Source: Nitrosopumilaceae archaeon (GTDB lineage: Archaea; Thermoproteota; Nitrososphaeria; Nitrososphaerales; Nitrosopumilaceae). Taken from it: a stretch of 64,000 bases of DNA. Location: NCBI GenBank assembly GCA_965203465.1, contig CBDBCR010000001.1, positions 96,001 to 160,000 on the forward strand, written 5' to 3'. The notes below the pieces were generated by a model. It was given only the letters and a program-made list of their open reading frames with translations. It ran no database searches and was not told the DNA's origin. The translations under genes and the position numbers were made by a program. Positions 1-64,000 of this stretch are shown piece by piece. How positions within the stretch are numbered: the first letter of the stretch is position 1; every line of letters begins with the position of its first letter.

Positions 1-763
1 CGACCGTGACCAGCCCCTGCCTCTCCAGCCGCTTGACGGTGCGCCACATCGTGGTGCGCGGCAGCAGGAACTTTTTGCGCAGGTCGCTCTCCAGCGCCTG
101 CCCCCCGTTCTCGGTTATGAAGAGCATCAGGGCCCGGTCGTCCTCGCGCATCTGCACCATGTTGTACCCGGAGCGCCTGTAGCGCAGCACGGCAAACGCC
201 GCCGCGGCGGCCGCTGCTGCCGCGCCGATCGCATAGTAGGGCACTGGGTCTGGCGGCGGCGCGGCCGGCGCCACGATGTACGAGACCTCGACGGGCCCCC
301 CGGGCAGCGATATCTGCGTGCGGCCGCCCGAGACCTCAAAGCCCTCCGGGAGGCCGGTCATGCCCACTATCGCGGCGCCCTCGGGCAGCTCCAGCTGGAG
401 CCCGGCGGGGGCCTCGGCCGAGAACGTCCACACGCGCCCCTCCTTGGAGACCAAGTCGTGCGCATCGTACTCTACGTCTACGGACGGCGAGCCGAACGCG
501 TCTATGCGGGCGGAGCCGCCCGAGACCTCCGATTCGAGCAAAAAGCCGCCGGCGCCGACGGCCACGAAGTTGTCTATCTGGCTTGCCATCAGGTCCAGCT
601 CCAGCGGCCCGGCGGCTAGCGGGTCGGAGTCGGCCGAGGCCGAGACGTGGGCGGTCCCGTCCGGGAACACCGTGACGCTGGCCGCGCGCAGGGCCCCCGC
701 GGCCGAGGGGGCCAGCACCGAGGCCGCCACGGCCACCGCCAGCACCATAGACGCCCTGCCCAT
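1..763 (-). CDS. Secreted/membrane-anchored protein with C-terminal cytoplasmic winged-HTH (3' end runs off the window)
   Basis: Manual translation from ATG 763: signal-like MGRASMVLAVAVAASVLA, TM segment YYAIGAAAAAAAAFAVL, then wHTH-like ESDLRKKFLLPRTTMWRTVKRLERQGLV. Absent from the ORF track because it has no stop in the window. Confidence 0.75.
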   Translation of the reverse strand, partial: MGRASMVLAVAVAASVLAPSAAGALRAASVTVFPDGTAHVSASADSDPLAAGPLELDLMASQIDNFVAVGAGGFLLESEVSGGSARIDAFGSPSVDVEYDAHDLVSKEGRVWTFSAEAPAGLQLELPEGAAIVGMTGLPEGFEVSGGRTQISLPGGPVEVSYIVAPAAPPPDPVPYYAIGAAAAAAAAAFAVLRYRRSGYNMVQMREDDRALMLFITENGGQALESDLRKKFLLPRTTMWRTVKRLERQGLVTV

Positions 764-807
764 CCGGGCGCAGGTGCTGGCAGTCCGTACAAAAAGCATT
801 CCGTCCG

Positions 808-1089
808 TCAAAGCCCGAACCCCTCCATCACGCCCTGGAAGGCCCTCAGGTGCCCGAAGAACTCTATACCGTTGGAGGTGAGGGAGAAGACCCGGTTGCG
901 CCCGGCCCTGTGCGATTCCACCAGGCCGGCGGAGGCCAGCCTCTCGCACTTTTGGACAGTCGCGCTGTGGGGCAGGTTGGCCTTGCGCGATATCACCGAG
1001 ACTATGACGCCGTCCCTGCCCCCCTCGGAGGCCGCGCTCAGGATGTCGCCCATGATGGCCACGTCCGACCGGTACTTCACGGGTACCAT
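808..1089 (-). CDS. Small archaeal winged-HTH transcriptional regulator
   Basis: YRSDVAIMGDIL...SVISRKANL...LASAGLV...FSLTSNG resembles the archaeal HTH_45-type wHTH pattern. Confidence 0.75.
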   Translation of the reverse strand: MVPVKYRSDVAIMGDILSAASEGGRDGVIVSVISRKANLPHSATVQKCERLASAGLVESHRAGRNRVFSLTSNGIEFFGHLRAFQGVMEGFGL

Positions 1090-1203
1090 ATGGGGGCGGG
1101 GGGTTATCAGGTGCGCGCTGAAACGCCTGGAACGGCCCGGTCAGGCGCGGATGCGCGCGGCAGAGCGGCCCCCGGCGCCCCGCTTGGAACGGCTGGAACG
1201 GCC

Positions 1204-1806
1204 CTAGCGCAGCTTTACGGTCAGTTCCTGCCCGTTGCCGACCGGGACCGTGGCCGTGCGGGCCCCGGGCATGGCCCGGATGCGCCCGGCGTACGCCTCC
1301 ATGAGGGGGCGGTACTTTTCGGGGTACAGCATGTTGTCGGTGCCCACCAGGCCGCCCGGCTCGAGCATCCCGAAGGCCAGGTCGAAATAGGCCGGCGCGT
1401 TCTCCTTGTCCGCGTCGATGAACGCAAAGTCGAACGAGCGCCCCTGCCCGGCCAGGTCCTTGAGCACGTCGAGCGCCTCGCCGCGCATCACCGTCACCCT
1501 GTCCGAGACGCCCGCCTCGGCCAGGTTCTTCTCGGCCCTCTCGGCCTTTGCGGCGTCGCGCTCGACTGTCACGACGCGGCCCCCGGCCGCCGAGGCGGCG
1601 AACCAGATGGTCGAATACCCCGCGGAGGTGCCCACCTCTAGCACGCGCGAGGCGCCGGCAGCCTCCAACAAAACGCTGTAGAACCTGCCCGTATCGGAGG
1701 TTATGGCCAGCATCCTCTCTGCCCGCGGCACGTCCGCCTCGCCGGCGCGCTCCAAGTCGGCCTGCCGGCCCAGACTCTCTAGCACTTTTCGGGCGCGCGC
1801 GTCCAA
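1204..1806 (-). CDS. Class I SAM-dependent O-methyltransferase
   Basis: VLEVGTSAGYS SAM motif; FDFAFIDADK; GGLVGTDN. Confidence 0.9.
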   Translation of the reverse strand: MDARARKVLESLGRQADLERAGEADVPRAERMLAITSDTGRFYSVLLEAAGASRVLEVGTSAGYSTIWFAASAAGGRVVTVERDAAKAERAEKNLAEAGVSDRVTVMRGEALDVLKDLAGQGRSFDFAFIDADKENAPAYFDLAFGMLEPGGLVGTDNMLYPEKYRPLMEAYAGRIRAMPGARTATVPVGNGQELTVKLR

Positions 1807-1873
1807 CGGCCCGGCGCCGTGGCGGGCCCATATGTTTCATTGAGGTTATATTCGGAGGCGCGGGGCCGCGCGC

Positions 1874-2236
1874 GTGGTCGATACGTACATGCTAGTCGAG
1901 GACCTGATGGAGATCTCGGAGGACCTGCGCTTCGTGGGCATCGTGGATCTGGAGGGCCACTTTTTGGACGGGATGGTCAACGACAGGACTACCGACGCCC
2001 TGCAGGAGGCCCAGATGAGCCTGTGCGAAAAGCTGGGAGAGCACCGCCGCGCGCAGGAGGAGCTGGACGGCAGCCTGGGCCGCCTGAGGTACGAGCACGT
2101 GGAGCGCGAATCGGTGACCGAGATCTCGCTGTACATGGGCCGGCACACGGTCCACCTAGCCTTGGAGCCCGAGGCGCCCGCGGAGGACAAGATGGCCCTG
2201 ATACGCAAGGTTGAAAAGGCAGCCTCGGAGCTGTGA
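1874..2236 (+). CDS. Small roadblock/profilin-like thaumarchaeal protein
   Basis: LRFVGIVDLEGH...LGRLRY...ERESV pattern; host-like codon usage; AT-rich promoter-like stretch upstream. Confidence 0.6.
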   Translation: MVDTYMLVEDLMEISEDLRFVGIVDLEGHFLDGMVNDRTTDALQEAQMSLCEKLGEHRRAQEELDGSLGRLRYEHVERESVTEISLYMGRHTVHLALEPEAPAEDKMALIRKVEKAASEL

Positions 2237-2239
2237 GGC

Positions 2240-2533
2240 ATGGGCCTGCGCATTCTGGTGGACGAAAACGACGACGGGATGGCCGGCTGGCTGCGCTCCA
2301 AGGGATACGATGTGGAGAGCGTGCGCGAGCTCAAAAAGGAGGACGAGCTCATGGGCCACGACTACAACGTGATAAAGCGCGCCCACGAAAAGGACATGAT
2401 CCTGATAACGCGCGACGCCGCGGTGATCTCGGCCTGCCGCGCCAACGGCATAAAGTGCATCTCGGTGGAAGAGGATGTCATCCGCAGGTACGTGCTAGAC
2501 GAGATAGTCAAGCTCAAAGGGGGCGCCCAATAA
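2240..2533 (+). CDS. DUF5615/Mut7-C PIN-like domain protein
   Basis: ILVDEN...WLRSKGYDV...DYNVIKRA...ILITRD PIN-like motifs. Confidence 0.8.
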   Translation: MGLRILVDENDDGMAGWLRSKGYDVESVRELKKEDELMGHDYNVIKRAHEKDMILITRDAAVISACRANGIKCISVEEDVIRRYVLDEIVKLKGGAQ

Positions 2534-2567
2534 TGCTTTTAACTGCGGGGCAGGCGGCGAAAGGCAG

Positions 2568-3029
2568 ATGTTCGGCAAGCTCAAGCGCAGGAGCGGCGGA
2601 GTGATGGCAGAGCGCGAGATGGAGCCCCGGGAGGCGCCGGCCGCCGGGCAGTCCGGCAGCGAGGTGGGCATAGCCGGCCTGATGAACAAGCGCGCCCAGC
2701 TGGTCACGGCCATAGACGGCGTCGGCCTGATGATAAAGCAGATGAAGGAAAAGAGGACCGGCCTGGAAAAAGAGATCGAGGAAGAATCGGTCGAGATAAA
2801 GAACCTCAAAGAGACGCTCGTGAAAGTAAAAGAGTACATCGAAGAAGAGGGGCGCGGCCTCGCCGAGCTGGCAAGGAAAAGGTCGGGCGTGGAGCAGGAG
2901 GCAGACGAGGTCGCGCAGCTGATATCGGAGATGCGCGAGAGGCTGGCGGGCCTCGACGGAATAATCGAGACCGAAGGGCGCAGCATCATGCAGGTAAAGC
3001 AGTCGAGAGAAGCGGCAACCGGCGCCTAG
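2568..3029 (+). CDS. Coiled-coil hypothetical protein
   Basis: E/K-rich heptad pattern; TTTAA promoter-like element upstream. Confidence 0.7.
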   Translation: MFGKLKRRSGGVMAEREMEPREAPAAGQSGSEVGIAGLMNKRAQLVTAIDGVGLMIKQMKEKRTGLEKEIEEESVEIKNLKETLVKVKEYIEEEGRGLAELARKRSGVEQEADEVAQLISEMRERLAGLDGIIETEGRSIMQVKQSREAATGA

Positions 3030-3670
3030 ACGAACTTTGTCTCGGCCGACGCAGAGTCGGGCATGGACGGAAACTTTGCGTCGACGGCGCTCTCTGCAAC
3101 TGCGGCTGCCTCTTTGAGTATCCGGTCTGCCTCCTCGCTTGCCGGCGCGTCGGCGGCGAACGCGGAATCTCCCGAGAACGAGTCCACCATGAACCCGCCG
3201 AGCATCTCGCCCATGCCTGCAATCTCGCGGTCGGCCTCGGGCATGAACTTTGAGAGCGAGGATTTCATGTTCTTCATCAGGCCGATGGTCGGCATTATGG
3301 TCACCACCGTGTCCCCCAGGTCGTTGTACGTGGCCAGGCGCAGCTCTATCTTTTCGAGCGACATTTTCGCGTTGCCCAGCACCTTGGAGACCTTGCGCAC
3401 CTCGGCCAGCTCGCCGGAGAGCACCCTGCTTGCGTGCGCGTCGTGCTGCTGCGTGGCCTCGACGAGCCTCTCGAATATCTTGGCGTCGCGCTCGCGCAGC
3501 TTGGCCAGCATGCCGTCCAGCTTGGCGGTCTGCTGCTCTATCCTCTGTATGGCAGCCTTGACCCGCGGCTTGAGCGGGCCCTTGGGCTTGAACGCCTCGC
3601 CCAGCCGGGCCCCCACGGGGGTCGGGGGCGGCCTGTTCCAGTCCTTGGCTATGTTGGCCACGGCGTACAT
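3026..3670 (-). CDS. ESCRT-III/Snf7 family protein (CdvB paralog)
   Basis: Snf7 helical pattern (ELAEVRKVSK...LEKIELRL...DLGD...MPEA), acidic C-terminus ending KFPSMP. Confidence 0.85.
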   Translation of the reverse strand: MYAVANIAKDWNRPPPTPVGARLGEAFKPKGPLKPRVKAAIQRIEQQTAKLDGMLAKLRERDAKIFERLVEATQQHDAHASRVLSGELAEVRKVSKVLGNAKMSLEKIELRLATYNDLGDTVVTIMPTIGLMKNMKSSLSKFMPEADREIAGMGEMLGGFMVDSFSGDSAFAADAPASEEADRILKEAAAVAESAVDAKFPSMPDSASAETKFV

Positions 3671-3763
3671 CGCGCGTTCCGTACTTAATCGGCGGGGTCA
3701 AACAGAGCTAACCGCGTGTCAAATTTCGCAGACCTTATTAGCGGCCCCCCGCCGGGTATCGCC

Positions 3764-4201
3764 GTGAAGCGCGTACTGCTGGCAGCCGCCGCGGTGGCGG
3801 CGGTGGCGGTCGCCGCGCTGGCCCTGGCGCCGGGCCCCGAGCGCGACCCCGACTGGAGGCCGTTCCACGCCACCCTGGCCGATCCGGACCTGTACGAGGG
3901 CGGCGTGTACCAGAGGACCTTCGAGCTCAACCCGGGCAGCTACGAGCTGCGGTTCGTGCCCAACGGGGACAGCCCCCGGGTGCTGACCGTGTCCATGAGC
4001 GGGCAGACCGTCTCGTTCGAGCGCGACTTTGAGCTGCGCGGCACGCTCCACCAGACGGGCATATCCGAGTACTACACGTGGGAATACCTGGGCGAAAAGT
4101 CGGTGGTCGCAGAGGAGGCCCAGCAGATCCGGGTGACCGTGGACCCGCACGGCAACCTGCTAGGGCCCGTCTCGGTAAGCCTGTTGAAAGAAGAGGCGTG
4201 A
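3764..4201 (+). CDS. Secreted/membrane-anchored hypothetical protein
   Basis: GTG start, KR followed by a hydrophobic N-terminus, beta-rich body. Confidence 0.7.
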   Translation: MKRVLLAAAAVAAVAVAALALAPGPERDPDWRPFHATLADPDLYEGGVYQRTFELNPGSYELRFVPNGDSPRVLTVSMSGQTVSFERDFELRGTLHQTGISEYYTWEYLGEKSVVAEEAQQIRVTVDPHGNLLGPVSVSLLKEEA

Positions 4202-4313
4202 TCTCGATACAGAACGTGAGAGATTTCCTCTCGGGCAGGCCGTACGCCTGCACTAGCCCCTGTTCTGCGAGACCACGCACCCTTTAGTCGATAGTTTGTG
4301 CTATCGGCATGCC
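4196..4313 (-). ncRNA. Putative structured non-coding RNA (5' hairpin plus multi-stem junction)
   Basis: Nested helices GCGTGGTCTCG/CGAGATCACGC, CAGAAC/GTTCTG, GCAGGC/GCCTGC, GAGAG/CTCTC, CGATAG/CTATCG; TATA-like TTAAATAG at 4331-4338 on the minus strand. Confidence 0.5.
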
Positions 4314-4421
4314 CTATGTAGGAAATACAACTATTTAACACCTAGCCTGCGTTTTACCGGTCGGAGCGGCCGATTCCCGCAATTTTTACGCAAAACCGCC
4401 GATATGGTTGAAGCCACCGAT

Positions 4422-6527
4422 CTAGGCCTGCGCCTGCGGTGGCGCGCCGCCCGAGACCAGATCCAGGGCCGCGTCCATGTCCCGCTGCGTGACGAGGATC
4501 TCGCCGCCGCCCGAGACGTGGCGCCGCAGCGCGGCCAGGGCGGCCCGCTCGCACACCGCCTCGAGCTGCGCGCCGCTGAGCCCCCCGGCGCGGCGCGCCA
4601 GGGCCCCGAGGTCGACGCCGGCCGTCGGCTTGGAGCTTGTATGTATGGCCAGTATCTTTTCGCGGCTCTTTAGGTCGGGCAGCGGCACCTCGACTACGCG
4701 GTCGAACCTGCCGGGGCGCATCAGCGCCGGATCCAGCATGTCGGGGCGGTTGGTGGCAGCGACCACCACCACGCCCTGCAATTCTTCGAGCCCGTCCATC
4801 TCGGTGAGCATCTGCGAGACGACGTTCTCGGAGGCGCGCGACGAATCCGAGCCGCTGCGCCGGGGGGCCAGCGCGTCGATCTCGTCAAAGAACACCACGC
4901 ACGGGGCCGCCTGCCTGGCCTTGCGGAATATCTCGCGCACGCCCTTTTCGGATTCGCCGACCCACTTTGAAAAGAGCTCCGGGCCCTTTACGCTGATAAA
5001 GTTGGAGTCAGTCATGCGCGCCACGGCCTTTGCTATCAGCGTCTTGCCCGTGCCGGGCGGGCCGTGCAGCAGTATGCCGGCCGGCGCCGAGACGCCGGCG
5101 CGCTCGAACGCCTCGCGGTGCAGCAGCGGCCACTCTATGGCCTCGCGCAGCTCCTCCTTGAGCTTGTCCAGGCCGCCCACGTCGTCCCACGAGACGTCGG
5201 GCACCTGCACGAGCACCTCGCGCAGCGCCGACGGGCGCACCTCCTTTAGCGCGCCGGCCAGATCCCCGGTGGTGATGCGGATCTTTTCGAGCGTCTCGGC
5301 CGGCACCCTGCCCCCGCCCAAGTCCACGCCGGGCAGGACGCGCCGCAGCGCGGCCATGGCCGCCTCCTTTGCCAGCGACTCCAGGTCGGCGCCGACAAAG
5401 CCGTGCGTGGCCCGGGCCGCGCGGTCCAGGTCGGCCGACCCGTCGAGCGGCATGCCGCGCGTGTGTATGGCCAGTATCTCGCGGCGGCCGGCCTCGTCGG
5501 GTATCCCTATCTCGATCTCGCGGTCGAACCTGCCGGGCCGCCGCAGGGCCGGATCTATGGAATCGGGCCTGTTGGTGGCCGCGAGCACCACCACCTTGCC
5601 GCGCGAGCGTATCCCGTCCATGAGGGTGAGCAGCTGGGAGACGACGCGCTTTTCGACCTCGCCGGAGACCTCGTCGCGCTTTGGCGCGATCGAATCGAGC
5701 TCGTCTATGAAGACTATGGACGGCGCCTCACGGCCGGCCTGCTCGAAGACCGAGCGCACGCGCTCCTCGCTCTCGCCGTGGTACTTGCCCATGATCTCGG
5801 GGCCGCTGAGCGAAAAGAACCGCGCGTCGGTCTCGCCGGCCACCGCGCGGGCCAGCAGGGTCTTGCCCGTGCCGGGCGGGCCGTACAGCAGCACGCCCTT
5901 GGGCGCCTCGACCCCGATCCTCTCGAAGAGCTCGGGGTGCCGCATGGGCAGCTCTACCATCTCGCGTATCTTGCGGACCTCGCCGCGCAGGCCGCCGAGA
6001 TCGTCGTAGGTGACGCGCGGCGCCGAGGCGTCGACGGTCTTTGTCATGGGGCCCGCCTCGAAGCGCGTCAGATCCGAGACGATCACCGGGCCGGCCGGCC
6101 TGGTGGCGGTCACCACGAACTGCGCGCGCCCGCCCATGCGGGTGCTCAGCGAGACGGTGTCCCCCACGGTGAAGACGTGGTTGGCGTAGTTGGCCGCCAT
6201 GTAGTCGTGCAGGCCGCCGGCCTCTATCTTTTCGGTGGGCGAGAGCGTGACCGCCTCCGCGGGGGGCGCCTCGACGGCGCGCGCGGAGACGCGGTCGCCG
6301 ATGCCGGCGCCGATGTTGCGGCGCGTCACGCCGTCGACGCGGATCGTCCCGGCCCCTCCGGGCGGCGCCGGCCACGCCTTTACGTGCGACTTGCGGTTGT
6401 GCACCAGCTCGATTATCTGCCCGCTACTCCACCCGTTGCCGCGCATGTCCTCCGGGTCCACTAGGGCCCGGCCGCGCCCCACGTGCTGTTGGGGGATCTC
6501 GCCTACCGCGAATTTCTTGCCTTCCAT
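4422..6527 (-). CDS. cdc48: CDC48/VAT family AAA+ ATPase
   Basis: Two Walker A motifs GPPGTGKT, Walker B IDE/FDE, RPGRFDR arginine fingers, N-domain. Confidence 0.97.
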
Positions 6528-6556
6528 CGTATCACCATAAAAAGAAAAAAGGGGGG

Positions 6557-7024
6557 TTAGGCTACCTCCACGGTCTTGCCGGTCTGCGCGCCGGGGGCCG
6601 CCTCGAACGAGATCTCGAGGATCCCGTTCTTGTAGGACGCCCTCGCGGAATCGCGGTCGACGGGATCGCCGAGGGGCACGCGCGCGCGGTACTTTTTGTC
6701 GCCGCGCTCGGCCTTGATCTCGACGTGCTCGTCCTGGGCCACGATCTTGATGTCGCCCTTTTCGACCCCGGGCATCTCGGCCACCAGCTTTACGCCGCCG
6801 TTCTTTTCGTCGACTATGGTATCGACGGGCGGCTGCCGGCCCTGCGTGCCAGGTAGCGTGTCGGGCCGCGCGTTCCCGTACTCGCGCACCACGGGCCTCC
6901 CGTCCGGTCCTACCGTCAGGGTGTAGCCGTAGCAGACGGGTCCGCCGGCACCCTCCAGGCTCTCCAGGTCGAACGCCCTGGCCAGCCGTTGGAGGAGTCT
7001 GTCATATTCGCCAAACACTGTCAT
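6557..7024 (-). CDS. hsp20: Archaeal small heat shock protein Hsp20
   Basis: [38 protein letters not shown]-terminal VEV. Confidence 0.93.
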
Positions 7025-7036
7025 AACACCTTGTCT

Positions 7037-7062
7037 ATGTCACGCATATGACATTATATAAA
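7037..7062 (-). promoter_or_regulatory. hsp20-cdc48 promoter: TATA box with adjacent palindrome
   Basis: TTTATATAAT (minus strand, 7053-7062) abuts ATGTCA-N6-TGACAT (7037-7054). Confidence 0.55.
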
Positions 7063-7243
7063 CATTGGGGGTTTTCCCGGAAATGGCGCAGATCGGATCT
7101 TTTTCGGTCTATGTCGGATATCCGGCGACGAATTCAGGCGTACGCGTTTGGACAAAGGCCGGAAACTGGTTTCCGGCTCTGAATCCCACCTGTCCGGTAC
7201 GTGACACAAATGAAATATTAGTCGCGCCTGCCCCTCCCGGGGC

Positions 7244-7888
7244 GTGAGGACAGGATCGGTGCAGGAGGCGGTCAGGGGGATAATGGCCGGAAACCGCGCC
7301 GTGCTCGACTGCATGAGGATGGAGATAATCAACTACACGGCCCTGGCCGCCCGGATGCAGCCCGAGGTCGAGAGGCGGGTGGGCGCGCCGGTCAACCTCA
7401 ACACCGTGGTGGTCGCCGTCAAGCGGTATTCTGACTCGCTAAAGGGCGAGGCGTACAGGCCGGACGGCTCGGCCATGAGGGACGCGAGGCTCACGCTGAC
7501 CGACGGCATGGTGGACATACGGGTGTCGGCCGAGGGCGGGGCCGCCGGGCTGCTGGAGCGCTTTTCGGCGGTCTCGGCCGAGCACGAGGTCTTCGGGGAT
7601 TCGGGCGCGCTGCGGATACTGGCCGAAGATTTGGACGCGGTCAGGCGCCTCGCGGGCTCTGTCGGGGAGCTGAGCTCGGGCCTCGCCAAGATAAACATCG
7701 CCGTGCCGCCCGGCGGCAGCGGCTCGGAGATAGCCTCGTTCGTGGCCCAAGAGCTGCGCGCGGCCGGCGTGGAGCTGGTAGACGCCCACTTTACCCGCGA
7801 AAAGATAGTCATAGTGCTCGACGAGGCCGACGCCTCGCGGGCCTACGAGGCCCTGCGCGCCGGCATGGCCGGCCTGCAAGGCATTTAA
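7244..7888 (+). CDS. Archaeal HTH + ACT-like domain protein
   Basis: IINYTALA...VVVAVKRY N-terminus with an ACT-like C-terminal region. Confidence 0.7.
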   Translation: MRTGSVQEAVRGIMAGNRAVLDCMRMEIINYTALAARMQPEVERRVGAPVNLNTVVVAVKRYSDSLKGEAYRPDGSAMRDARLTLTDGMVDIRVSAEGGAAGLLERFSAVSAEHEVFGDSGALRILAEDLDAVRRLAGSVGELSSGLAKINIAVPPGGSGSEIASFVAQELRAAGVELVDAHFTREKIVIVLDEADASRAYEALRAGMAGLQGI

Positions 7889-7892
7889 TAGA

Positions 7893-9233
7893 ATGGCGGG
7901 GCAGTCCGCGGCGGTGGGCTCGGACAGGAAAAAGCGCGTGGTGGTTCTGGGGGGCGGCTTTGCCGGGGTGCTGTGCGTCAGGAAGCTGGAGGAGCACCTG
8001 GGCGACGAGGCGGAGATAGTCATGGTCAGCGAGGACAACTTTTGGCTGTTCACGCCCATGCTGCCGCAGGTGGCCGCGGGCACCATAGAGTCCAGGCACG
8101 TGGTGCTGCCGATAAGGACGGTGGTCAAAAAGGCGGCCTTTTACGAGGGGCGCATAAAGAACATCGACCCGTACGGGAAGGTGGTCGACTTGGAGGGCAC
8201 GGACGGCAGGCGCGGCGCCTCGCTAAAGTACGACTATCTGGTTCTCGGGATGGGCAGCGAGACCAACTTTTTCGGCATGAAGGACCTGGAAAAGAACGCC
8301 TACCAGATGAAGACGCTGAGCGACGCGGTGATGGTGCGCAACAGGATAATAGACATGCTCGAAAAGGCCGAGAACGAGGACGACCCCATACTGCGCAGGA
8401 GCATGCTGACGTTCGTGGTCGTCGGCGGCGGGTTCGCCGGCATAGAGACGGCCGGCGAGCTGGAAGATCTCATAGCCGACGTGACAAAGCACTACAGGCA
8501 CATCTCGCGCGGCGACGCCGAGGTCATGGTGCTCGAGGCCGGCTCCCGGATACTGGCCGGGTTCGAGGACAGCCTGGCCGAGTTCACGAGGGAAAAGCTC
8601 GCCGGGCGCGGGATAGAGATATCCCTGAGGTCCGCGGTGAGCAGCTTTGACGGGAGCGAGGCGATCGTAAAGAGCCTGGACGGGGGCGAGTCGCGCGCCA
8701 TCCAGACAAAGACCGTCATCTGGACGGCCGGCGTCACGCCCGTCTCAACCATAAAGCGATCCCTCTTCAAGACCGAAAAGGGCAAGGTCGTCGTGGACGG
8801 CCACATGGGAGTGCCCGAGTTTCCCGGCGTGTACGCGATAGGCGACTGCGCCCTGTTCACGGACGGCGGGGCGCCGCTGCCCCCCACCGCGCAGGTGGCC
8901 GAGGCCGAGGCCAAGGTGGCCGCGCGCAACATACTCAACGACATACGCGGGGATCCCAGGGTAAAGCTGGCCTACAAGTCCAAGGGCCAGATGGCCGTGG
9001 TGGGCCAGCGCGTCGGCGTCGCGCTGTTCATGGGCGCCAAGATCTACGGGTTTTCCGCGTGGCTGCTGTGGAGGAGCGTCTATCTTTCAAAGATACCCAA
9101 CGGGGAAAAGCGCCTGCGCGTGTTCCTGGACTGGACCATAGACTGGATCTTCGGCAGGGACATCTCGCGCCTAAAGTTCATGCGGCGCGCGCGCGACGAG
9201 CAGACAGAGGCCGACGACCAAGACTTTTGGTGA
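7893..9233 (+). CDS. ndh: Type II NADH dehydrogenase-like FAD oxidoreductase
   Basis: VVLGGGFAG, FTPMLPQVAAG, VVGGGFAGIETAGEL, YAIGDCA, PPTAQVA. Confidence 0.9.
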   Translation: MAGQSAAVGSDRKKRVVVLGGGFAGVLCVRKLEEHLGDEAEIVMVSEDNFWLFTPMLPQVAAGTIESRHVVLPIRTVVKKAAFYEGRIKNIDPYGKVVDLEGTDGRRGASLKYDYLVLGMGSETNFFGMKDLEKNAYQMKTLSDAVMVRNRIIDMLEKAENEDDPILRRSMLTFVVVGGGFAGIETAGELEDLIADVTKHYRHISRGDAEVMVLEAGSRILAGFEDSLAEFTREKLAGRGIEISLRSAVSSFDGSEAIVKSLDGGESRAIQTKTVIWTAGVTPVSTIKRSLFKTEKGKVVVDGHMGVPEFPGVYAIGDCALFTDGGAPLPPTAQVAEAEAKVAARNILNDIRGDPRVKLAYKSKGQMAVVGQRVGVALFMGAKIYGFSAWLLWRSVYLSKIPNGEKRLRVFLDWTIDWIFGRDISRLKFMRRARDEQTEADDQDFW

Positions 9234-10659
9234 GCAGCGCCGCGGCGACGGGCGCGCCGGCGTAGATTCCGGCGTTGGCCAGCAGCGCCAGGGAGCCTAG
9301 GACGAGGAACTGCGCCTCGGTCTGCGCGTAAGAGACGACGCCCAGCGTGTGCACCATGGGCACAGCTGCCGCCCCCACGATCTGGCGCAGCGCGGGGCTC
9401 TGCCTCTCCAGATCCGCCAAGGCCGGCGAGAACGAATAGTAGGCGGCGTTGAACGCGGACAGGAACGCGGCGCCGGCCCCGGTGCCCGCCAGGTCCTGGC
9501 GCGCCTCGCGCAGCTTCTGCACGGCGGGGGCAAGCTCGGTGCCGTAGGCCGCCGTAGCTACGAGGCAGCCGCCTCCGGCCTCGGCGCCCTCGAACTCCAT
9601 GCTCGCGAGCACCCCGTCGTAGGCGGCCAGGAGCCTTTCGTGGTCCGGCGCGGTCGACGTGAACGAGACATAGTAGGCGCGATCGCCGGAGACCACGGCC
9701 GTGTCCGTGAACCGCACGTCGAGGCCCATCACCGCGCTCTGGGCCGAGACCGTCGAGGCCTCGAGGCCGCCGGCCGTGGAGCCGCGCTCGGAGAGTATCT
9801 CCAGGCTGCCGGCGTCTATGGCGTTCTGGAGCTCTTCCATCCTGTCCGAGGCTATCTGGTCGAGCGTCTTGCCGTCGGACGGCAGTACCGTGAACGATAT
9901 GGACGGGGGCAGCCCGGGCCCGGGCAGCAACACGGCCACGTCCGGCGCGTTCTCGCCGGTCGGCTCCTGCAGGATCCAGCCCGCCGGCGGCTCGAACGAA
10001 AAGCCCAGCTCTGAGCTGCTGTACTTTTCGGGCGCCTCCGCGCCGGGCGCGGCGCCGGTTCGCGCCGGCTCGCCCAGCTCCAAAAGCCTCAGCTCCGAGG
10101 CTGAGGCGTGGCGCGCGGATTCAAGGACGGCCGACTGCCACTCGACGGGGCGGTCCCCCGCGTCGGTCGGCAGCGCCGCGATGCGGTCGAGCGCGTCGAG
10201 GCCCTGCTGCGTGACCACCCTCCCGAAGACTGTGTACTGGCCGTCCAGAAAGTTGGAGTCCGCGTGCACTATGAAGAACTGCGAGCCGGCGCTGTCCGGA
10301 TCCGCCGAGCGGGCCATCGATACGATGCCGCGCACGTGCTGTATGTCGTTGAACTCTTGGTCAAGGTTGGACGGGCCGCCGGTACCCCACATGTCCTTTG
10401 TCGACTCGCCCTCGCGTGTGAGCGGATCGCCGCCCTGTATCATAAAGCCCGGTATTATCCGGTGGAAGAGCGTCCCGTCGTAGAACTTTTCGGAGGCAAG
10501 ATCTGCAAAGTTGGCAGCGTGGCGCGGGGCGTCGTCCCAGAACAGCTCTATGGCTATCTGGCCGGCGCTGGTCTCGAGCACCACGAACTCGGGCTGCTGG
10601 GCAGAGGCCAGCGGGACGGCAACGCAGGCAAGGGCGGCCAGCAGCAGGGGGATCCTCAC
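9178..10659 (-). CDS. Secreted cyclophilin-type PPIase + PsbP-like domain + CFI-box-CTERM anchor
   Basis: FHRIIPGFMIQGGDP, SMARSADPDSAGSQFFI, YTVFG; C-terminal GGGCLVATAAYGT. Confidence 0.9.
   Translation of the reverse strand: MRIPLLLAALACVAVPLASAQQPEFVVLETSAGQIAIELFWDDAPRHAANFADLASEKFYDGTLFHRIIPGFMIQGGDPLTREGESTKDMWGTGGPSNLDQEFNDIQHVRGIVSMARSADPDSAGSQFFIVHADSNFLDGQYTVFGRVVTQQGLDALDRIAALPTDAGDRPVEWQSAVLESARHASASELRLLELGEPARTGAAPGAEAPEKYSSSELGFSFEPPAGWILQEPTGENAPDVAVLLPGPGLPPSISFTVLPSDGKTLDQIASDRMEELQNAIDAGSLEILSERGSTAGGLEASTVSAQSAVMGLDVRFTDTAVVSGDRAYYVSFTSTAPDHERLLAAYDGVLASMEFEGAEAGGGCLVATAAYGTELAPAVQKLREARQDLAGTGAGAAFLSAFNAAYYSFSPALADLERQSPALRQIVGAAAVPMVHTLGVVSYAQTEAQFLVLGSLALLANAGIYAGAPVAAALLTKSLGRRPLSARRARAA
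9251..9573. repeat. Direct repeat copy 1 (encodes CFI-box-CTERM); copy 2 at 14034-14356
   Basis: About 323 bp with about 14 mismatches by manual alignment. Confidence 0.9.
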
Positions 10660-10725
10660 GCGGGCGGGCCCGGGCACCCCGCATAAAACATTTGGTTTTT
10701 GGTTAGGGGCGCCAACCTGTTCTGC

Positions 10726-10791
10726 CGGTCATGGAAGATTTCGCCCATGCCTGCATGGCGCGCGAAGGGGAGGCGAAATTTTCAATGACCG
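10726..10791. repeat. 20-bp imperfect inverted repeat (hairpin)
   Basis: CGGTCATGGAAGATTTCGCC ... GGCGAAATTTTCAATGACCG. Confidence 0.75.
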
Positions 10792-10914
10792 ATAAAATGG
10801 GTAAACGCCCGGCTGGCTCAAATCGGCCGCTCTGGTCATCGCGTAGGTGCGGTGGGCACTGCAACGAAGGCCCTCTTGGGTACACGGAGGAATTTGCCAC
10901 CCGTGTGCGGTAGG

Positions 10915-11757
10915 CTACAGAGAGGCGGTACGCTCTGCAACAAACAGCGACTTGGCGGCTTTCTCAAAGAGGTCCAAGAATCCTTCTTCTGCCGTCTTTT
11001 TTAAGCTCACAGTTGAAACGGTGTGCAACAAGCCATAGCGTGCAAAGTATATTCCCGCCGAGGACAGATCCACATTTTCTTTATCGTTTATCCTACCGAG
11101 CCGCGACAAAAGATAGTAGCCGATGAGTTGGTTGTACATGTCTTGCTTGAACGACAGTGTTTTTGTCGTCTTTATGTCTATCAACACGCCATCGATAATA
11201 AGGTCAGCGTCTGCGCCGCTTACAAGTGATGACGCTTCGCCGAAGTTCGGATTCAAGTAGCATGTTTGCGACGGCTTCGGAAAACAGCGCACTGCCACAG
11301 TCAGAAGGTTGCGCAAATCCTCCACATCCGCATTTTCCGCAGTGACAAAATCGTATGTCCTGCCAGTCCTATAAAACACATCAAGCTGTACCAGATCAAA
11401 CGCGCTACGGATTAAATCGTCGCCAACCTTCCCTGTATCCAAGTAATTGTGGTGAGCGGTTTGGGCCGCGCGTAGTTTGGATTTTGCGTCCGCCAACCAA
11501 CCTTTGTCATATTCAATTGCGCCACGATCCAGTGCGGTAATTGCGTGTTCAGCTATCCATTTAGTAGTAACAGATGGAGCAAAAGTTCGCTCCAAGTGGA
11601 AGCGCAACAGGTAATCAAACGCGGTGCCAATATGGCTCGCCCGCCCGCTGATCGGCGGTGCAAGCAGGTCGCCCTCAAGGCGGGGTTTTGCCACGGGAAA
11701 CGCCTCTTTGAACATGGCCTTTATCGGGGCCAGTTTGAGCATTTGTGTTAACGACAT
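10915..11757 (-). CDS. PD-(D/E)XK (RecB-like) nuclease family protein in a low-GC islet
   Basis: GADADLIIDGVLIDIKTT and QLIGY motifs; AT-richer than the flanks. Confidence 0.75.
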   Translation of the reverse strand: MSLTQMLKLAPIKAMFKEAFPVAKPRLEGDLLAPPISGRASHIGTAFDYLLRFHLERTFAPSVTTKWIAEHAITALDRGAIEYDKGWLADAKSKLRAAQTAHHNYLDTGKVGDDLIRSAFDLVQLDVFYRTGRTYDFVTAENADVEDLRNLLTVAVRCFPKPSQTCYLNPNFGEASSLVSGADADLIIDGVLIDIKTTKTLSFKQDMYNQLIGYYLLSRLGRINDKENVDLSSAGIYFARYGLLHTVSTVSLKKTAEEGFLDLFEKAAKSLFVAERTASL

Positions 11758-11909
11758 AGCATCCCCCCACAACGGGGTCTTATAGGGCTAGCGAAGTAGT
11801 TGGCGCCCGGATTGTTGGGGGGCGGCTCTACCCGAAACCGAACAGTGCTCCTGCCCAGCGCCGGTTGGTTAACTAACCATTTTTAACGCCTCGCGCCCGC
11901 GCCGCCCGC

Positions 11910-12395
11910 GTGGACGAGCAGATACAGGCGCACGTGGTCTCGGTCTGGAGGGAGCCCAAAAAGCTGCTCGCCCTGCACGGCAGGGAGGGCATGCTGGTCC
12001 TGACGAACAGGCGGCTCGGCTTCATACACCGCACCGAGTCGAAGGCCAGGTGGTGGGAGGCCGTCGTGGGCAGGCAGGCGCTGGGGCTGCTGCGCGACCC
12101 GGGCCTGATGAACGTGCACGACGGGTACGGGGCGGCCGAGTTTTCCCAGGACGCAGAAAACGAGAAAAACACGGTGATCGGGTTCGGCGACATAGCCGAC
12201 ATCGGCCACGCCGAAAAGGCGTGGGGCAGCGTCATGACCATGTCGTACGAACTGGGCGGCCGGGCCGAAAAGCACGACTATTCGATAGTGAGGGACTGGG
12301 TAAAGTACCCCGTAAAGGCGCCGACCAGCTACATGAAGGCGGACTGGGAGCCGTTCGTGCGGTACGTGCGCGACAGGCAGGGCGCCAGGCCGTGA
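11910..12395 (+). CDS. Hypothetical protein, possibly PH/GRAM-like fold
   Basis: EGMLVLTNRRLGF motif; ends overlapping the cbiE start. Confidence 0.7.
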   Translation: MDEQIQAHVVSVWREPKKLLALHGREGMLVLTNRRLGFIHRTESKARWWEAVVGRQALGLLRDPGLMNVHDGYGAAEFSQDAENEKNTVIGFGDIADIGHAEKAWGSVMTMSYELGGRAEKHDYSIVRDWVKYPVKAPTSYMKADWEPFVRYVRDRQGARP

Positions 12396-13105
12396 AGGTG
12401 TACGCGGTCGGCATAGGGCCCGGCTCACGCGAGTGCATGACAGGCGAGGCGGTCAGCGCCGTGATGGAGAGCGACCTGGTGATAGGGTACGCCCACACGC
12501 TCGAGGCGCTGGGCGAGCTGCTGGACGGCAAAAAGACGGTCACCGTGACCATGTCCAGCCAGGAGGAGGCCTACCAGGAGGCGCGCAGGATCGGGCGCGG
12601 CACGCTGCTCGTGCCGTTCGCCGGCGACGCCTCGTTTTCGGAATCCGAGGTGGTGGACAGGCTCGTCGAGATATTCGGCGACGTCGAGGTGGTGCCGGGG
12701 GTAAGCTCGGTGCAGGCCGCCGCCGCGCGCGCCGGCGTGCCGCTGGACCGCGCGCGCGTCATCACCATGCACGTGACCGGCGACATCGAGGAGAAGAAAC
12801 TCGAGATGCTAAAGGCCTTGATAGACGGGCTCGGCGTGGTGCTGGTGCCGCGGCCGTGGCCCTCCGATCCGGAAAGAAACTTCATGCCCTCCGAGGCGGC
12901 CCGGTACCTGAGGGCGCGCGGCCTGGACACGTCCGGCGTCAGGGCGCGCGTGTACGAATCGCTCACGCTGGCCGGCGAGACCGCGTTCGACGGGACCGTA
13001 AAGATGCTGGAGGGGAGGGAGTTTTCGGCGCTCTGCGTGGCGGTGCTCGGCGGCCCCGAGCCGGACTCTTACATGAACTACCGGTGGCAGTGGGAAAAGC
13101 CCTAG
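12392..13105 (+). CDS. cbiE: Cobalt-precorrin-7 / precorrin-6Y C5-methyltransferase
   Basis: VYAVGIGPG, GDASFS, VVPGVSSVQAAAAR, VYESLT; GTG start at 12392. Confidence 0.85.
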   Translation: MKVYAVGIGPGSRECMTGEAVSAVMESDLVIGYAHTLEALGELLDGKKTVTVTMSSQEEAYQEARRIGRGTLLVPFAGDASFSESEVVDRLVEIFGDVEVVPGVSSVQAAAARAGVPLDRARVITMHVTGDIEEKKLEMLKALIDGLGVVLVPRPWPSDPERNFMPSEAARYLRARGLDTSGVRARVYESLTLAGETAFDGTVKMLEGREFSALCVAVLGGPEPDSYMNYRWQWEKP

Positions 13106-13941
13106 GAGGGCACCAGCACTATCACGAGCACCCGCATCCGCGGATCGTCCGGATCCACGAAGCGGTGCGTGCCCGGCTCGTCGAACGTGACGCCGGCCGA
13201 GCCGCCCGGCCGGACGAGCAAGTCGGTCTTGCCGTCGTGCACCACGTTGCAGCCGCCGGTCCTGCCCGGCCTTATCTTTACAAAGTCGGCCGGCGTCTCG
13301 GCGGTGGTGCACGGCACCCCCGAGGTCGGGTTGCGCTCGTTGGTCACGGTCCCGCTCACGATGCGGCGCGTCTCCGTGTCCCCGTTGACGAACGCGAGGG
13401 TCTGCCCGCGCGTCATGCTCAGCTGCGTCGGCTCAAAGTTGGAGTCGGGGCCCGGCGTTATCCGCACGGTCGCGTCGGCGTCGGCCGGCGCCTGCGCGCC
13501 CGCCTCCTGCGCTACCCGCGCCACCCAGGCCACGCGGTGGGACTGGCCGCCCTCCGAGAGCCTGCCCGAGAAAAAGTACAGCCAGTTGTCGCCCTCTCGG
13601 CCCACCAGCTTGCCGAGCGCCCCCAGGCCCGCGCTGCCCGCAGACGAGTCGAGCTCGGCCGAGACGCGCAGGAACCTGCCCTCGCGCATGGACGCCGCCT
13701 CGGCCGAGCTCACCGAGTAGGTGTTTTCCGAAGAGACCGTGCCCGAGATCGAGAACGGGACTTCGCCGCCGGAGGCCGGGCCGGTCTCCAGCGAGAGGCT
13801 CGCCGTGAAACGGACGGGCGGGCCCTCCTGCAGAACGTAGCCGGATCCGACCGCCTCGAATCCAGAGTCGGGCTCCAGCGCGGCCGCCGGCGCCATAGCT
13901 GCAAGGGCCAGCGCGGCCAGCGCCGGCATAAGCTGCCTCAC
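13102..13941 (-). CDS. Secreted protein with C-terminal cupredoxin-like domain
   Basis: Signal peptide; FEPTQLSMTRGQTLAFVNGD...PGGSAGVTFDEPGTHRFVDPDDPRM. Confidence 0.7.
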   Translation of the reverse strand: MRQLMPALAALALAAMAPAAALEPDSGFEAVGSGYVLQEGPPVRFTASLSLETGPASGGEVPFSISGTVSSENTYSVSSAEAASMREGRFLRVSAELDSSAGSAGLGALGKLVGREGDNWLYFFSGRLSEGGQSHRVAWVARVAQEAGAQAPADADATVRITPGPDSNFEPTQLSMTRGQTLAFVNGDTETRRIVSGTVTNERNPTSGVPCTTAETPADFVKIRPGRTGGCNVVHDGKTDLLVRPGGSAGVTFDEPGTHRFVDPDDPRMRVLVIVLVPS

Positions 13942-13993
13942 GGTACTGTTGCGCGGCGGGGCAATATATGGCGCGTGGCGAAAAAACATTGAC

Positions 13994-15871
13994 CTAGGCC
14001 GCGTTTTTCTTCCACCACAGCGCCAGGGCTGCCGGCGCGCCGGCGTAGATTCCGGCGTTGGCCAGCAGCGCCAGGGAGCCGAGGACGAGGAACTGCGCCT
14101 CGGTCTGCGCGTAAGAGACGACGCCGAGCGTGTGCACCATGGGCACAGCTGCCGCCCCCACGATCTGGCGCAGCGCGGGGCTCTGCCTCTCCAGGTCCGC
14201 CAAGGCCGGCGAGAACGAATAGTAGGCGGCGTTGAACGCGGTCAGGAACGCGGCGCCGGCCCCTGTGCCCGCCAAGTCTTGGCGTACTTCGCGCAGTTTC
14301 TGCACGGCGGGGGCAAGCTCGGTGCCGTAGGCCGCCGTGGCCACAAGGCAGCCGCCGCCCTGCTCGGCGCCCTGGGCAGAGGCGAGCGGCACTATCGAGC
14401 CGCGGTCGTAGTAGGACGCGTTGCGCCAGCCGTCGGAGAATTCCCATATGGCGTATTTTATGTGCGCGAGGTCGCCGTTTTCGTTGAGCTCGAAGCTTTC
14501 CCCGACGGTGCCCTCCGAGGCTCCGGGCAGCGCCGCGCGCATCGCGGCGGGGTCGCCGTCGGCGTATTCGGCCGCGTTGCCCAGCGCCATCACCGAGTTG
14601 TACGCGGACGCAGAGTACACCGTGGCCCCCTCGAGCCCGTCGAGCGCCCCGAGGTTCTCGTACATGGCCGGCTGCACCGACGTAAAGCGCACCGCCTCGG
14701 CAAACTCGGCGCCGGCCCCCGAGACGGGCGGCGTGACCGTGTTGGCGTCGGCGCCGAACCAGCGCGCCTGCGCGCCCGCCGCCGACGAGGCGGCCTCGAC
14801 GAACCCGGCCGTCTCTTCAAATCCCACGTATACGACCGCGAGCGGCGGGCACCCGCCTTCGCAGGCGGCCCCGAGGGCCGAGGCCAGCTCCGCCACCGCG
14901 GGATCGTAGTCTGTCCCCCCGTACAGTATCCTGCCCAGAACCTCGGTGCCGGCAGACTCTATGCGCGGCTCCGTCTGGTCAAAGAGCTCCGTTATCCACG
15001 GATCGTCCCTGCCGACCGTTATCGCCGCGGCCGGCCCGGCCGCCGTCACGACGGCCGCGAGCGCCTCGCCGTGGTTGGAGTGGTCCGGCACTGCCCGGAA
15101 CAGCGTGTCCGGCGCGGAGTGGGACACGGTCACGGAGCAGCAGCTGAACAGCACCGAGTCGCGCGAGCGCGGATCCTGCATCACCCGCTCCACCGAGTCG
15201 TCGATGGAGGGGCCGGCGAACACGCGCACGCCCGAATCGTACAGCTCGGCGAACGCCCGGGCGCCCTCCTCGGCCGAGGTGGCCGAGTCGCGCGCCTCCA
15301 AGACCAGGTGGGCCAGCCGGCGCTCCCTTGCGTTAAAGTCGGCCGCGGCAAGCTCCATGGCCTCCATGATTCCGGCCCCGTAGCCGGCAGCCCCGCCGCT
15401 GAGCGGCGCGATGGCGCCGATCCTGACTATGGGCATGTACACGCCGCTGCCGAACGCGTACCCGTCGTGCAGGACCAGGCGCGATCTCTTCATCTCTTCC
15501 GCGCCGGTGGCCGGGTTGGCGAACCGGTATTCCACCCACGCAGAGCCTTCCGAGTCCAGCTCGGCGTTGATCTCCTCGATCGTCTTGTCCGCGTCCACCA
15601 AGTCCAGGCCCGAGGCGCCCACCAGGGCCGGGTCGGAGCCGTGCGCCACGATGCGCCCGTCCCTGTCGAGCACGAACAGGTAGTACTCGTCGGAGGACTC
15701 GCGGGTCAGCCCCTCCAGGCCCGCCTCGTCGTAGGCGGCCAGGCCCGCCTCGATCACGCCCGCCATCCGGTCGTACGGAGGGGGCTCGGGCGTGGTCGCC
15801 TCGGCGGCGCTCCATCCCAACAGGGCGGGGCCGGCCAAGGCGCAGGCCAAAACTACGTACGCTGGACGCAA
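13994..15871 (-). CDS. Cache domain + branched-chain-amino-acid-type substrate-binding protein + CFI-box-CTERM
   Basis: YYLFVLDRDGRIVAHGSDPALVG...WVEYRFANPATG (Cache); IGAIAPLSG...FAGP (type I PBP); GGGCLVATAAYGT. Confidence 0.85.
   Translation of the reverse strand: MRPAYVVLACALAGPALLGWSAAEATTPEPPPYDRMAGVIEAGLAAYDEAGLEGLTRESSDEYYLFVLDRDGRIVAHGSDPALVGASGLDLVDADKTIEEINAELDSEGSAWVEYRFANPATGAEEMKRSRLVLHDGYAFGSGVYMPIVRIGAIAPLSGGAAGYGAGIMEAMELAAADFNARERRLAHLVLEARDSATSAEEGARAFAELYDSGVRVFAGPSIDDSVERVMQDPRSRDSVLFSCCSVTVSHSAPDTLFRAVPDHSNHGEALAAVVTAAGPAAAITVGRDDPWITELFDQTEPRIESAGTEVLGRILYGGTDYDPAVAELASALGAACEGGCPPLAVVYVGFEETAGFVEAASSAAGAQARWFGADANTVTPPVSGAGAEFAEAVRFTSVQPAMYENLGALDGLEGATVYSASAYNSVMALGNAAEYADGDPAAMRAALPGASEGTVGESFELNENGDLAHIKYAIWEFSDGWRNASYYDRGSIVPLASAQGAEQGGGCLVATAAYGTELAPAVQKLREVRQDLAGTGAGAAFLTAFNAAYYSFSPALADLERQSPALRQIVGAAAVPMVHTLGVVSYAQTEAQFLVLGSLALLANAGIYAGAPAALALWWKKNAA
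14034..14356. repeat. Direct repeat copy 2 (CFI-box-CTERM coding)
   Basis: Near-identical to 9251-9573. Confidence 0.9.
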
Positions 15872-15904
15872 CGGCCGCGGCGGGGAGGGGCGCGTTAATA
15901 GGCG

Positions 15905-16468
15905 TTATGAAAGCGGCCCGGCCACCTGCGGCACGCCCGAGCCCAGGTTCAGCATCGCCGACTCTACGTACGCGCCGGCCAGCAGCAGGGCCAGCACGAC
16001 GCCCACCTCGATGGCCGCCGGCACCAGCTGCCTGACCACCGGCATGCGGCCGGCCATGGCGCCGAACAGCATCGCGCTGCGCGAGAGCGCGATAGAGTAG
16101 GCCACCAGCTCCATTATCCCGAAGGGCGACAGGTACAGTATGGCCAGCGGGGGGATCTGGGCCAGCTGCGGCGCGGTCGTGTATATGGCGGCCACCGCGT
16201 AGCCGGTGGCCCACGCCGCGTACAGCCCCCACGCGAGGCCCGCCAGGGGTATGAACATGGGCAGCGCCAGCGCGCTGTTGTGGAAGAATATGCCCGGCGC
16301 GTCGATGCCGGCTATGAGCGCGTTGAACTGCTCGACGAACTCGGCGGCCTCCTCGTCTTGGACCTCCGAGACCGAGCCTACGTAAAAAACGGTGGTAAAG
16401 GCCGCCAAGACAGCCGCGAACGAGACGATCCGGGGGCTGAGCAACGCGGCGGCCCGGGCCCGGATCAT
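15905..16468 (-). CDS. SpoIIM-like (DUF95) membrane protein
   Basis: IFFHNSALALPMFIP...PFGIMELVAYSIA; ATG start at 16468. Confidence 0.8.
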   Translation of the reverse strand: MIRARAAALLSPRIVSFAAVLAAFTTVFYVGSVSEVQDEEAAEFVEQFNALIAGIDAPGIFFHNSALALPMFIPLAGLAWGLYAAWATGYAVAAIYTTAPQLAQIPPLAILYLSPFGIMELVAYSIALSRSAMLFGAMAGRMPVVRQLVPAAIEVGVVLALLLAGAYVESAMLNLGSGVPQVAGPLS

Positions 16469-16519
16469 ATTTGAGGCTTGGCGCGCATCTTTTAATTTGA
16501 GCCGCCCCGCCCCGCCCCG

Positions 16520-17986
16520 TTGAGCAACGAGTCGGTCGCGCTCGGCTACGCGCTGAAGAGCGGCTTCCAGATACACCCGGCCGCCATGGACGTGCTCAAG
16601 AGGGCCAACCCCCACGACCTCAAGAGGGTGGTGCTCAACCTCATCAGGGAGAACAGCAAAAAGCGCGTCTACGAGATAAGCCTGGGCGACGTGGAGGCCG
16701 CCTTCGGCCTGAGGGACGACGGGCCCATCGAGGCCGAGTACCGGGTGCTGTTCGATCCGACCGGCAGGACCGCCTCGGCCGAGGGCGCCGAGGGGTACGC
16801 GGCCCTCTTTGCCAGCAGGTTCCACAAGATGCGCGCGCTCTTTTCGGGCAGGCCGGAGGCCAGGTCGATAAAACCCATATCCAAGGTGGTGCCGGTCGGC
16901 TCCGCCTCGAGGCCCGAGCTCAAGGCGTTCGGCGAAGCGCAGGAGGCCAGGGAGGACGCCGAGGCGTACACGTGCGGGCTGGTCACCGAGCGCGCCCTGG
17001 ACGGCGAGGCCGTAAAGCTGGTCATAGAGGACATGAGCGGGACCATGGAGGTCTCTGCGCGCGACGAAAAGGTGAGGGAGGCCGCAGAGGCCCTGCTGCT
17101 CGACCAGTTCGTGGTGGTAAGGACCGTGCGCGGCCGCGGCAGGACGCGCTCTGCCAAGGAGATAATACTGCCCGACATACCCGACAGGGAGCAGGCCAGA
17201 TCCGAGACCGACGCGCACGCCGTCTTCGTCTCCGACCTGCACATAGGCAGCAAGCTCTTCATGGAGAAGGAGTTTTCCGAGTTCGCCGCCTGGCTCGGCT
17301 CGCCGGATCCGGTGGCCAAGAAGGTGCGGTTCATGCTTATCGGGGGGGACGCGGTGGACGGCGTGGGCATATACCCCAACCAGGAAAAGGAGCTCGACCA
17401 GCAGACGCTCGGGGAGCAGATGGAAAAGCTCGACGAGATGGTCTCGCTGGTGCCGGCCCACGTGGAGATATTCGTCATCACGGGCAACCACGATCCGGGC
17501 AGGCGGGCCCTGCCGCAGCCGGCCATCCCCCGGGCGTACTGCGGCCGGCTGGCCGACAGGAAGAACGTCCACCTGCTGGGCAACCCCGCCATGGTCTCGC
17601 TCAACGGGGTCAAGGTGCTCATGTTCCACGGCCAGAGCATAGACGACATCGTAAAGACGATGCCCGGCGTCAGCTACCAGCAGCCGACCAAGATAATGAG
17701 GTACCTGCTCATGGCCAGGCACGTGAGCCCCACGTACGGGGCCATGACGCCCATAGCGCCCGAGGCCGAGGACATGCTCGTCATGGACCAGGTGCCCGAC
17801 GTGTTCCACACCGGCCACGTCCACTGCATGGGGATAGAGCGTTACAAGAACGTGGTGATGATCAACGCCGGCACATGGCAGAGGCAGACCGCGTTCCAGG
17901 CCGGCGTCGGCGTGGAGCCGACCCCCGGCATAGCCGTGGTGCTCAACCTGCGCACCATGCAGGCCGGCGAAGTCCGCTTTACATGA
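16520..17986 (+). CDS. polD1: DNA polymerase D small (proofreading) subunit DP1
   Basis: SDLHIGS, GDAVDGVGIYPNQ, GNHD, FHG, HTGHVH phosphoesterase motifs. Confidence 0.95.
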   Translation: MSNESVALGYALKSGFQIHPAAMDVLKRANPHDLKRVVLNLIRENSKKRVYEISLGDVEAAFGLRDDGPIEAEYRVLFDPTGRTASAEGAEGYAALFASRFHKMRALFSGRPEARSIKPISKVVPVGSASRPELKAFGEAQEAREDAEAYTCGLVTERALDGEAVKLVIEDMSGTMEVSARDEKVREAAEALLLDQFVVVRTVRGRGRTRSAKEIILPDIPDREQARSETDAHAVFVSDLHIGSKLFMEKEFSEFAAWLGSPDPVAKKVRFMLIGGDAVDGVGIYPNQEKELDQQTLGEQMEKLDEMVSLVPAHVEIFVITGNHDPGRRALPQPAIPRAYCGRLADRKNVHLLGNPAMVSLNGVKVLMFHGQSIDDIVKTMPGVSYQQPTKIMRYLLMARHVSPTYGAMTPIAPEAEDMLVMDQVPDVFHTGHVHCMGIERYKNVVMINAGTWQRQTAFQAGVGVEPTPGIAVVLNLRTMQAGEVRFT

Positions 17987-19181
17987 GGTCGCGCAGCGCC
18001 TCGTCCTTTGAGAACGTCCGCTTTACCGTCTCTGGGCTGACGGTGAGCGTGTATTTTTTGGTGCGCCCGTGCGTGCCCTGGCTGGACAGCCTGCCGTCCA
18101 CTATGCCCAGCAGGTCCATGTCGCTGAGCATCTGGGTGGCCCTCCTCTGGGTGAGCTCTTTTTCCCCCGCCTTCCTGCACAGCGACCTGTACGCGGCGTA
18201 GATGCCGCCGGTCGGCGCGCCCGGCGCCCTCATCACTGCCACGACCAGCAGTTTTTCGTGGAGCGGGAAGGAGTTGATGGTCACCTCCTCCTTGTTCTCC
18301 TCCATCTTTTTTGCCGCCTCCCGCACGTGCTCCTCGGACACAGAGGCCGCCTGCCGCCGCTCGGCCATCTCTGCCGCCACCCGGAGCAGGTCGATGGCCC
18401 GGCGGGCGTCGCCGTTCTCCTTGCCGGCCATCGCCGAGCACAGGTTGACGGCCGCCCCGTCGACGACCCCCGGCTGGAACGCGGCCTTTACCCGCTCCCC
18501 GAGTATCTCCCTTATCTGGCCCACCGAATAGTCGGTGAAGACGATCTCCTCCTCGCCGAGGCTGCTGACCACCCTTGGATCCAGCCTCTCCTTGAACTTT
18601 AGATCGTTGGATATGCCCACCACCATCAGGGAGCCCGACGAGAGCCTCTCGTTGGCGCGGGTCAGCTGGTACATGACGTCGTTGTTGGACTTTGGTATGT
18701 TCTTCGCCAGGTGGTCTATCTCATCGATGACGACGATGACGTGTATGGAGCCACCCTCCACGGCCTTGAGCAGGCGCCCGAAGACCTCGCTTATCGACAG
18801 GCCGCTGGACGGCAGTTTGGAACTCGAAAGCCCCACCTCCCGGGCCACGGCCACCATGAGGTTGGAGAGGGTCGTCTCCATCTTCGAGTTGGTGTACGCC
18901 ACGCAGAGCCTGAACCTGTCGTTGACGCGGGCCTCCACCTTGGCAAGCACGCTCCGCACTGTCAGCGTCTTGCCGGTGCCGGGCTTGCCGTATATTATGA
19001 GGTTGGACGGCCTCGACTGCCTCAGGACGGGCAGCAGCGCCTGGGCCACCGCTTCCTGCTCCGCGTCCCGGTGCAGTATCACCTCCGGCATGTAGTCGAA
19101 CCTCAGCACGCCCCTGTCCCCTATGAGCGCCCTGCCGCCGTCGGCCGCGTCCAAAAGCCGCTCGACCGGGTCCCCACCCAC
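17979..19181 (-). CDS. cdc6: Orc1/Cdc6 replication initiator
   Basis: GKPGTGKT, IDEID, LDPRVVSS, GDARRAIDLLR, C-terminal wHTH; start uncertain (19181 or 19193). Confidence 0.96.
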   Translation of the reverse strand: MGGDPVERLLDAADGGRALIGDRGVLRFDYMPEVILHRDAEQEAVAQALLPVLRQSRPSNLIIYGKPGTGKTLTVRSVLAKVEARVNDRFRLCVAYTNSKMETTLSNLMVAVAREVGLSSSKLPSSGLSISEVFGRLLKAVEGGSIHVIVVIDEIDHLAKNIPKSNNDVMYQLTRANERLSSGSLMVVGISNDLKFKERLDPRVVSSLGEEEIVFTDYSVGQIREILGERVKAAFQPGVVDGAAVNLCSAMAGKENGDARRAIDLLRVAAEMAERRQAASVSEEHVREAAKKMEENKEEVTINSFPLHEKLLVVAVMRAPGAPTGGIYAAYRSLCRKAGEKELTQRRATQMLSDMDLLGIVDGRLSSQGTHGRTKKYTLTVSPETVKRTFSKDEALRDLM

Positions 19182-19545
19182 CTCCATTTCCACTCCAGAT
19201 ACCCAAACCAGTCTAAAAGGGCCGGATGATGATATGATTCTCTCTGAAAAAAATTTTTTGAAAAGGCTGGAGTGGAAACGGAAGGGGGTGTGTCGTTAAC
19301 TCAGTGTTAGGGTGGGGTTAAGAGCCGGCCGGGGAGGGCCGATTCCGACCCCTCCATTTCCACTCCAGTCACAAAACGCGGTCTTAACCCGGTTAAGAGG
19401 GGCAGGCAGACCCCTCCATTTCCACTCCAGGCACGAAATCGGCTCCCTGCCCGTTACCCAAGCGGGGCCTGTTAACTCACTTATAAGGCAGAACGACGCC
19501 TCTTAGGTCAACTTTAACACACTCGTTTGTTAACTTTTTTTTGCG
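19181..19545. other. Replication origin oriC: four ORB elements plus AT-rich unwinding tract
   Basis: CTGGAGTGGAAA(T/C)GGA(G/A)G at 19181-19198(-), 19267-19288(+), 19349-19368(-), 19411-19430(-); A/T tract at 19246-19264; directly upstream of cdc6. Confidence 0.9.
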
Positions 19546-19586
19546 CACGGGTTCAAAAGTGAGGAGGATAGGAGGCAGGCTTACCT

Positions 19587-19946
19587 ATGGGCAGGAAAAT
19601 ACGGATAGGGGTGGAGGACCAGGACGGCACAAAGACCGAGATCCGCATAGAGGGCAACATCACGCAGGAGAGGATACTGCGGGCTCTGGAGGCGGTGAAA
19701 CTGACCGACATAGAGCAGGAGGCCGGGCCCCCGTCGTCCGTCAAAGGCAAGGTGTTGAGGGTGGTAGACAAGTTCTACCCGGCCGGCCAGTTCAGGTCGT
19801 CGGACGTGCTCGAAAAGTACGAAGACGAGTACAACGAGCCCATAAAACACAGCGTGGTCGCCACGTACCTCGCCCGCCACACCAGCGAGAACCGCTTGGC
19901 TAGGACCAAGGCGGGCCGTGAGTGGTTATATACCAGGCAGGGCTGA
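19587..19946 (+). CDS. Origin-adjacent protein with C-terminal winged-HTH
   Basis: FRSSDVLEKYEDEYNEPIKHSVVATYLAR...GREWLY. Confidence 0.75.
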   Translation: MGRKIRIGVEDQDGTKTEIRIEGNITQERILRALEAVKLTDIEQEAGPPSSVKGKVLRVVDKFYPAGQFRSSDVLEKYEDEYNEPIKHSVVATYLARHTSENRLARTKAGREWLYTRQG

Positions 19947-20117
19947 CGACCAGCGTCCAAGCGCGCAGGCGCCAAGGCCGCGCCTGCCCCGTACGCGGCG
20001 CGGGTCGGATTGTGCGATAAAGCGGGCCGGCGCGCCAAAAACGGCGAATTTGTTTGAAAAATGCGCTAAAATAAACAAAACGGCGAGCAGGGGGCGGCCG
20101 CCGCGCACGGCTCCGGG

Positions 20118-20270
20118 CTAAGAAATCACGGCTTTTCTGACCAAAAGACCGTCCTCTACCATGGCCACTTTAACGTAGTCGCCCTTTTGCATGTCCATGT
20201 ATTTCCTGAACTGCTTGGGGATGGATATCGTCCCGGCAGCGGAGATCTTTACCAGCATGCCCTCTTGCAT
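20118..20270 (-). CDS. AbrB/MazE/SpoVT-family small DNA-binding protein
   Basis: VKISAAGTISIPKQFRKYMDMQKGDYV. Confidence 0.85.
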   Translation of the reverse strand: MQEGMLVKISAAGTISIPKQFRKYMDMQKGDYVKVAMVEDGLLVRKAVIS

Positions 20271-20546
20271 AATATTCGATTTCACTGAGATTATATATGT
20301 TATATGTTGTTTGGCAACTATTTTCATAAAGTAGAAAATAGAATATTATATTATATTATATTATTAATGAGATAATATGAAAGCGGTGCCCAGAAAAGGT
20401 GAAAAAATCACCGGACGGATCCGGCGGCGCCGGCGACAAAACTCGGCCCGGTTGGCCGGAAACGCCCCGCCAGACGGCCGCGGCCGCGGGCAGGATGAGA
20501 GCCGGGACGACGCGTCTTCTGGCCGCCGGCGGGCCTGCAAACGCGG

Positions 20547-21098
20547 CTACTTTGGGCGGGCCGCCCTCGCCTTTCCTTTCTCGGTCAACGAGTAGCGGAA
20601 CGGCCGCGCGTTGTCCTTTCTCTCGACGAGGCCGTCCTCGTACAGTTTTTTCATCAGGCGTGATATATGCTCCCTGCTCCTACCCAATGTGACCTGAATG
20701 TCACGTGACGTCATGGGCTTGTCCGTGATTAACTGCAATACACGGTCAATCACGCCGTCGGCGCTCATGTTCGGCAACCTCTGCGCCTGGGGGGGCGCGG
20801 GCGGCTCTTTCTCGGCCTCGATAGGGGGCACCTCGGCCTCTCCGGACGCCGTTTCCGGCCTCTCGGGGGCCCTGTCCGGCGCATCCGCGCTTACAGAGAG
20901 CGCGTCCAGTTGTATTTTCATCTCCACGAGCCGATCTTCGTAATATTTCAGGCGCCCGGCCTCTACCGGTTCGGGCCCCATCCTGCGCAGCCGGACGTAC
21001 GGCCTGAGCTTGTAGTAGGCGTACAGCCCTATCAAGCCCGCCAGGAACGCCAATATCATGCCCGCGATCTCGCCGGGTTCGGGGATCTCCACTATCAC
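20547..21098 (-). CDS. Membrane-anchored winged-HTH protein
   Basis: N-terminal TM segment; MTSRDIQVTLGRSREHISRLMKKLYEDGLV...YSLTEKG. Confidence 0.8.
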   Translation of the reverse strand: MIVEIPEPGEIAGMILAFLAGLIGLYAYYKLRPYVRLRRMGPEPVEAGRLKYYEDRLVEMKIQLDALSVSADAPDRAPERPETASGEAEVPPIEAEKEPPAPPQAQRLPNMSADGVIDRVLQLITDKPMTSRDIQVTLGRSREHISRLMKKLYEDGLVERKDNARPFRYSLTEKGKARAARPK

Positions 21099-21192
21099 GG
21101 CCAGTGACGCAATGTCCTATGATTTATCATGTTCGGACAAAAAGAATTGACAAACCCTGCATAGAAAATCACCCGGCGCCGCAAAACACAAA

Positions 21193-21555
21193 TCACATAC
21201 CGCACGCCTGTCTGACGACCTTTTCTATTATCGATGTGACTTCCGCCTCCCGTTCCGGGAACACGTCACTGTTTTTAATGACATCTACCTGTTCCGACAA
21301 CTTTGACATCACGTCCATATCGTCGGGCAGCAACACGCCTAGGCTCTGCAAAAGCACTATGGAATAGTAAAGGCCGGCCAGTTTGTTCCTAGACTGGGCC
21401 ACCTGCCTGTAGTACGCGCCTCTGCTGATGGGAAACTTGGACTCGGCCAAGCCCTTCTGATTCATAATAATTTCTATCTGACGCTTTGTAAAAAGCGATC
21501 TTTTGATGATATCATCGACAATCTTGTTAGATTTGTTCGGTTGACGTTCCGCCAT
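21193..21555 (-). CDS. Hypothetical protein with HTH-like segment
   Basis: SLFTKRQIEII...ISRGAYYRQVAQSR. Confidence 0.7.
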   Translation of the reverse strand: MAERQPNKSNKIVDDIIKRSLFTKRQIEIIMNQKGLAESKFPISRGAYYRQVAQSRNKLAGLYYSIVLLQSLGVLLPDDMDVMSKLSEQVDVIKNSDVFPEREAEVTSIIEKVVRQACGM

Positions 21556-21618
21556 AGCTATACAAATCGGTATGCGGCTCCCCAATTAAATTTTAAGGGA
21601 GGCCGCCGGGCGCGCCGC

Positions 21619-22359
21619 GTGGCCGGAAAGGTGGAGGACGGGCTCCTCTCTGAACGCAGGAAGGGCAGGACGCTCCTCTTCATGCTGGTCGATTCGGAGA
21701 ACCGGCCCCCGGAAGGCGGGCTGGGCGGACTCGCAGAGACGGCCAAGGCGGCCGGCGTCTCGGCCATACTGGTGGGCGGCTCGTCTGCCACCGACCAGGC
21801 GGCCCTTTCGGAGGCCGTCTCGGATCTCAAAAAACCGGGGCTGCCTGTGGTGCTGTTTCCGGGCAACATCACCGGCGTCGTGCCCGAAGCCGACGCCATA
21901 CTCTTCACGTCGCTGCTCAATTCGGAAAACCCCTACTATATCACGCAGGCCCAGGCGCTGGGCGCGCCTACCGTGCTGAAGCTGGGCCTCGAGCCGCTGC
22001 CGACCGGCTACATCATAATCGGCGAGGGCACCTCGGCCTGGTTCGTCGGCTCGGCCCGCGGCATACCGCGCGACAAGCCAAAGATCGCCGCCGCGTATTC
22101 GCTGGCCGCCCGCTTTCTGGGGATGCGCTTCGTGTACCTGGAGGCCGGCTCGGGGGCCCCCGCGCCCGTCACGCCCGAGACGGTCGCGGCCGTGCGCAAA
22201 GTATACGACGGGTTCCTGATAGTGGGCGGCGGCATACGCGACGCGCAGACGGCCGGCTCGCTCTCGGCCGCCGGCGCCGACGCGCTGGTGGTGGGCACGC
22301 TCGTCGAGGAGCGGGGCGCCGGGGGGCTGCAGGAGATAGCGCGCGCCCTGGGGGCCTGA
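21619..22359 (+). CDS. Geranylgeranylglyceryl phosphate synthase
   Basis: ILVGGSS, VLFPGN, SLLNSENPY, YLEAGSGA, IVGGGIR. Confidence 0.93.
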   Translation: MAGKVEDGLLSERRKGRTLLFMLVDSENRPPEGGLGGLAETAKAAGVSAILVGGSSATDQAALSEAVSDLKKPGLPVVLFPGNITGVVPEADAILFTSLLNSENPYYITQAQALGAPTVLKLGLEPLPTGYIIIGEGTSAWFVGSARGIPRDKPKIAAAYSLAARFLGMRFVYLEAGSGAPAPVTPETVAAVRKVYDGFLIVGGGIRDAQTAGSLSAAGADALVVGTLVEERGAGGLQEIARALGA

Positions 22360-22360
22360 C

Positions 22361-25300
22361 GTGTCCGTCGAGGCCTACCTCGACCGGTCCCCGACGCCGG
22401 AGGCCTACCGCAGGTATTTTCTGGAAATGTCCGAGGCGGTGGGCCGCGCGTTCGAGGCGGCCGCCGCCGCAAAGTCGACTCTTTCGGATGTCTCTGCCAA
22501 CGTCGAGCCCAAGATAGCCTACGATCTGGCCGACCGCGTCGCGCGCATGCACGACATCGACGTGGCCGGCCCCATCCGCACCATACTGGAGGAGCACTCG
22601 AAGGAGGAGGCCGCGCTGATCATGGCCACGCAGATAGCCGAGGGCAGGCACATGCCCCCCGAGACCGGGCTGGAAGAGAGGCTCGACGCGGCGGTCAGGG
22701 TGGGCCTGGCCATAGTGACCGAGGGCGTGACCATCGCGCCCCTGCAGGGCATCAGCGGCGTCAAGATCAGGGAGAACAAGGACGGGAGCCGGTACCTCTC
22801 GCTGTCCATAGCTGGGCCCATGCGGTCGGCCGGCGGCACCGAGTCGGCCGTGACCGTGCTGATAGCAGACCACGTCCGCAAGATAGCCGGCCTGGACAGG
22901 TACCGGGCCAACTCGCACGACGACGAGACGGGCAGGTTCGTCGAGGAGCTGCGCCTGTACGAGAGGCACGTGAAGGGCGGCAACTTCCAGTACCGGGTGG
23001 ACGACGAGGACGTCGTGTCCGTGATCTCCAACCTGCCGGTGGAGCTGGACGGCGTGGACACCGATCCGGTGGAGCTTGTCAACCACCGCAACATGGCGCG
23101 CATAAAGACCGACCGGGTCAGGGGCGGGGCGCTGCGGGTGCTCAACGACGGGCTCATCGGCAGGTCCAAAAAACTGCTGCGCCGCATCGAGATGTACCAC
23201 CTGGACGGCTGGGAGTGGCTCGCCGACCTGAAGGGGGCGGTGACCACCGGCGACGGCGAGGACGCGTCGGCAAAGAGGATGCGCGAGGTGATAGTGGGCC
23301 GCTCGGTGCTCTCCACGCCGGGCCGGCTCGGCGGCTTCCGGCTCCGGTACGGGCGCGCGTGCAACACCGGCTTCGCGTCCATCGGGTTCCACCCGGCCGT
23401 GGCCGAGCTGCTCGACCACACCATCGCGGCGGGCACGCAGGTAAAGATAGACATGCCCGGCAAGGGGGCCACCGTCGCGTTCGTAGATTCCATAGAGGGG
23501 CCGACCGTGCTTTTGCGCGGCGGCAGCGTCGTGCGCGTGCGCGACGCGGAGCACGCCCTTTCGGTAAAGCCCGAGCTCGAGCGCATACTGCACCTAGGCG
23601 ACGCGCTCGTCTCGTTCGGCGACTTTCTGGAGAACAACGCGCCGCTCGCGCCGACCGGGTACGTCGAAGAGTACTGGGCCGAGGAGGCGCGCGGCGCGCT
23701 GTCGGGCGCGGACGCGAAGTTTCTGCAGAAAGCGCCGAGCGCCGCCGAGGCGGCCGACCTGTCGCTGCGCCTGGGCGTGCCGCTGCACCCCAGATACCTG
23801 CACTACTGGGACCAGATAACCAACGACGAGCTGTCCGCGCTGCTGCACCCGGCCAGGAAGGAGGGGGGCGTGGCCTACCCGCTTTCGGCAAAGCCGGTGC
23901 TCGAAAAGATGGGCGTGGAGCACTCGGTCTCGGAGGGCGCGGCGCTGCTGGGCCCCGACGAGTCGGAGATCTTCGGGGCCCTGCTGTTCCGCAAAAAGGT
24001 GGAGATCGACCCCGACCTGCCTGCCATAGAGAACGCCTCGCGCGCCGGCATAGCGCTGCGCCCGAAATTTTCCACCGCCATTGGGGTGCGCATAGGCAGG
24101 CCGGAAAAGGCCGCCGCGCGCCACATGAAGCCGCCGGTCCACGTCCTCTTCCCGGTGGGCGACAAGGGGGGCGACATGCGCGACATCTGCAAGGCCGCAA
24201 AGGCGCCGCATTTTTTCGCCAACGTGGTCAACCGCGCCTGCCCGGCCTGCGGCCTGCCGTCGGCCGGCCTGCGCTGCCGCGAGTGCGGGCAGAGGACGCA
24301 GGTGCGCCGCTGGTGCTACAAGTGCAAGGATCTGCGCGATCAGGACCGCTGCCCGGCCTGCGGCGGGCGCACCACGCCGTACTCTTACCACGAGCTGCCC
24401 CTGCGCGAATCCCTGGCGCGCGCCGAGGCGGCCCTGGAGCGCAAGGCGCAGGAGCCGCTAAAGGGCGTGCGCGGCCTGCTCGGCCAGGACAAGGAGGCCG
24501 AGCCGCTCGAAAAGGGTATACTGCGGCAGGCGCACGGGATCACCGCTTTTCGGGACGGCACGGTAAGATACGACGCGACCAACTCGCCGCTGACCCACTT
24601 CCGCCCGTCGTGGATAGGCACCACGGCCGAGCGCCTCCGCGAGCTCGGCTACGAGGCCGACTCCGACGGCAGGCCGCTGTCAGACGACGGGCAGACCGTC
24701 GAGCTGCGCATGCAGGACGTGATACTGCCCGCAGAGTGCGGCCAGTTCCTGCTGCGCGCGGCAAAATACGTGGACGAGGAGCTCGTCCGCATATACGGCA
24801 GGGAGCCGTTCTACGGGATCGATTCGCCCGACGGCCTGGTGGGCCACCTGGTGGCCGGGCTTGCGCCGCACACCTCGGTGGGCGTCGTGGGCCGCGTGAT
24901 AGGGTTCACCGCCACGCAGGTCTGCTTCGCCTCGCCCATCTGGCACTCGGCCAAGAGGCGCGACGCGGACGGCGACGCCGACTCCGTGATGCTGCTCATG
25001 GACGCGCTGCTCAACTTTTCGCACAAGTTCCTCTCGGACCGGATAGGCGGGCTGATGGACGCCCCGCTGCTGGTGCAGCCGCTGGTCATGCCATACGAAT
25101 CGCAGCCGCAGGCGCACAACTTCGAGGTGGCCCGGTCGCTGCCCCTGCAGTTCTTCGAGGACACGCTGGCCGGCAAAAAGGCATCGGCCGTCGAGTGCGT
25201 GGATCTGGTCAAGAAGCGCATAGGCGGCCAGAGGCAGTTCGAGGGGTACGACTTTACCCACACCACATCGGGCCTGGTCACGTCGAGCCAGCGCAGCGCG

Positions 25301-25714
25301 TACGCCACGCTGGATTCCACGCTGGCCAAACTGGAGCTGCAGATACGCAACGCCGACCTGATAGACGCCGTGGACACCGACTCGATAGTCTCCAACATCA
25401 TACGCACGCACCTGGTGCGCGACATCATGGGGAACCTGCGCTCGTACGCAAAGCAGTCGTTCCGGTGCACCGCCTGCGGGAGGAAGTGGAGGCGCATGCC
25501 GCTGCAGAAGGCCTGCCCGTGCAACGGCCGCAACCGCCCCATACAGACGGTCACGCGCGCCTCGGTCGAAAAGTACATGGGCCACGCCAAGCGCCTGGTC
25601 TCAAAGTACGACGTGGGCAGGTACGACGCGGGGCGCATAGAGGCGCTCTCCGGCGAGGTGGAGATGGTCTTCGGGCGCAGCGTCAGCAGCCAGCAGCTTT
25701 TGGACGACTATTAG
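22361..25714 (+). CDS. polD2: DNA polymerase D large subunit DP2
   Basis: AGPMRSAGGT, GGFRLRYGR, GLAPHTS, AKRRDADGDAD catalytic motif, Zn fingers. Confidence 0.97.
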   Translation: MSVEAYLDRSPTPEAYRRYFLEMSEAVGRAFEAAAAAKSTLSDVSANVEPKIAYDLADRVARMHDIDVAGPIRTILEEHSKEEAALIMATQIAEGRHMPPETGLEERLDAAVRVGLAIVTEGVTIAPLQGISGVKIRENKDGSRYLSLSIAGPMRSAGGTESAVTVLIADHVRKIAGLDRYRANSHDDETGRFVEELRLYERHVKGGNFQYRVDDEDVVSVISNLPVELDGVDTDPVELVNHRNMARIKTDRVRGGALRVLNDGLIGRSKKLLRRIEMYHLDGWEWLADLKGAVTTGDGEDASAKRMREVIVGRSVLSTPGRLGGFRLRYGRACNTGFASIGFHPAVAELLDHTIAAGTQVKIDMPGKGATVAFVDSIEGPTVLLRGGSVVRVRDAEHALSVKPELERILHLGDALVSFGDFLENNAPLAPTGYVEEYWAEEARGALSGADAKFLQKAPSAAEAADLSLRLGVPLHPRYLHYWDQITNDELSALLHPARKEGGVAYPLSAKPVLEKMGVEHSVSEGAALLGPDESEIFGALLFRKKVEIDPDLPAIENASRAGIALRPKFSTAIGVRIGRPEKAAARHMKPPVHVLFPVGDKGGDMRDICKAAKAPHFFANVVNRACPACGLPSAGLRCRECGQRTQVRRWCYKCKDLRDQDRCPACGGRTTPYSYHELPLRESLARAEAALERKAQEPLKGVRGLLGQDKEAEPLEKGILRQAHGITAFRDGTVRYDATNSPLTHFRPSWIGTTAERLRELGYEADSDGRPLSDDGQTVELRMQDVILPAECGQFLLRAAKYVDEELVRIYGREPFYGIDSPDGLVGHLVAGLAPHTSVGVVGRVIGFTATQVCFASPIWHSAKRRDADGDADSVMLLMDALLNFSHKFLSDRIGGLMDAPLLVQPLVMPYESQPQAHNFEVARSLPLQFFEDTLAGKKASAVECVDLVKKRIGGQRQFEGYDFTHTTSGLVTSSQRSAYATLDSTLAKLELQIRNADLIDAVDTDSIVSNIIRTHLVRDIMGNLRSYAKQSFRCTACGRKWRRMPLQKACPCNGRNRPIQTVTRASVEKYMGHAKRLVSKYDVGRYDAGRIEALSGEVEMVFGRSVSSQQLLDDY

Positions 25715-27033
25715 CGCAGCTTTACGTACTCGTAGGCGCCCAGCTTTTTGTCGAAGCAAAAGCGCACCTTTTGGTACTTTTTGCGCAGCGCCTTTGCGCG
25801 CGCGCGGATCTTCTCGGGGTCGCGCCTCTCCACCACGGACTGCCGCATGAGGCCGGCGATCTGCGCCATCTGGTCCTTTTTCATCCCGAGGCGCGTGACC
25901 TCCGAGACGCCCAGCCGTATGCCGCCCGGCTTTGTGTAGTTGCGCCCCGCCTTGAGGTCGCCCGGGATGAGCTGGCGGTTGACTATGATGTTGCCCTTTT
26001 CGAGCGTCGCCTCGACGGCGCCCCCGTCGGCGTGCGCCGAGACGTCCACCGCCACCTGGTGGGATTCCGTAAAGCCGCGCGACTCGCCGAGCACCTTGAA
26101 CCCCTCGGCGCTCAGCGCCTCCGCCAGGGCGCGCGCGTTCTTTACCACCTGCTCGGCGTAGTCTTTGCCGAACTCGAGCGCCTCTGCGAACGCGACGGCC
26201 TTGGCGCCCATGTGGTGTATGTGGTGGCTGCTCGTCAGGCCCGGGAACGTGGCCTTTTTTATCGCCTCGGCGTGCTCTCCGCCGCCGAGCACCATGCCGC
26301 CCTGCGGCCCGAAGAGCGTCTTGTGCGTGCTCATCGTGACCGTCTGCGCGCCCTCTTTGAGGGGATCCTGGAACTTCCTGCCGGCTATCAGGCCCGAGAC
26401 GTGCGCTGCGTCGTAGTTTACGTGCATGCCGTATTCTTTCAGCGTGTCCGCGAGCTCCTCTACCGGGTGCGGGAACAAAAACAGCGACCCGCCGAACATG
26501 GCCATCTTGGGCCGCCTGCCCGCCGCGTCCAGATCGGCGGCCTTTTTCTTGGCCTTGTCGACGTCTATGGTCATGCGCTCGGGATCGAACGGGAAGAACT
26601 CGATGTCGAGCCCGTGGACCAGCCCCGCGGTCCCAGAGTGCTCCTTTTTGCCGTGCGATATGTGGCCGCCCGACGGTATGGAGGGGGCCAGCATCACGTC
26701 GCCCGGATCGGTGAACGCCGAATAGACGGCCAGGTTGGCCACGACGCCCGAGATGGGCCGCACGTCGGCAAAGTCGGCGCGGAAGAGCCTCTTTGCCAGC
26801 CGCATGCACTCGAACTCGACCTCGTCAATGTACGAGCAGCCCGCGTACACGCGCTCGCCCGGCCACCCTTCGGCGTACCTGTTCCCAAAGTCCGAGATGA
26901 GCGCCTCGCGCACGGCCGGGCTGGGCACGTTCTCGCTGGCTATGAGGGGCACGGCCTCGGAGAACCACTTGTTGTGCGACTTTAGCTTGTCGAAGATGCG
27001 GTCGTAGGAGGCGCGGTTGGCCGACTTTGCCAT
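25711..27033 (-). CDS. glyA: Serine hydroxymethyltransferase
   Basis: LIASEN, YAEGWPGERVYAG, GGHISH, STHKTLFGPQGG (PLP lysine). Confidence 0.96.
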   Translation of the reverse strand: MAKSANRASYDRIFDKLKSHNKWFSEAVPLIASENVPSPAVREALISDFGNRYAEGWPGERVYAGCSYIDEVEFECMRLAKRLFRADFADVRPISGVVANLAVYSAFTDPGDVMLAPSIPSGGHISHGKKEHSGTAGLVHGLDIEFFPFDPERMTIDVDKAKKKAADLDAAGRRPKMAMFGGSLFLFPHPVEELADTLKEYGMHVNYDAAHVSGLIAGRKFQDPLKEGAQTVTMSTHKTLFGPQGGMVLGGGEHAEAIKKATFPGLTSSHHIHHMGAKAVAFAEALEFGKDYAEQVVKNARALAEALSAEGFKVLGESRGFTESHQVAVDVSAHADGGAVEATLEKGNIIVNRQLIPGDLKAGRNYTKPGGIRLGVSEVTRLGMKKDQMAQIAGLMRQSVVERRDPEKIRARAKALRKKYQKVRFCFDKKLGAYEYVKLR

Positions 27034-27514
27034 GCCGGATCCGGCCCTCTGCCCACATTAAAACCACGGCATCGGGCCCCGGCCCGCCGCCTTTCCGGCG
27101 CGGAAAGCCCCGTTCCGCGGCCCGAGACTCGCGGACGGCGCCGCCTCCGGTTTACGTAACGCTGTCGAATCCTGTAGTGCCCGTAACCGTATTTGCTCTG
27201 GATCTACTCCGTTGACGGCGGCATCGCGGCTGTGGCCTTTCCACTGTCCAACTTGGCGTTCTGGCTGCCCGTCGCCCACTTGGCAGACGCGCCGTCGGCA
27301 AAGGCTCGCGGGCGGCGGGTCCGACTGCGCGCTGAAAGCCGAGCTTGGCGGCCGCCACGGCGGGCGCGCTTTCTTGCCCGCACAAGCAGAGCGTCCGTGC
27401 CGTATCTTGTTCGTGCGCCCGACTCTGGCATCGGGTGGCATGCCGCTTTTTGTACACCAGAACAGAGCCGAGAACCCATACGGTTATTTAGATACGGATC
27501 GGGGGCGGCCGGAC

Positions 27515-30500
27515 GTGATTGTTCTGCACGCGGGCGAGCTCGACGGCTCCCTCGCGCTCTGGGGCGAGCTGTCTGACGCGCCCGCGAAAAAGGCACCCAA
27601 GGGCGCCCACCCGTTCTCCGCGGACTGGCAGGAGATTAGGGACGCGCTCGCCGAGCACGGCATGGACGTGCGCCGCAGCCATTCGGTCGCCGGCATCTGG
27701 CTGCCGAGCGTCCGCGGCGCGCCGATCCCGTCGGGCCAGGCTCTGGCGGGCCCGCACAAGAGGGCCGGCCTCAGGCGGTGGGACGTAGAGGCCGCGTGGC
27801 TCTCGCCCGGCGACGCCGCGCGGTTGCTGGCCGCCGCGCGCGGCGGCGGCCCCGTGGCCGGCATGGCCGCCGGCCCCGACTTGGCGTACTGGTCCGACGC
27901 GCTGCGCCTCGCCGCCTCGATGGTGACGCGCCAGCGCGTCCTGCCCGACCTTGTCGAAGAGCACGGCAAGTACAGCGCCGTGTGGCGGCCGGTCCTGGTG
28001 GGCAAGGACTACGAGCGCTTCGCCGCGCTGGCCAAGCGCATGCCGCCGGCCGGCCGCGCGTTCGACCGCGGCACCAAGACGCCCCCCAAGAGCCCGCCGG
28101 CCGAGGCGCTCGGGCGCATCCTCTCGGCTCTGGCAGACCACCTGGTGCGCTCCGCCGCGTCGGCCGCGATGCCGGCCGCGTACTCGCGCCGGCGCCGCTT
28201 CGACAGCGCGCACGACTCGTGGCTGCACGGCCTGAGGGCGGCCGACGGCGTGCTCAACGATTCGGAAGAGGCCGCCGAGCTCGCCGCCAGCGTGCGCGAA
28301 TGGCAGCGGCCCGTCTCGGTCGCGCACGACTCCCCGTTCCGGCTCTGCTTTCGGCTGGAGGAGCCGGAAAACCCGAAGGCCAAGCCCTCGTCGCACGCGT
28401 GGTTCGTCAGGTACCTGATACAGTCCCGCAGCGATCCTAGCCTGACCGTGCCTGCCGGCTCTGCGGGCAGGAAGAACGGGGCCACCGAGGCGCTGGGCAA
28501 GCACGGCCTGCACGCAAAAGAGTTCCTGCTCACGTCGCTGGGGCAGGCCGCCGGCATAGTGGACGGCATGTCCGGCAGGCTCGAAAAGCACGGCCTGCAC
28601 GGGTACTCGCTCGACGCGGCCGGCGCGTACAGGTTCCTGAGCGAGGAGGCGCCGGTCCTGGAGCAGCTGGGGTACGGCATCATCCTGCCCGCGTGGTGGG
28701 TGGGCGGCGGCACAAAGTCCAAGCTCTCGGCGCAGGCAAGCGTCGCCCCGTCCATGCGCGCAAAGGGCAACCTCACCCTCAACTCGATCGTAAAGTTCGA
28801 CTGGAAGCTATCGCTGGGCGGCCAAAAGGTCACCCTCAAGGAGATGCAGGCGCTGGTCAGGGCAAAGTCGCCGCTGGTCAGCATACGCGGGCAGTGGGTC
28901 GAGACCGGCTCGGGTGAGATCCGGCGGGCCGTGGACTTTCTGGCCAAGCAAAAGCGGGGCACCCTGGGCGGCTCTATCATGATGGAGTTCGGCACCAAGC
29001 CGGCGCTCGAAAACCTGGACGTCAGCATGACGAGCCGGGATCCCCGGGTCTCGGACATACTGGGCAGGCTGAGGGGCGACGCGTCCATGGAAAAGCTGCC
29101 GCAGCCGGAGGGGTTTTCGGGCAAGCTGCGCCCCTACCAGAAGCGCGGGTTCTGGTGGCTCGCGTTCCTACAGGAGCTGGGCCTCGGGGGGTGCCTAGCC
29201 GACGACATGGGCCTGGGCAAGACCGTCCAGATGCTGGCGCTGATCCAGAGGTACAGGCGGGAGGGGGGCAAGGGGCCGGTCCTGCTGGTGTGCCCCACGT
29301 CCGTGATGGACAACTGGAGCAAGGAGGCCTCCCGGTTCGCCCCCGAGCTTTCGACGGCGATACACCACGGCGCCGGCAGGAAAAAGAACAAGGCGTTCGC
29401 CAAAGAGGCGGCCGGCTGCGACGTGGTCATAACCAGCTACGCGCTACTGCACCGCGACGTCGGGTTCGTCTCCAAGGTGTGGTGGGGAGGGGCCGTGCTC
29501 GACGAGGCGCAGAACGTAAAGAACCCCTCCACCAAGCAGGCGCGGGCGGTGCGCTCGCTCGACGCCGACTTCCGCTTCGCGCTGACCGGCACGCCCGTGG
29601 AGAACAACGTGGGCGACATCTGGTCCATAATGGAGTTCCTCAACCCGGGGCTGCTGGGCACCCAGGCCGACTTTAAGCGCCGGTTTTTCGTGCCGATACA
29701 CGCGCGCGGGGACGACGGCGCGGCCCGCGCCCTGCGGCACACCCTCGGCCCGTTCATGCTGCGCAGGCTAAAGACGGACAAGTCGATAATCTCGGACCTG
29801 CCCAAAAAGATGGAGATGAACGTGTACTGCTCGCTGACCAAGGAGCAGGCCTCACTGTACGCCTCGGTACTGGCCGACTTGGAGGAAAAGCTCAACTCGG
29901 CCGAGGGCATCGGGCGCAAGGGCCTGATACTGGCGATCCTCTCAAAGCTGAAGCAGGTCTGCAACCACCCGGCGCACTTCCTCAAAGACCGCTCCGCGGT
30001 GCCGGGCAGGTCGGGCAAGCTGGCCAGGCTCACCGAGATGCTCGAGGAGGTGATCGGCGCCGGCGAGCGGGCGCTGGTCTTTACGCAGTTCGTCGAGATG
30101 GGCGAGATCCTCCAAAGGCACCTGCAGGAGACGTTCGGGCGCGAGGTGCTGTTTCTGCACGGCGGCGTGCCCAAGCGGCGGCGCGACGGGATGGTCGAGC
30201 GCTTCCAGGGGGGAGGCAGCAGCGTCCTGATAGTCTCGCTCAAGGCCGGCGGCACGGGGCTGAACCTGACGGCGGCCAACCACGTGTTCCATTTCGACCG
30301 CTGGTGGAACCCGGCCGTGGAAAACCAGGCCACCGACAGGGCCTTCCGCATAGGCCAGAGGCGCAACGTCCACGTGTACAAGATGGTCTGCGTGGGGACC
30401 ATGGAGGAGCACATCGACGACCTGATACGGAGCAAGAAAAAGATCTCCGAGACGGTGGTAGGCGCCGGCGAGGGGTGGCTCACCGAGATGTCCAACAGGG

Positions 30501-30547
30501 ACATAAGCCATGTCCTGGCCCTGAGCGGGGAGGCCACCCGGATATGA
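27515..30547 (+). CDS. SNF2-family ATPase/helicase (long N-terminal region)
   Basis: LADDMGLGKT, DEAQ, LTGTPVEN, SLKAGGTGLNLT, QATDRAFRIGQ; start reassigned to GTG 27515 downstream of TTATTTA. Confidence 0.93.
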   Translation: MIVLHAGELDGSLALWGELSDAPAKKAPKGAHPFSADWQEIRDALAEHGMDVRRSHSVAGIWLPSVRGAPIPSGQALAGPHKRAGLRRWDVEAAWLSPGDAARLLAAARGGGPVAGMAAGPDLAYWSDALRLAASMVTRQRVLPDLVEEHGKYSAVWRPVLVGKDYERFAALAKRMPPAGRAFDRGTKTPPKSPPAEALGRILSALADHLVRSAASAAMPAAYSRRRRFDSAHDSWLHGLRAADGVLNDSEEAAELAASVREWQRPVSVAHDSPFRLCFRLEEPENPKAKPSSHAWFVRYLIQSRSDPSLTVPAGSAGRKNGATEALGKHGLHAKEFLLTSLGQAAGIVDGMSGRLEKHGLHGYSLDAAGAYRFLSEEAPVLEQLGYGIILPAWWVGGGTKSKLSAQASVAPSMRAKGNLTLNSIVKFDWKLSLGGQKVTLKEMQALVRAKSPLVSIRGQWVETGSGEIRRAVDFLAKQKRGTLGGSIMMEFGTKPALENLDVSMTSRDPRVSDILGRLRGDASMEKLPQPEGFSGKLRPYQKRGFWWLAFLQELGLGGCLADDMGLGKTVQMLALIQRYRREGGKGPVLLVCPTSVMDNWSKEASRFAPELSTAIHHGAGRKKNKAFAKEAAGCDVVITSYALLHRDVGFVSKVWWGGAVLDEAQNVKNPSTKQARAVRSLDADFRFALTGTPVENNVGDIWSIMEFLNPGLLGTQADFKRRFFVPIHARGDDGAARALRHTLGPFMLRRLKTDKSIISDLPKKMEMNVYCSLTKEQASLYASVLADLEEKLNSAEGIGRKGLILAILSKLKQVCNHPAHFLKDRSAVPGRSGKLARLTEMLEEVIGAGERALVFTQFVEMGEILQRHLQETFGREVLFLHGGVPKRRRDGMVERFQGGGSSVLIVSLKAGGTGLNLTAANHVFHFDRWWNPAVENQATDRAFRIGQRRNVHVYKMVCVGTMEEHIDDLIRSKKKISETVVGAGEGWLTEMSNRDISHVLALSGEATRI

Positions 30548-31419
30548 TGTACTTTTACCCGCCCTCCAAGCCCCGCAGGGTGAAGGGCGGCATAAAGGCG
30601 CAGGCGCGCGGCGGCAAGTCCGGCGCCAGCTGGTGGGCCAGGCGGTGGCTCGCGCTGCTCGACGACTTTGACATCGGCGCGAGGATGAGCCGCGGCAGGT
30701 CGTACGCGCGCCACGGCCAGGTGACGGATCTTGAAATATCGGGCGGCCGGGCCAGCGCGTCGGTGCAGGGTTCCATGTCGGAGGCCTACCAGGTCAGCAT
30801 CGGGTTCGAGGTTATCGGGGAGCGGCAGTGGAAGGAGCTGGCCCGGGAGCTGTTCTCAAAACCGGCCGCGGCGGCCAGCCTGCTGGCCGGGCGCATGCCG
30901 GAGGACGTCGAAAAGTCGTTCAAGGCCGCCGGCCTGCACCTCTTCCCGCGCAGGGGATCCGATCTGGACACAGAGTGCTCGTGCCCGGACTGGTCCAACC
31001 CGTGCAAGCACACGGTGGCCGTCTTTTACCTGCTGGCAGAAGAGTTCGAGCGCGACCCGTTCCTCATATTCAAGCTGCGCGGCTCGGGCAGAAAAGAGCT
31101 CGTAAAGATGGTGAAACTCGGCTCGGCGCGCAAGGCCGGGCCGCGCCCCGGGCCGCCGGGCCCCGCGCTGGACGAGCGGCCCGAGCCGCTGCCCTCGGAT
31201 CCGGGCAAGTTCTGGGGGCAGGAGGCGGGCAGGTACGACCCGGGCGACGCGTTCGTCCCCAAGATACCGGCGGCGCTGCCCAAGCAGCTGGGCAACTTCC
31301 CCTTTTGGCGGGGGGAGGAGGAGTTCATGGAGGCCATGGAAAAGGCCTACCAGGGCGCCTCGGAGGCCGGCATGGACGCCCTGCTGGGCGAGGACGGCGG
31401 CAGGGGGCGCCGCGCGTAG
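30544..31419 (+). CDS. SWIM zinc-finger protein
   Basis: RMSRGRSYARHGQV, VQGS, CSCPDWSNPCKH, DPFLIFKLRG; ATGA overlap with SNF2. Confidence 0.9.
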   Translation: MMYFYPPSKPRRVKGGIKAQARGGKSGASWWARRWLALLDDFDIGARMSRGRSYARHGQVTDLEISGGRASASVQGSMSEAYQVSIGFEVIGERQWKELARELFSKPAAAASLLAGRMPEDVEKSFKAAGLHLFPRRGSDLDTECSCPDWSNPCKHTVAVFYLLAEEFERDPFLIFKLRGSGRKELVKMVKLGSARKAGPRPGPPGPALDERPEPLPSDPGKFWGQEAGRYDPGDAFVPKIPAALPKQLGNFPFWRGEEEFMEAMEKAYQGASEAGMDALLGEDGGRGRRA

Positions 31420-31537
31420 CGCCCGGCGGCCCCGCGGGGCCCGGATCCGGCCCCGCGGCGCGGCCCGTTCCAAGATCGTAGAGCCAGGCGGCCATTGGCA
31501 AGGTATAAAACAGCCCCTTTGGAGGCCGCGTGCGTAC

Positions 31538-33226
31538 ATGAGCGCCACGAGCAAAGGCACCATGCCGGTAGTCCTGCTCAAAGAGGGATCTACCGAAAAC
31601 AAGGGCCGCGACGCGCAGAAGAACAACATCTCTGCATGCAAGATCATAGCCGAGATCGTCCACACCAGCCTCGGGCCGCGGGGCATGGACAAGATGCTCG
31701 TGGATTCGCTGGGCGACGTCACCATAACCAACGACGGCGCCACGATCCTCAAGGAGATAGACGTGCAGCACCCGGCCGCCAAGATGATGGTCGAGGTCTC
31801 AAAGACGACCGACAACGAGGTCGGCGACGGCACCACCTCGGCGGTGGTCTTGGGCGGATCCCTGCTGGAGAACGCAGAATCGCTCATCGAGCAGGACGTC
31901 CACCCGACCGTCATCGTGGACGGCTACCGCAAGGCGGGCAAAAAGGCGGCCCAGTACCTAAAGGACATATCGGACAAGGTGGAGGCCTCGGACAAGTCCA
32001 TCCTAAAGAGGATAGCAAAGACCTCGATGCAGACCAAACTGGTCCGCAGGGATTCGGACATGCTCGCCGACATGGTGGTAAAGGCGGTCACCACGGTGGC
32101 CGGCAAGGAGGGCGAGGCGTACTCTATCGACACCGACGACATAAAGGTGGAGAAAAAGGCCGGCGCGTCGATCTCGGATTCTGCGATGATAAAGGGCGTG
32201 GTGCTGGACAAGGAGATCGTGCGCGCCGACATGCAAAAGCGCGTCTCGGGCGCCCGCATAGCGCTGGTCAGCGCGGCGCTGGAGATAAACAAGACCGAGA
32301 CGGACGCAAAGATCAACATCCAGAACCCGCAGCAGATGAAGAGCTTTCTGGACGAGGAGAACCGCATGCTCAAGAACATGGTAGACAAGGTCATAGGCTC
32401 GGGCGCCAACGTGGTGCTCTGCCAAAAGGGCATTGACGACATGGCCCAGCACTACCTGGCAAAGGCCGGCGTGGTGGCCGTGCGCCGCGTCAAGGAGAGC
32501 GATCTTACAAAACTGGCAAAGGCGACGGGCGCGCGCATCGTGAACAACCTGGACGATCTGTTCGAAAAGGACTTGGGCGCGGCCGAGACCGTCGAGGAGC
32601 GCAAGATAGAGGAGGACCGCTGGGTCTTCGTCGAAGGGTGCAGGCACCCGCGCGCCGTGACGGTGCTGCTGCGCGGCGGCTCGCAGAGGGTCGTAGACGA
32701 GGTGGAGCGCTCCATCAACGACGCCGTAATGGTGGTAAAGGACGTGATGGAGGATCCGTCCATCGTGGCCGGCGGCGGGGCCCCCGAGACGTACGCGGCC
32801 ACAAAGCTGCGCGGCTGGGCAAAGTCGCTAGAGGGCCGCGAGCAGCTGGCCGTCGAAAAGTTCGCCGACGCGCTCGAATCCATCCCACTGGCCCTAGCCG
32901 AGAACGCCGGCATGGATCCGATAGACACGCTTGCCGCGCTGCGCTCGCGCCAGATGCGCGACGAAAAGTGGACCGGCATCGACGTGATGCGCGCGCGCGT
33001 CTCCAACATGAAGTCGGGCGACATTGTCGAGCCGCTGGCCGTAAAGCAGCAGGTGGTCTCCGCCGCCACCGAGGCCGCCTGCATGGTGCTGCGCATCGAC
33101 GATGTGGTGGTTACCGCAAAGTCTCCGTCCCCGCCTCCGGGCGGCGAGGGAGGCGGAATGGGCGGCGGCATGGGAGGCATGCCCGGTATGGGCGGCGGGA
33201 TGCCCGACATGGGCGGCATGATGTGA
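31538..33226 (+). CDS. ths: Thermosome (group II chaperonin) subunit
   Basis: SLGPRGMDKM, TNDGATIL, GDGTTS, GGM-rich tail. Confidence 0.97.
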   Translation: MSATSKGTMPVVLLKEGSTENKGRDAQKNNISACKIIAEIVHTSLGPRGMDKMLVDSLGDVTITNDGATILKEIDVQHPAAKMMVEVSKTTDNEVGDGTTSAVVLGGSLLENAESLIEQDVHPTVIVDGYRKAGKKAAQYLKDISDKVEASDKSILKRIAKTSMQTKLVRRDSDMLADMVVKAVTTVAGKEGEAYSIDTDDIKVEKKAGASISDSAMIKGVVLDKEIVRADMQKRVSGARIALVSAALEINKTETDAKINIQNPQQMKSFLDEENRMLKNMVDKVIGSGANVVLCQKGIDDMAQHYLAKAGVVAVRRVKESDLTKLAKATGARIVNNLDDLFEKDLGAAETVEERKIEEDRWVFVEGCRHPRAVTVLLRGGSQRVVDEVERSINDAVMVVKDVMEDPSIVAGGGAPETYAATKLRGWAKSLEGREQLAVEKFADALESIPLALAENAGMDPIDTLAALRSRQMRDEKWTGIDVMRARVSNMKSGDIVEPLAVKQQVVSAATEAACMVLRIDDVVVTAKSPSPPPGGEGGGMGGGMGGMPGMGGGMPDMGGMM

Positions 33227-33510
33227 TCCCGCCCGGACTGGTCACGAAGCGGCGCGTTTTGGCGTCGGCGTACATAGCGGCGATGGTCGTGATGCTCTCC
33301 GGGACTTTCGCGCCGGCCGCGCGCGACACGCCCTGGGGTCCGGCCCTCGCCGGCGTGGGCATTCTGGCGCTGGCGGCCGCGGGCATGGCGGTCGTGTTTT
33401 TTGGGTTGCGAAGCGGCCGCCTTTGGGTCTCGGTAGTGTCGGCGGCCGCGGGCGTGGCGCTGGTCGCCAGGGCGGCGTGGCTCGTGTTGTACTTTGGGTA
33501 TCTATCCTAG
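33223..33510 (+). CDS. Small three-TM membrane protein
   Basis: Three hydrophobic segments; fills the gap between ths and glnA. Confidence 0.55.
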   Translation: MIPPGLVTKRRVLASAYIAAMVVMLSGTFAPAARDTPWGPALAGVGILALAAAGMAVVFFGLRSGRLWVSVVSAAAGVALVARAAWLVLYFGYLS

Positions 33511-34964
33511 ACGTCAAAGTACAGGTAGAACTCGTGCGGGTGCGGCCTGACGGCTATCTCGCGGTGCTCTTTCCTTTCTATGGATATGAGCGTGTCTATC
33601 ACGTCGTCCGTGAATATGGGCAGCAGGAACTTGCGGTCGCTTTCCAGCTCGTCGAGCGCCTCGCCTAGGTTGGCCGGCAGCACCCCGATGCCGCGCTTTT
33701 TACGCTCGGCCTTTGTCATCTTGAAAATGTCCTCCTTTACCTGGTCGCCCGGGTCGGTCTTTTTCTTGACGCCGTCCAGGCCGGCGGCGAGCACCGCCGA
33801 GAACACCAGGTACGGGTTGGCGGACGGGTCCGGGGCGCGGAACTCTAGCCTCTTGAGGTGCGCGTAGCCGGCCCCCTTGAAGTGCTTGGGGACGCGCACG
33901 ATGGCGGACCTGTTGCTCGCGCTCCAGGCGATGTACACGGGCGCCTCGTAGCCGGGCACCAGCCTGTGGTACGAATTCGTGGTGGGGTTGGATATGGCAG
34001 AGAGCGCCCTCGCGTGGGATATTATCCCGCCGCAAAAGTACCTGCCCGTCTGGCTCAGCTCGTCCTCGGCGTCGGCGTCGTAGAACGCGTTCTCCTTGTT
34101 CTTCCAGAGGCTCACGTTGGTGTGCATCCCCGAGCCCGAATCCATCGATATGGGCTTTGGCATCATGGTCGCTATCTTGCCGTACTTTTGGGCTATGTTG
34201 CGTATGACGAACTTGTACGACTGCGTAGAGTCGGCCGAGTTGGTGAGCTTGTCGTACATGATGTCTATCTCGCACTGCCCGGCGGTGGCCACCTCGTGGT
34301 GGTGGTTGTCGCACAGTATCCCAAAGTCCTCCGTCAGCACGTTGACGCACTCGTTGCGGAACGGCGTGAGCGTGTCCGACGGCGTGCTCGGATAGTACCC
34401 CTCCTGCAGGCCCATGGGGTACCCGCGCCCCTCGTCGCTCCACGGGGCCTCCGCGGACTTTATGCTGTACGACTGCCCCTTGTACGGGGTCAGCACGTCC
34501 CAGTGGACCTCGTCAAAGACGAAAAACTCCACCTCGGGCCCCCAGTTGCTGTCGAAGCCCTGCGTCTTTAGGTACTTTTCGGCCTTTTGCGAGATGCCGC
34601 GCGGATCCCGGCCGAGCCTCCCCCTGCCCTGGCCCCAGTGCACGTCGCAGATGAGCCGCGCCGTCTTGTTGTCCTCGTACCAGGGTATCTTTGCGTACGT
34701 GTTGGGGTCCGGCTTTAGTATCAGGTCCGAATCGTCTATGCTGGTAAAGCCGACTATGGACGAGCCGTCGAGTTTGGGCAGGCCGTCGGCCATCTGCCCG
34801 CGGGTGAACGTGGCGGCCTGGATGGTGGTGTGGTGGTACCTCCCGGTCAGGCTGGTGAACTGCAGGTCTACGAACTTTATCCCGTCGTGCTGGATCATGG
34901 AAAAGACCTCGTCGGGCGAGTACGTTATGGCCTTTGGCTTGCCGTGGCTTATCTTGTATGGCAA
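33507..34964 (-). CDS. glnA: Glutamine synthetase type I (probably housekeeping copy)
   Basis: DGSSI, GPEVEFF, HHEVATAGQCE, SGSGMH, RLVPGYEAP, NRSA, EFRAPD; TTG start at 34964. Confidence 0.95.
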   Translation of the reverse strand: MPYKISHGKPKAITYSPDEVFSMIQHDGIKFVDLQFTSLTGRYHHTTIQAATFTRGQMADGLPKLDGSSIVGFTSIDDSDLILKPDPNTYAKIPWYEDNKTARLICDVHWGQGRGRLGRDPRGISQKAEKYLKTQGFDSNWGPEVEFFVFDEVHWDVLTPYKGQSYSIKSAEAPWSDEGRGYPMGLQEGYYPSTPSDTLTPFRNECVNVLTEDFGILCDNHHHEVATAGQCEIDIMYDKLTNSADSTQSYKFVIRNIAQKYGKIATMMPKPISMDSGSGMHTNVSLWKNKENAFYDADAEDELSQTGRYFCGGIISHARALSAISNPTTNSYHRLVPGYEAPVYIAWSASNRSAIVRVPKHFKGAGYAHLKRLEFRAPDPSANPYLVFSAVLAAGLDGVKKKTDPGDQVKEDIFKMTKAERKKRGIGVLPANLGEALDELESDRKFLLPIFTDDVIDTLISIERKEHREIAVRPHPHEFYLYFDV

Positions 34965-35028
34965 ATTCGGCCTGCCGCGGCGCGGCCGGCATTTAAGGAT
35001 TATTAGCGGGTGCGCCCAGCAGTACCCC

Positions 35029-35574
35029 GTGTCGGAGCAGGACGTGACCCTGGCCTCGCTGCACCACATGGCGCAGCGCGAGATAGAGGAGGACGGCATA
35101 CGGGAGCTGGAGCCGGGCACCCTGGGCCGGATAGCCGGGTTCATCGAGGGGGTGCGCTCGGCCGAGTACGGCCAGGCGGGCAACGGGGTGCGAGATTCGA
35201 TGGCGGCCATGGCCGCCGACCTCGCCGACCTGCTGGTCAACACGCGCATATCCAAGGCCCGCTCGGGCGCGCCGCGCGCCAACCTGACCGACGAGGAGCG
35301 CTACGTCTTCGAGATGTCCGAATCCTCGCAGGAGCGCCTCGACGAGGTGCTCTCGGCGGTCGCCCAGGGGCGGCCCGGCCTGCTCGATTCGCTGGCCGAG
35401 CGGCACCGGGCCAGGATCGTCACGGTGCGGTTTCTGTCCGACGTCGACGAGTTCGTCGGCTCGGACGCGGGCGCCTACGGGCCGTTCAAGGCCGAGGACG
35501 TGGCCACGGTCCCGTACAACAACGCCGAGGCGCTCGTCGCCAGCGGGTCGGCCGCGCGCGTGCGGGCTAGGTAA
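35029..35574 (+). CDS. GINS subunit (Gins15-like)
   Basis: RISKA...NLTDEER A-domain; VRFLSDVDEFVGSD...YGPFKAEDVATVP B-domain. Confidence 0.8.
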   Translation: MSEQDVTLASLHHMAQREIEEDGIRELEPGTLGRIAGFIEGVRSAEYGQAGNGVRDSMAAMAADLADLLVNTRISKARSGAPRANLTDEERYVFEMSESSQERLDEVLSAVAQGRPGLLDSLAERHRARIVTVRFLSDVDEFVGSDAGAYGPFKAEDVATVPYNNAEALVASGSAARVRAR

Positions 35575-35600
35575 AAATTATCCGCCGCCCGGGCGCGGCC

Positions 35601-35882
35601 GTGTCCCACACGGGCGTCGAGGTGTTCGACTTTCTGCTGCTCACCGTGTACCCGGTGGCCGGGCTGCTCGCGGTGGAGCTTGCGTGCAGGGGAGTGCGCG
35701 CGCCAAAGTGGGCAAAGCTGTGGGCGCAGGCGGCAGTCTCGGTCGGCTTTGCCGTCGCGTACCTTACGTTTCCCGGGGATCAGAGCCTGCCGCTGACCGC
35801 CGCGGTCCTGCTGGCGCTCGCGGTCGCGCTCGCGTACCAGGGGCGGCGCGCGCGCGTATCGCCGGAAAAGTCGCCCTACTAG
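35601..35882 (+). CDS. Small membrane protein
   Basis: Three hydrophobic helices. Confidence 0.65.
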   Translation: MSHTGVEVFDFLLLTVYPVAGLLAVELACRGVRAPKWAKLWAQAAVSVGFAVAYLTFPGDQSLPLTAAVLLALAVALAYQGRRARVSPEKSPY

Positions 35883-36103
35883 CCGAACCTGCCGAAGATG
35901 CGGCGCAGGAAGTTGGGCCTGTCCCTGCCGCCGTCGCGTATTATCTTGGTCTCCCCGAACCTTCTTGCCCTGATCTGGGTGAGCTTTACGCACCGGTGCT
36001 CCTCGGGCAGCCTGTGCTCGGGGCAGAAACTGTCCCTGCAGTAGTTGCAGTGGAACGGCATGTCGGTCTCGTCGCCGCAGTACGCGCACTCTTCGAGCTT
36101 CAC
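35879..36103 (-). CDS. AN1-type zinc finger protein
   Basis: CAYC...PFHCNYC...FCPEHRLPEEHRC. Confidence 0.9.
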   Translation of the reverse strand: MKLEECAYCGDETDMPFHCNYCRDSFCPEHRLPEEHRCVKLTQIRARRFGETKIIRDGGRDRPNFLRRIFGRFG

Positions 36104-36152
36104 GGCCGGCCCTCGCGCCGCCGGGTTTTAAAAAGTTAGGCCCAGCCCCGGT

Positions 36153-37865
36153 TCAGAACAGCTTGTACAGGCGGCCCATGGGCACGCTTTTGGCCGGCTC
36201 CGCCGTGGCCGCCTTGCCGTCCACCCTCACCTCGTAGGTCTCGGGGTTTACTGTTATCCGGGGGGCGAGGTCGTTGTGGAGCATGTCCTTTTTTCCCACC
36301 GACCGGCACCCCTCGACGGGGACCAGCTCCTTGTGCGTGTCCAGCTTTGAGGCCAGCCCCGACTCCAGGGCCAGTTTCGAGGTGAACGTGACCGAGACGG
36401 ACTGCTTGGCCCGGCCCAGGGCCCCGAACATGGGCCTGTGGTAGACGGGCTCGACGGTCGGTATCGAGGCGTTGGGATCCCCCATGAGCGCGTAGGCTAT
36501 CATGCCGCCCTTTATGACCAGCTTTGGGCGCACGCCGAAAAACTGCGGCGTCCAGACCACGATGTCGGCGAGCTTGCCCGGCTCGAGCGACCCCACGTGG
36601 GCGGAGATCCCGTGGGTTATGGCGGGGTTGATTGTTATCTTTGCCAGGTACCTCTTGGCGCGCAGGTTGTCGCTGCCGGGCCGCTCGCCGGCAAGCGGGC
36701 CCGCGGACCTTTTCATCTTGTCGGCAGTCTGCCAGTTGCGGACCGTCACCTCGCCCACGCGCCCCATGGCCTGGCTGTCCGAGGACATCATGCTCAATAC
36801 CCCCATGTCGTGGAGAACGTCTTCGGCTGCGATCGTCTCGCCGCGTATCCGGGATTCTGCGAATTCGACGTCCTCGGGGACCGAGGGGTTGAGGTGGTGG
36901 CAGACCATCATCATGTCCAGGTGCTCCGAGAGCGTGTTCGCGGTGTACGGCCTGGTAGGGTTGGTCGAGGAGGGCAGCACGTTGGGCTCGCCGGCTATGC
37001 GCATGATGTCGGGCGCGTGGCCGCCGCCGGCGCCCTCGGTGTGGTAGGTGTGTATGGTGCGGCCGGCGATTGCCGCTATGGTGTCGTCTACGAAACCGCA
37101 CTCGTTGAGCGTGTCGGTGTGGATGGCCACCTGCGTGTCGGTCCTGTCGGCCACGCGCAGCGCCGCGTCTATGGTGGCCGGCGTGGTGCCCCAGTCCTCG
37201 TGCAGTTTCAGGCCGCAGGCGCCGGCTGCCACCTGCTCCATCAGGGGCTCCTCGCGCGCGTCGTTGCCCTTGCACAGAAACCCCATGTTGAGCGGGAACT
37301 CTTCGGCGGCCTCGATCATCCTGCGGATGTTCCACTCGCCGGGCGTGCAGGTGGTCGCGCGCGTCCCGTCGGCCGGGCCGGTGCCGCCGCCTATCATGGT
37401 GGTAGTGCCGCCGCAGACGGCCTCGAACGCCTGCTGCGGAGATATGAAGTGCACGTGCGAATCGACCGCGCCGGGCGTGCATATGGCGTGCTCGCCCGAG
37501 ATCACCTCCGTGCTCGACGATACGGTCATGTCCACGCCGTCCATGATGTCGGGGTTGCCCGCGTGCCCCACGCCGGCTATCCTGCCGTCGCGTATGCCGA
37601 TGTCGGCCTTTAGTATGCCGAGGACCGGATCCATCACTATCGCGTTGGTGATGACCGCGTCGAGCGAGCCGGCGCGGGGCGCGCCGGAGGCCTGCGCCAT
37701 GCCGTCCCTGACGCTCTTGCCCCCGCCAAAGACCGCCTCGTCGCCGTACCTGCCCAGGTCCTTTTCGATCTCTATGAAGAGCTCCGTGTCGGCCAGGCGC
37801 ACCCTGTCGCCCGTGGTGGGCCCGAACAGGCTCGCGTACCTTTCGCGCGGTATCGACAGGGTCAC
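36153..37865 (-). CDS. ureC: Urease alpha subunit
   Basis: [41 protein letters not shown]. Confidence 0.98.
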
Positions 37866-38224
37866 GCAAAGCCCCCCTCTTTGGCGCGCCGCAGGGCCTC
37901 TTCCTCGTTTCCGTCCAGCGGGCCGTTGACCAGCCCGCTGAACCCGTACACGGCCCGCCTGCCCGCGTAGTCTACCAGCTCCACCTCCTTGGTGTCGCCC
38001 GGCTCGAACCGCACGGAAGTGCCCGCCGGTATGTTTAGGTGGCGCCCGTACGCCTCTTTCCTGTCGAAGGAAAGCCCCTTGTTGACCTCGAAAAAGTGCG
38101 TGTGCGATCCCACTTGGACGGGCCTGTCGCCCTTGTTGGAGACGCGCACCGACGCGGTGTTTCTTCCGGCGTTGGCCTTGATGTCGCCGTCCGCCAAAAG
38201 ATACTCGCCCGGCTTCAACGTCAC
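37862..38224 (-). CDS. ureB: Urease beta subunit
   Basis: PGEY...[19 protein letters not shown]...[13 protein letters not shown]. Confidence 0.96.
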
Positions 38225-38520
38225 ACCACCGGGTCGTGGACGGTGACCAGCTTCGTGCCGTCCTCGAACGTCGCCTCTACCTGTATCGACCGTATCAGGT
38301 CTGCCACCCCGGGCAGCACGTCCTCCTTGGATACCACGCCCCTGCCCGAGCTCATCAGCTCCGATACGGACCTGCCGTCGCGCGCCCCCTCCATTATGTG
38401 GTCGGCTATCAGGGCCGAGGCCTCCGGGTGGTTGAGTTTCAGCCCGCGCTCTTTCCTGCGCCGCGCGAGCTGGGCCGCCACGAACACGTTCAGCTTGTCC
38501 GCATCGCCGGGGGCAAACAC
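38221..38520 (-). CDS. ureA: Urease gamma subunit
   Basis: GLKLNHPEA...GARDG...[18 protein letters not shown]; GTG start at 38520 with TTATATA upstream. Confidence 0.95.
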
Positions 38521-38760
38521 GGGGGTGCTTGGGCGCTGCCGTATATAACAAATTCTGGAGATGCGGGCTTTGCGAATCTGGGCGCGGCGTTTGCCTGCGT
38601 CGGGGCCGCGCCCCTGCCTGACGGACGCCTTTTGTTTCGATGCTCGGCGGAAGGGGTGGATCTTGTGCCCCCGTCTTGCTGGCAGCCCGAACGCGTACTC
38701 CCGCATCGGTTATGTCCAAAATATAGTATCGGAGGTTGATTTTCGGTAAAGATCTAAATA

Positions 38761-39243
38761 ATGGCACGCTGGCGGGGTGCCGTGGCGAAGGAGTTCCTCC
38801 CCAACGTGAGCATAACCCGCCTGCGCAACATGCAAAAGAAAGAAAAGGATCCAAAGGCCTCGAGCAGACTGCTGGTGTGCATACACAGGAAGCAGGGAAA
38901 GACGATCATGGAGATAGCAGACACCCTGAACATCCCGCGCAGCACGGTGACCGACTGGATAAAGAACATCGGGAAGGGCGGTCTGGGCAAGAGATACGAC
39001 GTAAAGAACAAGGGGGCCGCGTGCAAGCTAAGCAAGCGCCAGCTCGAGGCGCTCGAGCGGGATCTGGAAGCCGGCCCCGCGGCGGTCGGGCTCGGAGAGG
39101 ACGCTTGGACGATACCGCTTGTTAGGGCGCACATCAAGAAAAAGTTCCGCGTAGAGTACCATGTCAGATCCGTCTGGGATCTGGTGAGGAGGCTGGGCTT
39201 CGTGTACGAGTCCGGCGCTCCCACTTTGCGATTTACCTTCTGA
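38761..39243 (+). CDS. IS630-family transposase N-terminal HTH/winged-HTH protein without a DDE domain
   Basis: [31 protein letters not shown]...KLSKRQ...GP...[19 protein letters not shown]...LVRRLGF. Confidence 0.8.
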
Positions 39244-39315
39244 CCGGGGCAAGACGCTAGCGGATATGGGTTTTCGTGTACGAGCCCGGCGCCCCCGCTT
39301 TACGATAGTCTTCTG
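39194..39315 (+). repeat. Imperfect ~50-bp direct repeat with ~74-bp period
   Basis: TGGGCTTCGTGTACGAGTCCGGCGCTCCCACTTTGCGAT versus TGGGTTTTCGTGTACGAGCCCGGCGCCCCCGCTTTACGAT. Confidence 0.75.
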
Positions 39316-39476
39316 CCTCGCGGTTCTGCCGATCCCCGCCCGATCTGTTTGCGTTTGGGACGGCAGGGCCGGATCCGGCCCGGGGCGGGCCCCGTCACGC
39401 GGCCGTCCGGATGCCGCATTCTTGTAGTGCTCCCTTGAAAGCCAAGACATAATTTACGCGCCCGCCGCCCGCGCGC

Positions 39477-39953
39477 GTGCTTTACGCCACATCGGTCTCG
39501 GGCAACGTCCTGCGGGGGGACGCGCCGGGCCCGGCCGAATCGATGGACCGCGTCCGGCTCTCCAGGCAAGAGCTGCAAAAGGCGCGCATCCGCAGGCGCA
39601 CCGAGCGCGGCGCCGACCTGGGCGTGGCCCTGGAGCGGGGCTCCCGGCTGCGCCACGGCGATGTGCTGACCGACGGCAGCAGTTTCGTGGTGGTAGAACA
39701 GGCCCCCGAAAAGGTGCTCGTGGCAAGGTGGCCCGAGGGCGCGCCGCCCGAGACGGCGGCCCTGCTCGGCCACGCGGTCGGCAACCTGCACAGGCCGCTG
39801 TCCGTTGAGGGGGGCGCGGCCGCGTTTCCCATCCAGGCCGACTCGGAAATCGAGATGTTCGGAAAGATGCTTTCGGGGCTCGGGGTGGAGCTGTCAGTGC
39901 AGGAGCGGGTCTTTTGCCCGCACGAGGGGGCCGACGTGCATGGACACGACTGA
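39477..39953 (+). CDS. ureE: Urease accessory Ni chaperone UreE
   Basis: LRHGDVL, GHAVGNLHRP, short HGHD tail. Confidence 0.92.
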   Translation: MLYATSVSGNVLRGDAPGPAESMDRVRLSRQELQKARIRRRTERGADLGVALERGSRLRHGDVLTDGSSFVVVEQAPEKVLVARWPEGAPPETAALLGHAVGNLHRPLSVEGGAAAFPIQADSEIEMFGKMLSGLGVELSVQERVFCPHEGADVHGHD

Positions 39954-40635
39954 GCTTCCCCCGGACGTATCCATGATGCAGCTGGCAGACTCGCTCTTTC
40001 CGTCGGGCATGTTTTCTGTATCCAACGGTATAGAGTCGCTCTTCCAGGACGGCCGGGTGGGCTCTGCGCGCGAGCTGTCCTGCGTCGTGAGGGTCTCGAT
40101 AGAGCAGCAGGCCGGCCCGTGCGACGCGGTAGCGCTCGGTTGCGCCCACAGGGCCGCGGAGGCGGGCGACCTGGACGCGTTGCTCCGGACGGACGCGCGG
40201 TACCTCTCGTTCAGGACGGTGCGCGAGGCGCGCGAGGCGGCCGTGCGCTCCGGCGCGCAGCTTGCAAGGTGCGTGGCGCAGTTTTCCGGCGACCGGACGC
40301 TAAAGAGATACCTCGAAGAGGTGTCCGCCGGCCGCGCGTCGGGCATATACCCCGTCTCGCTGGGGGCAAGCTGCTGCGCGTTGGGCGTCGAAAGAAAGGC
40401 CGCCGCGCGCGTGCTCTTGTACGGGTTCGCCGCCTCGTGCGTGGGCGCCGCGCTGCGCCTCGGCGTCATACAGCACTTTGAGGGGCAGCAGGTGCTCCAC
40501 GGCCTGCGGGGTACGATAGCGCGGGCCGCGGGCGGCGCCGACCTGGACGCGTCGGAGATGTGGCAGTTTGCCCCGCAGCTGGAGATAAACCAAATGGCGC
40601 ACGAGGGGCGCGATTCAAACATGTTCGCGACATGA
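39940..40635 (+). CDS. ureF: Urease accessory protein UreF
   Basis: QLADSLFPSGMFSVSNGIE, AALRLG, HE...MFAT C-terminus. Confidence 0.93.
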   Translation: MDTTELPPDVSMMQLADSLFPSGMFSVSNGIESLFQDGRVGSARELSCVVRVSIEQQAGPCDAVALGCAHRAAEAGDLDALLRTDARYLSFRTVREAREAAVRSGAQLARCVAQFSGDRTLKRYLEEVSAGRASGIYPVSLGASCCALGVERKAAARVLLYGFAASCVGAALRLGVIQHFEGQQVLHGLRGTIARAAGGADLDASEMWQFAPQLEINQMAHEGRDSNMFAT

Positions 40636-41291
40636 GAGGTATGGCGGGCAGGATTCCACGGATGGGTATAGGCGGGCCGGTGGGCTCGGGCAAGAGCATG
40701 CTGATAGAGAGGCTCGTGCCGCTGCTGGCCGGCCGCGGGTACAGCACCAGCATAATATCAAACGACGTCATATCAAAAGAGGACGCTGACAGAATGAGGG
40801 CAAACCTTGCCACCGAGCGCGGCCTGCTGCCGGAAAACCTGGTCGTGGGCCTCGCCACCGGCGGCTGCCCGCACACGGCCGTCCGCGAGGATCCGTCCAT
40901 GAACATGTCCGTAGTCGAAGAGATGGAGCGCGACCACCCCGAGCTGGATCTGATCATAATAGAGAGCGGCGGCGACAACATCACCACCACGTTCAGCCCG
41001 CTCCTCGTCGACTACTTCGTGTACGTGATAGACGTGGCCGGCGGCGACAAATACCCCCGCAAGGGCGGCCTGGGGATACAGAGCTGCGACCTGCTAGTGA
41101 TAAACAAGACCGACCTTGCCCCGCACGTGGGCGCCGACCTGGACGTGATGCGGAGGGACGCCGAAAAGCTCCGGGGGCAGAAGCCGCTCGCCTTTGTCAA
41201 CTGCAGGGCAGGCCGGGGCGTGGAAAGAGTGGCCGAGCTGGTGGTGCGTGACCTGCTGCTCGGCGCGAGCCCAAAGGGCGGTCGGGCTTGA
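40632..41291 (+). CDS. ureG: Urease accessory GTPase UreG
   Basis: GGPVGSGKS, GGCPHTAVREDP, ESGGDN, NKTD. Confidence 0.96.
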   Translation: MRGMAGRIPRMGIGGPVGSGKSMLIERLVPLLAGRGYSTSIISNDVISKEDADRMRANLATERGLLPENLVVGLATGGCPHTAVREDPSMNMSVVEEMERDHPELDLIIIESGGDNITTTFSPLLVDYFVYVIDVAGGDKYPRKGGLGIQSCDLLVINKTDLAPHVGADLDVMRRDAEKLRGQKPLAFVNCRAGRGVERVAELVVRDLLLGASPKGGRA

Positions 41292-42073
41292 AAGCGGCAG
41301 CGCACGCCGGCACGCGCGGCCGGCTGAGGCTGGCCTTCGGCCTGGACGGGCGGAGGACCGTCCTGCGGGAGCAGTTTTCCGAGGCGCCGCTCCACTCGCA
41401 GAGGGCGCTGTACTTGGGGCCGGGGGGCATGGCGCACGTGTACGTCATGTCGAGCTCGGGCGGCATACTGCGCGGGGACAGCCACCGGATCGACGTGGAG
41501 GTCGGAGCCGGGGCGGCCGCGCGCCTGGCCACGCAGGGGGCCACGCGCATATACGGCATGGACGGCGGCTCGGCCGAGCAGTCGATCCGGATTGAAGTCT
41601 TCGAGGGTGGGTACCTGGAACTGGTCCCCGATCCGGTCATACCGTACGGGGGCTCTAGGTTCAGCCAATACACGGAGCTCGTGATGCACGGGGGCGCCGC
41701 GGCAGTCTGCACCGAGGTGGTGTCTCCGGGGCGCGTGGCCATGGGGGAATCCCTAGGGTACGACCTGCTGCGCCTGGACACGCGGGCAGTCTCGGGGGAC
41801 GGCGCGCCGCTGGTGACCGACTCTGCGGTTCTGCGGCCCGGCAGTCTGGAGCAGTTCGGCGTGCTCGGCGGGCGCCGCGCGTTCGGCACCGCCTACGTGC
41901 TCTGCCCCGGCTCGGCCGAGCTGCTGCCCCGCGTATCCGAGCTGGTCTCTGGCTGCGGCGGGGCAAGCGAGCTGCCCCGCGGCGCCGGGCTGCTGGTGCG
42001 CGTGATAGGCGACGAGTCGGCAGAAAAGGTAAGGCGGGTGGCCTCCCTGGTCAGGGCTTTCCGGCTGGGCTGA
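41288..42073 (+). CDS. ureD: Urease accessory protein UreD
   Basis: SSGGILRGD, TQGATRIY, PDPVIPY, PGRVAMGE. Confidence 0.92.
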   Translation: MKAAAHAGTRGRLRLAFGLDGRRTVLREQFSEAPLHSQRALYLGPGGMAHVYVMSSSGGILRGDSHRIDVEVGAGAAARLATQGATRIYGMDGGSAEQSIRIEVFEGGYLELVPDPVIPYGGSRFSQYTELVMHGGAAAVCTEVVSPGRVAMGESLGYDLLRLDTRAVSGDGAPLVTDSAVLRPGSLEQFGVLGGRRAFGTAYVLCPGSAELLPRVSELVSGCGGASELPRGAGLLVRVIGDESAEKVRRVASLVRAFRLG

Positions 42074-42254
42074 CCGGGCGCCCGCCCATTAGCAGGCTGC
42101 GCGAGCGCAGGGTCTTGCGCAGCAGCACGAACCCCAAAGCGGCGGTGGCCGCGCCGAACAGTATGTTGACCACGTTGGCGTCGCTGCCCGTAGAGAGCAT
42201 CGTGAACGCGAGCCTGAGCACCATCATGGTGCCCCCCAGCCCAAAGATCATCAT
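42051..42254 (-). CDS. Small two-TM membrane protein (start uncertain)
   Basis: MMIFGLGGTMMVLRLAF...NILFGAATAALGFVLL; fills the ureD-SDR gap. Confidence 0.45.
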   Translation of the reverse strand: MMIFGLGGTMMVLRLAFTMLSTGSDANVVNILFGAATAALGFVLLRKTLRSRSLLMGGRPVSPAGKP

Positions 42255-42336
42255 CGCCAGCGGCAGGCTCTTGGGCTGCGCGGGCCTCTTCCGGATCTGC
42301 CCAAGACATATTACCGCCGCCCCGCGCGCGCCGGCC

Positions 42337-43068
42337 GTGAAGACTGCCATCGTCACCGGCGCGAGCAGCGGCATCGGCAGGGCCACCGCGCTGGCCTTGG
42401 CCAAGGCAGGCTTTTGCGTGGCCGCCGGCGCGCGCAGGACCGACCGACTCGAAGAGCTGGAGCGCGAGGTCTCGGCCGCGGGCGGCCGCATCGTGTGCCG
42501 CAGGCTGGACGTCTCGGACCGCGGCTCGTGCGAAGAGTTCGTCGCGGCCGTCTTGGAAGAGTGCGGTTCCATAGACGTGCTGGTCAACAACGCCGGCCTC
42601 ATGCCGCTCAGCTTTGTCAAGAAACTAAAGGTCGACGAGTGGGACCGCATGATCGACGTGAACATAAAGGGCGTGCTGTACTGCACGGCCGCGGTGATGC
42701 CGCACATGACCGGCAAAAAGTCCGGCCACATCGTCAACGTCTCGTCGGTGGCCGGCCGCATCGTCTTTCCGGCCGGCAGCGTGTACTGCGCGACAAAGCA
42801 CGCCGTCACCGCGTTCAGCGAGGGGCTCCGGCAGGAGCTGAGCGCGCGCTCCGGGATACGGGTGACCTGCATCGAGCCGGGCGTCGTGGCGACGGAGCTC
42901 ACCGACACCATAACCGACGAGTCGCTGCAGCAGTTCGTCGAAAACTCCAAAAAGATGGAGTCCCTAGCGGCGGGCGACATCGCCTCCGCCGTAATGTACG
43001 CGGTCGGGGCGCCGCCGCACGCCAACGTCAACGAGATCCTCATCAGGCCCGTCTCGCAGGAGCGCTGA
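42337..43068 (+). CDS. Short-chain dehydrogenase/reductase
   Basis: TGASSGIG, NNAG, YCATK, IEPGVV. Confidence 0.93.
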   Translation: MKTAIVTGASSGIGRATALALAKAGFCVAAGARRTDRLEELEREVSAAGGRIVCRRLDVSDRGSCEEFVAAVLEECGSIDVLVNNAGLMPLSFVKKLKVDEWDRMIDVNIKGVLYCTAAVMPHMTGKKSGHIVNVSSVAGRIVFPAGSVYCATKHAVTAFSEGLRQELSARSGIRVTCIEPGVVATELTDTITDESLQQFVENSKKMESLAAGDIASAVMYAVGAPPHANVNEILIRPVSQER

Positions 43069-43272
43069 CTAGTCCTTCTTGGACATGCGGTCCATCAGCG
43101 CCTTGATCTCGGGGGCCACGTCGGCCCCCGCAAGCTCCGCCGCCTCGGCTGCCCGACGGCGCTCGTCCTCGGCGCCGGCCCTGATCTTTTCCTCGCAGTC
43201 GAGGTGATCGCCGCCCGCCGAGACCCCGCCGCATATGGAGCACGCCACGGGTGCCGCCCGGCGATCCCACAA
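43069..43272 (-). CDS. Small hypothetical protein with CxxC...H..C
   Basis: CSICGG...DHLDC plus helical tail; start uncertain. Confidence 0.45.
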   Translation of the reverse strand: MWDRRAAPVACSICGGVSAGGDHLDCEEKIRAGAEDERRRAAEAAELAGADVAPEIKALMDRMSKKD

Positions 43273-43304
43273 TTTAATAATTTCAACCGCCGGGCCCCCG
43301 CCAC

Positions 43305-43379
43305 GGGATTGTCGTCTAGCTTGGCAATGATACTAGTCTGGGGGGCTAGTGGTCGCAGGTTCAAATCCTGCCAATCCCA
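43305..43379 (+). tRNA. tRNA-Pro(GGG), no intron, CCA not encoded
   Basis: Acceptor GGGATTG/CAATCCC; anticodon arm CTAGT-CTGGGGG-GCTAG; T-arm GCAGG-TTCAAAT-CCTGC; TTTAATA upstream. Confidence 0.95.
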
Positions 43380-43479
43380 CTACTGATCTTCCTTTGCCGA
43401 ATCCCGCACGCTCTTCATTATGCAGAACCTTTTGAGCTTGTCCTTCATGCCCATGGGTCGGCGACTCCGGAGGGGGTAT

Positions 43480-44211
43480 TTAGAGCCTTAGCACCGAGAG
43501 GAGCGCGCCGAAAGAGGCCCTCCCAGGCGCGGCCTTGTACGCGCGCAGGGCCCCTATGATCTCTGCGCGCGGCGCCGGCATCCGGCCGGCCATGTCGGTC
43601 CCCACAAAGAGGGACTGGCCCGCCGATGTCACGTTGGCCGCGCGCCTGCCCGCGCTCGCGCTCTCAAAGTCGAGCAGGACCGCCTCTGTCCCCACCATGA
43701 CGTGCCTCGATATGCGGTGAAGCTCGCCGTGGTCGAGTCCGGCCGCGTCGAGCCTGTAGCAGTCCTCGAGCACCTTCCTGAACACCTTTTTTTTGCCGCG
43801 CGCCCCGGCCGCGCGGGCCCACTCCCCTATGGGGGAGCCTTCCAGCCGCTCCATGACCAGGAAGTTTTTGCTGAATTTGACCATGCGGGGGCCGACGCCG
43901 GCCTCGTTGGCAGCGGACAGCAGCCGGGCCTCGCGCGCCATGCCGGGCCTGCTCGAATCGGTCCTGCGCGCCTTGACCGCGACCCTTTGGCCGCCGGCGG
44001 TCCCCGAGATCACCACGCCGGCGTGCCCCTTGCCGAGCACCCGCGCGCGGCCCAGCAGCGTGGGTCCCCCGAGCTCGAGGCTCTCGACGCCCAGCTTTTC
44101 CAGCTGGCGGGCCCTCGCGCGCAGCGCCTGGCGCGAGGCGCCGGGAAACCCGAGCACGCGCCCCTCGGGCGCGCGCGCAAGCTCAGCGGGCGTCAAAGAG
44201 CCTGCCGTCAA
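43480..44211 (-). CDS. RIO/Bud32-like Ser/Thr protein kinase
   Basis: LGKGHAGVV, VAVK, LVMERLEG, HGEL, LDFESAS. Confidence 0.85.
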   Translation of the reverse strand: MTAGSLTPAELARAPEGRVLGFPGASRQALRARARQLEKLGVESLELGGPTLLGRARVLGKGHAGVVISGTAGGQRVAVKARRTDSSRPGMAREARLLSAANEAGVGPRMVKFSKNFLVMERLEGSPIGEWARAAGARGKKKVFRKVLEDCYRLDAAGLDHGELHRISRHVMVGTEAVLLDFESASAGRRAANVTSAGQSLFVGTDMAGRMPAPRAEIIGALRAYKAAPGRASFGALLSVLRL

Positions 44212-45499
44212 CGGGCGCGAACAACTCCGCCAGCGCGCTCCGGGCGCTTTCCGGGATGCGCTCGCCGGCCCACACTTCAAATCCGGCCGCCACGTCGCCG
44301 GCCAGCCCCGCCGGTATCCCCGAGCCCTCGCGGCCCATCAGGCCGGCCAGGAAATCCACGGCCTCGCGCACCTCCCTCTTTTCCATCGCGTAGAGGCGGC
44401 CGTCCCTGCCCACCCACATGATCTCGGCCCCCGGCATGCGCTCCCTGACGAATTTTTCGCAGTCCGCCCTGCAGAAGGCGTCGGGCCCCTCCCTGGTGCG
44501 CATGGGCGGCAGCTGCTGCGACTCCAGCATGAACGCGAGCACCACGCGCTCGCCGTACACGGCGGCGGCGTGGCGGGCAACCGAAAAGCCCGCCTCGGAC
44601 ATCTGCCGCGCCACCTGCGAGGCGGCCCGCTTCGCCTGCCCCCATACGGTCTCGGGGCTGCGGCTACTGTACCCGAACCCGACGGCTGCCACCTGCCCGA
44701 GCGCGCGCGGCCTGACGGGGCCCGCGTCTTGGAAGAACTCCCCGGACGGGCCCTCTAGGTAGGCGCGCGCGGCCATGACGAACCTGGCCATGTTCTCTTC
44801 GGATATGGCCGCCGCCAGGTTCCTGCCCCCGTCGACGGGATCGGCTATGGAGACGGGCGTCTCGAACTTTTTTTCGGACCGGCCGATGGCCTCGCCGCGC
44901 CCGATGCCGGCGAACCTCTCGAGCACGCCCTCAAAGCTGCCCATCTCCATGACCAGCACCTCGGCCACGTACCCGCTGAACCCCTGCCTCGCGATCTCGG
45001 CGCCGTAGACCCCGTTGGCCTTTAGGAACTTTTTGAGCACCCGCGCGTCCGCGCGCCTCCCCTCGTCGAGGCCCTCCTTCATGTACGCGGTGTGGAACCG
45101 GGAGCGGTCCGCCGCGCTCTTCCACATGCCGGCCGGCACGTCGTAGCAGGGGACCACGTTGACCTTGACGCCGTCCACCACGGCTTCCACGAAGGGGTGC
45201 TCGGCGTAGCGCGTGTAGGGGCCGTGCCCCTCGAGCGCGGCGAACCCGAGCGCCTTGGCCTTTTCGCGCAGCTGCTCCTTGGAGACATCGGCCTTGAACA
45301 GCACGAACACGTCGATGTCGGCGCCCTCCGCCAGCCACGTGTCCTTGGCGAAGGATCCGCCTAGCGAGACCTCTAGCGCGCCGTGCTCTTTTGCCGCTTT
45401 CTCGACGGCTTCGGTGACGGCGCGCGCCACCCGCTCCATCTTTGCGCGCTGCTCCGCGGACGGCGCGGTGTGCGCCCTGGCCTCGTCGGCCGGGCTCAT
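44183..45499 (-). CDS. cca: Archaeal CCA-adding enzyme
   Basis: GGSFAKDTWL...DIDVF, YAEHPF, SAADRSRFH, GFSGY. Confidence 0.95.
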   Translation of the reverse strand: MSPADEARAHTAPSAEQRAKMERVARAVTEAVEKAAKEHGALEVSLGGSFAKDTWLAEGADIDVFVLFKADVSKEQLREKAKALGFAALEGHGPYTRYAEHPFVEAVVDGVKVNVVPCYDVPAGMWKSAADRSRFHTAYMKEGLDEGRRADARVLKKFLKANGVYGAEIARQGFSGYVAEVLVMEMGSFEGVLERFAGIGRGEAIGRSEKKFETPVSIADPVDGGRNLAAAISEENMARFVMAARAYLEGPSGEFFQDAGPVRPRALGQVAAVGFGYSSRSPETVWGQAKRAASQVARQMSEAGFSVARHAAAVYGERVVLAFMLESQQLPPMRTREGPDAFCRADCEKFVRERMPGAEIMWVGRDGRLYAMEKREVREAVDFLAGLMGREGSGIPAGLAGDVAAGFEVWAGERIPESARSALAELFAPVDGRLFDAR

Positions 45500-46026
45500 G
45501 CGCGCGCCTCCCCGATGTCCCAGTACGCAGAGCCGGACGGGCCCGGCGCGCTCGACTTTAGCTTTACGCCAGAGACCTCCATGGAACCGAACTCGCGGTC
45601 TGCAAACGCGGCCAACTCTGCGCCGAGGCCGCGCGCCCCGCTTTTAACTCTAGAGACGGTCAGGTGCGGCCTGAACCTGCCGGCCGGCGCGGCGGCGAAC
45701 CGGTCCAGCGCGGAGCCGACCGACGCGGCCAGCTCGCGCAGCTTTTCCCCGTCGCGCACGCCTGCCCAGATCACCTTAGGCCTGGCCGGGCTCGGGAACG
45801 CGCCCATGCCGCGCACCCGCACGTCGAACCTGGAGAACCGCACCCTCGAGAGCGCCTCGGCGGCCCCAGAGGCTGCCTCCTCGGGTATCTCGCCTAGGAA
45901 CCGCAGCGTAAAGTGGAGCAGCTCGGGCCTCACGGGCCGCGCCTGCACGCGCAGCGATTCCTGCACGCGCGCGATCGCCTCCAGTATCCCGGGGTCGTCT
46001 ACGTCGACAGCCGCAAAGACGCGCAC
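45496..46026 (-). CDS. thpR: RNA 2',3'-cyclic phosphodiesterase (2H, LigT/ThpR)
   Basis: HFTLRF and PHLTVSR (two HxT motifs). Confidence 0.92.
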   Translation of the reverse strand: MRVFAAVDVDDPGILEAIARVQESLRVQARPVRPELLHFTLRFLGEIPEEAASGAAEALSRVRFSRFDVRVRGMGAFPSPARPKVIWAGVRDGEKLRELAASVGSALDRFAAAPAGRFRPHLTVSRVKSGARGLGAELAAFADREFGSMEVSGVKLKSSAPGPSGSAYWDIGEARA

Positions 46027-46095
46027 GCCGGCAGCTTTGGCCCGCCTTTATGGGTTTTTCCGAAGCTTGATAGCACGGCGCGCGGGCGCCCGCCC

Positions 46096-46644
46096 ATGCC
46101 GAGGCTCATAGTCTGCCTGACCGGCATGCCCGGCGCGGGCAAGTCCACCATCGCCCGGGGGCTGGCAGAGGCCGGCTACCCCACGGTCAACATGGGCGAC
46201 GCGGTGCGCGCAGAGGCCTCGAGGCGGGGCCTGGAGCCGACCGGCCCCAACCTGGGCGAACTGATGCTGGAGCTGCGCCGGAAAGGCGGGCCCGGCGCGG
46301 TCGCGCAGCTGGTGGTGCCCCGGATCCGCTCGTCTGCCTCCGAGGCAGTGATAGTCGACGGGATACGGTCCGACGCCGAGATCGGCGTGTTGCGCGGCGT
46401 CTCGGCCGTCAAACTACTGCTCGTGCACGCCTCGACGGACACCCGGTTCGGGTTCCTGTCCTGCCGGGGGAGGCCCGACGATCCCGACTCGCGCGAATCG
46501 TTCGAGGCGCGCGACGCGCGCGAGATGGGCGTCGGCATATCGGAGCCCATCGCCCTGGCGGACGAATCGATATCCAACAACGAGCTCACGCGCGAGCAGC
46601 TGGTCGAAGAGGCGCGCAGGATAGTGCGGGCGTGGCTGGCGTGA
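46096..46644 (+). CDS. P-loop nucleotide kinase (UPF0200-like)
   Basis: GMPGAGKS, MGDAVR, VDGIRS, RGRPDD. Confidence 0.85.
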   Translation: MPRLIVCLTGMPGAGKSTIARGLAEAGYPTVNMGDAVRAEASRRGLEPTGPNLGELMLELRRKGGPGAVAQLVVPRIRSSASEAVIVDGIRSDAEIGVLRGVSAVKLLLVHASTDTRFGFLSCRGRPDDPDSRESFEARDAREMGVGISEPIALADESISNNELTREQLVEEARRIVRAWLA

Positions 46645-46982
46645 GCGTCTCGGTAGAGTGCCCCCTGTACCCCAGCGAGGACCCCTCCAAGGTGGGCACC
46701 GCGCTGTCCAACATGTTCCCCGGCCTGGAGTTTTCCGGATCCGGGACGCTGCGCGCAAGCTCGGACATGTCGTGCCTCGAGGAGCTGCGCGGCAAGCTGT
46801 TGCGCCGGCGCATGCAGGCCAGCGTGGCGCGGCAGATGCGCAGGAACGAGCGCGGCGGCAGGACGTGGTTCTACCTCAACAAGCAGGCCGCGTTCGTGGG
46901 GACCGCGGCCGTCTGCGAGCACGCCGCCGAGTCGCCCCTCGGCCCCATACGGGTCTCGCTGCCGGCAGGCCCCTGGCCCTAG
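46641..46982 (+). CDS. UPF0201/DUF54 putative RNA-binding protein
   Basis: PSEDPSKV...LNKQAAFVG...ESPLGPI. Confidence 0.85.
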   Translation: MSVSVECPLYPSEDPSKVGTALSNMFPGLEFSGSGTLRASSDMSCLEELRGKLLRRRMQASVARQMRRNERGGRTWFYLNKQAAFVGTAAVCEHAAESPLGPIRVSLPAGPWP

Positions 46983-47683
46983 AGGAGCCGCAGCAGCTCC
47001 GGAAGGGCCGAAGAGGCGCTCTCCCGCACCGACATGTCCATGATATCGGACATGGCCGTCCTTTCGGGGTTGACCTCGACGAGCATGGCGCCGCAGGACC
47101 TTGCGTGGGCGGGCAGCGTGTTCGCGGGGGATACTGCCAGCGACGTGCCGACCACTATCACCAGGTCGGAGGCGCGTGCGGCCCGCACCGCCTCCTCCCA
47201 GACGCCGGCGGGCAGCTGCTCGCCGAACCAGACCACGTCGGGCCTCTGTATCCCGCCGCACGCGCACCGCGGCGGCAGGCCCTCCGCACGCCCGGCGAAC
47301 TTTCCGCACGCCGAGCACCTGGTTTTCACGATGCTGCCGTGCAGTTCCAGCACGCCGGCGCTGCCTGCCCGCTGGTGCAGGCCGTCTATGTTCTGGGTGG
47401 CCACCGACACGCATCGCAGCTCGGCCATCCGGGCCACGGCCCTGTGCCCCGCGTTTGGCTCTGCCGCGGCGATGTTGGCCCTGCGCTCGTCGTACCACTG
47501 CCAGACCAGCGCCGGATCCTCCTCGAAGGCAGATATGGTGGCCAGCTTCATGGGGTCGTAGGAGCGCCACAGGCCGCCGTCGCCGCGGAACGTGGGTATG
47601 CCGCTCTCCTGCGATATGCCGGCGCCGGTCACCACCGTTATCCTTTCAGCGTTTTTGATGCGTTTTTCCTGCTCAGGAGTCGT
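46979..47683 (-). CDS. cobB: Sir2-family NAD-dependent deacylase (start uncertain)
   Basis: TGAGISQESGIPTFRG, TQNIDGLH, LHGS, RPDVVWFGE, VGTS. Confidence 0.93.
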   Translation of the reverse strand, partial: TTPEQEKRIKNAERITVVTGAGISQESGIPTFRGDGGLWRSYDPMKLATISAFEEDPALVWQWYDERRANIAAAEPNAGHRAVARMAELRCVSVATQNIDGLHQRAGSAGVLELHGSIVKTRCSACGKFAGRAEGLPPRCACGGIQRPDVVWFGEQLPAGVWEEAVRAARASDLVIVVGTSLAVSPANTLPAHARSCGAMLVEVNPERTAMSDIMDMSVRESASSALPELLRLL

Positions 47684-48581
47684 GGCGCAGCTCCACCTCC
47701 ATGCCGTCCTCGGCGGCCGTCACGTCGCCGTGGAACTTGGCCGCCTCGTCGCGCAAAATCTGCACGTCGGGGTAGCGCGCGGAAAAGTGCGTCAGTATCA
47801 GGCGCCCCGCGCCGGCCGCGCCGGCCAGCTTTGCGGCCCCCGAGGCCGTGCTGTGGCGCGTCTCGGCGGCCCGCTCCTTCCTGTCGTCGCCGAACGTGGC
47901 CTCGAAGACGAGCGCGTCGCACCCTTTGAAGAAATCCTGCAGCTGCGCCGTGGGACGCGTGTCGCCGGACACCCCGACGCTCAGGCCGGGCCTCCGCGGG
48001 TCTGCCACGTCGGGGGGGGAAAACTCCCTGCCCCCGTGCGAGACCTTCTGCCCCCGCTGCAGCCTTCCCCACAGCGGGCCCTCCGGTATACCGAGGGCCT
48101 CGGCCCTGTAGCGGTGGAACCGGCCGGGCCTCGAGTCCTGGTCGAGCCTGTACGAGAGCGATTCTATCCCGTGGTCTGCTGCGCACGCGGACACCGAATA
48201 CCCGCGGCCGCGCACGCGCCCGCCTGCCCGTAGCCTCTTTACCGACATCTCGAACGGAGGCCTGAAGTTGAGCAGCCTCATGTTGATGTCCACGAATTCC
48301 TCTATGCCGCGCGGCCCGAATATCTCCAGCGGCCTGGTGCGCCCCTTCATGGCCATGGTCTGCACGAGGCCGATCACGCCTAGGCAGTGGTCGCCGTGCA
48401 TGTGCGTGACGAATATCCTCGTGTCCTTGTTCCAGCCCAGGCCGGCCCGCGCGTAGGCGGTCTGCGCCCCCTCGCCGGCGTCGAAGACGGTTATCTCGCC
48501 GCCGTGCACGAGGCACAGGCACGACATGGATCGCGAGGCGGTCGGCTGCGCCGCGGACGTGCCCAGAAAGACCAGCTTCAC
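47673..48581 (-). CDS. rnz: Ribonuclease Z
   Basis: FLGTSAAQP, FDAGEG, THMHGDH, PEGP exosite, SGDT, LTHFSARY. Confidence 0.95.
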   Translation of the reverse strand: MKLVFLGTSAAQPTASRSMSCLCLVHGGEITVFDAGEGAQTAYARAGLGWNKDTRIFVTHMHGDHCLGVIGLVQTMAMKGRTRPLEIFGPRGIEEFVDINMRLLNFRPPFEMSVKRLRAGGRVRGRGYSVSACAADHGIESLSYRLDQDSRPGRFHRYRAEALGIPEGPLWGRLQRGQKVSHGGREFSPPDVADPRRPGLSVGVSGDTRPTAQLQDFFKGCDALVFEATFGDDRKERAAETRHSTASGAAKLAGAAGAGRLILTHFSARYPDVQILRDEAAKFHGDVTAAEDGMEVELRHDS

Positions 48582-48654
48582 GGCCGGCCCGCGCGCGGGA
48601 TCTCTTATCGGTGTTTGCGCATGGTAAATAGCCGGCAGGCCCCCGCCCACGCGC

Positions 48655-49317
48655 GTGGACTTGGACGGACTGGCCCGCGCCGTGGCGCGGTGCAAAAAGT
48701 GCCCGCGGCTGTACGGGTACACGCGCGAGGTGGCGCGCGCCCGCGTGCGCCGGCACGCGCACGAAAAGTACTGGGGCCGGCCGGTGCCCGGGTTCGGGGA
48801 TCCGCGCGCCCGGCTGCTGGTAGTCGGCCTCGCGCCCGCGGCGCACGGGGCCAACAGGACGGGGCGCATGTTCACCGGCGACGGCTCTGGGGACTGGCTG
48901 GCGCGCGCCCTGCACGGGGCCGGCTTTGCCTCCCTGCCTACAAGCACCCACGCCGGCGACGGCCTGGAGCTGCGCGGCGCGTACGTGACGGCCGCGGTGC
49001 GCTGCGCCCCGCCGCAGAACCGGCCGTCGCCCTCCGAATTCGCCGCCTGCCTCCCGTACCTAGAGGCCGAGCTGGGCCTGCTCGCCAAAGTGAACACCAT
49101 AGTCTGCTTGGGCCACGCCGCCCACGCGGCGGTCTGCAAGATCCTCAAAACAAAGAGGCGCGACATGCCGTTCTCGCACGGGGCCGTCCACCGCGCCGGC
49201 CCCTATCGCGTAGTCTGTTCGTACCATCCGAGCAGGCAGAACACGCAGACCGGCAAGCTCACCTGGGGGCAGTGGGAGCGGGTCTTTGCGCGCGCCAAAA
49301 AACTGTCGGCGCGCTAG
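48655..49317 (+). CDS. Uracil-DNA glycosylase family 5 (UdgB-like, Fe-S)
   Basis: CKKCPRL, GLAPAAHGANRTGRMFTGD, RCAPPQNRP, YHPS. Confidence 0.9.
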   Translation: MDLDGLARAVARCKKCPRLYGYTREVARARVRRHAHEKYWGRPVPGFGDPRARLLVVGLAPAAHGANRTGRMFTGDGSGDWLARALHGAGFASLPTSTHAGDGLELRGAYVTAAVRCAPPQNRPSPSEFAACLPYLEAELGLLAKVNTIVCLGHAAHAAVCKILKTKRRDMPFSHGAVHRAGPYRVVCSYHPSRQNTQTGKLTWGQWERVFARAKKLSAR

Positions 49318-50165
49318 GCCAGCAGGGCCTCTGCTATGGGCCCCGAGACGTCGACTGTCCCCGAGACGGTATTGGACGATATTATATCGGATACGCCCGC
49401 GCGCCTTAGCCTCTGGGCCGCGCCGCCTACGAGCAGCGCGTGTGTGCAGGCTGCCACCATGCGGCCGGCCCCCTGCTTTTTGAGCAGGCGCGCGGCGCCC
49501 TCTATGCTGCCGCCCGTGCCGATGATGTCGTCGACGATGACTACGTCCCTGCCGGACACCCCCGCGTCGCGCCCCGACGTCGTCGTCCTGCCAGTCCTTC
49601 TGTCGCGCTTTTTTTCCAGCGCCGCGCAGTCGGCGCCCATCAGCCTCGCCAGCGCGCCTGCCCTGCCTGCCCCGCCCGCGTCGGGCGATACGACCACCGG
49701 CCTTTCCAGCTTTGTTCTGCGCAGCCGGGCGGCCAAGGCGGGCGCGGCAGAGACATCGGTCGCGCGCCTGCCCAGGTGCCGCAGGGCCTCCCTGCTGTGT
49801 ATGTCGACGGTCACTATCCTGGAGGCGCCCAGCGCCGAGAGCGCCTTGGAGACGGCCCCGATCGTGACAGCCTCGCCTGGCAAAAACTCCCTGTCCTGCC
49901 TCGCGTACCCCGCGTAGGGTATGACCGCCGTCACCGGGCCCCGGCCGCGCGCGGCGTGCACCGTGGCGAATATCTCCATCCAGTTCGAATCGACCGGCGG
50001 CGAGGCCGACTTTACCACCGCCGAGGGGCCCTTCCAGTCTGGCAGCGTCACCTTGCGCTCGCCGTCGGAAAACACCCGCACGCGCGAGGCCGCGCAGCGC
50101 GCGCCCAGCCGCCCGGCTATCCTCCTTGCCAGCGGCCCGGCCCCGCTGCCCGAGACTACGATCAT
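49314..50165 (-). CDS. prs: Ribose-phosphate pyrophosphokinase
   Basis: FSDGE, PYAGYARQD, VSPDAGG, VDDIIGTGGS. Confidence 0.93.
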   Translation of the reverse strand: MIVVSGSGAGPLARRIAGRLGARCAASRVRVFSDGERKVTLPDWKGPSAVVKSASPPVDSNWMEIFATVHAARGRGPVTAVIPYAGYARQDREFLPGEAVTIGAVSKALSALGASRIVTVDIHSREALRHLGRRATDVSAAPALAARLRRTKLERPVVVSPDAGGAGRAGALARLMGADCAALEKKRDRRTGRTTTSGRDAGVSGRDVVIVDDIIGTGGSIEGAARLLKKQGAGRMVAACTHALLVGGAAQRLRRAGVSDIISSNTVSGTVDVSGPIAEALLA

Positions 50166-51919
50166 TCGTCGTCGCCGCCCCGCACGATGTCGCCCACCCC
50201 GTACTCTTTGACTATGGATCTGCGCCGCGCGTCCAGCGACGCTATCTCCTCGGCCTCCCTCTTTTCGTCGCCGTCGTACACGGTCCGTATGGGCCAGGGT
50301 ATCCTGATGTCGTTCTTTTTGAACTCTTCGTGTATGAACATCATCATGTCCGTCTTTGTCTTGTACTGCGAGCCGTAGTCGCGCACGTACACCCAGAGCA
50401 TAAAGTCGAGCGAGGAATCGTTGAACTTCGTGAACCGGACCACGGGCTGCTCTATCTCGCTCACGTGCACGTCCTTGTCGCAGCCGCAGCTGGGCCTGTT
50501 CTGCTTCCTGTACGGGCAGGTCATGTGCCTGACCAGGTGCCCGCCGGAGGGGTCGACGACCTCCTCCATGGCCCTCTTGCCCACCTTGATCAGTATGGCG
50601 GCCACCTGCCGCGGGTCGTTGAGGTACGAGACGCCCACCTCGACGACGGCCGGCACCATCCTGATCTCCTTGGAATAGTTTATGATCTGCGCGTTTATCA
50701 GCTGCCGGGTGGGTATGATGGCGACCGACTCGTTGAGCGCGTGGCGCAGGTACGTGACCCTCGAGGTGATCTTGTGCACGTACCCGTTGTAGCCGGTGTC
50801 CAGCTTTACGCGGTCGCCCTCGACGTATATCTTGTCCTTGCGCACCAGTATGTACGCGAAATAGTTCTGCAGCGTCTCCTGCAGGGCGAACCCCACGCCT
50901 ATGCCCAGGCCGCCGACTGCCGTGGCCAGCACGAACAGATCCACGCCCCACCAGCCCACCACGCCGAGCAGCACGGCGGCGAACATGCCGACGGGCAGTA
51001 TGCTCGTGAACGACTTGGGGAGGTTCTTGCGCTTGCGCCTGGCGTTGCCAGGCGGGCGCGCGCCCGGCTCTATGCGGCCAAAGCCGCCCATCCTCTTTTC
51101 TTCCCTCCAGATGTCTATTGGGTATATCTCCTCGGGGTCGCGCGCCGTGCGCAGCACCCTGCCTGCCCCGTTGTTGCCCGAGACGCACGACTCGAAATAC
51201 GAGCGGTACTTTGACCTCTCGCTCTCTTTCCACTCCTCGAACGGGCGCTTTGATATGTCCTCATAGCTGCCCACGGAGGCCCCGTTGCGCGTCCTGTACG
51301 ATTCGAGGCGCCTCCTTCCCCCCTCCGTCCCCACCAGCTCCTTGAACTCGGCTTCGTCCATCCCGTCGGGGGGGCCGGCAGGCGGCACCCACCTGAAGAG
51401 CTTGTGGAACATGTCGCCCTCGTCGTCCTCAAAGCCCATCATGGAGCGCCACTGCTCGTAGTCCTGCTTTTCCAGCTCGGACTTTTCGCGTTTTGTCAGT
51501 ATTATGGGCACCAAGCGGGCCACCGTGTACCCTATGACCAGCACGTCCATGGTGTTGAGCAGCTTTACGAACGTCTCCTGCGCCGTGAGCTGTCCGCCCA
51601 TCTCGGCGAGCCTCTCTGCCTCCTCGTCGAAGAGCTCGAAGGTCTGTATGTACGCGTTGACCGACGATATGAGCGCGACGCCGAAGACGGGCAGCACCGC
51701 GACTTGGACGAACTTTGACAGGTGCGGCCTGTGGTAGTAGAACTTTTTGCCGCGTATCCAGCCGGAGAGCTTGCGGTAGCCCATGGCTATGCCAACTATG
51801 CCGACCACCAGCACCACCATGGCCGCCTGCAGCGACTGCGACGAGGCGAGCAGCTGCGAGAGCGTGTCAAAGTGGCCCGCGTTTCCGGCTACCGCGCTTG
51901 CCACGTCGTGCCCGGACAT
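50162..51919 (-). CDS. mscS: MscS-family mechanosensitive channel with long N-terminal region
   Basis: GGLGIGVGFALQETLQNYFA, GDRV, IIPTRQLINAQIINYS, VGVSY, FNDSSLDF, IRIPWP. Confidence 0.9.
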   Translation of the reverse strand: MSGHDVASAVAGNAGHFDTLSQLLASSQSLQAAMVVLVVGIVGIAMGYRKLSGWIRGKKFYYHRPHLSKFVQVAVLPVFGVALISSVNAYIQTFELFDEEAERLAEMGGQLTAQETFVKLLNTMDVLVIGYTVARLVPIILTKREKSELEKQDYEQWRSMMGFEDDEGDMFHKLFRWVPPAGPPDGMDEAEFKELVGTEGGRRRLESYRTRNGASVGSYEDISKRPFEEWKESERSKYRSYFESCVSGNNGAGRVLRTARDPEEIYPIDIWREEKRMGGFGRIEPGARPPGNARRKRKNLPKSFTSILPVGMFAAVLLGVVGWWGVDLFVLATAVGGLGIGVGFALQETLQNYFAYILVRKDKIYVEGDRVKLDTGYNGYVHKITSRVTYLRHALNESVAIIPTRQLINAQIINYSKEIRMVPAVVEVGVSYLNDPRQVAAILIKVGKRAMEEVVDPSGGHLVRHMTCPYRKQNRPSCGCDKDVHVSEIEQPVVRFTKFNDSSLDFMLWVYVRDYGSQYKTKTDMMMFIHEEFKKNDIRIPWPIRTVYDGDEKREAEEIASLDARRRSIVKEYGVGDIVRGGDDE

Positions 51920-51984
51920 TTCCGGCCCCCGCCCCCGCACCCTTTAATAAGAGTAGAACCCGATCCGGCGCGTTGGCCCAGGAG

Positions 51985-53328
51985 ATGGCGTGGAAGGAGC
52001 CGCGCATATCGTCGTACACGCTGGCAAACTACCGCAAGCTGCCCCAGATCTCGCAGATGAGCGAGGAGCGCCAGTTCGAGATGGAGGTGGTCGGCAACGT
52101 GCTGCCCTTCAAGGCCAACAACTACGTGGTGGAGCAGCTGATAGACTGGTCAAAGGTGCCCGACGATCCCATCTACGTGCTCACCTTCCCGCAGCGCGGC
52201 ATGCTCGTGCCCCGCCACTACCAGGAGATGGAGGAGGCCCTCAAGAGGGGCGCGGACCGCAAGGAGATAGCCGAGGTGGCCAACCGGATACGGCTGCAGC
52301 TCAACCCGCACCCGGCCGGCCAGATGGAGATGAACGTGCCGTCCCTTTCGGACGGCACGAAACTGTACGGCATGCAGCACAAGTACAAGGAGACGTGCCT
52401 GTTCTTCCCCAGCCAGAGCCAGACGTGCCACGCGTACTGCAGCTTTTGCTTCCGCTGGCCGCAGTTCGTCGGCATGGACGAGATGAAGTTCGCCATGAAA
52501 GAGAGCGAGTCGCTGGTAAGGTACGTGCGCGAGCACCCCGAGATAAGCGACGTGCTGTTCACCGGCGGCGACCCGATGGTAATGAAGGCGCGCATGTTCG
52601 GCACGTACGTAGACGCGCTGCTCGACGCCGACATACCGCACCTGCGCACCATCCGAATAGGCACCAAGGCCCTGGCGTACTGGCCGTACAAGTTTCTGAC
52701 GGACGACGACGCGCAGGAGATGCTCGACATCTTCGCGCGCGTGGCAGCAAAGGGCAAGCACCTTGCCATCATGGCGCATTTCAACCACTTGGTGGAGCTT
52801 TCGACCGGGGCGGTCCGCGAGGCCATGGCCAAGATAAGGATGACCGGCGCGCAGATACGCACCCAGTCGCCGCTGCTGGCGCACATCAACGACGATGCGG
52901 ACATGTGGGCCGAGATGTGGCGCGAGCAGGTCCGGCTCGGCTGCATACCCTACTACATGTTCGCCGTGCGGGACACCGGCGCGCAGCACTACTTCGGCGT
53001 GCCCTTGGCGCGGGCCTACGACATTTTCCGGCGGGCCTACCGGCAGACCAGCGGCCTGTCGAGGACGGTGCGGGGCCCGAGCATGTCGGCTGCCCCCGGC
53101 AAGGTGCTGGTGGACGGGACCCCGACCATATCGGGCAAGAAGGTGCTGTCGCTGAGGTTCCTGCAGGGGCGCAACCCCGAGTGGGTCAACAAGCCCTTTT
53201 ACGCCGAATACGACGAGAACGCGGTCTGGCTGGACGAGCTGAGGCCGGCGTTCGGGGAAAAATTCTTCTTTCAGGACGAGATGGAGAGCAGGTACGGGCA
53301 GGCAGGCACGCTGCGGACGAAAAATTGA
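51985..53328 (+). CDS. KamA-family radical SAM aminomutase
   Basis: HKYKET, CHAYCSFCFR (CxxxCxxC), LFTGGDP, IRIGTK, HFNH, QSPLL, PYYMF, APGK. Confidence 0.9.
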   Translation: MAWKEPRISSYTLANYRKLPQISQMSEERQFEMEVVGNVLPFKANNYVVEQLIDWSKVPDDPIYVLTFPQRGMLVPRHYQEMEEALKRGADRKEIAEVANRIRLQLNPHPAGQMEMNVPSLSDGTKLYGMQHKYKETCLFFPSQSQTCHAYCSFCFRWPQFVGMDEMKFAMKESESLVRYVREHPEISDVLFTGGDPMVMKARMFGTYVDALLDADIPHLRTIRIGTKALAYWPYKFLTDDDAQEMLDIFARVAAKGKHLAIMAHFNHLVELSTGAVREAMAKIRMTGAQIRTQSPLLAHINDDADMWAEMWREQVRLGCIPYYMFAVRDTGAQHYFGVPLARAYDIFRRAYRQTSGLSRTVRGPSMSAAPGKVLVDGTPTISGKKVLSLRFLQGRNPEWVNKPFYAEYDENAVWLDELRPAFGEKFFFQDEMESRYGQAGTLRTKN

Positions 53329-53370
53329 CAAAAGCGCAAATACAGCTGACAAGCGGGGTTTAGTAGTGCT

Positions 53371-54831
53371 ATGCCGAATACGGGCATGGACGCCGGCGCG
53401 GTGCTAAAGGCCATAGAGGATCAGGGGATCACGTTTCTGGACTTTTGGTTCGTCGACGTGTTCGGCGAGCTCCACCGCATGGGCATGCCCAGCTACGCCG
53501 TGGACGAGGGCAGCTTTGAGAACGGGCTGGAAAAGCTGGACGGCTCGTCCATCACCGGCTTCAAGTCGGTCAACAAGTCGGACATGATACTAAAGCCGGA
53601 CCCGGACACGTTCCGGCGGCTGCCCTCCGACTACGACGACGGGCGGCGCGCCAACGCCCGCATAATATGCGACCTGTACGAGGGCAACACGACGGAAAAG
53701 TCGCGCTACAACCGGGATTCGCGCGGCATCGCGCACAAGGCCGCGCGCAAGCTAGACGATCTGGGGTTCACGAAGACCAACTGGGGCCCCGAGATCGAGT
53801 TCTTCGTCTTTGACAACATCAACGTGTACCCGTCGCCGTACGCGGCCACGCACTCGGGCGGCGGCTCCGGGTACTCGATAGAATCCACGGAATCGCCGTG
53901 GGCGCAGGGCAACATCAGCACAGCCATAAACTTCAAGCAGGGGTACTATCCGTCGCAGCCAAAGGACACGCTCGAGACTTTCCGCAAGGACATATGCGAC
54001 GACCTGTACACGTACTTTGGCATAAAGATAGAGGCCGAGCACCACGAGGTGGCCACCTCGGGGCAGTGCGAGATCAACCTGGTGTACGACGAGATGCTGT
54101 CGATGGCCGACAACGTGGTGACCGTCAAGAACATGGTAAAGGTCAAGGCCAAGCGGCGCAGCAAGGTGGCCACGTTCATGCCAAAGCCCATCTTCGGCGA
54201 CAACGCCTCGGCCATGCACGTGCACCAGAGCCTGTGGAAGGACGGGGCCAACGCCATGTACGATCCGGGCGACGACGTGGCTCAGCTGAGCCAGGACGGG
54301 CGGTACTACGTGGGCGGGATACTCGACCACGCATCGGCGCTGTGCGCCATATCCAACCCGACGACCAACTCGTACAAGCGGCTGGTGCCCGGCTTCGAGG
54401 CGCCGGTCAACATGTGCTGGGGCATCGGCAACAGGTCCGCGGCGGTGCGCGTGCCCATGTACTACCGCAACCAGGAAAAGAGCAAGCGGATAGAGTACAG
54501 GGTGCCCGACCCGACGGCCAACATCTATTTGCTCGAGGCGGCCCTGCTGCTGGCAGGCCTGGACGGGATACGGCGCAAGCTGGATCCGGGAGATCCGGTC
54601 GAGGAGAACATATACCAGCTCTCCGACGCCAAAAAGCGCGAGTACAACATCGGCTCGCTACCCGTCTCGCTAAAGGGCTCGCTCGACGCGCTGGGAAGCG
54701 ACAACTCGTTCCTATCGGACGTGTTCACGTCCGACTTTCTGGACACGTACGTCTCGCTAAAGCTGAAGGAATACGTGGCCTTTGCGCAGACCCCCACCGC
54801 CTGGGAGGTCTCGATGTACACCGACTCGTGA
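53371..54831 (+). CDS. Second glutamine synthetase-family ligase (GlnA2)
   Basis: DGSSI, GPEIEFF, HHEVATSGQCE, DNASAMH, RLVPGFEAP, NRSA, EYRVPD. Confidence 0.92.
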   Translation: MPNTGMDAGAVLKAIEDQGITFLDFWFVDVFGELHRMGMPSYAVDEGSFENGLEKLDGSSITGFKSVNKSDMILKPDPDTFRRLPSDYDDGRRANARIICDLYEGNTTEKSRYNRDSRGIAHKAARKLDDLGFTKTNWGPEIEFFVFDNINVYPSPYAATHSGGGSGYSIESTESPWAQGNISTAINFKQGYYPSQPKDTLETFRKDICDDLYTYFGIKIEAEHHEVATSGQCEINLVYDEMLSMADNVVTVKNMVKVKAKRRSKVATFMPKPIFGDNASAMHVHQSLWKDGANAMYDPGDDVAQLSQDGRYYVGGILDHASALCAISNPTTNSYKRLVPGFEAPVNMCWGIGNRSAAVRVPMYYRNQEKSKRIEYRVPDPTANIYLLEAALLLAGLDGIRRKLDPGDPVEENIYQLSDAKKREYNIGSLPVSLKGSLDALGSDNSFLSDVFTSDFLDTYVSLKLKEYVAFAQTPTAWEVSMYTDS

Positions 54832-54860
54832 GCCCTGCCCAACACGATCGCAACGGCATT

Positions 54861-55435
54861 ATGCAGATCACGACTGAGCCGTCCTGCGATGATTGCAAGG
54901 CCAAACTGTTCGCATCTCTGATTGCCGCTGCAGTGCTCGTATTCGCCGCGATGGCCTTTGTGGCGACGGGAGACCGAAATCCAAAAGACAAAACGCTGGA
55001 AAAAGCTCAAGAAAAGCAAGAGCGCGATCTGGTTTCGCAAAAGATGACGCAGCTTGTAGTCGAAGCGCAGGAATTGACGGAAAGGCTCCAGTCTGAAAAC
55101 AGCCAAAGTGAGAAACAGAGAATCGGCGCAAGGCTAGACGAGATACGGGGCGAGCTGGACAAAATCGAGAGCGACAACCGCGTAAAAGACGTACCGCAAG
55201 CGCAGCTCGACGAGCTACTCGGCAACAGGTGGCTTTTGGGGAAAGATTGATGCAGTCCGACGCCGTGAAATTTGTCGTGGCCATAGGAATAGATCTCTCC
55301 GGCAGGGAAATCCAAGTTGTGCTGAACGAGAGTCTCGTAGGCTCGCACAACATTGATTCAATAATCAACGATCTGCAAAAAATGATGCCTGCCAATGCAA
55401 ACTGGCACGTTGTCTTGTCCGGCGGCCCTCCGTAA
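54861..55435 (+). pseudogene. Lower-GC membrane-anchored coiled-coil gene, probably frameshifted near 55220
   Basis: Two overlapping ORFs (54861-55250 and 55229-55435) with atypical codon usage that read as one continuous protein after a frame change. Confidence 0.45.
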
Positions 55436-55514
55436 GCACACACAGTTCCAGAGATCAGATTCGCGCGGGGCCGGCCGACCAAGGTTTTTAACGTCGGCGC
55501 CGCGAGCGCGCCCC

Positions 55515-56135
55515 ATGCTGCTTGCGGCACTCGCTGCGGTTCTGCTGATGCTGCCCGCGGTTGCGCTGGCCCACCAGCTCGACACGGTCGGCGAGTACCG
55601 CGTCCAGATAGGCTGGCAGTACGAGCCGGCCATATCGGGCGAGCCCAACGCCATACAGCTGTGGGTCAGCCCGTTCGACCCGTCGACGCCCGTAGAAGAG
55701 CAGCCGTTCCGGGACGGGATCACGGGGCTGCGCAAGGATCTAAAGATAGAGCTGGTGCTGGGCGAGCAAAAGGTCACCCTGCCTATTTCGGTGGACCACG
55801 ACGTTCCCGGAAAATACTACGCGCTGGTCAGCCCGACCGAGCCGGGCTACTACCAGGTCAACATACTGGGCAAGGTCGGCGAGACCGTCTTCAACAAGGC
55901 GCTGCACGCCCCAAAGGTGGAAAACAGCGAGTTCATCCGGTTCCCCGCACCCGGGGATCCGGCCGGTGCCCAGCTGGACCGCCTGGGCGCGGACTTGGCG
56001 CGGCTGGAGGCCTCCGTCTCCGGCCTGGAACAGCGGGTCTCGGCGGCGCCCGGCCCAGAGACCGGATACGCGGCGCTGGGCCTGGCCGCGGCCGCCGCGG
56101 CGGTTTCGGGCGTGGCGCTGGCGCGGCGCCGCTAG
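55515..56135 (+). CDS. Secreted protein with C-terminal anchor
   Basis: Signal peptide ending ALA-H, IGWQYEP, GKYYA...PTEPGYY, coiled coil, TM segment + RRR. Confidence 0.8.
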   Translation: MLLAALAAVLLMLPAVALAHQLDTVGEYRVQIGWQYEPAISGEPNAIQLWVSPFDPSTPVEEQPFRDGITGLRKDLKIELVLGEQKVTLPISVDHDVPGKYYALVSPTEPGYYQVNILGKVGETVFNKALHAPKVENSEFIRFPAPGDPAGAQLDRLGADLARLEASVSGLEQRVSAAPGPETGYAALGLAAAAAAVSGVALARRR

Positions 56136-56166
56136 TTTTATACCACAACGCGGCGGGGCGCGCCGC

Positions 56167-57042
56167 GTGGATTTGGTCTGCGTGCCCGCCTTTAACGAGG
56201 AGGGGACCGTCGGGCGAGTGGTAAAGGAATCGCTAAAGTTCGCCGACAGGGTGGCCGTCTGCGACGACGGCTCGACCGACGGCACGGCCGCCGAGGCGCG
56301 CGCGGCCGGCGCGCACGTCATAGAGCACGGCTCCAACAGGGGCTACGGCGCGGCGCTCTCGACCCTCTTCGAGTTCGCCCGCTCCTCGGGCGCCGAGACC
56401 ATGGCGACCATCGACGCGGACGGGCAGCATTCCCCCGCACAGATACGGGACCTTGCCGCCGCGCTGGAGCGGCACAGCGTCGACGTGGTGATAGGCTCGC
56501 GGTTCCTGAGCGGGGGCAGCACGCCGGCCTACAGGAAGGCGGGCATCCGGGTGATCACGTCGGCGTCAAACTACGGCACGGGCCTGCGCGTATCGGACGC
56601 GCAGTCGGGGTTCCGGGCGTACTCGCGCGCCGCGGTAGATCTCATCCGGCCGTCCGAATCAGGCATGTCCGCCTCCACGCAGATACTAAAGCAGGTCTCG
56701 GACAACGGGCTCTCGCTGGCCGAGGTGCCCGTCGAGGTCTCGTACGACGTGCCGCACGCCTCGGGGCAGCCGGCCGTCACGCACGGCGTCTCGGTCCTGG
56801 TCTCGGCGCTGAAACTGGTCTCCATCAGGCACCCGCTAAAGTCGTACGGCGCGGCGGGCCTCGCGTTCCTGGTGGCCGGCCTCTCGCTGGGCGCGGTGTT
56901 TTTCGACGCGTACATCAACGAGCAGTCCGTCTTTTACGGCTCGCTAGTGGCCGCCATCGTGCTGTTCCTGCTGGGCACCATACTGCTGGTCACGTCCATA
57001 CTGCTGTTCACCATGGCCAACCTGATCAGGGACCGGCCCTAG
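56167..57042 (+). CDS. GT2 glycosyltransferase (DPM synthase-like) with two C-terminal TM helices
   Basis: PAFNEE, DDGSTDGT, DADGQH, IGSRF, DAQSGFRAY. Confidence 0.92.
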   Translation: MDLVCVPAFNEEGTVGRVVKESLKFADRVAVCDDGSTDGTAAEARAAGAHVIEHGSNRGYGAALSTLFEFARSSGAETMATIDADGQHSPAQIRDLAAALERHSVDVVIGSRFLSGGSTPAYRKAGIRVITSASNYGTGLRVSDAQSGFRAYSRAAVDLIRPSESGMSASTQILKQVSDNGLSLAEVPVEVSYDVPHASGQPAVTHGVSVLVSALKLVSIRHPLKSYGAAGLAFLVAGLSLGAVFFDAYINEQSVFYGSLVAAIVLFLLGTILLVTSILLFTMANLIRDRP

Positions 57043-57852
57043 CATCCCGCGCACGCCCTCGCGCAGCCCGATCCCGGCGACAAAGCCGGCCTCCGCCAGC
57101 CTCGCGGCCGAGGCCCCGCTCGCGCGCACGTCCCCGGGCCCCGCCGGTGCGCGCTCGGGCTCGCCGATGCCCGATCCCGCAAAGTACCCAAGCAGCTGGC
57201 CCACCGACGTCGAGACTCCGGTGGCCAGGTTGTACGTGCCGCCCGGCCCAGATCCGGCCATGTAGGCCATGCAGGCGGCCACATCGCGCACGTGCACAAA
57301 GTCGCGCGTCTGCGAGCCGTCGCCGCGCAGCAGGGGCCGGCCCTTCGAGGCGGCAGCTTGGGCGAACTTGGACACGACGCCGCGCCCGCCCGGCCCGTAC
57401 GCGTTGAATATGCGCAGCACCACTTTTTTGGGCACCGCCGAGCGCAGCACCAGCCGCTCGCCCTCGGCCTTTGTCCTGCCGTACGCCGAGACGGGGCGCA
57501 GGGCGTCGTCCTCCGACGCGCTTGCCGTCTCGCCGTACACCGCCGCCGAGGAGGCGAATACCAGCGCGCCGACCCCTGCCGACTCGCAGGCGCGCACCAC
57601 GTTGGCCGTGCCGTCCACGTTGGTCCTGCGCGCCCCCCCCGGATCCGCCTCTGCCGTAGAGACGTCGCTGACCGCGGCCAGGTGCACCACCGCGTCCCGC
57701 CCCGCCACCGCCGCCGGGAGGCTTTTTTCGTCCAGTATGTCGCCGCCCGGCCCCGCTATGTCGTACACAGTAACTTTGCAGCCGCCGAGCGCCGCGCAAA
57801 GATGCGAGCCGATAAAGCCGGCCCCGCCGGTCACGGTTATCCTCGCAGGCAC
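56944..57852 (-). CDS. NAD-dependent epimerase/dehydratase
   Basis: TGGAGFIGSH, HLAA, SSAAVYG, YGRTK, GDGSQTRDFVHV. Confidence 0.92.
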   Translation of the reverse strand: MPARITVTGGAGFIGSHLCAALGGCKVTVYDIAGPGGDILDEKSLPAAVAGRDAVVHLAAVSDVSTAEADPGGARRTNVDGTANVVRACESAGVGALVFASSAAVYGETASASEDDALRPVSAYGRTKAEGERLVLRSAVPKKVVLRIFNAYGPGGRGVVSKFAQAAASKGRPLLRGDGSQTRDFVHVRDVAACMAYMAGSGPGGTYNLATGVSTSVGQLLGYFAGSGIGEPERAPAGPGDVRASGASAARLAEAGFVAGIGLREGVRGMLGPVPDQVGHGEQQYGRDQQYGAQQEQHDGGH

Positions 57853-57891
57853 GGCCCCGCCCCCGCGCCGGGCGGTATAACGTCTTTCGGC

Positions 57892-58077
57892 TCACGCGCC
57901 GCGCCTGTTCCTGTACAGAAAAATTACCACTATCGCCGCGGCCGCGATTAGTATAATAGACAAGGCGGCGACGGAGAACTGGGGCGGGTACGGTGCAGGT
58001 TCCTCCCAGCCTTTCGCAGTCCCGCTCCAGCCCCCGCTCTGCAAAAGCAGGCCCTGCAGCAACACCGCGAAATCCAC
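57892..58077 (-). CDS. Small single-TM protein
   Basis: C-terminal hydrophobic helix followed by YRNRR; start uncertain. Confidence 0.45.
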   Translation of the reverse strand: MDFAVLLQGLLLQSGGWSGTAKGWEEPAPYPPQFSVAALSIILIAAAAIVVIFLYRNRRGA

Positions 58078-58229
58078 GCCCGCCCCCGCCCCCGCCCTGG
58101 AAAAAACTCTTCGTACTCGTCCTGAAACCGCCCCGCTTTCCGGAAGGGCCGCGCGCACGGCAACCCGCCGCTTGCAAGGTATAATTGCGGGGCCGCCCCG
58201 CGCGCGGCGTTGCTTGGGGGCGTCGAGGG

Positions 58230-58610
58230 GTGAAGTGCCTGTCGATAGCGCAGCCGTTCGCGCACCTCGTCGTTACCGGCAGGAAAAAGATAGAGCTGCG
58301 CACTTGGAACACCCGCTTCCGCGGACCGTTCCTGGTGCACGCGCCGCTAAAGGTGCGCGCAGCCGACATGAGGCGCCTCGGGGTGCCCGAGCAGCCGACC
58401 GGCGCCATAGTGGGACGGGCCGAGATATCGGACGTAAGGACGTACGAGACGGCCTCCGCGCTGCGCAGGGACAGGCGCCTGCACCTGTCGAACCGCAAGC
58501 TGGAGGGCACCGTGTACGGGTTCGTAGTGCGCCGCCCCAGAAAGTTCCGCACCCCCGTGCCGCGCAAGGGCATGCTCGGGTTCTTCAACGTGGACGGCCT
58601 TGACCGGTAG
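58230..58610 (+). CDS. ASCH domain protein
   Basis: LSIAQPFAHLVVTGRKKIELRTWNTRFRGPFLVHA...GAIVG...KGMLGFF. Confidence 0.9.
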   Translation: MKCLSIAQPFAHLVVTGRKKIELRTWNTRFRGPFLVHAPLKVRAADMRRLGVPEQPTGAIVGRAEISDVRTYETASALRRDRRLHLSNRKLEGTVYGFVVRRPRKFRTPVPRKGMLGFFNVDGLDR

Positions 58611-59526
58611 CGGCGCGCCGGTCGGCGCCGGCGCCATAGTCTGCGCCGACGCGCGAGAGGCGATGGGCCGCATACGCGCCGGCAGCGTGGACCTGAGCTT
58701 TTGGTCGCCGCCGTACTTTGTGGGGAAATCGTACGAAAAGCACCTAGACTTTGCTGGGTGGCAGGAGCTGGTAGCCGGCGCGGTGCGAGCCCACTCGCGC
58801 GTGCTCAAGCCGGGCGGGTTCATGGCCGTCAACATAGGCGACATACTCTCGTTCGAGGATCCGGCCATGCCCCGCATACAGGCCGACATGGTGTCGGGCA
58901 AGCGCTCGCCTGTCACCAAAAAGCGGGTGCTGGCCGCCAAGAAAAAAATGCCGGGGGCGGACAGGCGCGAGCTGGCAGCGGCCCTCGGATGCAGCGAGCA
59001 GACGGTGCAGCGGCGGCTGGAGCACAACAACGTGCGCGGCGGCAAGCACGCGTGCGGCACCCGGGTGGTCATGACCGGCGCGATGGTGGCAGGCTGGGCC
59101 GAAGACGCCGGCCTGTACCTGTACGACAGGAGGGTATGGCACAAGGATCCGGCCTGGGCCAACAGCAGGTGGCACTCGGGCTCGTACAGGTCGGTGGACG
59201 AGCACGAGAACGTGCTGGTGTTCTGGAAGCCGGGCATCACCGTATACGACAGGCGGCGGCTGACCGACGGCGAGTGGGGCAGCTGGGGCTCGCGGGGCGT
59301 CTGGAAGATACCGTCGGTCCGGCGCAACGGCCGCCACGAGGCCGAGTTCCCCGAAGAGCTCGCGAGGCGGGTGATCAGACTCTTTTCGCCGCGCGGGGGG
59401 CTGGTGCTGGATCCGTTCGTGGGGACCGGTACGACCGCCGCGGTGGCAAAGGCCGAGGGGCGCAGGTGGATAGGGATAGACTCCGACCCGCGGTGCGCGC
59501 GCATGGCGAGGCGCAGGGTGGCCTAG
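58600..59526 (+). CDS. Beta-class DNA amino-methyltransferase (SPPY, m4C-type) with internal HTH
   Basis: WSPPY, HEAEFPEEL, VLDPFVGTGTT, IGID. Confidence 0.9.
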   Translation: MTGSGAPVGAGAIVCADAREAMGRIRAGSVDLSFWSPPYFVGKSYEKHLDFAGWQELVAGAVRAHSRVLKPGGFMAVNIGDILSFEDPAMPRIQADMVSGKRSPVTKKRVLAAKKKMPGADRRELAAALGCSEQTVQRRLEHNNVRGGKHACGTRVVMTGAMVAGWAEDAGLYLYDRRVWHKDPAWANSRWHSGSYRSVDEHENVLVFWKPGITVYDRRRLTDGEWGSWGSRGVWKIPSVRRNGRHEAEFPEELARRVIRLFSPRGGLVLDPFVGTGTTAAVAKAEGRRWIGIDSDPRCARMARRRVA

Positions 59527-59852
59527 TACCCCTGCTCCTGCCTGCGCACGTTGATCTCGTTCTTTCTCCTGTACTCTTTTAGCACGGCCTCGGGCTCCAT
59601 GCCCAGCTCTATGGACGCCTGCACCACAAAGTGCCAGATGTCTATCAGCTCTTCGCGCGCGGCGCCCTCGTCGAAGCCGGACGGCGACTTCCACCACTTC
59701 CAGTTGGTCAGGCGCTGCAGTTCCACTGCCTCGTGGACTATGGCCGTGCACAGCGCAGAGACGCGCGCCTCTGTCTCTTGGGGGTACCTGCCCAGGTCGG
59801 ACTTTACGACGAACCCGCGCTGCATCTCGAATATTTCTTCCATGCTGTCCAC
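59523..59852 (-). CDS. All-alpha NTP pyrophosphatase (dimeric dUTPase-like)
   Basis: HEAVEL...WKWWK...EELIDIWHF...KNEINVRRQEQGY. Confidence 0.88.
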   Translation of the reverse strand: MDSMEEIFEMQRGFVVKSDLGRYPQETEARVSALCTAIVHEAVELQRLTNWKWWKSPSGFDEGAAREELIDIWHFVVQASIELGMEPEAVLKEYRRKNEINVRRQEQGY

Positions 59853-59984
59853 GCGCGCACCGCGCCCCGCCCCGCATTTAGATCTTGCCCCCGGCCGCCG
59901 CCCGGTGCCCGGAAACCCGAGCGCGCGGCCCGTCCGGCGAAAACACAAACATGGTTTTTATACAAACCGGCGGCCGCGCCGCCG

Positions 59985-60539
59985 ATGGAGCGCCACCTCC
60001 AAGAGTCGGACCGCAACTACAGGGTGTTCCTGTACGTCTTTTACCTGTGCGGGTTCCTGATGCTGTCCATATTCGCCTACGGCCTGTACGCGATGCTCTC
60101 GGAGTGGGCCGAGACGGGCACGTACGTGATGGGCGAGGTGCTCGTCACCACGCACGTGCCGTTCGACGGGTTCGCGAAACTGACCACCTGGCTGTTCTTC
60201 GCCGGCGTCATCGGCTGGTACTGCTGCAGCCGCATAGGCTGGAAGCGGACCACCTCGAGGCAGCTTGGCGGCGCCCGGCTGGCGCTGCTGCAGCTCATGC
60301 TGCTCGGGTTCGCGATCATATGCGGCTACGAGGTGCTGTGGAACTTTACCGTGCTGTACTCCCAGATAGAGGCGGGCACCGTGGGCGGCGCGGTGCCCGA
60401 CATCGACACGCTCTCGGTGGGCTATCCGGATCCGGACAGGCCGTGGAACCTGATATTCGCCACCAAAATATTTCTGATGGGCGCCATCATAAGCGCGCAC
60501 GCGTTCTACCTGAGCACGAGGCCGCGCAAGACGATCTGA
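59985..60539 (+). CDS. Four-TM membrane protein
   Basis: Four hydrophobic segments; TTTATA upstream. Confidence 0.75.
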   Translation: MERHLQESDRNYRVFLYVFYLCGFLMLSIFAYGLYAMLSEWAETGTYVMGEVLVTTHVPFDGFAKLTTWLFFAGVIGWYCCSRIGWKRTTSRQLGGARLALLQLMLLGFAIICGYEVLWNFTVLYSQIEAGTVGGAVPDIDTLSVGYPDPDRPWNLIFATKIFLMGAIISAHAFYLSTRPRKTI

Positions 60540-60575
60540 AGGCTTTATAGTGGAACCGCGGCGCCCCGGCGCGTC

Positions 60576-61598
60576 TTGGACGCGCAGGAAAAGGCCGAGC
60601 TGGTCGCCCGCGCGCCCACCGAGGAGATAGTCACGCGCGACGAGCTGCTCGCCCTGTTCGAGACGGACGACTCGCCGCGCCACTACATCGGGCTGGAGGT
60701 CTCCGGGCTGCTGCACTTGGGCAGCCTGATGACGGCTGGCTTCAAGATAAACGACTTTGCGCGCGCGGGCGTACAGTGCACCGTGTTTCTGGCAGACTGG
60801 CACACCGTCATAAACGACAAGCTGGGCGGCGACTGGGACGCGGCCAGGCGCGTCTCGCGCTACTACGAGGCCGCGTTCGGGGCCGTCTGCCCGGGCGTGC
60901 GGATAAGGACCGGCTCGGAGCTGTGCGCCTCTAGCGAGTACTGGGCCGACGTGGTGCGCTTTTCCAAACACATGTCGATGGCAAGGACCATGCGCTCGCT
61001 GACCATCATGGGCAGGTCCGAGGCCGACAAGACCGACCTTGCAAAGCTGCTCTACCCCCCGATGCAGGCCGTCGACATCCACCACCTGGGGGCCCGGATA
61101 GCGCACGCGGGGATGGACCAGCGCAAGATCCACATGCTGGCCCGCGAGATCTTCCCCAAGCTGGGCCTGGAGCCGCCCGTCGCGGTGCACCACCGCCTGC
61201 TGCCCGGGCTGGGCAGGCCAGAGGCCGAGGGCCGGCCCGCCAAGATGAGCAAGTCCGATCCGGACTCGGGCATATCCATACACGACACGGACGAGCAGAT
61301 CGCCGCAAAGATAAAAAAATCCTGGTGCGAGCAGGGCCGCGTCGAGAACAACCCGCTGCTGGCCATAGCGCGCGACGTGATACTCCACGAGCTCGACGAG
61401 CTGAACGTGGAGCGCCCGCAAAAGTTCGGCGGCGACCGCGCGTACGCCTCGTACGCAGAGCTGGAGTCGGACTTTGCGGCCGGCGGAGTGCATCCGGCCG
61501 ACCTCAAGGGGGCCGTCTCGCGCTGCCTCGCCAAGATACTGGCGCCGGTCCGCTCGAAGGTGAAGCTGGACGAGCAGACGCGCGAGCTGCTCAGATGA
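60576..61598 (+). CDS. tyrS: Tyrosyl-tRNA synthetase
   Basis: YIGLEVSGLLHLG (HIGH), YPPMQAVD, GMDQRKIH, KMSKS. Confidence 0.95.
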   Translation: MDAQEKAELVARAPTEEIVTRDELLALFETDDSPRHYIGLEVSGLLHLGSLMTAGFKINDFARAGVQCTVFLADWHTVINDKLGGDWDAARRVSRYYEAAFGAVCPGVRIRTGSELCASSEYWADVVRFSKHMSMARTMRSLTIMGRSEADKTDLAKLLYPPMQAVDIHHLGARIAHAGMDQRKIHMLAREIFPKLGLEPPVAVHHRLLPGLGRPEAEGRPAKMSKSDPDSGISIHDTDEQIAAKIKKSWCEQGRVENNPLLAIARDVILHELDELNVERPQKFGGDRAYASYAELESDFAAGGVHPADLKGAVSRCLAKILAPVRSKVKLDEQTRELLR

Positions 61599-61983
61599 CG
61601 AGCAGCTTTACGTCGTCCATCTTGCGGCTGGTCTGGAACCCGCGCGTGACATCGTTTATCCGATCGCCGTCGCCGCCGAGCACGAATATCTCTACGCACC
61701 TGCTGCCGTCTATCTTGTTGTGCAGGTGCGTGGTGATCAGATCCTCGTAGTCGTGCTTTATCCCGGCCACCTCCGCGTCGAACTCGTCGGCGTGGACCAC
61801 CAAGAGTATGGCGCTGGCCGAGCCGGAAATCTCGCGCTTTTGCTTCTCTTCCTGCACGAACGCGCGTATCCCGGCCCTGATCATCTCGGAGCGCCCGGTA
61901 AACCCCATCTCTTTCTGGAGGCTCTCCAGCTCGTCGAACATGTCGCTGCTGAGCGAGATCGAGACTATCTTGATGCCTGCCAT
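61591..61983 (-). CDS. nikR: NikR-family ribbon-helix-helix metalloregulator
   Basis: IVSISL...GFTGRSEMIR RHH domain; H...HLH...C.E metal-binding domain. Confidence 0.85.
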   Translation of the reverse strand: MAGIKIVSISLSSDMFDELESLQKEMGFTGRSEMIRAGIRAFVQEEKQKREISGSASAILLVVHADEFDAEVAGIKHDYEDLITTHLHNKIDGSRCVEIFVLGGDGDRINDVTRGFQTSRKMDDVKLLVI

Positions 61984-62105
61984 TATTCGCCGCCCCGCGT
62001 CCGTCTTAATAAATTATAGTTGGGGGCTGTTATTTGGTTATTAACTTCCTGCCCAAAGTCATCATTTCCTATTAACTTAAATAATCCCCCTGATAACCCC
62101 CGCCC

Positions 62106-63311
62106 ATGGTTAGAACTTGGCTTGCGGCAGTCGCGGGCGTAGCGGCAGTAGCCGCGGTGGTAGCGGCCGTGGCTGCGATGTCGGTGACGACGCAGCCTGA
62201 ACCAAGCGAGCAGATCACCGTCTATGCCTCGTTCTTTCCATACTATGAATTTGCGAGGGGCGTGGCGGGCGAGGACGCGCAGGTGACGCAGCTGACGCCG
62301 GGCGGCGCCGACGCGCACGACTGGGAGCCGAGCCCGGGGCAGGTGCGCAACTTGGCCGCGGCCGACGTGTTCGTGTACAACGGGCTGGGTCTGGAGCCGT
62401 ACACGGAGCAGATGGAGCGCTCGCAAGAGTTTGCCGATGTGGAGTTTGTGCCGGCCGGAAGATCCGTCTCTCTCATCTACGGCTACGACGAATCGTTCAT
62501 GCATGCGGGGCACGACGATCATGACGATCACGGCGACGAGCACGCGGACGAAGAGGATCATGCAGACGAGGAGGACCATGGTGACGAACACACCGACGAG
62601 GAGGACCACGCGGACGAAGAGGATCACGGAGACGAGCACGCGGACGAAGAGATGCACGCCGACGAGGAGGACCACGCGGACGAAGAGGATCACGGAGACG
62701 ACCACGCCGACGAAGAGATGCACGCCGACGAGGAGGACCACGCGGACGACGACCACGGCGACGAAGAGATGCACGCCGACGAAGAGGATCACGGCGACGA
62801 GCACGCCGACGACGCAGACCCGCACGTGTGGCTGGATCCGGCAAGGGCCAAGGTGCAGGTCGACGCCATAGCCGAGGCGCTCTCGCGCGCCGATCCGGCC
62901 CGCGCCGACGCGTACCGCGGCAACGCGGCTGCGTACAAGGCGGAGCTGGACGCGCTGCACGACTACATGTCCGCGACGCTGCAGGACTGCAGCGGCCGCG
63001 CGTTCGTCACACTGCATCCGGCGTTCGAGTACCTTGCAGACAGGTACGGCTTGGAGCAGGTCAACATCGGCCGCGCGTCGGCCGAGCTGTCGGCAGCCGA
63101 GATATCGGAAGCCATCGAGACGCTGGAGGGGGCGCAGACATCGGTAATATTCGGAGAAACGGCAAAGGAACCACGGTTCGCCGAGGTTCTTGCAGCAGAG
63201 GCCGGCGCCGATGTCATGGTGCTGGACACGCTAGAGTCGCCCTCGGAGTCCTACTTGGAGGCGATGCGGTACAACGCCGACACGCTGGCCGAGGGTCTGG
63301 ATTGCCGCTGA
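62106..63311 (+). CDS. Cluster A-I (ZnuA/TroA-like) metal ABC substrate-binding protein with long His/Asp/Glu loop
   Basis: DAHDWEPSP, NGLGLE, DPHVWLDP, HPAFEYLADRYGL. Confidence 0.93.
   Translation: MVRTWLAAVAGVAAVAAVVAAVAAMSVTTQPEPSEQITVYASFFPYYEFARGVAGEDAQVTQLTPGGADAHDWEPSPGQVRNLAAADVFVYNGLGLEPYTEQMERSQEFADVEFVPAGRSVSLIYGYDESFMHAGHDDHDDHGDEHADEEDHADEEDHGDEHTDEEDHADEEDHGDEHADEEMHADEEDHADEEDHGDDHADEEMHADEEDHADDDHGDEEMHADEEDHGDEHADDADPHVWLDPARAKVQVDAIAEALSRADPARADAYRGNAAAYKAELDALHDYMSATLQDCSGRAFVTLHPAFEYLADRYGLEQVNIGRASAELSAAEISEAIETLEGAQTSVIFGETAKEPRFAEVLAAEAGADVMVLDTLESPSESYLEAMRYNADTLAEGLDCR
62510..62815 (+). repeat. Coding tandem repeat (HADEED/HADEEM/HGDE units)
   Basis: Repeated CACGC(G/C)GACGA(A/G)GAG units. 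Confidence 0.9.
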
Positions 63312-64000
63312 ACGTCCTAGAGGCGCGTAGCATCTCGGCCGGGTACCCTGGCAGGCCGGCCGTGCAGGCTGTCACGTTCTCGGTGCCCGAAGGGGAGCTG
63401 CTCGGCATAATCGGGCCCAACGGGGCGGGCAAGACGACCCTCTTCCGGGCCATACTGGGCCTGCACCCGTACACGGGAATGGTGCGGCTGTTCGGGCAGC
63501 CGGGCGCGAGCATGGTGCCGCTCGTCGGGTACGTGCCCCAGCGCGTCTCGTTCGAGCCCAACTTTCCGGCCACGGTGCGCGAAATCGTGTCCATGGGGCT
63601 GATCTCGGAGAGGCGCGACAGGGCCGCCCAGAAGGTGCTGCAGGCTGCCGGATACGGGCGCAACCGGACGCCGGGCGGCACGTCCGAAAAGATAGAGGGG
63701 GCGCTGCGCACCGCCGGCGTGGAGGATCTCGCCGGGCGCCGCATAGGCGAGCTGAGCGGCGGCGAGCAGCAGCGCGTCTTCATAGCAAAGGCGCTCGCCA
63801 AGGATCCGGCCCTGCTGATACTCGACGAGCCGGTCACCGGCGTGGACGCGGACACGCAGGCGCGGTTCTACGCGGCCGTCCAGAAGGCCAACCGCGAGAG
63901 GGGCATCGCGACGGTGTGGTCCTCGCACGACCTAGACGCGATACAAAAGTACGCCAGCCGGGTCGCGTGCATGGACAAGAACCTGTTCTTCCACGGCTCC
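63302..64000 (+). CDS. Metal ABC transporter ATPase (ZnuC-like), runs off the window
   Basis: Manual translation: GPNGAGKTT, GYVPQ, LSGGEQQR, LILDEP, SSHD. Confidence 0.92.
   Translation, partial: MPLNVLEARSISAGYPGRPAVQAVTFSVPEGELLGIIGPNGAGKTTLFRAILGLHPYTGMVRLFGQPGASMVPLVGYVPQRVSFEPNFPATVREIVSMGLISERRDRAAQKVLQAAGYGRNRTPGGTSEKIEGALRTAGVEDLAGRRIGELSGGEQQRVFIAKALAKDPALLILDEPVTGVDADTQARFYAAVQKANRERGIATVWSSHDLDAIQKYASRVACMDKNLFFHGS

Follow-up and report, generated by a model that had tools for sequence, protein, structure and literature searches.

A probable beta-glutamate osmolyte locus linking a KamA-family aminomutase to an MscS-type channel in Nitrosopumilaceae

Widderich et al. reportedly described in 2016 an osmolyte cluster of Nitrosopumilus maritimus in which ectABCD is joined to mscS. 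A clostridial glutamate 2,3-aminomutase (TIGR04368) was reportedly described by Ruzicka and Frey in 2007, and it presumably carries a lysine at the position of the first lysine-binding aspartate of lysine 2,3-aminomutase (LAM). Oxygen inactivates enzymes of the LAM type, and it counts against the reading given below that the archaeal host is an aerobe. For the beta-amino-acid starter of incednine, the enzymes named are IdnL3 (a PLP decarboxylase), IdnL4 (a radical-SAM enzyme) and IdnL1 (PMC11284099). IdnL4 is held to convert glutamate to beta-glutamate, and an IdnL4 knock-out no longer forms the 3-aminobutyrate unit derived from it. For IdnL3, decarboxylation of beta-glutamate has been demonstrated; for IdnL4, activity was never observed in vitro (PMC11284099). 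[quoted passage not shown] In methanogens, NMR labelling is reported to have excluded an aminomutase route (PMC1224877), so that beta-glutamate can be made another way. Two glutamine synthetases (GS) also serve as precedents: that of Methanohalophilus portucalensis amidates beta-glutamate to beta-glutamine (PMC1224877), and Halobacillus halophilus is described as having a salt- and chloride-dependent GlnA2 for osmoadaptation and a GlnA1 for nitrogen metabolism (PMC2412884). The portions of the literature consulted on these GS precedents do not report beta-glutamine in ammonia-oxidising archaea.

The window analysed here is a stretch of 64,000 nucleotides from a Nitrosopumilaceae genome; its source organism is a sponge-associated, ammonia-oxidising archaeon. 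On the minus strand lies mscS, diverging across 65 bp from a KamA-family radical-SAM gene on the plus strand, which is followed after 42 bp by a second GS gene (GS2) on the same strand. This arrangement, given in the initial annotation, is exact in the sequence, and the other glnA, which had been placed at 33.5-35.0 kb, was found there (Table 1). We read the locus as a probable beta-glutamate osmolyte module of aminomutase and MscS with GS2 as an accessory, at a probability of about 0.6. The radical-SAM, PLP-dependent 2,3-aminomutase would shift the amino group of L-glutamate to C3, and beta-glutamate would build up to become the principal anionic compatible solute in Nitrosopumilaceae. The long MscS, divergent from the common short spacer, would be an emergency valve that releases solutes on osmotic downshift. 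GS2, in about 70% of carriers, would be an accessory third member, most likely acting on the solute pool or co-regulated with it; the most specific, still unproven, proposal is that it amidates beta-glutamate to the zwitterion beta-glutamine. Of the dedicated synthesis-and-release module first suggested, the step from glutamate to beta-glutamate and the link to the channel are retained; the beta-glutamine step and the dedicated nature of the channel are so far unsupported, and the role as an alternative to ectoine is rejected.

Table 1. Positions of the module genes, their spacers and the comparator GS1 in the window
Feature	Coordinates	Strand	Basis	Details
mscS, MscS-family mechanosensitive channel, 585 aa	50162..51919	-	PF00924 and PF21082	stop 50162-50164; probable ATG at 51919
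Divergent intergenic spacer, 65 bp	51920..51984	.	sequence reading	
KamA-family radical-SAM, PLP-type aminomutase, 447 aa	51985..53328	+	profile scores, alignments, tree, structure model	ATG 51985; stop 53326-53328; CxxxCxxC present
Spacer, 42 bp	53329..53370	.	sequence reading	
GS2, second type-I glutamine synthetase, 486 aa	53371..54831	+	TIGR00653	
GS1, housekeeping glnA, comparator outside the module	33507..34964	-	45.6% identical to GS2	TTG start

The aminomutase gene is the single place in the genome with a KamA-family gene. The structure model of its product (pLDDT 93.8) has 2A5H as its best PDB fold match (TM 0.62-0.68, E 1.7e-20), the matches behind it reaching E values of about 1e-6 only. 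The CxxxCxxC motif occupies codons 148-155 (52426-52449); Arg157 corresponds to LAM Arg134, the carboxylate-binding arginine following the Fe-S cluster motif, and Lys373 (53101-53103) to the PLP lysine, LAM Lys337. At the two positions that bind the epsilon-amino group of lysine, Arg329 (52969-52971) replaces LAM Asp293 and Ser366 (53080-53082) replaces LAM Asp330. Aspartate stands at both positions in all six aligned reference proteins (four AblA passing the TIGR03820 cut-off, plus two related KamA proteins from archaea). Across a 60-sequence ingroup, Arg fills the first position in 40 sequences and Asp in one; the second carries Ser in 20, Val in 27 and never Asp. Because both lysine-binding aspartates are replaced, the enzyme does not appear to be of the lysine type and is very unlikely to act on lysine; the cationic Arg329 suits the distal carboxylate of a substrate. 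The profile scores are 114 bits for TIGR03820 (AblA, cut-off 525), 92 bits for TIGR04368 (cut-off 650) and 133.5 bits for the general KamA model (cut-off 199.2), every curated KamA-subfamily cut-off lying far above the score of this protein, which counts against the proposed function. An AblB-type acetyltransferase, noted at the outset as not adjacent, is without a TIGR03827 match anywhere in the 96.9%-complete genome (control positive in 6/14 genomes). The aminomutase is 73-79% identical across Nitrosopumilaceae despite a G+C content of about 63% at this region (0.57-0.71 in the window) versus 38-46% in the homologous spacer region of same-genus relatives, which argues for strong purifying selection.

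In the phylogenetic tree, the branch splitting the ingroup from AblA, related archaeal KamA and E. coli EpmB has an SH-aLRT of 100, placing the aminomutase in a clade of its own. The ingroup includes full-length homologues on bacterial plasmids (47-54% identity). One of these, from Streptomyces (about 50% identity across some 90% of the length), lies inside a type-I PKS (macrolactam) cluster next to a proline-iminopeptidase-like hydrolase, a class I/II PLP enzyme and an AMP-binding enzyme, a layout that we take to match the beta-amino-acid starter set of macrolactam clusters. It should be mentioned that IdnL4 was compared via this homologue in the same kind of cluster and not by its own sequence. 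In the nearest outgroup clade, a same-strand class I/II PLP enzyme adjoins the gene in 20/41 metagenome loci, with other flanks varied, and shares 30% identity (E 1e-58) with the PLP enzyme that takes the IdnL3 position in the Streptomyces cluster. A close IdnL3 homologue was not found in the archaeal genome (best match 31% identity, E 3e-20), so beta-glutamate would be the end product.

These comparisons also bear on the idea that the substrate is not glutamate (e.g. another acidic amino acid, such as aspartate or 2-aminoadipate, or an amino acid in bound or modified form) and that beta-glutamate comes from another route, which we regard as rather improbable. The Arg-Asp-Thr-Gly motif is common to the Streptomyces homologue, in whose cluster the pathway would run via beta-glutamate, and the enzyme that recurs next to the gene in the outgroup clade has as a relative a PLP enzyme that uses beta-glutamate. 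In addition, a product at 730 mM, a figure that belongs to N. maritimus and not to the source organism of the window, must have a gene behind it, and searches of the genome gave no other candidate route; 2-hydroxyglutaryl-CoA dehydratase, needed in the proposed methanogen route, was not found there either (control positive in M. jannaschii). Another substrate would, however, fit with the size and heterogeneity of the family around the enzyme, which comprises 330 representative clusters at E<=1e-30 and includes a subclade of 14 with variable substrate positions; one family member, P0128, is fused to a lysine/ornithine N-monooxygenase. It would also fit with the making of beta-glutamate without an aminomutase in methanogens, as reported in PMC1224877, and with the fact that no clade member is known to have been active in vitro, as is stated for IdnL4 (PMC11284099). 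The conversion of glutamate to beta-glutamate therefore has good, though indirect, support from the residues, the IdnL4-like clade and the N. maritimus pool. The aminomutase very plausibly catalyzes it, and is the best candidate for the enzyme that makes the main small solute of these abundant ocean archaea.

The MscS protein passes the cut-offs of PF00924 (30.8 bits) and PF21082 (35.7 bits) and has an N-terminal extension of about 340 residues without a Pfam match. Orthologues of this long form occur in 153/223 other Nitrosopumilaceae genomes (51-69% identity) and in 0/177 genomes outside the family at E<=1e-60. From 80 related loci examined, mscS is divergent from and adjacent to the aminomutase gene in 63 of the 71 whose upstream flank reaches 1.9 kb or more, and GS2 is adjacent on the same strand in 48 of the 71 whose downstream flank reaches 1.6 kb or more, so that the three-gene arrangement recurs beyond chance. 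Gene clusters to the left of mscS are nearly as conserved (62, 54 and 49 of 81 loci), which makes adjacency alone weak evidence, and the synteny may be inherited rather than selected.

The aminomutase is found in 173/224 family genomes; it accompanies GS2 in 125 of the 127 genomes with GS2 and the long MscS in 152 of 154 (both again out of 224). The exceptions, G305 and G319, are both 91% complete, and with these set aside neither GS2 nor the long MscS occurs in the 49 aminomutase-less family genomes; a search of 177 genomes from other families found orthologues of none of the three genes. In one genus, the identical 7/16 genomes hold all three. Such co-occurrence is inflated, because single deletions remove adjacent genes together.

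There could be no module at all, only an inherited gene order in which MscS is a general channel, GS2 an ordinary nitrogen-assimilating GS, and the aminomutase possibly still a maker of beta-glutamate. We consider this unlikely while giving it real weight. A whole-genome PF00924 search found MscS-family genes in this one place only, so that the channel is not established as dedicated; the initial view of a release channel holds for its link to the aminomutase, by shared gene order and shared genome occurrence. Among the 173 aminomutase carriers, 48 are without GS2 and 21 without the long MscS, 14 of the latter in one genus. The near-equal synteny to the left of mscS, the canonical catalytic residues of GS2 and its passing of the GlnA equivalog cut-off, and the longer spacers of same-genus relatives, described below, point the same way. 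On the other side stand the nesting of GS2 and the long MscS within aminomutase genomes, and at least nine genomes that keep both genes although over 100 kb of one contig separates GS2 from the aminomutase gene. Furthermore, GOGAT was not found in the genome (control positive 14/14), which has one GDH; this leaves no GS-GOGAT assimilation cycle for a second GS to serve.

A probable module would also be consistent with some shared regulation. The 65-bp spacer holds one AT-rich box only, TTTAATAA at 51943-51950, and its distance to the start codon is about 38 nt on the aminomutase side and about 27 nt on the mscS side. TTTAATAA is a possible shared, bidirectional archaeal TATA element. A ACATTTAACAAGG-like box is conserved upstream of the aminomutase gene in three same-genus relatives, but their spacers are longer (roughly 190-330 bp, estimated from protein-match ends) and carry a separate AT-rich element near mscS. 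The 42-bp spacer contains no oligo-T terminator (no T-run of >=5) and has a GGGG(T) stretch 10-14 nt ahead of the GS2 ATG; co-transcription of the aminomutase gene and GS2 is plausible.

GS2 scores 513 bits against TIGR00653 (cut-off 429) and has orthologues in 126/223 other Nitrosopumilaceae genomes and in 0/177 genomes outside the family at E<=1e-190. At the same threshold, all 18 family genomes searched (18/18) have GS1, and so do 5/12 genomes from other families of the order, at 58-63% identity. A comparison of 50 GS2 with 24 GS1 sequences found that GS2 retains all catalytic, metal, ammonium-site and phosphate residues, with G265A, G267A and Y326F (E. coli numbering) fixed. The loop with G265 and G267 presumably contacts the substrate amino group. 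These two Gly-to-Ala changes, the nesting within aminomutase genomes and the lack of GOGAT are the only hints of an altered GS2 substrate. The earlier suggestion of beta-glutamine or a glutamylated beta-amino acid as the product is unsupported so far, the catalytic residues being canonical and GS2 absent from more than a quarter of aminomutase carriers. GS2 could instead be an osmotically controlled maker of alpha-glutamine as solute or nitrogen reserve. This appears improbable given its company with the aminomutase in nearly every genome, its downstream slot, where related bacteria have the IdnL3-related PLP enzyme, and the occurrence of G265A and G267A, in the presumed substrate-contact loop, in 50/50 sequences. 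An alpha-glutamine role would nevertheless agree with the canonical active site and with the precedent, reported for H. halophilus GlnA2, of a second GS for osmoadaptation (PMC2412884).

The idea that the module is an alternative to ectoine is not supported, since ectoine genes are uncommon and accompany the aminomutase. True ectoine synthase was found in only 10/151 family genomes, with none in this genome or its genus (0/4), and the ectoine-synthase genomes of known aminomutase status all carry the aminomutase (6/6). No ect genes were recognisable beside paralogous long MscS genes in four Nitrosopumilus genomes (ORF starts, by eye only).

The locus resembles the ectABCD-mscS cluster of N. 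maritimus in that a solute-synthesis gene and the gene for a mechanosensitive channel are physically linked, both cases lying within one archaeal family, but the solute and chemistry differ, as does the frequency of the marker genes (ectoine synthase 10/151, aminomutase 173/224). With the GS of M. portucalensis and GlnA2 of H. halophilus it may share a GS in osmolyte metabolism, GS2 being a complete type-I enzyme that adjoins a presumed beta-glutamate gene; the M. portucalensis enzyme is that organism's general GS, whereas GS2 is a separate, putatively dedicated paralogue. KamA/AblA enzymes (C. subterminale LAM, 2A5H) share the fold, 2A5H being the only strong PDB match, and the CxxxCxxC motif, carboxylate-binding Arg and PLP Lys are all kept; the AblA-AblB pathway to N-epsilon-acetyl-beta-lysine in methanogens likewise yields a beta-amino-acid solute via an aminomutase. 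In contrast, the archaeal enzyme is 19% identical, has Arg329 and Ser366 in place of both Asp, and no AblB accompanies it in the genome. The clostridial glutamate 2,3-aminomutase shares the proposed reaction and a cationic residue for the first Asp (Arg329 in the archaeal enzyme), but it is a separate lineage (92 bits versus 650; no TIGR04368 member above cut-off across 301 genomes of the phylum), and glutamate specificity, if the function is right, would therefore have arisen independently. Closest is the IdnL4-type enzyme of incednine biosynthesis in Streptomyces, which falls in the same clade, set apart from the lysine enzymes at SH-aLRT 100, and shares, through the Streptomyces homologue, the Arg-Asp-Thr-Gly motif where LAM has Asp293, as well as the PLP-lysine motif. 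The archaeal genome differs in having no IdnL3-like decarboxylase, PKS or adenylation partner, which points to a solute and not a polyketide starter as the fate of the product.

The three-gene arrangement put forward in the initial annotation, in which a long MscS-family channel gene diverges from a KamA-family radical-SAM gene (the aminomutase) that is followed by a second type-I glutamine synthetase (GS2), was confirmed at all coordinates in the sequence, with the genes lying exactly where claimed. The G+C content of the window is 57-71% in 2-kb windows and ~63% over the three-gene locus. Because of this high G+C content, long spurious ORFs on the opposite strand overlap real genes between 45000 and 60000, for example at 49314-51233 (-) across the 3' part of mscS, so that simple longest-ORF calling masks mscS. 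Around the mscS-aminomutase spacer (51880-52030) the G+C content is 64% vs 38-46% in three same-genus genomes (L132-L134), and the same-genus proteins are still 68-79% identical despite this gap, indicating a large base-composition shift inside one genus-level group. A 246-aa ORF with sequence resembling a signal peptide and membrane anchor comes after GS2 in the window; its counterpart is found after GS2, or after the aminomutase where GS2 is missing, at 48 of 81 loci. Near-identical DNA is present in sponge metagenome runs (0.72-0.91 of sampled words in four runs of one study and 0.47 in one run of another) and in a marine metagenome run (0.91 of sampled words). The sponge matches fit a sponge-associated member of the Nitrosopumilaceae as the source.

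Positions of the locus genes, their spacers and the housekeeping glutamine synthetase in the window
Feature	Position	Strand	Basis or remark
mscS, MscS-family channel (long MscS), 585 aa	50162-51919	-	ORF and Pfam
Spacer mscS/aminomutase, 65 bp
AT-rich box TTTAATAA	51943-51950
Aminomutase, KamA-family radical-SAM, 447 aa	51985-53328	+	ORF and CxxxCxxC
Spacer aminomutase/GS2, 42 bp
GS2, type-I glutamine synthetase, 486 aa	53371-54831	+	ORF and TIGR00653
246-aa ORF	55395-56135	+
GS1, housekeeping glnA	33507-34964	-	45.6% identity to GS2

The aminomutase has the Fe-S/SAM motif CxxxCxxC as CHAYCSFC (residues 148-155), with the three cysteines invariant in 43/43 aligned sequences. In the alignment, Lys373 corresponds to Lys337 of the C. 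subterminale lysine 2,3-aminomutase (LAM), the PLP-binding lysine, and Arg157 corresponds to LAM Arg134, the carboxylate-binding arginine. Among the ingroup rows of the family tree the PLP lysine is found in 52/60 and the carboxylate arginine in 57/60, and both are present in 6/6 lysine-type rows. LAM Asp293 and Asp330, the pair binding the epsilon-ammonium of lysine, are replaced by Arg329 and Ser366 in the window enzyme; in each of the six lysine-type archaeal references, both positions hold Asp. References were four archaeal AblA genes that exceed the cut-off of TIGR03820, another two relatives of the lysine type, and EpmB from E. coli; EpmB entered the tree only, so that the residue comparison covers the six archaeal rows.

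The enzyme scored below the cut-offs of the general KamA model TIGR00238 (133.5 bits vs 199.2), of TIGR03820 for AblA (114.4 vs 525.4), of TIGR03821 for EpmB (99.4 vs 369.3), of the NCBIfam arginine 2,3-aminomutase (95 vs 600) and of TIGR04368 for the clostridial glutamate 2,3-aminomutase (92.4 vs 650). Because its TIGR00238 score is below the cut-off, the window enzyme is, judged by NCBI's rule, a divergent sister group of KamA and not a member. No TIGR04368-type glutamate 2,3-aminomutase above the cut-off was found in 301 genomes of the phylum or in 14 control genomes, and the nearest representative clusters and the protein atlas offer generic labels only, such as 'KamA family' and 'lysine 2,3-aminomutase'. 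The sole solved relative is LAM (PDB 2A5H, sequence match E 2e-19). This structure is also the top fold match (E 1.7e-20, TM 0.62-0.68; next ones at E ~1e-6) of an AlphaFold2 model with a pLDDT of 93.8, and the window enzyme is thus predicted to have a LAM-like fold.

The family is large and mostly bacterial: it comprises 3828 representative clusters at E<=0.001, of which 330 remain at E<=1e-30. For a tree of 67 rows, representatives of 390-540 aa were kept and 10 rows without an intact CxxxCxxC were removed; the clostridial glutamate 2,3-aminomutase is not among the rows. In this phylogeny against KamA/AblA and EpmB, the 60-row ingroup containing the window enzyme lies outside the lysine enzymes, from which it is separated with an SH-aLRT value of 100. 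The Nitrosopumilaceae aminomutases form a single clade (support 100), the branching within the ingroup being poorly resolved. The ingroup has plasmid-borne genes with 47-54% identity to the window enzyme over nearly full length; the gene context on a Mycetohabitans plasmid was uninformative. Pfam searches of eight longer family members revealed one lysine/ornithine N-monooxygenase fusion and one 2Fe-2S ferredoxin domain, and no fusions to a glutamine synthetase or a channel. The monooxygenase fusion is a natural protein of 882 aa (P0128) in which residues 8-336 form the L-lysine 6-/L-ornithine 5-monooxygenase domain and residues 455-870 a KamA-like domain of this family (48% identity), a combination suggesting that the family is also used for natural products or siderophores.

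The same 60-row clade includes a Streptomyces homologue with 50% identity to the window enzyme over 90% of the length. It is encoded inside a type-I PKS cluster with a proline-iminopeptidase-like hydrolase, a class I/II PLP enzyme and an AMP-binding enzyme as neighbours, a layout that matches the starter-unit set of macrolactam clusters. [quoted passage not shown] A class I/II PLP enzyme also adjoins an Amycolatopsis homologue, among CoA-transferase, lyase and dehydratase genes. The nearest outgroup clade is represented by 41 metagenome loci; at 20 of them a same-strand class I/II PLP enzyme is directly adjacent, with flanks otherwise varied, and this enzyme is related to the Streptomyces PLP enzyme at 30% identity (E 1e-58). 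Neither the channel gene nor GS2 is found in these 41 loci. The recurrent partner of the aminomutase family is therefore, by homology, a relative of a beta-glutamate-using enzyme, and it lends independent support to beta-glutamate as the product. The outgroup loci (L135-L163, L165-L168, L173, L178, L196-L201) come from activated-sludge, microbial-mat and other metagenomes; they form a sister clade of the aminomutase (55-66% identity), and at two loci a GNAT acetyltransferase lies downstream in the PLP enzyme's stead.

Nitrosopumilaceae rank with the most abundant ocean microbes. Heal et al. 2021 (PMC8269262) report beta-glutamate as the dominant small molecule in N. maritimus, at 730 mM, and describe its rise with depth in seawater particles; the finding is restated in passing in a second paper. 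No published gene for the beta-glutamate of Nitrosopumilus or other ammonia-oxidising archaea was found in the full-text literature outside subscription journals. The window gene is the only KamA-family place in its genome. For methanogens, PMC1224877 describes labelling that excluded a 2,3-aminomutase route to beta-glutamate and proposes a route that requires hydroxyglutaryl-CoA dehydratase, an enzyme that was not found in the window's genome. We estimate a probability of roughly 0.6 that the aminomutase converts glutamate to beta-glutamate. This conversion, the first step of the pathway proposed in the initial annotation, is well but indirectly supported by the residues, the clade, the PLP-partner pattern and the reported metabolite.

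The best 80 loci in the genome collection are all titled Nitrosopumilaceae or unresolved thaumarchaeotes. Where at least 1.9 kb of upstream flank is available (71 loci), mscS is divergent and adjacent at 63, elsewhere in the locus at 5 and absent at 3; where at least 1.6 kb of downstream flank is available (also 71 loci), GS2 is adjacent on the same strand at 48, non-adjacent at 1 and absent at 22. The genes further left are conserved almost equally, and more weight is therefore placed on the presence of each gene per genome.

Gene presence was counted across one fixed set of 401 genomes from the class (224 Nitrosopumilaceae including the window's, and 177 from other families), in which three unpublished genomes (G230, G282, G326) are counted, none being the sole basis of any claim. 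The aminomutase is found in 173/224 Nitrosopumilaceae, with only two weak matches (E 1e-13 and 1e-19) in the other families. GS2 (127/224) and long MscS (154/224) are both found in 0/177 genomes of other families. The aminomutase is also present in 125/127 GS2 carriers and 152/154 long-MscS carriers, the sole exceptions in both tallies being the same two assemblies, which are 91% complete; in these counts related genomes are non-independent, and a single deletion can remove neighbouring genes together. All three genes occur together in 115 genomes; within one genus (16 genomes), all three are carried by the same 7. GS2 is kept in at least nine genomes though it lies >100 kb from the aminomutase on the same contig. 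Against a strict module count the 48 aminomutase carriers that lack GS2 and the 21 that lack long MscS, 14 of the latter belonging to a single genus.

Long MscS contains the MscS beta-domain (PF00924, 30.8 vs 20.2) and C-terminal domain (PF21082, 35.7 vs 21), and scores far below the cut-offs of all NCBIfam MscS/MscK equivalogs; no second MscS-family gene was found in the genome. The link of long MscS to the aminomutase is plausible. The 65-bp spacer has one AT-rich box, TTTAATAA, at a position that suits a short-leader aminomutase transcript and a near-leaderless mscS transcript, and in same-genus relatives, which have longer spacers, a similar box is kept ahead of the aminomutase. We infer that the box may be a promoter shared by the two genes. 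Some Nitrosopumilus genomes (four of them at L126-L129) have one or two extra long-MscS paralogues with 51-54% identity at other loci. In four Nitrosopumilus regions viewed for a possible place of these paralogues in ectoine clusters, no ect-like ORFs were recognisable by eye from the ORF starts. At L129, an ORF two genes downstream resembles, by eye, a sodium:neurotransmitter-symporter-type transporter.

Ectoine synthase was not found in the window's genome or its genus (0/4). True EctC occurs in 10/151 genomes of the family, and the aminomutase is present in 6/6 of those with known status. The suggestion that the locus serves as an alternative to ectoine does not agree with these counts. Since EctC is rare and co-occurs with the aminomutase, the candidate beta-glutamate route is the usual one, with ectoine as an occasional supplement to it.

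GS2 scores 513.3 bits on TIGR00653 (cut-off 429.15), 395 bits on PF00120 and 82 bits on PF03951. Fourteen positions, in a numbering verified on E. coli GlnA (D50, S53, E129, E131, Y179, E212, E220, H269, R321, E327, R339, R344, E357 and R359), are identical in 50/50 GS2 and 24/24 GS1 sequences; these are the metal, glutamate, ammonium and phosphate or catalytic residues. As all 14 are intact, the nucleophile of GS2 is most likely ammonia. Near the substrate, the Asn264 loop carries the fixed GS2-specific changes G265A and G267A, and a further such change, Y326F, adjoins the Glu327 flap; these are suggestive of a changed substrate, no more. Compared with PDB structures, both GS1 and GS2 are ordinary type-I enzymes, GS2 being slightly more divergent. 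GS1 is present in 18/18 genomes of the family and reaches other families at 58-63% identity; GS2 is, from its distribution, a paralogue specific to Nitrosopumilaceae. In-frame stops in six GS2 matches were considered as signs of pseudogenes. This was rejected, as each match exceeds the open frame in length and the alignment seems to run a few residues beyond the start codon, so that the stops look like alignment overrun.

The window's genome has two type-I glutamine synthetases and one GDH, and GOGAT was not found in it (control 14/14 genomes). A GS-GOGAT cycle is thus not open to the second glutamine synthetase, and this speaks mildly for a special role of GS2. Precedents are the beta-glutamine-making glutamine synthetase of M. 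portucalensis (PMC1224877) and the salt-induced GlnA2 of Halobacillus (PMC2412884). The formation of beta-glutamine by GS2, the second step proposed initially, is conceivable but less likely than not.

A wider proposal, which we hold only tentatively and would not expect to prove correct as a whole, is that GS2 is a dedicated beta-glutamate:ammonia ligase which, with a co-transcribed release valve and a glutamate 2,3-aminomutase that evolved independently, would supply a switchable beta-amino-acid solute pair. The pair would consist of anionic beta-glutamate and zwitterionic, nitrogen-rich beta-glutamine in marine ammonia-oxidising archaea. To our knowledge, such an osmolyte and nitrogen-buffer system has no description in any aerobe. 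If true, it would be a source of deep-ocean beta-glutamate. The locus supplies one specific candidate enzyme for beta-glutamate, together with a co-travelling channel and an accessory ligase.

If the assignment of the aminomutase is true, glutamate 2,3-aminomutase would have arisen a second time, independently, and the IdnL4-type enzymes of antibiotic pathways would have a first physiological counterpart. The gene could then mark, in metagenomes, the production of osmolytes by archaea and the carbon and nitrogen tied up in them. A difference from the IdnL4 systems lies in the neighbouring genes. A class I/II PLP enzyme adjoins in those systems, in the position of IdnL3, whereas an IdnL3-like PLP enzyme was not found beside the window gene and gave only weak matches genome-wide (31% identity, E 3e-20). 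The likeness is in the enzyme itself, as the window aminomutase groups with the homologue from the macrolactam-type cluster in an IdnL4-like clade, apart from the lysine enzymes.
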